Source of the DNA: a bacterium
Lineage (GTDB): Bacteria; Bdellovibrionota_C; UBA2361; SZUA-149; JAEUWB01
Reading direction: 5' to 3'
DNA: 30,443 nt
Assembly: GCA_016786595.1 (NCBI GenBank)
Contig: JAEUWB010000033.1
Coordinates: 1-30,443 of the forward strand
Under the pieces are notes generated by a model. The model saw only the letters and a program-made list of their open reading frames with translations, was not told the DNA's origin and made no database searches. Below are positions 1 to 30,443 of the stretch, in pieces. Numbering within the stretch: the stretch's first letter is position 1; the number at the start of each line of letters is the position of its first letter. Made by a program: the position numbers and the translations under genes.

Positions 1-1
1 G

Positions 2-1198
2 GGGTTCCGTCCCGGCAAAGCACCTAAGGAACTTGTGCAAAAGCTCTACAATGGCACAATCCATGAAGACGTGATGAATCATCTCGTGACCGAAGCCTAT
101 CGCACGGCAATTAAAGACCATGATTTACGTGTCGTCGGAGAACCTCGTTTTGAGTTTGGCGATGTCGATGCCGCAAAAGATCTCTCCTTTTCGGCTGAGG
201 TGGAAGTTGCCCCAGAACCAAAAATCAATGATTACTTTGGCATTAAATTTGACGCGGAATTACTACCCGAAGAAATCACTGACAGCGACCTCGATCAGGC
301 CCTGGAGCAAGTGCGCCAAAGTTTTGCAGCTTTTGAGCAAGCCCCGGCTGACACTGTCGCTGAACTTGGTCATATCGCTACCGTAACTTATCAAGGCGAA
401 TTAAATGACGGTACTCCAGAAGATGGCAGACATGTAACTGAAATTGGCAAAAATATTCTTCACGCTGACGTTGAAAAAGCACTGATCGGAATGAAAGCTG
501 GCGAACAAAAACAAGTTACAGCAACTTTCCCTGAAGACGATCAAGTTGCCAGTCGTGCCGGAAAAACAATTAACTGCACTGTGACCTTGGAGCGCTTGGA
601 CCTTAAAAAATTATCTCCAATTGACGATGAACTCGCGAAGCGCGCACGCCTGGGCGAAACAGTTAGCGAGATGAAAGAGCAGCTCGAGCAGCGTCAAACT
701 CAGCACGTTAAATCAACCAACGACCGCACACTACGCGAGAAGCTTTTTGATGCAATCGTGGCAAAAAACCCCTTCGTTGTTCCGGAAGCAATGGTCCTTG
801 AGGAGATCCGTGAAATGCTTTTTGAGATGGGAGCACTTGATCGGCGTAAACGCGAATCTTACTCAATGGATCTTTCTAGTGTGAAGGACTCCTTCCTTGC
901 TCCAGCTACAGCTCGAGTTCAACGTTTTATAGCCCTTGAGCAAATTATTAAGCAGGAAAATTATAGTGTTGATGCTGAAGCGGTTGAAACATGGGTCGCG
1001 AATGAAGCAGTAGAACACAACATGACAGTTGAGGCCGTAAAGAAGTCTTTAGGATTACCGGAAAGATTACCTGTTGTTAAAAACATGGTTGCTCGCCATA
1101 AGATGGTAGAAATGCTTTTGGAGCAAGCGCAGGTTAATAAAACCTTCGTGAAACCTGAAGCAGAGAAGAGCACAAAGAAAACAAAGTCTAAGAAATAA
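2..1198 (+). CDS. tig: trigger factor (peptidyl-prolyl isomerase), 5'-truncated by window edge
   Basis: The frame is open from nt 2, and the track start at 35 is an internal GTG. The translation GFRPGKAPKELVQKLYNG...DVMNHLVTEAYRTAIKD aligns to trigger factor from about residue 50 onward. clpP-clpX-lon lie downstream, the conserved tig-clpP-clpX-lon order. The C-terminal tail is K-rich. Confidence 0.85.
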   Translation, partial: GFRPGKAPKELVQKLYNGTIHEDVMNHLVTEAYRTAIKDHDLRVVGEPRFEFGDVDAAKDLSFSAEVEVAPEPKINDYFGIKFDAELLPEEITDSDLDQALEQVRQSFAAFEQAPADTVAELGHIATVTYQGELNDGTPEDGRHVTEIGKNILHADVEKALIGMKAGEQKQVTATFPEDDQVASRAGKTINCTVTLERLDLKKLSPIDDELAKRARLGETVSEMKEQLEQRQTQHVKSTNDRTLREKLFDAIVAKNPFVVPEAMVLEEIREMLFEMGALDRRKRESYSMDLSSVKDSFLAPATARVQRFIALEQIIKQENYSVDAEAVETWVANEAVEHNMTVEAVKKSLGLPERLPVVKNMVARHKMVEMLLEQAQVNKTFVKPEAEKSTKKTKSKK

Positions 1199-1218
1199 TT
1201 ATTACTAAGGATTAGCTT

Positions 1219-1830
1219 ATGGGTCTCAGCGCAAACTACTATATTCCATATGTGATCGAGCAGACCGGACGTGGAGAACGGTCCTACGACATTTATTCTC
1301 GCTTACTGAAAGATCGCATTGTTTTCCTCGGCTCTGAAGTCAATGATACAGTTGCAAATCTAATTACTGCGCAGTTTTTATTTCTTGAAAGCGAAGACCC
1401 AGAAAAAGATATTTTCCTGTATATTAACTCGCCAGGCGGATCGGTCACAGCCGGCATGGCAATTTACGATACCATGCAGTATATCCGACCCGATGTTTCA
1501 ACCTTGTGCTTAGGCCAAGCCGCTAGCATGGGCGCATTCCTGCTCGCTGCAGGGGCAAAAGGTAAGCGTTCTGCTTTGCCACACTCGCGCATTATGATTC
1601 ACCAGCCGCTAGGAGGATTCCAGGGACAAGTTTCTGATGTAGAGATTCATGCGCGCGAAATGTCACGCATGAAGCGAGAGTTAAACGAAATTCTCGCCAA
1701 ACACTGCGGAAAAAATGTTGATGTATTATCCAAAGACAGCGACCGCGATTATTTTATGTCAAGCACTGATGCGAAAGAATATGGCTTGATTGATCAAGTT
1801 GTCGTCGAACGTCCCCGTGCTCTAAAATAG
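1219..1830 (+). CDS. clpP: ATP-dependent Clp protease proteolytic subunit ClpP
   Basis: The sequence shows strong ClpP signatures: [77 protein letters not shown] and IMIHQPLGG. An AAGGA ribosome-binding site lies 8 nt upstream. Confidence 0.95.
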
Positions 1831-2053
1831 TGCCCTAGGCTACTGTAAACACTTAGCAAGCTGGTTCTGCCTTAAAGTAAAAAAAACTATAAAGATCTGC
1901 ATCTAAGGCTTGGCCTGAAGCCAGTGATTCAGGTATAATAGACTTTAGCGATGATGCTGATTGCGTAAAGATGTAATCTCCGCGCAATCATTGCGTGGCA
2001 CCGAATCCACATTCCGGTGTCGAGGATAGATAATTGAGTTTAAGGAGCGGACG

Positions 2054-3289
2054 GTGGCAAAGGGTCAGGGTTCTCTAGTTTGTAGTTTTTGCGGCAAAAG
2101 CCAGGAAGAAGTGCGTAAGCTTATCGCAGGACCTGAGGTCTATATTTGTGATGAGTGCATTGACCTTTGTAACGATATTATCATCGAAGAAGTAGATGAT
2201 AATGCCGGCGCTAACCGCGGCCCTGAATTACCAAAGCCCAAAGAAATTAGAGCCTTTCTTGATAACTATGTAATCGGTCAAGATCGCGCCAAAAAGATTT
2301 TAGCTGTTGCTGTTTACAATCACTATAAGCGTCTGAATAACCATCAGGCCAAGGCCGAAGTAGAAATTGCTAAATCAAATATTATGCTAATTGGTCCAAC
2401 CGGATCGGGGAAAACGCTCTTGGCTCAGACTTTAGCACGTTATCTCGATGTGCCTTTTACAATTGCTGACGCAACAAATTTAACTGAGGCCGGCTACGTT
2501 GGTGAAGACGTGGAAAATATTATTCTTAATTTATTGCAAGCCTCTGACTACGATGTCGAACGTGCGCAACGTGGCATTGTTTACATTGACGAAATCGATA
2601 AAATTGCCAAGAAAACCGAAAACCCCTCGATTACCCGCGACGTATCTGGGGAAGGCGTGCAACAAGCGTTGTTGAAAATCCTTGAAGGTACCAAGGCTAG
2701 TATTCCTCCAAAGGGTGGACGTAAGCATCCACAGCAAGAATTTTTACAAGTTGATACTTCGCATATTTTATTTATCTGTGGCGGGGCTTTTGTTGGGCTC
2801 GAAGATGTTATTAAGCGCCGATCGCACGGCAGTGCACTTGGTTTCGCTACTGAGCCAAAGCAGAGTCAAGCTAAGGGAAAGTCACTGCATGATGTGCAGT
2901 CGTATGATCTCTTACGTTACGGCCTTATTCCAGAATTTGTTGGTCGCTTGCCTGTGATTGCAACTCTCGATGAGCTCGATGAGCCTGCACTTGTGCAGAT
3001 TCTAATGGAGCCAAAAAATGCTCTGACTAAGCAGTACCAGAAACTCTTCGACATGGAAGGCGTAAAATTGAAATTCACAGATGAAGCAATTAAGGCGCTA
3101 GCCAAGCAAGCACTCGAGCGCAAGCTCGGAGCTCGAGGGCTGAGGGCAATTCTTGAGGAAACAATGCTCGATATCATGTACGAACTCCCGTCGCAAAAGG
3201 ACATCAAAGAAGTCGTGATCTCTGGGGAAACGATCAAACGCGGAGAGTCGCCGCTGATTGTGTACGAACATCAAGCCGAGTCTGCTTGA
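2054..3289 (+). CDS. clpX: ATP-dependent Clp protease ATP-binding subunit ClpX
   Basis: There is an N-terminal C4 zinc finger (CSFCGK...CDECI), a Walker A motif GPTGSGKT and [10 protein letters not shown], and a ClpX-type C-terminus. The start is GTG, with an AAGGAG RBS upstream. Confidence 0.93.
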
Positions 3290-3589
3290 TTATAAAGGGC
3301 GATCCTGGCCAATCTCGTCGTCACGGGAAATCGCCCAAAATCCTCGTTTATATCATATAAAGTCCGGTTTTGGACGATTCCCGTTCCTCGATCTTGTCTC
3401 AGCCTCGCCCTTTATAATCAAGCATCCACGACTGATAGAATGTAATTGTAATTGATGTTTAAAATACATGTGATTCATCAATTATCCATCTCTCTACTGG
3501 CGCTTTCTCTAATTGATTATTATTTAAGGACTATTATTTGTTGTCTACGCATCTTAATGCTGTAATCAGAATTCTGCGTTAAGGTGTAA

Positions 3590-6073
3590 ATGAAGAAAAA
3601 AGATATGGCTGAAAATTACAATCCGATTCCCTTATTAGCTCTCCGCGACATCATTATTTTCCCGCAAATGGTAGTCCCACTTTTTGTCGGCCGTGAAAAG
3701 AGTGTGCGCGCACTGGAAGAAGCGGAGCGCTTGAAAAAACCAATCATGCTTGCGGCGCAACGTGACGCTAAAACTCACCATCCAGGAGCAGACGATATCT
3801 ATACTGTCGGCACACTTGGTGAAGTCATGCAAATGATGAAACTTGCTGACGGCACAGTTAAGGTTTTGGTTGAAGGTAAGAAGCGAGCAAAAATTGAACG
3901 CTACCATGAATCCGACCAGTTCTTCCTTGTCGATGTAGCGGAGCTTCCCGAAGTTGTAGATCTGACAGCGGAGCTTAAAGCTTTGATGCGTTCGGTTACG
4001 TCTTCATTTGAGACCTACGTAAAGCTGGGCAAAAAAATTAGCCCAGAGATGATCCACCAGATCCATGCGATCGAAGATCCGTTTCGCCTTGCCGATGCAG
4101 TGATCGTGCATCTCAATATCAAGCTCGAAGAAAAGCAAGACATTCTGGAAACGAACAGTGCTTCAGAGCGTCTGGAAAAAATCTTCGGTCATATGAAGTC
4201 TGAAATTGAGATTCTCCAAGTTGAAAAGCGTATTCGCACACGCGTTAAGAAACAGATGGAAAAGACTCAGAAAGAGTACTATCTAAACGAGCAAATGCGT
4301 GCGATTCAAAAAGAACTCGGGGAGAAGGACGATTTCCGCAACGAAATTCAAGAACTAGAAGATAAGCTCAAGGCTAAGCAAATGCCTGATGATGCCCGCA
4401 TTAAAACCGAGAACGAAATCAAGAAACTCAAGATGATGTCGCCAATGTCAGCCGAAGCTACGGTTGTCAGAAATTATGTCGATTGGATGTTGTCACTGCC
4501 TTGGAATGAATATTCCGAAGAAAAGCTCGACATGGCCGAAGCTGAGACAATTCTTGATGATGATCACTTTGGCTTAATCCGCGTTAAAGAGCGTATTCTT
4601 GAATACCTAGCGGTGCATAAGCTTGTCGGAAAAATCAAAGGACCAATTCTTTGCTTGGTTGGCCCTCCAGGAGTAGGTAAGACCTCGCTCGGTAAATCAA
4701 TTGCTAAGTCTACAGGGCGTGAGTTTGTGCGCGTGGCGCTTGGTGGCGTGCGTGATGAAGCCGAAGTCCGTGGGCACCGTCGCACATATATTGGTGCTTT
4801 GCCGGGTAAAGTTATTCAATCGCTTAAACGCGCTGGGAAAAGTAACCCAGTATTTTTGCTTGATGAAGTCGATAAAATGTCAGCAGACTTCCGCGGAGAT
4901 CCATCTTCTGCGCTACTCGAAGTGCTCGACCCAGAACAAAATGACAAGTTTAACGACCATTATCTCGACATGGATTATGACTTGTCGCGCATTATGTTCA
5001 TTACTACTGCAAACTCACTTTCCACTATTCCACGGCCACTACTTGACCGTATGGAAGTAATCCAAATTCCTGGTTACACTGAACTTGAAAAATTGCAGAT
5101 TTGTAAAAAATATCTTGTGCCGAAGTCACTAGAAAAACATGGCTTGAAGGATATCAACGCGGATATTTCTGACGATGCACTGCTTGGCGTAATTCGCCAC
5201 TATACTCGCGAATCTGGAGTAAGAAGTCTGGAGCGCGCAGTTGATGGTATTTGCCGCAAGATTGCCGTCAGCATCGTTAAGCATGGTCCTGAGGCATGTG
5301 AGAAAGTTACCGGTGAAAATCTAGAGAAATATCTAGGGATTCAGAAATTTAAATACGGCATTCAAGAACCAGAGAATCAAGTTGGCGTTGCTCAAGGCTT
5401 AGCCTGGACGGAAATGGGCGGCGAATTGCTGTTGATCGAAGTCGCTATCGTTCCCGGACGTGGGCGCTTAATGATTACAGGTAAGCTTGGCGAAGTCATG
5501 CAAGAATCAGCTCAGGCCGCATTCATGTATGTGCGCTCGCGCGCTCATTTCCTAGGCCTGCCTAAAGACTTTTACTCCAAAATCGACTTACATATCCACG
5601 TGCCTGAAGGCGCAATTCCGAAAGACGGCCCTTCTGCCGGCGTGACTATGGTTACAGCAATTACTTCAGCCCTTACGGGCGTACCAGTTGACAGAAGTAT
5701 TGCGATGACTGGCGAAATTACGCTGCGCGGGCGAGTGCTCACCATTGGCGGACTTAAAGAAAAAATCCTCGCGGCGCACCGTGGTGGAATTAAGCGCATT
5801 TTAATTCCGAAGGAAAATGAACGCGACATTGAGGAAATCCCAGAGTCAGTACGTGCCGACATCGAAATTATTGGTGTTAGTCATGCCGATGAAGTCATCC
5901 GCGAAGCATTGGTGATCGAAGACAAAACGCGTCTTGATACCTTGCTTACAGCACGCACAGAACGTCACCTCGAATTATACGGTAAGGGCGAGCCTGAGGG
6001 CGAACCTCAAAACTCAACAACCCGTAAAAATGAAGGCGAAGGCCAAGAAGATGGAGCTGTTGTCAGGCATTAG
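3590..6073 (+). CDS. lon: ATP-dependent protease Lon (LonA)
   Basis: There is a Lon N-terminal domain, an AAA+ module with Walker A (GPPGVGKTS) and Walker B (FLLDEVDK), and a C-terminal protease domain with the catalytic-serine context PKDGPSAG. The acidic G/E-rich tail is unusual. An AAGGTG RBS precedes the start. Confidence 0.93.
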
Positions 6074-6084
6074 GGAAACATCTT

Positions 6085-6117
6085 GAGCTGCAATTAGGTT
6101 CTCCTTTTTTGCAGCTC
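6085..6117 (+). terminator. putative lon terminator hairpin (9-bp stem GAGCTGCAA/TTGCAGCTC, 15-nt loop)
   Basis: A perfect inverted repeat lies 12 nt after the lon stop codon. The loop is longer than a canonical terminator loop, and a T-run sits inside the loop rather than after the stem. Confidence 0.3.
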
Positions 6118-6254
6118 AACTAGGGAAGCACTGATTAACTGCAATCTTGGCTAAGATCTTCTACCAAATCAGCTTCGACTGACACCTTGTTACAGTAGAT
6201 TTATGCAAGCCTTGTTTTTGCAATAATGTGCGGCGGCCTAATTAACTAATTAAT

Positions 6255-6435
6255 TATCTGTCATTACGAAGGAGCGAAGCGCCTGCGGCAATCTGTTTGC
6301 GTTTCCTGTCATTGTGAGGAACAACGTGACCTATTCGACTTGCTCAAGGCAGGCTCCGCAATCTGTTCACCGGTAAACAATACTTTCTCGTGCTAAGTGA
6401 ACAGATTGCTTCACTTCGTTCGCAATGACCCGAGA
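6255..6435. repeat. nested inverted/direct repeat cluster (candidate structured RNA or small degenerate element)
   Basis: A perfect 13-bp inverted repeat GCAATCTGTTCAC (6358-6370) / GTGAACAGATTGC (6397-6409) encloses about 26 nt. A third direct copy CGGCAATCTGTTTGCG lies at 6286-6301. The imperfect outer arms are GTCATTACGAAGGAGCGAAG (6259-6278) and CTTCACTTCGTTCGCAATGAC (6410-6430), with a partial direct copy CCTGTCATTGTGAGGAACAAC at 6305-6325. Confidence 0.4.
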
Positions 6436-6554
6436 CGCATGGAAAATACCTATCTCCTACCTATTTAAATCCTAAAAAATCCCTAATAAATTCTAGTAGT
6501 TTACAAAAATTTAACGAAATGATTTAACAACGAGCTTCCGCTAGTTGGTTATTT

Positions 6555-6780
6555 CTTCTCCTACGGAGAAGGTTAACAGCTGGGGAGCATCAGCCTACAG
6601 AATTCCTTGTTTTGCCTGGCGGCAAAACGATGTAAGGCCGATGCAGAAAATTTATGGGCGGTTAGCACTTCTCCTGCTGAGAAGGTTAACAGCTGGGGAG
6701 CATCAGCCTACAGAATTCCTTGTTTTGCCTGGCGGCAAAACGATGTAAGGCCGATGCAGAAAATTTATGGGCGGTTAGCT
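6555..6780 (+). repeat. tandem 113-bp repeat (two copies) of the tRNA-Val leader plus the first 11 nt of the tRNA
   Basis: Copy 1 (6555-6667) and copy 2 (6668-6780) are nearly identical. Each ends in GGGCGGTTAGC, the 5' end of tRNA-Val. Copy 1 is a truncated pseudo-start and copy 2 runs into the intact tRNA. Each unit contains a perfect hairpin GTTTTGCC-TGGC-GGCAAAAC nested inside GCATCAGCC...GGCCGATGC, and a D-arm-like segment AGCTGGGGAGCATCAGCC. Confidence 0.85.
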
Positions 6781-6844
6781 CAGCTGGGAGAGCATCGGCC
6801 TTACAAGCCGAGGGTCGCAGGTTCGAGCCCTGCACCGCCCACCA
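6769..6844 (+). tRNA. tRNA-Val (anticodon TAC), CCA encoded
   Basis: The sequence is GGGCGGTTAGCTCAGCTGGGAGAGCATCGGCCTTACAAGCCGAGGGTCGCAGGTTCGAGCCCTGCACCGCCCACCA. The acceptor GGGCGGT/ACCGCCC pairs perfectly, the anticodon loop is CTTACAA, and the T-loop is TTCGAGC. Confidence 0.92.
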
Positions 6845-6873
6845 CTTACTTTTTCCCCAAAAAGAAAAAGTAA
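6845..6873 (+). terminator. hairpin after tRNA-Val (CTTACTTTTT...AAAAAGTAA)
   Basis: TTACTTTTT pairs with AAAAAGTAA around a C/A-rich loop. It has the same CTTACTTTTT...AAAGAAAAAGTAA architecture as the hairpin after tRNA-Ala at 23861-23894. Confidence 0.45.
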
Positions 6874-6927
6874 AACGAATTTTGATTGCCTGACAAAATT
6901 CGCTATAACCAACAGGCATTTGGCATA

Positions 6928-7125
6928 GGGGGTGCCCACTAGTGGGAGTAAGTAGTTCAGTTGGTTACTGAGTTACTGGCTGAGCTAAAGCTCAGCATGC
7001 CGGCCTGTCCTAGCGACAAAGTCGCTAGCAAACAAGCAAAGCTTGTTTGGTCGGAGGTCGCAGCCGTCAGCACATAGTGCTGACAAAATAACTGGGTGAG
7101 TCCCGTCCGCCTGAAAGCGGGGTCA
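6928..7125 (+). ncRNA. tRNA-Asp paralogue interrupted by five short perfect-hairpin insertions (disrupted tRNA or tRNA-scaffolded structured RNA)
   Basis: It has the same 17-nt leader (CAGGCATTTGGCATAGGG) as the intact tRNA-Asp downstream. tRNA-Asp segments appear in order: GGGGGTG, GTAGTTCAGTTGGTTA, GCCGGCCTGTCC (GTC anticodon kept), TCGGAGGTCGC, TGAGTCCCGTCCGCC, GGGG. Between them are insertions, each a perfect stem-loop: CCCACT/AGTGGG; CTGAGC-TAAA-GCTCAG; TAGCGAC-AAA-GTCGCTA plus CAAACAAGC-AAA-GCTTGTTTG; GTCAGCAC-ATA-GTGCTGAC; CCGC-CTGAAA-GCGG. Confidence 0.6.
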
Positions 7126-7155
7126 TCGGAAAATAATTTCAGGCATTTGGCATAG

Positions 7156-7232
<77 letters not shown>

Positions 7233-7240
7233 ATTTTTTA

Positions 7241-7337
7241 GATGAATTGCGAGCACGGGACTCGAACCCCGTGCAAGCGGAGCGAGCACAAAGGGAACTG
7301 CGAGTCAGTTGCTGCTTTGCAGCAACGCCCGTCCGCC
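7241..7337. repeat. tRNA-derived debris: inverted tRNA T-arm/acceptor fragment plus a direct repeat of the tRNA-Asp 3' end
   Basis: TTGCGAGCACGGGACTCGAACCCCGTGC (7247-7274) is the reverse complement of a tRNA T-arm GCACGGGGTTCGAGTCCCGTGCTCGCAA. GCCCGTCCGCCCCGCCA (7317-7333) repeats the last 17 nt of tRNA-Asp (7216-7232). It is preceded by the hairpin GTTGCTGC-TT-TGCAGCAAC. Confidence 0.7.
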
Positions 7338-7466
7338 CCGCCAATTTTTCTCATTTCTCCTAGAGTAGAAGTATTTTTCCATCACGTTATTAGCTCAAGT
7401 AGTTACCAACGTGTTGGTGCATGAGAACTTAGGTTTTTAGTGTTCACTCGTTTTTAGGAGGAAACA

Positions 7467-8108
7467 ATGGCAAATTACAAATGGCCCGAGGATTACAAGG
7501 GCTTTGTTGAAGCCATTGTTTTAAACCCGAGCCCAAAAATTTTTCACACTATCGTAGGTCATTTCTTTGAAGAGTCTGCAGCTGCCTTGTGGAGGATTAC
7601 GGACTTGCTGTTGCAGGATCCAAATTGCATTTCCGAAGTGGGTGACTTGTCAGAATTCAAGCTGGCTCAAGCTGAGCACACGCGTGTTTGCTATGAGTGG
7701 AAAATGATTGGAGCTAAAAGCGCTCCATACATCTATCTCAGACGTAGCATGAATGCGCTTGTTAATGGCGAGTCGATTGAAAACGGCCCGGTCTTAGAAG
7801 TCATACTTTGTCGTTTAACTTCAGGAGAGCATGCGAACTCCGTCGTTATTCAAGTTGGCTGGACGCTAAGCGATCGCCGCCGCGCCTTGTCTTGGTTGCA
7901 GGCGCATCGATTAGCAATTGCTTTAGGCCTCGTAATTAGTCCAAGCGACTTTGAAAAGGTGCAAGAACTTAGAGCTGGATGGTCCAGGGATGCTCAGATT
8001 GCGGTTGTTCGCGCATGGGAAAGACATCAGCTAGGTAGCGAGGTCTTTTTTGTGGTTTGCGACAATCATGAGCATTTTAATAACTCAGAAGTGGGTATAT
8101 CGAGATAG
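7467..8108 (+). CDS. hypothetical protein (no recognisable motif)
   Basis: A 213-aa ORF with an AGGAGG RBS 7 nt upstream. It lies immediately 3' of the tRNA-Asp duplication. Confidence 0.6.
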   Translation: MANYKWPEDYKGFVEAIVLNPSPKIFHTIVGHFFEESAAALWRITDLLLQDPNCISEVGDLSEFKLAQAEHTRVCYEWKMIGAKSAPYIYLRRSMNALVNGESIENGPVLEVILCRLTSGEHANSVVIQVGWTLSDRRRALSWLQAHRLAIALGLVISPSDFEKVQELRAGWSRDAQIAVVRAWERHQLGSEVFFVVCDNHEHFNNSEVGISR

Positions 8109-8215
8109 GTTTTTTAAGAAAATTGATCTCCTGCACCCACTTATTTGGTAGGTTCGATTTATTTCTAAACAGGAAGGTTTGTCCGCTTCGAAAAACCTTC
8201 ACTGCATTGCTTGCT

Positions 8216-8653
8216 TTACTGACTCATCATGCCCATGATCCGATCGGCAAGTTCTTTCGGATCGTGATGATGGGGGAAGAGGCCCATTGACTGAGTCAAT
8301 TCGTAAACAAGCTGCGCTCCCATTCCAGCCTTCCTTTCTTCTGGTCCTGCAATCAGCACAAGCACATCATTGGCAGCAGCAAGGGGTGCGATTTTTGTTC
8401 TAAACTCCTCGCACGTCGTCCAAGTGTTGGGCTTGACCGTCACCACCGTGAGCTTGCCGTGTTCAACCGCACTTGGATCAAAATCCTCAAATGCGATTGG
8501 CCCGACATTGGGAATGCCTTCTTGCAAGAGTCGCATTCCTTCTTGTAGGAACCGATCCTGTTCAGTTGGCTCACCTTCGGGATGTTCTTGCTCCTTGAGC
8601 GTGTCGAAAGGGGCAAGAATGACGACGAGTGTTTGTGGTTTTGGTTCTGACAT
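8216..8653 (-). CDS. hypothetical protein, small Rossmann-like alpha/beta fold suspected
   Basis: A 145-aa ORF. Hydrophobic beta-strand-like segments (LVVILAPFD, VLVLIAGPEE) suggest a small nucleotide-binding-type fold. No motif is firm enough to name a family. Confidence 0.55.
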   Translation of the reverse strand: MSEPKPQTLVVILAPFDTLKEQEHPEGEPTEQDRFLQEGMRLLQEGIPNVGPIAFEDFDPSAVEHGKLTVVTVKPNTWTTCEEFRTKIAPLAAANDVLVLIAGPEERKAGMGAQLVYELTQSMGLFPHHHDPKELADRIMGMMSQ

Positions 8654-8872
8654 ACGATTTTACGTTTCTCCGATTCACTTTGGCCCGAGGGCCTCGACAA
8701 GATCCATTCTCGAGGCGCCCAGGCTATATAGTTTCAGAGATGTCAGGGATAAAACATTTCGCGGACAAACTTCGCGAGGATGTATACACTATTTACTGTT
8801 GATTAGCAATTTACTGTAAAGCAAAGGTTCGGGAAGTTGTAGGGCTTCCAAGTGAACCTTCAGTGCGCAACG

Positions 8873-9178
8873 CTAGTCTTGATTTTTGGTCTCTAACATG
8901 CGCGTTGCTGGGACTCCTTTCTTAACAAAAAGATGACCAAACATTGGATCTTGCTTCCCGTTGCGGATGAAGACGCCTAAGTCGCTGACAACTGGCATGA
9001 CTTGAGCGTTCATTTGCATGCGAGCCCTTTCCGATGCATCAAGTTGAGCCTTGAGTGCTGCAGTAGAAGTTCCAAGGACTCCAACTGTAACGCTCAGGAT
9101 AGTGACAAGACAAACGAGGCCAACAACAAGCCAATCACGACGACGAGAATAAGGCTGAACTACGGTAGAATCTTCCAT
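8873..9178 (-). CDS. small single-pass membrane protein
   Basis: A 101-aa ORF with one predicted transmembrane helix (WLVVGLVCLVTILSVTVGVLG) after a short basic N-terminus (RRRD). The ATG is preceded by GGAGAAG at a 7-nt spacing. Confidence 0.65.
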   Translation of the reverse strand: MEDSTVVQPYSRRRDWLVVGLVCLVTILSVTVGVLGTSTAALKAQLDASERARMQMNAQVMPVVSDLGVFIRNGKQDPMFGHLFVKKGVPATRMLETKNQD

Positions 9179-9180
9179 GT

Positions 9181-9235
9181 TTCTTCTCCAGGCTTTTATC
9201 GCTCAGTTTAAGAGCGGTATAAGCCTGGAGAAGAA
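9181..9235 (-). promoter_or_regulatory. RBS-sequestering hairpin in the 5' leader of the 8873-9178 gene (15-bp perfect stem)
   Basis: TTCTTCTCCAGGCTT (9181-9195) and AAGCCTGGAGAAGAA (9221-9235) are exact reverse complements. On the minus-strand mRNA the Shine-Dalgarno GGAGAAG lies inside the 3' arm, 7 nt before the ATG. Confidence 0.6.
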
Positions 9236-9374
9236 TTTGAAAATCCATAAAACCTTACTTCCTACAACTTCCCAAAAGAAAATGATCAGCCTGTCATCCT
9301 ACATAAGTACCCAATCTTATTAAAGAACTTTATTAGGCTAGGATAATCGCTAATAAATCAGCTGAAACGAATAG

Positions 9375-9428
9375 TTGACATTCAGGTCGTTTGGCTTTAA
9401 ATTGCATAAATGGGAAATTTTCCCATTT
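9375..9428 (+). promoter_or_regulatory. sigma70-like promoter (TTGACA-17-TAAATT) with a palindromic operator AAATGGGAAA-T-TTTCCCATTT
   Basis: The -35 TTGACA is at 9375-9380 and the -10 TAAATT at 9398-9403, 17 bp apart. A perfect 21-bp palindrome at 9408-9428 sits between the -10 and the start codon of the HTH gene at 9448. Confidence 0.55.
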
Positions 9429-9447
9429 AATGTTTGGCTGAGAATGC

Positions 9448-10287
9448 ATGGCAATAACTGCAAATACAGAGCGAGATAAGGTTAAAAATGCATTAGTGCG
9501 TTTGTTGAAGCCAGTTGCGCGCTTAGCGATCCGTTACGGCTTAAGCTTGCAAGAAATCACTGATGGCCTCAAGCAGGTTCTGGTTGAGCTTGCTAGCGAA
9601 GAATTGAAAATCAAGGGTGCTCCCGTGAACAGCAGTCGCATTAGCGCAATGACAGGCGTGCATCGTAAGGATGTAACAAAATTACGCGCGGGCGAGGCGA
9701 CAACACCTCGCATTGATCTAAAAACGCGCATCATTGGTCAATGGCTCCAAGGAAAGAGTTTTCGCACCAGCTCAGGACGCCCACGTGTGCTGAGAATAGC
9801 TGGAAGTGGTGATTTGGGAGAGTTTGCGAAATTGGTTAACTCTGTAAGCTCAGATTTAAATCCGGCAACAGTGCTCTCTGAACTTGAGCGGCTTGGGGCT
9901 GTGAAGAAAACAACTCAAGGCTTGAAGTTAAACACACGATTATACTTGGCTCAAGGCGACCTTGAAGCTGGGCTTAAAATGCTAGCAAACGATATCGAAG
10001 ACCTGAGCCGTTCTGTTGAGGAAAATTTAACTAGCAAAAATCAAATCCCCAATCTTCATCTGAAAACAGAGTATGACAACATCACACCAGAATCATTGAA
10101 AACGATACGATCTTGGTTTTTTCGAGAAGGTTCAGCATTCCATCAACGTGCACGAAATTTCTTATCCAGATTCGATCGAGATTTGGTAGAATCGAAAAAC
10201 TCTCAACGCGTATTCAAGCACTCACGAAAAGTAAGAGTTGCTATCGGATCATTTAGTTTGATTGAAGGAGAACCAGTTTGTGAATAA
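9448..10287 (+). CDS. putative DNA-binding protein with helix-turn-helix motif
   Basis: A 279-aa ORF. SRISAMTGVHRKDVTKL fits a classic HTH pattern. Its stop overlaps the start of the next gene by 8 nt, indicating translational coupling. Confidence 0.6.
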   Translation: MAITANTERDKVKNALVRLLKPVARLAIRYGLSLQEITDGLKQVLVELASEELKIKGAPVNSSRISAMTGVHRKDVTKLRAGEATTPRIDLKTRIIGQWLQGKSFRTSSGRPRVLRIAGSGDLGEFAKLVNSVSSDLNPATVLSELERLGAVKKTTQGLKLNTRLYLAQGDLEAGLKMLANDIEDLSRSVEENLTSKNQIPNLHLKTEYDNITPESLKTIRSWFFREGSAFHQRARNFLSRFDRDLVESKNSQRVFKHSRKVRVAIGSFSLIEGEPVCE

Positions 10288-11068
10288 AAAAATACTAATC
10301 AGCATGCTCTCTATTTTAATCGCAGTAGCTGTTCTTGCTTGCGGTGGGGGAACCAGTGGAACGGGCGGACAGCGCTTTGAAGGATCTGTCGTGACTAAGT
10401 CTGCGACAAGCATTCCGGGTGTCGCCGTAACCCTGACTCAGTCTGGAGATAGTGCGCTGACTGATGCAAATGGTCAGTTTATCATTGAAACAGCAGATGT
10501 CTCAGGCGATGTCGAAGTATTACTGGAAAAAGACCAGGTGCAGGCGCGAGCAATTGCGCCGGGTGTACCTACAGATGCAAGTGTCGTGCGTTTAAGTTTG
10601 GAATTTGACCAAAAAGGCAAGCAAGCCCGCACTAAAGAAGTTGAGGTCAAAGAGCGCCGCAATCGTGGTCGCGGAAGCAGTAGTTCAAGTAGCTCAAGTG
10701 GAAGAAGTAGTAGCGGGGGAGGCAGTAGTAGCTCAAGTAGTGGCGATGATGACGACGATGACGATGATGATGACGGTAGTAGTTCTTCAAGCGGTTCCAG
10801 TTCTAGTTCAGGTAACTCTAGCTCGGGAAGTAGTTCTAGTTCTAGTTCATCATCGGGCCAGAATAATGAAATTGAAACTACTGGAAATATTACAGCAATT
10901 ACAGCAAGCACATTAACAGTGAATGGCTTTGTTTTCACTGTTAATGGCAATACGGAATTTCGTGGCCACTCTTCACTTTCAGGATTCTCTGTTGGTGAAG
11001 AAGTTGAGGTCAAAGGCAGACGTTCAGGGCAATTGATTATTGCAGAGCGAGTAAAACTTGAAGATTAA
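10280..11068 (+). CDS. putative lipoprotein: carboxypeptidase-regulatory-like N-domain, poly-Ser/poly-Asp linker, TVNG-type C-domain
   Basis: The likely start is GTG 10280, with a GAAGGAG RBS at 10265-10271; the track's TTG 10262 start is less likely. The signal peptide plus lipobox reads ILISMLSILIAVAVLAC. IPGVAVTLTQSGDSALTDANGQFIIE is CarbopepD_reg-like. There is an S8/G/S6/D10/S-rich low-complexity tract. The C-terminal ITAITASTLTVNGFVFTVNGNTEF...VGEEVEVKG resembles a DUF5666-like fold. Confidence 0.65.
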   Translation: MNKKILISMLSILIAVAVLACGGGTSGTGGQRFEGSVVTKSATSIPGVAVTLTQSGDSALTDANGQFIIETADVSGDVEVLLEKDQVQARAIAPGVPTDASVVRLSLEFDQKGKQARTKEVEVKERRNRGRGSSSSSSSSGRSSSGGGSSSSSSGDDDDDDDDDDGSSSSSGSSSSSGNSSSGSSSSSSSSSGQNNEIETTGNITAITASTLTVNGFVFTVNGNTEFRGHSSLSGFSVGEEVEVKGRRSGQLIIAERVKLED

Positions 11069-11091
11069 CTTGATTTAATAACGGAGGCATT

Positions 11092-11910
11092 ATGCAACAT
11101 AAATTATTAACCTGCCTAGCGCTCCTCGGTCTTTTTGCCGCAGGACCTGCCTTAGCAAATGACGAAGACGTGATTCGGCGTGGAACTTTAGCAGCAATTA
11201 CTGAAAACTCTGTAACTGTTGCTGATTTAACTTGCCCGACTAACAGGTCTACAGAATATGAAGATCTTAATGGGAACACGATTCCACGCAGTTCCTTTAA
11301 TCCTGGGGATCTGGTGAAATTGAAATGTCGCAGCGGTGTAGCACATAGCTTAGAAATGGAAGACGACATCGGCGGCGGAAGTGGCAGCGGCTCCGGTAAT
11401 GGCGGCTCAAGTGGGAATAATAAGAAACGCTCAAAAATGAAGAAACCATTACGTCTATCGGCGTCTCTCTCTGCTTTTGAAGGAGTTCCAACATCTGCTC
11501 GCGGGGAAGCTAAACTGCGCTTGAAAAACAATGGTAGTAAGCGTGACGACCGCTTCACAATTGAAGTTAAAGTCCCTGTGCCCAGCGCAGTTCCTGCGGC
11601 AAATACAATCGGAGAAGCAAGTGCCCTTGCTTTCACAGCTGTTATTTCACGAAGCGGCGCTCCATACGCTCAATGTTTCTTACGTTATGACCATGAAACG
11701 ACTCTAAATGGCGTGATTGCTGCGGAACATAAGGTTGATGTCCGGGATGACGGCAAAAGAAGCCGCTCGCGCACCCGCAATAAGAAAGGCAGCTGTGATG
11801 TTGATTTAAATCAATCCGGCGTTCAAAGAGGATTGCCTTTTGTTAAACGTGGTGATGAGGTTGTGATTGAAGACTCGCTTTCAGGAAGTATTCTGAAGGG
11901 CCAGTTCTAA
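11092..11910 (+). CDS. secreted protein with two TVNG/DUF5666-like modules separated by a Gly/Ser linker
   Basis: The signal peptide is MQHKLLTCLALLGLFAAGPALA. GTLAAITENSVTVADLT...PGDLVKLKCRSG and the C-terminal GDEVVIEDSLSGSILKG are similar modules. GGGSGSGSGNGGSSGNNKK is the linker. It is on the same strand as, and immediately after, the lipoprotein gene. Confidence 0.65.
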   Translation: MQHKLLTCLALLGLFAAGPALANDEDVIRRGTLAAITENSVTVADLTCPTNRSTEYEDLNGNTIPRSSFNPGDLVKLKCRSGVAHSLEMEDDIGGGSGSGSGNGGSSGNNKKRSKMKKPLRLSASLSAFEGVPTSARGEAKLRLKNNGSKRDDRFTIEVKVPVPSAVPAANTIGEASALAFTAVISRSGAPYAQCFLRYDHETTLNGVIAAEHKVDVRDDGKRSRSRTRNKKGSCDVDLNQSGVQRGLPFVKRGDEVVIEDSLSGSILKGQF

Positions 11911-13145
11911 TTCGCCAAGTCTGCTAAGACTTTTTCTGGGTCGCAAGCTTCTGGAAAGAAACTTGCGACCTTTTTTATGACACTCTCAACTGTTGCATCC
12001 GGACAGCTTGCACCAGAAGTCAGTGCAATCGTTAGCGCCGTCTGCGAACTACTGACCAGCGGAAGCCAATTACTTGTTTCGCGAATTGACTTTGTGTGCA
12101 TGTCGAAGTGACGTATCAAGTCTGGACTAACAATTTCATCGGCGTCTTTCACGTAAAAAGTTGGAAACTTCTCTTCGCAAAGCTCAACCAGATGCGAGGT
12201 ATTCGAGCTATTATAACCACCGACAACAAGGCCTAAATCGGCGCCAGATTCGATTAATGACCGTGTGGCTGTCTGATTCTCATGCGTTGCATAGCAGAGT
12301 GTATCCCGAGTGTCTGCAAAATGGTCTTTGAGCTTTTCTGCCCCGTATATTTCAAGCATTGCTTGCTTAATTGCATTAGCGATTGCCTGGGTTTCAGTAG
12401 CAAGCATTGTGGTTTGGTTGACGACACCAACACGTTTTAAGTGTTCCCGCGGATTGTAGCCCTCGGACATGCTTAAGGCAAAACGTGAGCGAAAATCATC
12501 TTCACTGACTTGCGCTTTAATAAAGGCGATAACAAATTGTGCATCATCCATATCGCGAATTACAAGTGTTGGCGCTGTGTTTTTACTGTGAGAAAAGGTG
12601 GCGCGTGTTTCTTCATGAGTGCGTTTTCCGTGAACAATCACGCTGTAGCCCTGTTTTCCTAAATCAGCTGAACGCCTCCACACTTTTTCTACAAATGGAC
12701 AGGTCGAGTCATACTGATAAGGATTAATGCCCACCGCTTCGAGTTCTTTTTGTAGCTCGAGCGTTGTTCCAAAGGCAGGCACAATCACAATATCATCGCG
12801 ATTAAGATCGCTAAAAGGAATCAGCCGAGTGCCGTCTGTAGCCATGAGAAACTTAACACCACGTTGTACGAGGTCGGCATTAACCTGTGGATTATGAATC
12901 ATTTCGCTGAGGAGAAAAATCCGTTTGTCAGGCTGTTCCGCTAAGGCGCGATAAGCGATTTCAATGGCGTTTTCGACACCAAAACAAAAGCCAAAGTGAC
13001 GAGCAATTTTAAAGCGCAGCGGTCCAAAGTCAATGGTTGTTGGGTTAAAATCCCGGCGTTTAGGGTCAGTATTATCGCGAAAGCGTTTGATCGTTGTAAT
13101 ACTGGATGATCGATAAAATCCAGGAATTGTGAAATTTCTTGCCAC
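11907..13145 (-). CDS. ispH: 4-hydroxy-3-methylbut-2-enyl diphosphate reductase, long form with N-terminal extension
   Basis: IspH/LytB signatures are present: HFGFCFGVENAIE, VHGKRTHEETRAT, GGYNSSNTSHL, TSGASCP. The start is GTG. An N-terminal extension of about 90 aa makes it 412 aa, against about 310 aa for the short form. Confidence 0.88.
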   Translation of the reverse strand: MARNFTIPGFYRSSSITTIKRFRDNTDPKRRDFNPTTIDFGPLRFKIARHFGFCFGVENAIEIAYRALAEQPDKRIFLLSEMIHNPQVNADLVQRGVKFLMATDGTRLIPFSDLNRDDIVIVPAFGTTLELQKELEAVGINPYQYDSTCPFVEKVWRRSADLGKQGYSVIVHGKRTHEETRATFSHSKNTAPTLVIRDMDDAQFVIAFIKAQVSEDDFRSRFALSMSEGYNPREHLKRVGVVNQTTMLATETQAIANAIKQAMLEIYGAEKLKDHFADTRDTLCYATHENQTATRSLIESGADLGLVVGGYNSSNTSHLVELCEEKFPTFYVKDADEIVSPDLIRHFDMHTKSIRETSNWLPLVSSSQTALTIALTSGASCPDATVESVIKKVASFFPEACDPEKVLADLAN

Positions 13146-13423
13146 TAAATTAAGCTTTTGCCGTTGGATTATTTATAATAGACTTCTTTCGAATTAGGAT
13201 TTTAATAAGAGCTTAACATTTTGATATGATTGAGCAAATAGGGAAAATTTTTTAAAATTTTCAATCTTTTATCGAAAGAAGTCTATTTTGTTTTTTGTCC
13301 ATTTTTCTTGTGAAAAATGGATCATTAAACTTATTTTTGAATTTTTAATTCAAAAGAAGTTTAATGAGTTTAGTTAACTAATAGCTTAAATTTCATTACA
13401 ATAGCAAATATGGCATTGAACCA

Positions 13424-15745
13424 ATGAGTGCGACAAAAGCTCAAGCAGAAAAAATCGGTATTGCAGGCGACGAGTGGGACAAGGTTTTGCAATTACTCGG
13501 GCGCAGCCCCAATGAGCAAGAGTTGTTCTTAGTTGGACGCTTGCTTGCTGAAGACTGTTCTCAAAAATCATCGGCTAGCTTAACTCAGCATCTAGCAAAG
13601 GATAGCCAAACCTTTCCGCTTTCTCGCCTGGGAATTGCGAAACTATCTTCTGGTCAATATGCGCTAACGCGCACTGTGCAGGGGAATATCGCAGTGCTGC
13701 GCGAAGGAGCGTCGGGTACGAGCGCAACGCTTTGCCGTGCCGTAAATGAATTTGCAACTCTTGGTGCTAATGTCTGTGGTGTCAGCGTGCAGTTACGTCT
13801 CGGCGATCCGGAATCTTCGCGGACAAACCAACTCTTAACGACTATTTGGTCGAGTATCGAAGAATTCTCTTGCTTATCAGGTATTCCAATCACCAGCACT
13901 GATCTTTATTTGCATCCGCGCTACGATGGGAACCCTCTTTTTACGGCTACTGCGATTGGAAGCTGTGCTACGCTGCCCGATGTGCCTGTGATTCAACGCA
14001 ACGCTAGCTATGTTTTGCTCTATATTGGTGAAGCAACTGGGCCTGATGGTTATGCTCCCGGGGAGCTTTTATTCCAAAATGACGCGCGTGCAAAACGAAA
14101 AGGCGCGCTTAGCTTTGCTAGTCCATATGCAAGCTTAAAGCTTTTAAAGCTTGCGCAAAAGTATCGCTTCCATCGCGGAGTTGTTTTAATGACCATGCTC
14201 GATCGCGGCGGCTTAATTGAGCGTGCATGTGCAATCGCGCAATTTGCAAACCGAGGGTTTAAGCTCGAGCTTGAGCGTGTGCCCTTACGCGTAGCAGGAA
14301 TCGATCCCGCCGCACTTTTAATCAGCGAGACGCCGGGGCGTATGATTGCCGTTGTGGAAAAAGATTCACAGCGCAGTTTCAATGATGCGCTCAGTGCCGA
14401 AGGATTTACTACTTATTTGCTTGGCGAAGTTGGGCATTCAGATGTGATTGAATGCACTGCTGAGCATCAAGAGGTTGCGCTGATTCCATATCGTTTGCCC
14501 ACGCAGGCTCCGACGCAGAAGCGCTATGCTGTTTCGGAATTTGCCCCAATGCTTCGCCATAAAGATGATCGCAGCGAACTCAAGCAAGATCAAGAGAGTT
14601 TAAGCGAGAGACTCAAGCAGGAGCGTACCAAGGATGAGTGGGCAGCGATTCGTAAGACTCAGTCAAAGCAGGTCAAAACAAATGATCACTTGCAAATCCC
14701 TGTCCCTGAGAATTTAGAAGATGCTTGGCTTGATATCCTTGCTGCCCCCAATGGAGCTTCACGCTTGAATCTGTTGCGGCGTTTTGATCGTCTCCAACAA
14801 GTCAGGCTTTTACCACGTGCACCTGAGGCGGTGCAGATTCTACGACTACATGAGCAGAGTGAAAATACTGCACTAGCATTGGCTGTTGTTTCAAATCCGC
14901 TTTTTGTTTCTAAGGATCCGTATTTGGGTACAGTTCATACTGTTGCTGAAGCGTTAAGGGAGCTTGCAACGATTGCTGCTCGGCCGATCGGAGCAACATA
15001 TTGTCTAAATTTTGGCGATCCAGATGACTACCGCGAACTCTCTGACCTAACCGAGTCTGTGCGTGCTTTAGGAGATGCCTGCAAACTTTGGAGCATTCCT
15101 CTGCTAACGGCCGACCAAAGCTTAAAGAATGGCACCGACTCCAATCCAATACTTCCAACTACGGTATTTTCCCTGCTTGGTGAGCTCGATCTAACGCGCA
15201 GAATTCCGATCAATTCTTTTGTTGATACGGGGGATGTGATTTTTACAATTGGCTCAGTTTTAAATGATTTGAGCGCCTCAGAATATCTTACTTATTATCA
15301 TAAGAAAGAAAATTGTTTTACACCGGATATTGACTTTGATTTAGAAATTGCAGTTGCTCGGGCTGTGCACGACTTAGCAGAGAAAAAACTTGTTAATGCC
15401 TGCGTTTCAGTCAATCGTGGCGGTTTGGCCATGGCCCTTACGCGTTTAGCTTTGCAACGCGAGAAGGCGCTGGGCTGTGAGCTAGAAATTATTGACCAGC
15501 GTCCAGATCTGAGGCCGGACGTTTTTCTTTTCTCCGAAAGCTCAGCGCGCTTTGTTGTTACCGCGAAGCCAGAGCATGCAGAGGCTGTGCAAAGATACCT
15601 TGCTACATTGGGCATTCCAATTACTGGGCGAGGGACTGTGGGCGGGAAAAAATTAATTTTAAGTGGCAAATTCTCAGTCGAAATTCCACTGAATACCCTC
15701 GACCGCATCTGGTCATCAGGGCTTAAATATGTGCTTGAGCAGTAA
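13424..15745 (+). CDS. PurL-like (FGAM synthase II / PurM-superfamily) protein with degenerate N-terminal active-site motifs
   Basis: It is 773 aa, with PurL-like length and internal duplication. The N-terminal LGRSPNEQELFLVGRLLAEDCSQKSS aligns to PurL LGRxPNxxELGxFSxMWSEHCSYKSS. The C-half ATYCLNFGDPDD aligns to PurL NLNFGNPE. The expected ESHNHPS His box and GGIIRD motif are replaced by RTVQGNIAV and ATLCRAVNE. Confidence 0.6.
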   Translation: MSATKAQAEKIGIAGDEWDKVLQLLGRSPNEQELFLVGRLLAEDCSQKSSASLTQHLAKDSQTFPLSRLGIAKLSSGQYALTRTVQGNIAVLREGASGTSATLCRAVNEFATLGANVCGVSVQLRLGDPESSRTNQLLTTIWSSIEEFSCLSGIPITSTDLYLHPRYDGNPLFTATAIGSCATLPDVPVIQRNASYVLLYIGEATGPDGYAPGELLFQNDARAKRKGALSFASPYASLKLLKLAQKYRFHRGVVLMTMLDRGGLIERACAIAQFANRGFKLELERVPLRVAGIDPAALLISETPGRMIAVVEKDSQRSFNDALSAEGFTTYLLGEVGHSDVIECTAEHQEVALIPYRLPTQAPTQKRYAVSEFAPMLRHKDDRSELKQDQESLSERLKQERTKDEWAAIRKTQSKQVKTNDHLQIPVPENLEDAWLDILAAPNGASRLNLLRRFDRLQQVRLLPRAPEAVQILRLHEQSENTALALAVVSNPLFVSKDPYLGTVHTVAEALRELATIAARPIGATYCLNFGDPDDYRELSDLTESVRALGDACKLWSIPLLTADQSLKNGTDSNPILPTTVFSLLGELDLTRRIPINSFVDTGDVIFTIGSVLNDLSASEYLTYYHKKENCFTPDIDFDLEIAVARAVHDLAEKKLVNACVSVNRGGLAMALTRLALQREKALGCELEIIDQRPDLRPDVFLFSESSARFVVTAKPEHAEAVQRYLATLGIPITGRGTVGGKKLILSGKFSVEIPLNTLDRIWSSGLKYVLEQ

Positions 15746-15770
15746 GCATTAAGTTAGCTAAAGAGTAGTT

Positions 15771-15791
15771 GTTAACGTTTTGAGCGTTAAC
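15771..15791. terminator. bidirectional terminator-like hairpin GTTAACG-TTTTGAG-CGTTAAC between the convergent purL-like and dnaK genes
   Basis: A 7-bp perfect stem with a T-rich loop lies between two convergent stop codons. The flanks are AT-rich. Confidence 0.4.
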
Positions 15792-15826
15792 ATTGTTAGA
15801 ATCTCATACGTTAACGACACAAATGA

Positions 15827-17728
15827 TTACTGATCGTCTAAGTCCTGTAAATGCTGGTCGAGTTTGCGGCCGGCAGATCTAAGGTCAGTAATTGCAAGCT
15901 GCACTTGCTCTTCAGTTTCTGCATCCTCAAGCGCAAGACGCCCATCCCGCAAAGCGTCAAGCATTTGCTGTCGGTCAGGGTCTTTAAACTGCTGTCCTTG
16001 AGTATCGAGTTTAAATTGGTAAGTAAAAATTGCGCTCTTCAAATTATGCTTGAGAGTTTGTAGCGGAGAGTCAGTTGCAGCTTCCTGAGCTTTTTCACTG
16101 TCTTCGCGATTTTGTGTTTGCGAACGTTCACGCTGCTCGTTGTAGATCGTGTTTTCCTTAAGTAGCTTGGCAATATCTTCATCCGACAGTCCAGAACTTG
16201 CCACAATTTCAACTTGTTTTTCTTCTCCAGTATCTAAATCTTTGGCCGAAACATGCACAATGCCTTCCTCGTCAACAGCGAAAGTCACCGCTATCTGCGG
16301 CACTCCGCGCGGCGCTGGTCGAATGCCGGAAAGCTCAAAGCGTCCTAAGGTTTTATTATCCGGTGCAAAAGAACTCTCTCCCTGTAAGACGTGAATACTA
16401 ACCTTCGGTTGGTTTGGTGCCGAAGTAGTAAAAATTTCAGTCTTGCTCATGGGAATTTTTGTATTGCGCGGGATTAAGACGTTCATAATCCCGCCTTGCG
16501 TTTCCATGCCCAGACTTAAACTCGTCACATCAAGTAGACTTACCCCTTTAACGAAACCTTCAAGTAGTCCGGCTTGGATTGCCGCACCGCGAGCAACCGC
16601 CTCATCCGGGTCAACGCTATCAAGCGGTTGCTTGCCAAAAATTTTCGCACAATAACGCTTCACGGCCGGCATGCGCGTCATGCCACCGACTAAAATTACT
16701 TCGTCGATATCTTCAGGGCGTAGATGGGCATCTTCAAGCGCTGCATAACAAGGCTTTTCCACACGGCGCAAAATTGGCTCGACAATTTTTTCTAAAGTCT
16801 TACGCTCAATTTCGATCTGAAACTGCCCCATGCCCTTAGATAAAAATGGCAAGCTAACCTTGGTCACTGGTTGAAAAGACAAAGTGTGCTTAATTTCTCG
16901 TGCCGTGTCCTTCAAAACCTGTAAGGCCATTTTATCGCCCATCACGTTAATTCCTGCCTTCGAGCGAATCACGTGCACTAGGAAATTCAAAATCTCAAGA
17001 TCGAAATCCTCGCCACCTAAATAAGTATCCCCATGGGTAGCCTTGACATCCATCATCCCGCCACGTAACTCGAGGATCGAGATATCAAAAGTGCCTCCAC
17101 CAAGGTCAAACACCGCAATCGTGCGGTCAGCTCCAGAACGCCCAGCACGCCGAGCTTGTTCCTCCTCAGAAAGATCCACCCCCTCTAAGCCGTAAGCTAG
17201 TGCTGCCGCAGTTGGTTCATTGATAATTCTTAAAACATCTAAGCCGGCAATCCGCCCCGCATCCTTTGTAGCTTGACGTTGCGAGTCGTTAAAATGTGCC
17301 GGCACTGTAATTACCGCACGATAAACCCGTTCTTTTAAATATTTTTCGGCAATTTCTTTCATGTGAATCAATACATGCGAAGAAATTTCCTCGGGACTGC
17401 GTTTTACTCCATCAGTTTCAACCCAGGCGTCATTGTTCGGAGCTGCAATTACCTTGTAAGGTAAGCGCCGCGCGGCTTCCTGCACTTCCGGACTATCATA
17501 CTTAAGCCCGATTAAACGTTTGACAGCAAAAATCGTATTCAGTGGATTGGTTGTCGTTTGACGAACTGCTGGATATCCGACAAGCGGCTCTTGATTCGCG
17601 TTTATGGCAAATACTGAAGGTGTGGTTTTGTTTCCTTCGGGATCAGCAATTACGACCGGTCGGCCATTTTCGATAATGGCCACGCAGCTGTTGGCGGTTC
17701 CTAGGTCTATCCCAATTACTTTACTCAT
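15827..17728 (-). CDS. dnaK: molecular chaperone DnaK (Hsp70)
   Basis: Hsp70 signatures are present: IGIDLGTANSCVAI, VFDLGGGTFDISIL, LGGEDFD, EPTAAALAYGL, LVGGMTRMPAV. The substrate-binding domain reads GIRPAPRGVPQIAVTFAVDEEGIVHVSAKD. No grpE or dnaJ gene is adjacent. No CIRCE element is seen upstream. Confidence 0.9.
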   Translation of the reverse strand: MSKVIGIDLGTANSCVAIIENGRPVVIADPEGNKTTPSVFAINANQEPLVGYPAVRQTTTNPLNTIFAVKRLIGLKYDSPEVQEAARRLPYKVIAAPNNDAWVETDGVKRSPEEISSHVLIHMKEIAEKYLKERVYRAVITVPAHFNDSQRQATKDAGRIAGLDVLRIINEPTAAALAYGLEGVDLSEEEQARRAGRSGADRTIAVFDLGGGTFDISILELRGGMMDVKATHGDTYLGGEDFDLEILNFLVHVIRSKAGINVMGDKMALQVLKDTAREIKHTLSFQPVTKVSLPFLSKGMGQFQIEIERKTLEKIVEPILRRVEKPCYAALEDAHLRPEDIDEVILVGGMTRMPAVKRYCAKIFGKQPLDSVDPDEAVARGAAIQAGLLEGFVKGVSLLDVTSLSLGMETQGGIMNVLIPRNTKIPMSKTEIFTTSAPNQPKVSIHVLQGESSFAPDNKTLGRFELSGIRPAPRGVPQIAVTFAVDEEGIVHVSAKDLDTGEEKQVEIVASSGLSDEDIAKLLKENTIYNEQRERSQTQNREDSEKAQEAATDSPLQTLKHNLKSAIFTYQFKLDTQGQQFKDPDRQQMLDALRDGRLALEDAETEEQVQLAITDLRSAGRKLDQHLQDLDDQ

Positions 17729-17967
17729 TTAAAAAGCCGTTTTTCGTCAAATACTTCGTTGCGGAAGATTTTTTGCTCCCCTCGTTTATTTTAAATAAAG
17801 TCGGGTCGCAAAAAATTCCCGCGCCTCGTCTTTGCCAGAAAAACGTCCTTTTAAAGAGCATATTTTCCTGGCCCAACTCATCTAAATTGTTACTACGAAG
17901 TTTAGCTACTGGTAGCATTAAGCATTCTCCGTTATAAGCATTATAATAGAAATTCGAGGTTTCGTGC

Positions 17968-18141
17968 ATGCAAAAATTAATATTCTTATTATTTTGTAGT
18001 CTTTTCTTAATCAGCTGTTCTTCAAGTAGCGAAGTCCCGCAACCTGCCGATGGTAAGCACTGCCTAACTAACGAAGATTGTAAAGCAGGGAATCGCTGCA
18101 GCCGCGGACTTTGTGAGGATATCTACCATCCGGGATTGTAG
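17968..18141 (+). CDS. small Cys-rich lipopeptide (57 aa), missing from the ORF track because it is under 60 aa
   Basis: It begins at ATG 17968 with a GAGGT RBS 7 nt upstream. The translation is MQKLIFLLFCSLFLISCSSSSEVPQPADGKHCLTNEDCKAGNRCSRGLCEDIYHPGL, with a signal peptide plus lipobox (LISC) and a mature region with 4 Cys. Confidence 0.55.
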   Translation: MQKLIFLLFCSLFLISCSSSSEVPQPADGKHCLTNEDCKAGNRCSRGLCEDIYHPGL

Positions 18142-18179
18142 ATTTTATTCCAGTTTGCAATGGGAAACGCTTGATATCG

Positions 18180-18253
18180 CTTAGGCTTGAATTTAACCTT
18201 ATCCTTAACCTGAAAATCATCAGCGAAAGGAAAAGTATAAGTTCAAGCCTAAG
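18180..18253. mobile_element. MITE-like 74-bp element with 12-bp terminal inverted repeats CTTAGGCTTGAA / TTCAAGCCTAAG (copy A)
   Basis: The terminal inverted repeats are exact reverse complements. A homologous copy lies at 24228-24302, sharing the TIRs, AACCTTAACC and AGTATRAGTTCAAGCCTAAG. Both copies sit between convergent gene ends. Confidence 0.55.
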
Positions 18254-18291
18254 GCTAAAAATATCTTAAAATAAGATTCATTTATAATTCA

Positions 18292-19227
18292 TCATTTCCG
18301 GATCATCCCTTGAATCGAATGTTTAATCCGACTTAATATCGAGTCTCCCGCAACTTGCCCGATCTCCGGGTTAAGTAAACTTAATAAGACAGTTTTAAAT
18401 TCTGTTGCCGATTGAAAACGCTCTGTTGGGTCAGGGTCGAGCGCGCGACCAATGATACGGATTAAATTATCACTATAACCTAAAAGTTTTTTTGAATTGA
18501 GTGGAAAACTTCCGACGAGTTTACTTGAAAGTTGCTCGGCCAGGGGTGCGTGTTCCCAGGGAACTTCACCTGTCATTAATTTATAGGCACTAACCCCAAC
18601 TGCATAAATATCGCTAACTTGTGAATACTGTCCGGCGCCAAGGCATTCAGGTGCCAGGTAATCAAATGTTCCTACGCCTGAATTTGCTTCATCTGTAGTA
18701 ATACTTTCGCCAGGCAAAAGCGCTAAACTAAAGTCCGTCAACTTGACCTTGCCGCCCTGCATCAAAAGAATATTTTCAGGCTTAATATCGCGATGGATTA
18801 CGCCAGCAGTATGCACCGCCTCAAGGCCAGTTAAAACTTGAATCAAGATCTCAATCAAGCGATATTCATTAGGGTGTTCTAGGCCCTCGCGCAAATCGCC
18901 ACCCTCAGCAAATTCCATTGCTAAGTAACACATTTTTGGATGTGAGACGTAGTCAATCAACTTTACAACATGATCATTGCGACAACAAAGTAAGGCCAGC
19001 GCTTCGCGCCGCATCCGGCTCGGATGATCTTGATCGTGCTTAGTTTCAGTATGTAAAACTTTTAAAGCAATTAAAGCCTGCGAAGCTGTTGCTCCGAGTG
19101 GGTGAGCCTTGTAGACCACACTGTTTTTGCTTTGCCAGATTGTGCCAACGATTTCATAGCGCTGATCAAACACGGTAGCATGCGTGTCATTCAATCTAAT
19201 GCTTTTTACTGCTAACGCTGAGCTCAT
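18292..19227 (-). CDS. Hanks-type Ser/Thr protein kinase, kinase domain only, atypical Gly-loop and DFS in place of DFG
   Basis: The motifs HRDIKPENILL (catalytic loop), IALK (beta3 Lys), DYLAPE (APE) and DxWxxG-like DIYAVGVSAY are present. The Gly-rich loop is VGTIWQSKNSVV, with only one Gly. The Mg-binding motif reads DFS. It is 311 aa with no transmembrane or sensor domain. Confidence 0.8.
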   Translation of the reverse strand: MSSALAVKSIRLNDTHATVFDQRYEIVGTIWQSKNSVVYKAHPLGATASQALIALKVLHTETKHDQDHPSRMRREALALLCCRNDHVVKLIDYVSHPKMCYLAMEFAEGGDLREGLEHPNEYRLIEILIQVLTGLEAVHTAGVIHRDIKPENILLMQGGKVKLTDFSLALLPGESITTDEANSGVGTFDYLAPECLGAGQYSQVSDIYAVGVSAYKLMTGEVPWEHAPLAEQLSSKLVGSFPLNSKKLLGYSDNLIRIIGRALDPDPTERFQSATEFKTVLLSLLNPEIGQVAGDSILSRIKHSIQGMIRK

Positions 19228-19472
19228 CGACTAAGAAAACAATCCTTATTGAAAAAAGCCAAGTCCTGTGACCTAAAAACATGGCCACTAGAGTAGTTAT
19301 GACAGCTCAGATCCGAAATGTAGCTCTGGAACTAAAACAAATTACTAAGTGATTACAATAGGTTGCCTAGATCAATGCCAACTCATTTGAATTCGGAAAA
19401 TAGTGCTCCACTTGTTACTCGGCGACAATTTTGAGAGTAATACCAGCTCGTTAGATAACGATCGGGAGTTTT

Positions 19473-19546
19473 GCGCCCATAGCTCAACAGGATAGAGCAC
19501 AAGCCTTCTAAGCTTGGGGTTGGTGGTTCGAGTCCACCTGGGCGCG
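19473..19546 (+). tRNA. tRNA-Arg (anticodon TCT), no encoded CCA
   Basis: The sequence is GCGCCCATAGCTCAACAGGATAGAGCACAAGCCTTCTAAGCTTGGGGTTGGTGGTTCGAGTCCACCTGGGCGCG. The acceptor GCGCCCA/TGGGCGC pairs, the anticodon loop is CTTCTAA, and the T-loop is TTCGAGT. Confidence 0.85.
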
Positions 19547-19604
19547 TGCCCTAATTTAGTTTATGACATATTCTGCATCACACAGTAAGAGTGAATAAAT
19601 ACTT

Positions 19605-19961
19605 ATGATCTCAACATATATCCCCGTCTTAGCTTTAATGGTCCTTGCCGCTGGATTTGTCGCGACAATGTTAATCCTCTCAACTGTTTTAGGACCGAAA
19701 CGCTATTCTGAAATGAAAGACGACCCTTTTGAATGTGGGTCAGTTCCTTCGGCAACTTTAGGAGATCGTTTCAGCGTTAAATTCTATTTAGTTGCCATGA
19801 TTTTTATACTTTTCGATATTGAAGTTGTTTTTATGTATCCCTGGGCAATTCAACTTAAACAACTCGGTTGGTACGGATTTTGGGCGATGAGTTCATTTAT
19901 GATCGTGCTTGCCTTTGGACTGGCGTACATCTGGCGGAAGGGTGTGCTAGACTGGACGTGA
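19605..19961 (+). CDS. nuoA: NADH-quinone oxidoreductase subunit A (ND3 family), orphan: no nuoB-N downstream
   Basis: It is 118 aa with 3 transmembrane segments. It shows the NuoA conserved pattern PFECGSVP...FSVKFYLVAMIFILFDIEVVFMYPWA...GLAYIWRKGVLDW. The next genes on the same strand are nadK and recN. Confidence 0.85.
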   Translation: MISTYIPVLALMVLAAGFVATMLILSTVLGPKRYSEMKDDPFECGSVPSATLGDRFSVKFYLVAMIFILFDIEVVFMYPWAIQLKQLGWYGFWAMSSFMIVLAFGLAYIWRKGVLDWT

Positions 19962-20007
19962 GGTTAGCAATTTTGGCTAAATACTTCGTTGCGGAAGATT
20001 TTCTAGG

Positions 20008-20053
20008 ATTTCATGTATTGCAATACATTGGAAATCCTAGAAAATTTCCGCGC
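20008..20053. promoter_or_regulatory. 46-nt near-perfect palindrome (14-bp outer stem, 2-nt bulge, 16-nt inner perfect palindrome) in the nuoA-nadK spacer
   Basis: TTTTCTAGGATTTC (20008-20021) pairs with GAAATCCTAGAAAA (20040-20053). The inner ATGTATTGCAATACAT (20022-20037) is self-complementary. The 24-nt motif AAATACTTCGTTGCGGAAGATTTT (19988-20011) overlaps it, and that motif also occurs in the dnaK leader (17749-17772). No T-run follows. Confidence 0.5.
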
Positions 20054-20135
20054 CGCGGCTTTATCTCAAACTTGCTTACCTCACGCAGACGATAATTTTA
20101 TGATCTAATACGGCAAACCTTCAGAATTTATTAGC

Positions 20136-21020
20136 ATGACGAAATTGAACAAAACAATTGGCATCGTCGCCAAGCCACAAAGCGAGAAGGCCCGTGAGCT
20201 GGCCAATGAAGTGCTCACTTGGGCACGACAGAAAAATTACAAGGTCGTGATTGAGGCTGAAATCGCTGATCAACTCAAACTCGAAGATCGCCCACAAGTA
20301 GTTTCGCGTGAAGAAATTGTAACAATTGCTGACCCGATTGTTGTGCTCGGAGGAGATGGGACGCTAATCAGCGTAATGCGCCATCCTTCCAAAGAGACTC
20401 CCACTGTAGTTGGAGTAAATGTAGGGACGCTTGGTTTTCTAACCGAGATTACAACTGCGGAAATGCTGCCTGTACTTGAATCAGTGATTAACGGGAATGC
20501 TCGAATCCGAGAGCGAACCTTGCTTGAGGTTGAAGTAATCAGTGCTGGGAAATCAGAAAAGACTTATGCAATTAATGATATCGTAATTGGCAAAGAAGCT
20601 TTGGCGCGTATTTTCGATGTCGAGCTTTATGTCGATGGCGAGTATGCCACAACCTTTCGAGGTGACGGTGTAATTGTTGCCACACCAATCGGATCGACCG
20701 CTTATTCACTTGCTGCTCATGGATCAATTGTGCACCCGCAAGTGCAAGGCACCTTGATTACTCCACTTTGCCCTCACAGCTTGACACATCGTCCTTTGGT
20801 TTTGCCCCAGCAGCTCCCACTCGTTCTCAAAGTTCCTGGCGAGGGCGCAGATGATAAAGTTTATCTCACCGTTGACGGTCAGGAGGGTTTTGACTTACCG
20901 AGTGGTAGTGAAATCCGAGTACAGCCCTCTAAATTCCACGTTAAAGTCACCAAATCTCCAACGAAAAGTTATTTCGAAGTATTAAGTACAAAATTGCATT
21001 GGGGCACGCGCCCAAAGTAG
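20136..21020 (+). CDS. nadK: NAD kinase
   Basis: The motifs GGDGTLI and NVGTLGFL are present, with ppnK/NadK architecture. It is 294 aa. Confidence 0.9.
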   Translation: MTKLNKTIGIVAKPQSEKARELANEVLTWARQKNYKVVIEAEIADQLKLEDRPQVVSREEIVTIADPIVVLGGDGTLISVMRHPSKETPTVVGVNVGTLGFLTEITTAEMLPVLESVINGNARIRERTLLEVEVISAGKSEKTYAINDIVIGKEALARIFDVELYVDGEYATTFRGDGVIVATPIGSTAYSLAAHGSIVHPQVQGTLITPLCPHSLTHRPLVLPQQLPLVLKVPGEGADDKVYLTVDGQEGFDLPSGSEIRVQPSKFHVKVTKSPTKSYFEVLSTKLHWGTRPK

Positions 21021-21033
21021 TTCTGATAGGCGT

Positions 21034-22713
21034 ATGTTAGTAACACTACGGATTAAACGTTTGGCAATTATCGATGAGCTTGAGCTTGATCTCGAGCCAG
21101 GACTAAACGTGATTACTGGTGAGACCGGGGCAGGTAAGTCCATTCTCTTAAAAGCAATCGATATGCTCACGGGTAAACGCGTCAGTGGGGATGCTGTGCG
21201 CTCGGGTGCCAAGGACACGGAAGTAGAAGGACTTTTTACTTTTGAACCTGAAGAAATCAAGAAATTGCAGGAACTCTACGGTGAGGAATTGCTTGAAGCT
21301 GATGAGGAAGAAATCATCATTCGCCGCGTGGTTGATCTGCAGGGTAAGAGCAAGGCCGCCGTTAACGGCAGACTCTGCACACTTAGTAAGCTCCAAGAAC
21401 TCTCGCGCGATCTCTTAGACATTACTTCGCAGCACGACCAACAGACGCTACTTTCGGCACGGTCGCAGCGCCGCCTGCTGGATGCAAATTTTATTGCCCC
21501 AGCCTTACTTACGCATGTGGCTACAAGCTTTCGCGAGTATAAGCAGTGCGCGGATGAGCTCGAGGCCTTTCTTGCTGCTCAGCAGGAGAAAGATCAGCGC
21601 CTTGCTAGAATATCTGCCGAACTAGAAGAGCTTGATACTCTTGATCTTAGTCCAACCAAGCGCGAGGATTTGGAAGCAGAGCTTTCCCGCTTAGCTAATA
21701 CTGAACAGCTACGGGAAATCACGAATCAGATTGAAACAATTTTTTCGGGTGATGGCAGCACGAAAACTGGTGGACTGAATCAACTTGCAAAGTCACTCCA
21801 GCAGGAGCTTGTTAGTCTGCAGCGCATCGACCAAACAGCAAGCCTCATGCTGGAACGTGCTCATTCAGCCTTTAATGAATTAACAGATATCCAGTTTGAA
21901 GTTGAAAAAATCGGCACAACGCTTGACGCTGACCCACAGTATGTCGAAGGACTACGTAAACTTCTTTCCGACATCTCGAGGGTGGAACGCCGCTATAGTA
22001 AACAAGGCGCAGAGCTTTTCAGCTATTATTTACAGATTAAACAAGAGTTTAATGATCTCACCCAGAGCGATAGTACCGAACGCAGGCTTAGAGAAAAGTG
22101 TGAAAGTGCTCGAAAAATACTGGCCAGCCATCAAGAAAAGTTGACGGAGGCGCGCAAGCAGGCGGCCGATAAATTAATTAAGCTCATCCCACAAGAATTA
22201 GCCAAAGTTAACCTAGCCAAGGCGCGCTTTAATGTTGTACTTGAACCTTGCCCAGCTAGTGCTGAAGGACAGGAGGAAGTGCGCTTTTATTTTTCAGCTA
22301 ATCCTGGCGAGAAAGAAGCTCCATTAGAGAAAGTTGCTTCGGGCGGAGAGCTTTCGCGCTTACTCTTAGTATTAAAAACAATTGTCAATAAACGATCCGG
22401 TGCCGGACTCCAGGTCTTTGATGAAATTGACACTGGCGTCGGTGGCGCAGTGGCGCAATCAATTGGTGAGAAGTTGAGCGCAGTTTCCGAACATACTCAA
22501 GTGATTGTTGTTACGCATGCACCCCAAGTTGCGGCATTTGCCGATTCACACTTCGTAGTGGCAAAAGAATCAGATCAAAAAACAACTCGCACGTTTGTCC
22601 GCAAGCTCACAGACAAAGACCAGGTCTCCGAATTGGCACGCATGCTTGCCGGAAAAGAAGTTACTCGCGAATTTGAAGAATCAGCACGCCGCTTACTGTC
22701 GTTGAGAAATTAA
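21034..22713 (+). CDS. recN: DNA repair protein RecN
   Basis: It has an SMC-like N-terminus with Walker A (ITGETGAGKSILL) and a long coiled-coil. The C-terminal signature and Walker B read GGELSRLLLVLK...QVFDEIDTGVGG...VIVVTHAPQVA. It is 559 aa. Confidence 0.9.
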   Translation: MLVTLRIKRLAIIDELELDLEPGLNVITGETGAGKSILLKAIDMLTGKRVSGDAVRSGAKDTEVEGLFTFEPEEIKKLQELYGEELLEADEEEIIIRRVVDLQGKSKAAVNGRLCTLSKLQELSRDLLDITSQHDQQTLLSARSQRRLLDANFIAPALLTHVATSFREYKQCADELEAFLAAQQEKDQRLARISAELEELDTLDLSPTKREDLEAELSRLANTEQLREITNQIETIFSGDGSTKTGGLNQLAKSLQQELVSLQRIDQTASLMLERAHSAFNELTDIQFEVEKIGTTLDADPQYVEGLRKLLSDISRVERRYSKQGAELFSYYLQIKQEFNDLTQSDSTERRLREKCESARKILASHQEKLTEARKQAADKLIKLIPQELAKVNLAKARFNVVLEPCPASAEGQEEVRFYFSANPGEKEAPLEKVASGGELSRLLLVLKTIVNKRSGAGLQVFDEIDTGVGGAVAQSIGEKLSAVSEHTQVIVVTHAPQVAAFADSHFVVAKESDQKTTRTFVRKLTDKDQVSELARMLAGKEVTREFEESARRLLSLRN

Positions 22714-22887
22714 CCTACATTTAAAGTGGCGGATTAATTTAGCTTTTTTATTGCGGTTATTTCACGCGATTACCCACAAGCCTGAGGGATTCAATTCTGG
22801 CGTAATTATGCTCGGAAATTTGCCATGTAGTGCTCTAGCTGCTATCACGTTCAGGTTCAAAACTTGCAACACAAAAAAGCAAGAACT

Positions 22888-23730
22888 ATGGAATTTAAAA
22901 ACATATTTTTACAAACAAAGACACGCGCCGAAATTAATCGCGTCCTAAAAACTCTGGCTGCAATCGCCACAGCGCTATTCGTATATCTCAGCCTACACGC
23001 CCCCCAAGGCAGTCACAACGGCTTAGACCGCGTTCGCTCTGCGCTACAAGGCGTTCAAGGCTATGAAGCAAAATTACGAACCCAGGCAAATGAACTACAG
23101 AAAGTTTTAGCCAAAATCCGCTCCCTTAGCTCTGATGACGCTGGCCGCAAATCATCTACAACAACTGACGAATCCGCGATCGGTGGCGGTATTAATATCG
23201 ATTCTCCGTTCTTCCTACTCGGAAATAACCACCTCGATAAAATATCGCTAAAATCAAATTACGACCTTTCAATTATCCTAGATAATCAAGTTAAAACACT
23301 TAAACATACCCCCTTAGGCTCTCCCGTAGCAGCAGGACGTATTACCTCTGACTTTGGCACCAGACTTTCTCCATTCGGTCGCAATTATCAAATGCACTCC
23401 GGAATCGATATTGCAGCCGACTATGGAACCGCAGTCCTTGCCTCAGCTGATGGCACAGTTATCTACGCCGGCCCAAAAAGCGGATACGGCAATGTCGTCA
23501 TTATTGAACACACCTCTGACCTCGAATCAGTCTATGCCCATCTCTCAGCATTCAACGTGCGCGTAGGTGATAAACTGTCGCGCGGCAGTAAAATCGGCCA
23601 AGTCGGCTCAACTGGCCACTCCACAGGCCCACACTTACACTACGAAATTCGCGATAACGGCCGCGCCCTCGATCCACAACCATTTCTAGATTTTGCAAAG
23701 TATATCGCAGAACTTGATCTACAAGCCTAA
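22888..23730 (+). CDS. M23 family metallopeptidase (EnvC/NlpD-like) with N-terminal TM and coiled-coil
   Basis: The track calls a TTG at 22864, but ATG 22888 (MEFKN) is more plausible. The transmembrane segment is VLKTLAAIATALFVYLSL. There is a coiled-coil (KLRTQANELQKVLAKIRSL). The M23 motifs are HSGIDIAADYGTAV, GYGNVVIIEH and GSTGHSTGPHLHYEI. Confidence 0.88.
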   Translation: MEFKNIFLQTKTRAEINRVLKTLAAIATALFVYLSLHAPQGSHNGLDRVRSALQGVQGYEAKLRTQANELQKVLAKIRSLSSDDAGRKSSTTTDESAIGGGINIDSPFFLLGNNHLDKISLKSNYDLSIILDNQVKTLKHTPLGSPVAAGRITSDFGTRLSPFGRNYQMHSGIDIAADYGTAVLASADGTVIYAGPKSGYGNVVIIEHTSDLESVYAHLSAFNVRVGDKLSRGSKIGQVGSTGHSTGPHLHYEIRDNGRALDPQPFLDFAKYIAELDLQA

Positions 23731-23787
23731 ACTGTCTATCTTCACCAACACCCATACGCATCAAACACGCCCACTTCACATAATTCC

Positions 23788-23860
<73 letters not shown>

Positions 23861-23894
23861 CTTACTTTTTCTTTCGCGAGAAAGAAAAAGTAAG
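23861..23894 (+). terminator. perfect 15-bp hairpin with GCGA tetraloop directly after tRNA-Ala
   Basis: CTTACTTTTTCTTTC-GCGA-GAAAGAAAAAGTAAG is a perfect 15-bp stem. It has the same 5' arm motif (CTTACTTTTT) as the hairpin after tRNA-Val. Confidence 0.55.
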
Positions 23895-24222
23895 CAAAAA
23901 GAAAGCGGTAGGCTTTCTTTTTGTAACTTTGCATGTTGTGCGTGAGCACGACAAAAGAATTCTGTGCGGAGAAGAAAGGTTGGACCAAAGAAAACGGTTA
24001 GTTTTCTTTGGGGTTACTTTTCCGTCGAGCTTTAGCTCGACCAATAATACTGCGCGAGAAAGCAGCGTTAGCTGGACCTATTCCATGAAAGGACTAGGTC
24101 ATGTAAGCAAAAAGAAAGCGGTAGGCTTTCTTTTTGTAACTTTGCATGTTGTGCGTGAGCACGACAAAAGAATTCTGTGCGAAAAAGAAAGGTTGGACCA
24201 AAGAAAACGGCAAGTTTTCTTT
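23890..24222 (+). repeat. two ~120-bp direct repeats (23890-24011 and 24103-24222, period 213 bp), each carrying three perfect hairpins
   Basis: The two copies are near-identical, each starting GTAAGCAAAAAGAAAGCGGTAGGCTTTCTTTTTGTAACTTTGCATGTTGTGCGTGAGCACGACAAAAGAATTCTGTGCG. The three hairpins are AAAGAAAGC-GGTAG-GCTTTCTTT, GTGC-GTGA-GCAC, and CCAAAGAAAAC-GGTTA-GTTTTCTTTGG (the last 11 bp perfect). A GTCGAGC-TTTA-GCTCGAC hairpin lies between the copies. It is not a CRISPR array: two copies, 120-nt units, no spacer regularity. Confidence 0.8.
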
Positions 24223-24227
24223 CACCC

Positions 24228-24302
24228 CTTAGGCTTGCACTTGAACTTAACCTTAACCTTGAACTAAAGAAGTTCAAGGTTAAGTATGAGTTCAAGCCTA
24301 AG
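24228..24302. mobile_element. MITE-like 75-bp element, copy B (TIR CTTAGGCTTG... / ...TTCAAGCCTAAG), with internal 13-bp perfect hairpin
   Basis: It is homologous to 18180-18253. The internal hairpin is CTTAACCTTGAAC-TAAAGAA-GTTCAAGGTTAAG. It sits between the tRNA-Ala repeat block and the 3' end of the minus-strand SPFH gene. Confidence 0.55.
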
Positions 24303-24355
24303 CCAAAGAGTCGGGATTACTCCATCACGCTATTGCCACTTTGGGGCTAAAGCTC

Positions 24356-25156
24356 CTAGCGGTCTTCAGCTCTAGACAGTGGCAACAACACATTTGCAGG
24401 AGAATTTGTACCGACAGAAACTGAAAGCGGGGCTTTCCCATCCCAACGCTGCGCAATCTCAAGATCGATTACGCGCGGAGCTTCTTTCAGTGCATCACCC
24501 TTGACTTTTACAGCCTTAGCCTCAGCTTCAGCTTGCACTAGCGTAATATCAGCTTGGCGCTTTTCTTTTTCTAATTCAAAAGACTTAGCCAAGGCTTCCT
24601 GCTCACGCACGACTTTTTGCTCAATTGCATGCTCAAGCTGGTCGGAAAGATCGATGTTAGTGATAATTAAATCTTCAATTTTTAAAACTTCGCCAATGCT
24701 GCCGTGAATTCGTTCAAGTACCTCGTTTTTGGCCTTTTCGCGGTGCTTAACCAAATCCTCTGCGCGATAAAGCGCAGCAACTTGCTTTACTCCTTCTTGT
24801 ACGCGCGGTTCAATCAAGTTACTATAGGGGTCACCACTGTAATTTTGAAAAAGCTTTACAACTTGGCTTTCTGGAATGCGGTAGAGGACCGAAAATGAAA
24901 TCGACATTTGTTGTAAATCACTGGAAAAAGACGCTGATTGGCCATCAGCTTTTAACTGCATAATCGGGTAATCACGAATTACTTGCGCAAAGGGCATTTT
25001 GAAAACTAAGCCCTCAGGCTTTTGTTCGGGACTGACCTTACCTAAGGTAATTACAATTCCACGGTGCCCAGGAGGAACGATGTGAAAACACGACATCCCG
25101 CCAATGACTAAAATAAAAATTACAATGCCAGAGAAAAGAGAACCAAGTGATTGCAT
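24356..25156 (-). CDS. SPFH/band-7 (prohibitin/HflK-like) membrane protein
   Basis: There is an N-terminal transmembrane helix (IVIFILVIGGMSCFHIV) followed by an SPFH-type domain (VPPGHRGIVITLGKV...YRIPESQVVKLFQ). The C-terminal region (EQEALAKSFELEKEKRQADITLVQAEAEAKAVKVKG) is an E/A/K-rich predicted coiled-coil. Confidence 0.8.
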   Translation of the reverse strand: MQSLGSLFSGIVIFILVIGGMSCFHIVPPGHRGIVITLGKVSPEQKPEGLVFKMPFAQVIRDYPIMQLKADGQSASFSSDLQQMSISFSVLYRIPESQVVKLFQNYSGDPYSNLIEPRVQEGVKQVAALYRAEDLVKHREKAKNEVLERIHGSIGEVLKIEDLIITNIDLSDQLEHAIEQKVVREQEALAKSFELEKEKRQADITLVQAEAEAKAVKVKGDALKEAPRVIDLEIAQRWDGKAPLSVSVGTNSPANVLLPLSRAEDR

Positions 25157-25333
25157 AGCTACTCCATTATTTTTTGATTGGCATTAAGGTAGCCTGTTGC
25201 AGGTAGAATGTCCATTCAGACTAGATTTTCTCTGCTTGACTTGCTGATGCTAGTTTTGCAAAAGCTAGAAGATTAGGGAGTTGATGGTATCAACCTGATT
25301 TGGAAAACCTCATACATCACCTAATCTTTATTA

Positions 25334-25882
25334 TCACGGTTTTCGCAGCGCACTTGTGTTGCGGATCAATTGATCCGCTTCGTAATTACTGACCGAAGCG
25401 GCCTTAAGCACCTCGCGGGCATGCCAAATCTTACCTAACGCTGATAACGCGGATGGATCAAGGGCAATTGCTCGTGCAGTGCGACTGAAGATGCTGACAA
25501 TGTTACACCAGCTTGGCGAATATGATTTAGCGATCGAAGAGGGGACGAGACATTGAGTTGCGGTGGTTAAGCGATCACTGATGTGCAGCGCTCCAGCAAC
25601 TGAATCCGTTCTGGCTAGATCGCTAGCAATCTGCAGCAAAATTCCAAGAACATTTTCTAGCCCAGCGGGCATTGCACTTGCGTCATGCAAATCACGTAGC
25701 TCTGCGATGCCTTCAAGTAGCTTGCCGTAAGCATACTGAGTGTAGGGAGTTATCTGATCAGTATGATCTCGTCTTGGCCGCTTGTCGCTGCGCCATAAAT
25801 AGTAAAAAAGCAGCCCGCAAGGCAACCAAAAGAATGCTACAACGCAAGCAAAGACAATCAAGATAATGTGAGAAGTTTCCAT
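25334..25882 (-). CDS. hypothetical membrane protein (start moved to ATG 25882; track used GTG 25891)
   Basis: One N-terminal transmembrane helix (IILIVFACVVAFFWLPCGLLFYYLW) is followed by a basic stretch RSDKRPRRDH. The ATG at 25882 has GAGGTGA 6 nt upstream. The track's GTG start would lie inside the leader hairpin with no RBS. Confidence 0.55.
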   Translation of the reverse strand: METSHIILIVFACVVAFFWLPCGLLFYYLWRSDKRPRRDHTDQITPYTQYAYGKLLEGIAELRDLHDASAMPAGLENVLGILLQIASDLARTDSVAGALHISDRLTTATQCLVPSSIAKSYSPSWCNIVSIFSRTARAIALDPSALSALGKIWHAREVLKAASVSNYEADQLIRNTSALRKP

Positions 25883-25887
25883 GGTGT

Positions 25888-25920
25888 TCACCTCGTAGCA
25901 ATCGCTTTGCTACGAGGTGA
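25888..25920 (-). promoter_or_regulatory. RBS-sequestering hairpin (14-bp perfect stem, 5-nt loop) in the leader of the 25334-25882 gene
   Basis: TCACCTCGTAGCAA (25888-25901) and TTGCTACGAGGTGA (25907-25920) are exact reverse complements. On the minus-strand mRNA the Shine-Dalgarno GAGGTGA is the 3' arm of the stem, immediately before the ATG. Confidence 0.6.
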
Positions 25921-26151
25921 CGCCTTGCTTAATTCACATTGGTGGATTTCAAGATAAATTAGAAAAACTTGTATTAAATTACCATCAACTACCCGAAGGA
26001 ATAGGAACTAACGTACTCTAGCTATCAAGTCTAACGTCGCACGATATTTTTGCAAAATATTTATTGCGTTATCCCGCTGATTTTATTGAAAAAATAAGCT
26101 AATCGATGCGTTAGCTCTACAAGATTCTCGCAAACCTGCCGATAGGTATTT

Positions 26152-28671
26152 ATGCGTAAACTCTTACTTTTTATCTGCATCTTTGCAGCATCGCCAGTTT
26201 TATCCCAAGACATCGTCTTTATTACTCAAGTTCCCTTCTATCAAGGTTTTGGTGCCGGCTTTGGAACTTTCGGCAATCACAAGGGTGGAGTCTATGAAGC
26301 CCCACGCGGAGGAGACCTTTGGATTCGCTATGCCGATGGAACGTATAAGAATTTAACGCAAACTGCAGGATACGGAAATTCCGGTTTTCAGGGTGCAAAC
26401 TCAATTGCTGTACGCGACCCTGCGGTGCACTGGTCTGGCACGAAAGTAATTTTTAGTATGGTTATTGGTGCGCCGACTCATCAATATCAAGTCCAAGATT
26501 TTTATTTTCAGATCTATGAAGTAACCGGGCTTGGAAAAAATGAAACTCCAGTAATTACCAAAGTTCCCAATCAGCCTGTGGATTTTAATAACGTGATGCC
26601 GACATACGGCACAGACGACAAAATTCTTTTTATGTCTGACCGACCACGTAACGGAGCTAGGCACCTTTATCCACAGCGTGATGAATATGAATCAAGTGAT
26701 ATCGTTTCTGGACTTTGGAGTTTAAATCCTACGACAGGAGAACTTAAGATCTTAGATCACGCACCATCGGGTGCATTTAATCCATTAGTCGATAGTTTTG
26801 GCCGTGTTATTTATTCACGTTGGGACCATCTGCAGCAAGATCAACAGGCTGATGCAGGCGGATATGGCGCATTTAATTATGCTGACGAGAGTGAAAGCGC
26901 TTCGCGGATAAATTCAATCCAAGAATTTTTTCCAGAACCGCGATCTGTTGTGCGTCAGACTGACCCGACACTTAATTTGCATACATTTAATTTCTTTTTT
27001 CCCTGGCAGATTAATGAGGACGGGACGGAACATGAAACTTTAAATCATGTTGGTCGTCACGAATTAGCAGGTTATTTTGATAGATCGTTTAATGACGATC
27101 CAAATTTAGATGAGTTTTATGATTCATCAACACGCTTTAATCAGAATCCAATGGATATTTTTCTACATTTATCTGAAGATCCATTAAACCCCGGAACATT
27201 TTTAGGAACACGCTGTCAGGAGTTTGGCACACATGCGTCCGGCCAAATCGCGAGCATTAACGGAGCACCAACCGTGCCCGCGCACCAAATGTCTGTGACT
27301 TATTTGACTCATCCAGATACAGCTTTTGCTACAGATAATCCGAGCTCAAATCACAGTGGACTATATCGCGATCCAATTCGCCTCTCGAATGGTAATTACC
27401 TGGCAGCACATACAACTGAAACAAGGCAAGATGAGAATGCTGGGTCAGGAAATTCGCCTAACTCACGTTACCAATACCGCATTCGTTATTTAGCAAAGCC
27501 GGGAGCATATTATACGTCAGCTACGGCACTAACATCAGGGATTTCTAAAACTGTCGATTGGTGGAGCCCGGATGTGCATCTGAATTATTCAGGACAGCTC
27601 TGGGAGCTTCAACCTATAGAACTACGTTCCAGAACTCGTCCGGGCATGCGTCAAGCGGCATTGCCTGCAATTGAACAAACTGTAATTGAGCGTGATTATG
27701 GGTCAGTTGAAACTTTACGCACTTTGCTACGTGAAAATAACTTGGCGCTAATTGTTTCACGCGATGTCTTGACTCGCGACAGCGCTGATAAACAACAACC
27801 ATTTAACTTAAAAATCCCAGGCACTGACCATCAAAAGTTGGGCGCTGGGGGTAAAATCTATGACGTAGAGTACATGCAGATTTTTCAAGGCGATCAAGTC
27901 CGAGGTTATGGTGGCGTTGATTCTCCACAAGCAGGGCGCCGCATCATTGCAAAACCATTGCATGACCCAGCAGCTCAAAATGTCCCTCACGATGGACCAG
28001 TTGGTTCCGTAAAATTAGGAGTTGATGGGTCGATGGCAGCACTTGTTCCTGCGCAACGTGCCCTGACTTGGCACCTTACTGATGATGCCGGAAAGGGGGT
28101 TGTGCGAGAAAGAGTATGGCTCACATTCCAGCCGGGTGAAATTCGAGTCTGCGCGAGTTGTCATGGCGTTAATAATTTAGATCAGACTGGCTCAGCTGCT
28201 CCAATAAATGAACCAATGGCGCTGAGTGAGCTCGTGCAATACATCAAAAATAACTTTACGCCAGTGCCTCCGCCTCAAGAATCAACATGGACGATGAAAA
28301 TCATTGGGCGTGACCAAAGAAATAAAAATCGTAACAATAATATCTACTCTAAAAAAGGCTTTAGCGTTTCCCTTGTTAGTGCGCCAGCTAAGGCCAGCGA
28401 ACAAGTAAATATCAGGTTAAGCATTGCCGATAAAATTTGTGGAAATTCAAAACAGGTTCAGTCGTTTCCAAATGGAACGATTAAACTTAGTGGAAAGGCA
28501 GCGAAAATTAACCGAAAAAGTATAAAGTTGAAATACGAAGCATATGTCAACCATAAACTAGCAGCATCTAAAAATGCTGAGTATAGAAACTCACGTTCGA
28601 GTCGAAAGGGCAAGCTCAGCGGAAAGGAATTTAGATCGTTATGTAAGAGTTTAATCGCAAGTCTAAAATGA
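26152..28671 (+). CDS. large secreted protein (839 aa) with a single CxxCH heme-binding motif and a basic K/N/S-rich C-terminal tail
   Basis: The signal peptide is MRKLLLFICIFAASPVLSQ. The body is long and W/Y/G/D/N-rich with recurring D/N-G and aromatic positions, plausibly beta-propeller-like. A CASCH motif occurs in VCASCHGVNNLDQTG near residue 670. The last ~150 aa are lysine/asparagine/serine-rich and low-complexity. Confidence 0.65.
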   Translation: MRKLLLFICIFAASPVLSQDIVFITQVPFYQGFGAGFGTFGNHKGGVYEAPRGGDLWIRYADGTYKNLTQTAGYGNSGFQGANSIAVRDPAVHWSGTKVIFSMVIGAPTHQYQVQDFYFQIYEVTGLGKNETPVITKVPNQPVDFNNVMPTYGTDDKILFMSDRPRNGARHLYPQRDEYESSDIVSGLWSLNPTTGELKILDHAPSGAFNPLVDSFGRVIYSRWDHLQQDQQADAGGYGAFNYADESESASRINSIQEFFPEPRSVVRQTDPTLNLHTFNFFFPWQINEDGTEHETLNHVGRHELAGYFDRSFNDDPNLDEFYDSSTRFNQNPMDIFLHLSEDPLNPGTFLGTRCQEFGTHASGQIASINGAPTVPAHQMSVTYLTHPDTAFATDNPSSNHSGLYRDPIRLSNGNYLAAHTTETRQDENAGSGNSPNSRYQYRIRYLAKPGAYYTSATALTSGISKTVDWWSPDVHLNYSGQLWELQPIELRSRTRPGMRQAALPAIEQTVIERDYGSVETLRTLLRENNLALIVSRDVLTRDSADKQQPFNLKIPGTDHQKLGAGGKIYDVEYMQIFQGDQVRGYGGVDSPQAGRRIIAKPLHDPAAQNVPHDGPVGSVKLGVDGSMAALVPAQRALTWHLTDDAGKGVVRERVWLTFQPGEIRVCASCHGVNNLDQTGSAAPINEPMALSELVQYIKNNFTPVPPPQESTWTMKIIGRDQRNKNRNNNIYSKKGFSVSLVSAPAKASEQVNIRLSIADKICGNSKQVQSFPNGTIKLSGKAAKINRKSIKLKYEAYVNHKLAASKNAEYRNSRSSRKGKLSGKEFRSLCKSLIASLK

Positions 28672-28920
28672 CATAATAGTTGTAGGGATTTTTTGCTAGA
28701 TTCTATTTATTCAAGCTAGGGGGAACAACTAGTTGATACTACAAGGCTAAAAATTTTTACAATTAGGACTAAAGCTATTTAGTTTAAGTTGACGATGTAT
28801 CGTTACTATCTTAACAATTGATTTGCGGGTAGTTTTTATCTAACTAAGTTCGTCATAAATGCGAATTGTCTGGAATTTAGTAGATTTAAAGTTTTTGGAT
28901 TACTGGTTCAGAGCTATTTT

Positions 28921-30443
<1,523 letters not shown>

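Follow-up and report, generated by a model that had tools for sequence, protein, structure and literature searches.

A second copy of tRNA-Asp, broken up by hairpin-forming inserts, lies just upstream of the intact tRNA-Asp gene in this bacterial genome, which raises the question of whether it is a tRNA with several introns, a structured RNA derived from a tRNA, or a dead gene copy reshaped by mutation. The window, by which we mean the whole stretch of DNA analysed, is a complete contig of 30,443 bp from a metagenome-assembled genome (MAG) and shows the gene order tig-clpP-clpX-lon. The copy is located 3' of lon, within a non-coding stretch of 1.4 kb (6074-7466) in which ARAGORN and Rfam identify only two tRNAs, tRNA-Val(TAC) and tRNA-Asp(GTC). 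The nearest Lon proteins are 74-83% identical to that of the window and come from Bdellovibrionota, Bdellovibrionales, and Oligoflexia MAGs.

Anatomy of the interrupted tRNA-Asp copy

The copy occupies positions 6929-7111 and has the same leader as the intact gene, a 22-nt repeat (6913-6934 and 7140-7161) covering both the 16-nt leader and tRNA-Asp positions 1-6. It is identical to the intact tRNA-Asp in 91 of 91 aligned columns, with an alignment score of 134.8 versus 45 ± 5.5 for shuffled sequences. The tRNA-Asp paralogue put forward in the original prediction is thus real, even if its offset from the intact gene is 227 nt and not 228 nt, and its segments do align to tRNA-Asp, the failure of which had been named among the results that could overturn the proposal.

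The claim that all tRNA segments are present was overstated, as the 3' strand of the D-stem (GAAC, with GCAT in its place), A-C of the anticodon loop, TC of the T-loop, and the final CCGCCA are absent from the copy. The last tRNA-derived block (7094-7111) consists of a T-arm without the TC of its loop and of only part of the acceptor 3' strand. Five inserts had been counted. Three of them have the lengths given at the time (17, 31, and 40 nt), whereas insert 4 measures 32 nt and is accompanied by a 2-nt deletion, and the supposed fifth insert, of 7 nt, is really a replaced 3' end (Table 1). The inserts are 17-40 nt in length.

The copy contains four perfect hairpins, at 6979-6996 (8 bp), 7010-7028 (8 bp), 7029-7049 (9 bp), and 7066-7084 (8 bp), all with loops of 2-3 nt. 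Four perfect 8-9-bp hairpins within 198 nt compare with approximately 0.014 expected, and the RNA fold of the copy has a z-score of -4.6. The whole contig contains 22 perfect hairpins of at least 8 bp, versus 2.1 ± 1.2 in shuffles. In addition, 6935-6946 is a palindrome without a loop, and CCGC/GCGG in the replaced 3' end pairs over only 4 bp.

Sequence from the tRNAs and their leaders is found inside several inserts. In insert 1, TAGTGGGAG resembles, by eye, a diverged copy of TAGGGGGTG, with the inverted complement of it in front. Within the region of insert 2, 6967-6977 is an inverted copy of the D-arm segment 6951-6961, and the two form an 11-bp hairpin with two G.U pairs, which had been overlooked in the earlier description. 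The left arm (6979-6988) of the hairpin at 6979-6996 is the reverse complement of tRNA-Val positions 7-16 (6775-6784). Insert 3 consists of two abutting perfect hairpins, CTAGCGAC-AAA-GTCGCTAG and CAAACAAGC-AAA-GCTTGTTTG. Beside the hairpin of insert 4 (GTCAGCAC-ATA-GTGCTGAC) we find CTGACAAAAT, an exact copy of the native leader at 6890-6899, and tRNA positions 70-75 recur as their reverse complement, GCGGGG (7117-7122), in the replaced 3' end.

Table 1. Features of the non-coding stretch downstream of lon, in order of position in the window.
Feature	Positions	Strand	Basis and remarks
Two tandem 113-nt units upstream of tRNA-Val	6547-6772	+	repeat scan, alignment
tRNA-Val(TAC), intact	6769-6844	+	ARAGORN, Rfam
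Putative sigma-70-like promoter, TTGATT-16 nt-TATAAC	6881-6908	+	by eye; approximately 5 nt before the repeated leader
Leader (16 nt) and tRNA-Asp positions 1-6	6913-6934	+	identical to 7140-7161
Insert 1, 17 nt, with loop-less palindrome CCCACT/AGTGGG (6935-6946)	6935-6951	+	hairpin scan, alignment
tRNA-Asp positions 7-22 (D-stem 5' strand and D-loop), 100% identity	6952-6967	+	alignment
Insert 2, 31 nt, in place of GAAC	6968-6998	+	repeat and hairpin scans, fold
tRNA-Asp positions 27-37 (5' strand of the anticodon stem, then CTGTC with the GTC anticodon)	6999-7009	+	alignment
Insert 3, 40 nt, in place of anticodon-loop A-C	7010-7049	+	hairpin scan
tRNA-Asp positions 40-51	7050-7061	+	alignment
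Insert 4, 32 nt, at the variable loop/T-stem boundary	7062-7093	+	repeat and hairpin scans
tRNA-Asp positions 52-55 (7094-7097) and 58-71 (7098-7111)	7094-7111	+	alignment
Replaced 3' end with short hairpin CCGC-CTGAAA-GCGG	7112-7139	+	sequence, alignment
tRNA-Asp(GTC), intact	7156-7232	+	ARAGORN, Rfam; leader repeat at 7140-7155
T-arm of tRNA-Asp (positions 52-66) copied perfectly in inverted orientation, 15 nt	7255-7269	-	33 nt after the original
Perfect hairpin GTTGCTGC-TTT-GCAGCAAC (7308-7326), then 22-nt direct repeat (7328-7349)	7308-7349	+	

Whether run with intron options or without them, ARAGORN identifies no tRNA, either in the copy as it stands or after its blocks are joined (62-69 nt), and the Rfam tRNA model (RF00005) has no match over 6928-7139, either at its gathering threshold of 29 bits or at E <= 10. 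Intron models and the other Rfam families do not match the copy at E <= 10 either, and permissive Rfam thresholds yielded nothing but tRNAs and noise. Both programs reject the copy because GAAC, A-C, TC, and CCGCCA are missing; the hallmarks that it lacks are a complete D-stem, a 7-nt anticodon loop, the TTC of the T-loop, and a 7-bp acceptor stem with its 3' end. The interrupted copy is not a tRNA, with or without its inserts, and it cannot be matured into one. The multi-intron tRNA envisaged in the original prediction therefore fails on a defining feature, since removal of the inserts restores no tRNA.

Direct and inverted tRNA pieces at the locus and in related genomes

The interrupted copy belongs to a larger patchwork, in which tRNA pieces occur in direct and inverted orientation. 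The two tandem units upstream of tRNA-Val are 96% identical to each other. In each, a leader and tRNA-Val positions 1-11 are accompanied by an insert that forms the hairpin CTTCTCC-TAC-GGAGAAG (a stem that is degraded in the second unit), by a decayed version of positions 13-35, and by another hairpin, which is perfect (GTTTTGCC-TGGC-GGCAAAAC). Decay in these units consists of a broken hairpin, two indels, and one substitution. Perfect 14-nt inverted copies of tRNA-Val positions 24-37, in the anticodon arm, occur at 6631-6644 and 6744-6757 (original at 6792-6805). The tRNA-Asp trailer, in turn, contains an inverted copy of the T-arm and, at 7328-7349, a direct repeat of the tRNA-Asp 3' end together with ATTTTT. 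All of these antisense copies of tRNA arms (14-15 nt) lie 33-34 nt from a direct copy, so that the inverted Val (twice) and Asp arm copies produce a direct-inverted-direct order of tRNA pieces three times at this locus.

We fetched the regions downstream of lon in related genomes via their Lon proteins. Among approximately eight related Bdellovibrionota genomes (Lon 80-83% identical), three (designated L083, L085, and L088) resemble the one studied here in having, at this locus, copies of tRNA-Asp or tRNA-Val that are interrupted or truncated and 95-100% identical to their own intact tRNAs. In L083 (GCA_964505555.1), a copy lies after the intact tRNA-Asp and consists of positions 7-47, approximately 78 nt of filler including two perfect 8-bp hairpins, and positions 52-77 with ATTTTT; a 32-nt direct repeat of the tRNA 3' end runs past CCA. 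L085 (GCA_046328905.1, a contig of 3.26 Mb) has approximately 2.5 tandem tRNA-Asp units of 224-258 nt upstream of the intact gene, each made of a leader, positions 1-50 (100% identity), a 75-nt filler, positions 52-66, and a tail that holds the reverse complement of the acceptor 3' strand (positions 67-73). The second of these units has an extra 34-nt insert in the D-loop, with the reverse complement of positions 61-70. In L088 (from ENA, a contig of 322 kb), 2.5 units of approximately 187 nt combine tRNA-Val positions 1-47 with 140 nt of hairpins, and in the Asp copy positions 1-47 lead into hairpins and into positions 43-57 as their reverse complement. L001, L087, and L089/L090 show a plain Val-Asp pair, to which L089 adds a decayed fragment of the Asp anticodon arm, and the L091 contig ends 66 nt after lon.

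All four genomes with a copy have the main break of tRNA-Asp after position 47-51. Three of them (this genome, L083, and L085) take up the tRNA sequence again at position 52; the copy of L088 is truncated at the break. Insert 4 is located at this common break point. No similarity between genomes was detected in the fillers and other non-tRNA sequence. At the Lon loci, partial tRNA copies were found beside 7 of 21 tRNAs inside the clade (one of the seven being a chance 13-nt match) versus none of 32 outside it. Of two metagenome scans, one returned no tRNA-Asp with inserts in both the D-loop and the anticodon loop, and the other no match to the leader of this lineage joined to the tRNA-Asp 5' end; the scan of genome contigs covered 80 loci, of which only three belong to clade members. 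The same birth-and-decay process is seen on tRNA-Val here and on both genes in related Bdellovibrionota.

Origin of the copy and alternative explanations

The recurrence of scrambled tRNA copies in related Bdellovibrionota points to a local copy-and-flip hotspot in the DNA rather than to a new kind of split tRNA. Our preferred reading, to which we give a probability of approximately 0.6, is that the copy is a young pseudogene and that template-switch duplications shaped it, at a tRNA hotspot found across the clade. What we observe directly is the anatomy of the copy, its lack of tRNA features, the inverted pieces of tRNA, and the presence of similar copies in relatives; the molecular mechanism we only infer. 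A segment starting just 3' of the promoter, and including the leader up to mid-tRNA or the whole gene, would have been duplicated in tandem, and the redundant upstream copy would then have been remodelled through short inverted duplications. In each of these, a nascent DNA end would fold back or switch strand, copy a few bases as the reverse complement, and return, a process of template-switch or fold-back synthesis that would amount to tandem-inversion duplication on a small scale. Such an event would yield a perfect stem in one step, and the stem-loops of a tRNA gene (D-arm, anticodon arm, and T-arm) might serve as natural fold-back sites. In the tandem-inversion-duplication model of Kugelberg and Roth, direct-inverted-direct joins are reportedly formed and trimmed later. 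Template switching is known to make perfect stems in a single event (PMC8794818), and fold-back synthesis at breaks to generate inverted duplications of 5-34 bp (PMC11724301).

Several hairpins incorporate inverted copies of neighboring tRNA or leader sequence, which argues for template switching and against elements coming from elsewhere. Inverted copies are present upstream of tRNA-Val (both units), in the Asp trailer, and, within the copy itself, in the 11-bp hairpin of the D-arm and the tail; L085 and L088 have them as well. Local templates were found for 84 of the 148 inserted bases, versus 49 ± 12 in shuffles, and for about 45% of the inserted bases, including the first arms of the hairpins at 7010, 7029, and 7066, no template could be detected, be it within 1 kb or in the contig. 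When hairpin arms were tested for templates, three independent cases emerged among approximately 12 hairpins, which is suggestive only, and two arms have local matches of 10 nt that barely exceed the chance level.

The copy looks young because its tRNA blocks show no substitution (0 in 91 tRNA-derived bases) and its four perfect stems no mismatch (0 in 33 bp). We read the locus and its relatives as a series of birth and decay, in which the Asp copy is young, the Val units are older, and the L089 fragment is a remnant. The earlier argument that random decay does not produce such a copy agrees with ours as far as random point decay is concerned. At least five indel events without any point substitution require a burst of events or one complex event; the nearest Lon protein being 83% identical, there is no close relative from which ancestral states could be reconstructed. 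Gene conversion was considered as the cause of the block identity and appears unlikely, given that the blocks are only 11-22 nt long and lie between long heterologies.

With Lon identity down to 80%, the sharing of one break point between these genomes could also be due to selection or to an enzyme that acts site-specifically. In one alternative reading, the tRNA-derived hairpin module, together with the antisense segments of the Val leader and the Asp trailer, would be a functional structured RNA and a selected part of the pre-tRNA. Such an RNA could act in folding, in processing by RNase P/E, or in the stability of tRNA-Val and tRNA-Asp, or it could give rise to a leader-derived small RNA or decoy. 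Consistent with this, copies occupy the same locus in four of approximately eight genomes of a deeply diverged clade, where neutral DNA should be gone, the tRNA blocks and stems are perfect, and the antisense segments match the intact tRNAs perfectly and not the decayed copies. The copy also has no internal terminator, and both mismatches of the 11-bp hairpin are G.U pairs on the + strand. Against it, the filler, the number of hairpins, the number of copies, and the side of the intact gene on which they lie are not conserved between genomes, four clade genomes have no copy at all, no Rfam family matches, and differences between units break stems instead of compensating for each other (the second Val unit; a T-to-G change in L085). 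The + strand is more stably folded than the - strand in 9 of 10 regions, which would also favor an RNA, but the fold z-scores are similar on both strands (-4.6 vs -5.1) and the + strand is G-rich. We therefore attribute this bias to composition and rejected the strand asymmetry in fold energy as evidence for an RNA. The evidence for selection at the RNA level is weak, and we consider a functional leader RNA, although the main rival of the preferred reading, unlikely. A broader proposal is that the tRNA-Val/tRNA-Asp operon of this clade carries maintained tRNA-derived hairpin leader modules with antisense-to-tRNA segments, which would act on tRNA maturation, yield a tRNA-mimic RNA, or be made by a clade-specific hairpin-inserting activity directed by tRNA structure; this we find quite unlikely.

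Repeated insertion of tiny palindromic mobile elements (REP/REPIN, MITEs, or cyanobacterial small dispersed repeats) into a dead tRNA copy would explain why the inserts are discrete and hairpin-shaped, with some abutting or nested, as short palindromic inserts of these families in non-coding DNA sometimes are. In addition, every loop is closed by 5'-C...G-3', and the 12-nt palindromic core GAGCTAAAGCTC recurs in a hairpin at 24024-24041. These elements form families of near-identical copies across a genome (PMC3116915), whereas the hairpins of the copy all differ in sequence, and each is unique in the available sequence. Each one matches only itself in the 30-kb contig with up to three mismatches allowed, which argues against dispersed REP/MITE copies, GCTGAGCTAAAGCTCAGC has no copy among the 91 fetched loci, and the remaining three have none in IMG/VR. 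In the sequence covered, the hairpin search suggested with the original prediction thus gave no copy, and while the idea of palindromic insertions had the anatomy right, its dispersed elements are unsupported. Furthermore, we see no duplicated flanks that would represent target-site duplications, the hairpins (18-21 nt) are below the size of known mobile elements, and the Pfam analysis of the ORFs of the window reveals no transposase, RAYT, IS200/605, or integrase domain, all of which makes this explanation improbable. The position of the break suggests another origin, in which site-specific integration of genomic islands at the tRNA-Asp T-arm, or their imprecise excision, left scars and the fillers are remnants of element ends. 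In each of the four genomes the copy breaks at the T-stem's 5' edge, and in three it resumes at position 52; the tRNA 3' end is also directly repeated together with the 6 nt that follow CCA (22 nt in the window, 32 nt in L083), which is how att sites look. According to what is reported of att sites at tRNA genes (Williams 2002), a tyrosine integrase duplicates the 3' part only and leaves an island with an integrase. Here, the duplicated sequence includes leaders and the first two-thirds of the tRNA, counted from its 5' end, which integrase duplication does not yield, and inverted fragments, which it leaves unexplained; there is no island, and no integrase gene is found in the window or among the called genes with Pfam hits flanking the loci of relatives. 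The inserts at positions 6/7, 22, 37, and 71 also lie outside any T-arm site, and integration scars are an improbable source of the copy.

Assembly error deserves mention because the window is a single MAG contig from one sample and because related short-read contigs often stop just past lon or tRNA-Val (L086, L091, and L003). Like structures are present in four independent assemblies, including the contigs of 3.26 Mb and 322 kb, and assemblers do not invent unique perfect hairpins of 18-21 nt inside contigs; an artefact is very hard to reconcile with this. Harder still to defend is the idea that the copy encodes a split or multi-intron tRNA and yields a working tRNA-Asp through splicing or assembly, even if the blocks are collinear, include the anticodon, and have one insert within the anticodon loop. 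The exons of archaeal multi-intron and split tRNAs join to a complete tRNA, and their bulge-helix-bulge motifs are cut by a dedicated endonuclease. The copy resembles them in its several interruptions, some at non-canonical sites, and in inserts that form helices, but its pieces make no tRNA for ARAGORN, lacking GAAC, A-C, TC, and the 3' end. The host is a bacterium, and we know of no bulge-helix-bulge endonuclease in bacteria. Neither a group I intron nor a tRNA is detected by Rfam at E <= 10, and the inserts are far below the size of self-splicing introns. Anticodon-nuclease decoys, primer-binding sites, retrons, integron attC sites, and CRISPR were also considered and dropped, as no associated gene or motif was found.

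Probable transcription of the copy and comparison with known systems

The putative promoter just before the repeated leader was recognized by eye, and promoter prediction does not call the site under a stricter rule that requires T at position 6 of the -10 element. Terminator prediction identifies none inside the copy. As this, the only plausible promoter, precedes the copy and no terminator lies within it, the copy is, judging from these signals, probably transcribed as a long leader of pre-tRNA-Asp. It would then form a hairpin-rich 5' leader of approximately 240 nt, which RNase P cleavage would remove.

To our knowledge, a natural bacterial tRNA copy with at least five template-switch events that recurs within a clade has not been described. 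Our literature search found no published precedent for such a copy, in line with what the original prediction had stated. The copy is comparable to the products of template switching and fold-back synthesis (PMC8794818, PMC5453318, PMC11724301), which share perfect stems made in one step, inverted copies of adjacent sequence, direct-inverted-direct order, and short loops; those cases come mainly from eukaryotic genomes, rRNA or microRNA, or laboratory selection, whereas the one described here is a natural bacterial tRNA copy. If the preferred reading of a template-switch pseudogene is correct, the locus represents an unusually clear natural bacterial record of this mutagenesis, covering young (Asp copy), older (Val units), and decayed (L089 fragment) stages in several lineages. 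The process would build perfect RNA-type hairpins within a structured RNA gene in single steps, which would bear on the origin of new helices and expansion segments in structured RNAs, and it would explain why rearrangements concentrate at tRNA genes and break up metagenome assemblies there. Were the modules under selection instead, they would add to tRNA operons a cis element, or an RNA derived from the leader, of a new type.

The rtT repeats of the E. coli tyrT operon (RF00391) are tandem units beside a tRNA gene, each including a part of the tRNA; they are co-transcribed with the tRNA and are thought to arise through unequal recombination. rtT units are located downstream and hold only the 3' 19 nt of the tRNA, whereas the units described here contain the leader with the 5' part or the whole interrupted gene, inverted fragments, and perfect mini-hairpins. 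The RtT covariance model reaches 15.5 bits versus a gathering score of 45, in a match over tRNA-Val itself, and the locus is thus not a member of this family. The likeness lies in the tandem arrangement of units with a tRNA part, which are represented here by the two Val units of 113 nt (96% identity) and the Asp unit of 227 nt, and in relatives by units of approximately 187 nt (Val, L088) and 224-258 nt (Asp, L085).

Hairpins 3' of tRNA-Val and tRNA-Ala

In three relatives, the lon-downstream locus contains a long hairpin of 125-145 nt that starts at the CCA of tRNA-Val (coordinates below). The arms differ from genome to genome, and the apex is conserved, consisting of CGGTGCTC, a small hairpin, and then TCCGCTCC. 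Both partners are altered in 24 of the 50 predicted pairs. This long hairpin was found neither in the window nor in Rfam.

In the window itself, related hairpins, each beginning CCA-CTTACTTTTTC, occur 3' of tRNA-Val (6842-6873) and tRNA-Ala (23859-23894), and the two genes therefore have a common 3' flank. Seven perfect hairpins, with stems of 8-15 bp, are clustered immediately 3' of tRNA-Ala (23861-24300). In this region, a segment of about 125 nt is directly repeated (23895-24011 and 24108-24222, spacing 213 nt). The 12-nt core GAGCTAAAGCTC of one hairpin after tRNA-Ala (24024-24041) recurs in the hairpin at 6979-6996, located in an insert of the interrupted tRNA-Asp copy.

Long hairpins in relatives and ORFs next to tRNA-Asp
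Feature	Sequence	Positions	Strand
Long tRNA-Val hairpin	L083 (GCA_964505555.1)	6732-6856	
Long tRNA-Val hairpin	L088 (322-kb ENA contig)	6692-6836	
Long tRNA-Val hairpin	L089	6177-6320	
ORF	Window	7467-8108	+
ORF	Window	8216-8653	-
ORF	Window	8873-9178	-

Repeats and contig ends near lon

Nested inverted repeats, such as GCAATCTGTTCAC / GTGAACAGATTGC and TGTCATTGTGA / TCGCAATGAC, occupy 6260-6440, between lon and the two partial tRNA-Val copies, and matched no Rfam family. They include motifs of the type GTCATTGCGA...AGCAATC, which we take to be a putative widespread short palindromic repeat. The short-read contigs of several clade members (L086, L091, and L003) stop at most 150 nt past lon or tRNA-Val, consistent with assemblies broken by the repeats of this locus.

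Genes beyond tRNA-Asp

The gene content 3' of tRNA-Asp is different in each relative, which indicates a synteny break at this tRNA. None of the three window ORFs in the adjacent stretch (7467-9178) had a Pfam match.

The last ORF, 28930-30443, is incomplete, extending beyond the end of the contig. Its product has a signal-peptide-like start, followed by a lysine-rich stretch and collagen-like Gly-Ala-Thr / Gly-X-Thr triplets spanning more than 400 residues, and this composition explains both the GC content (0.58) and the AT skew (0.51) of the stretch.
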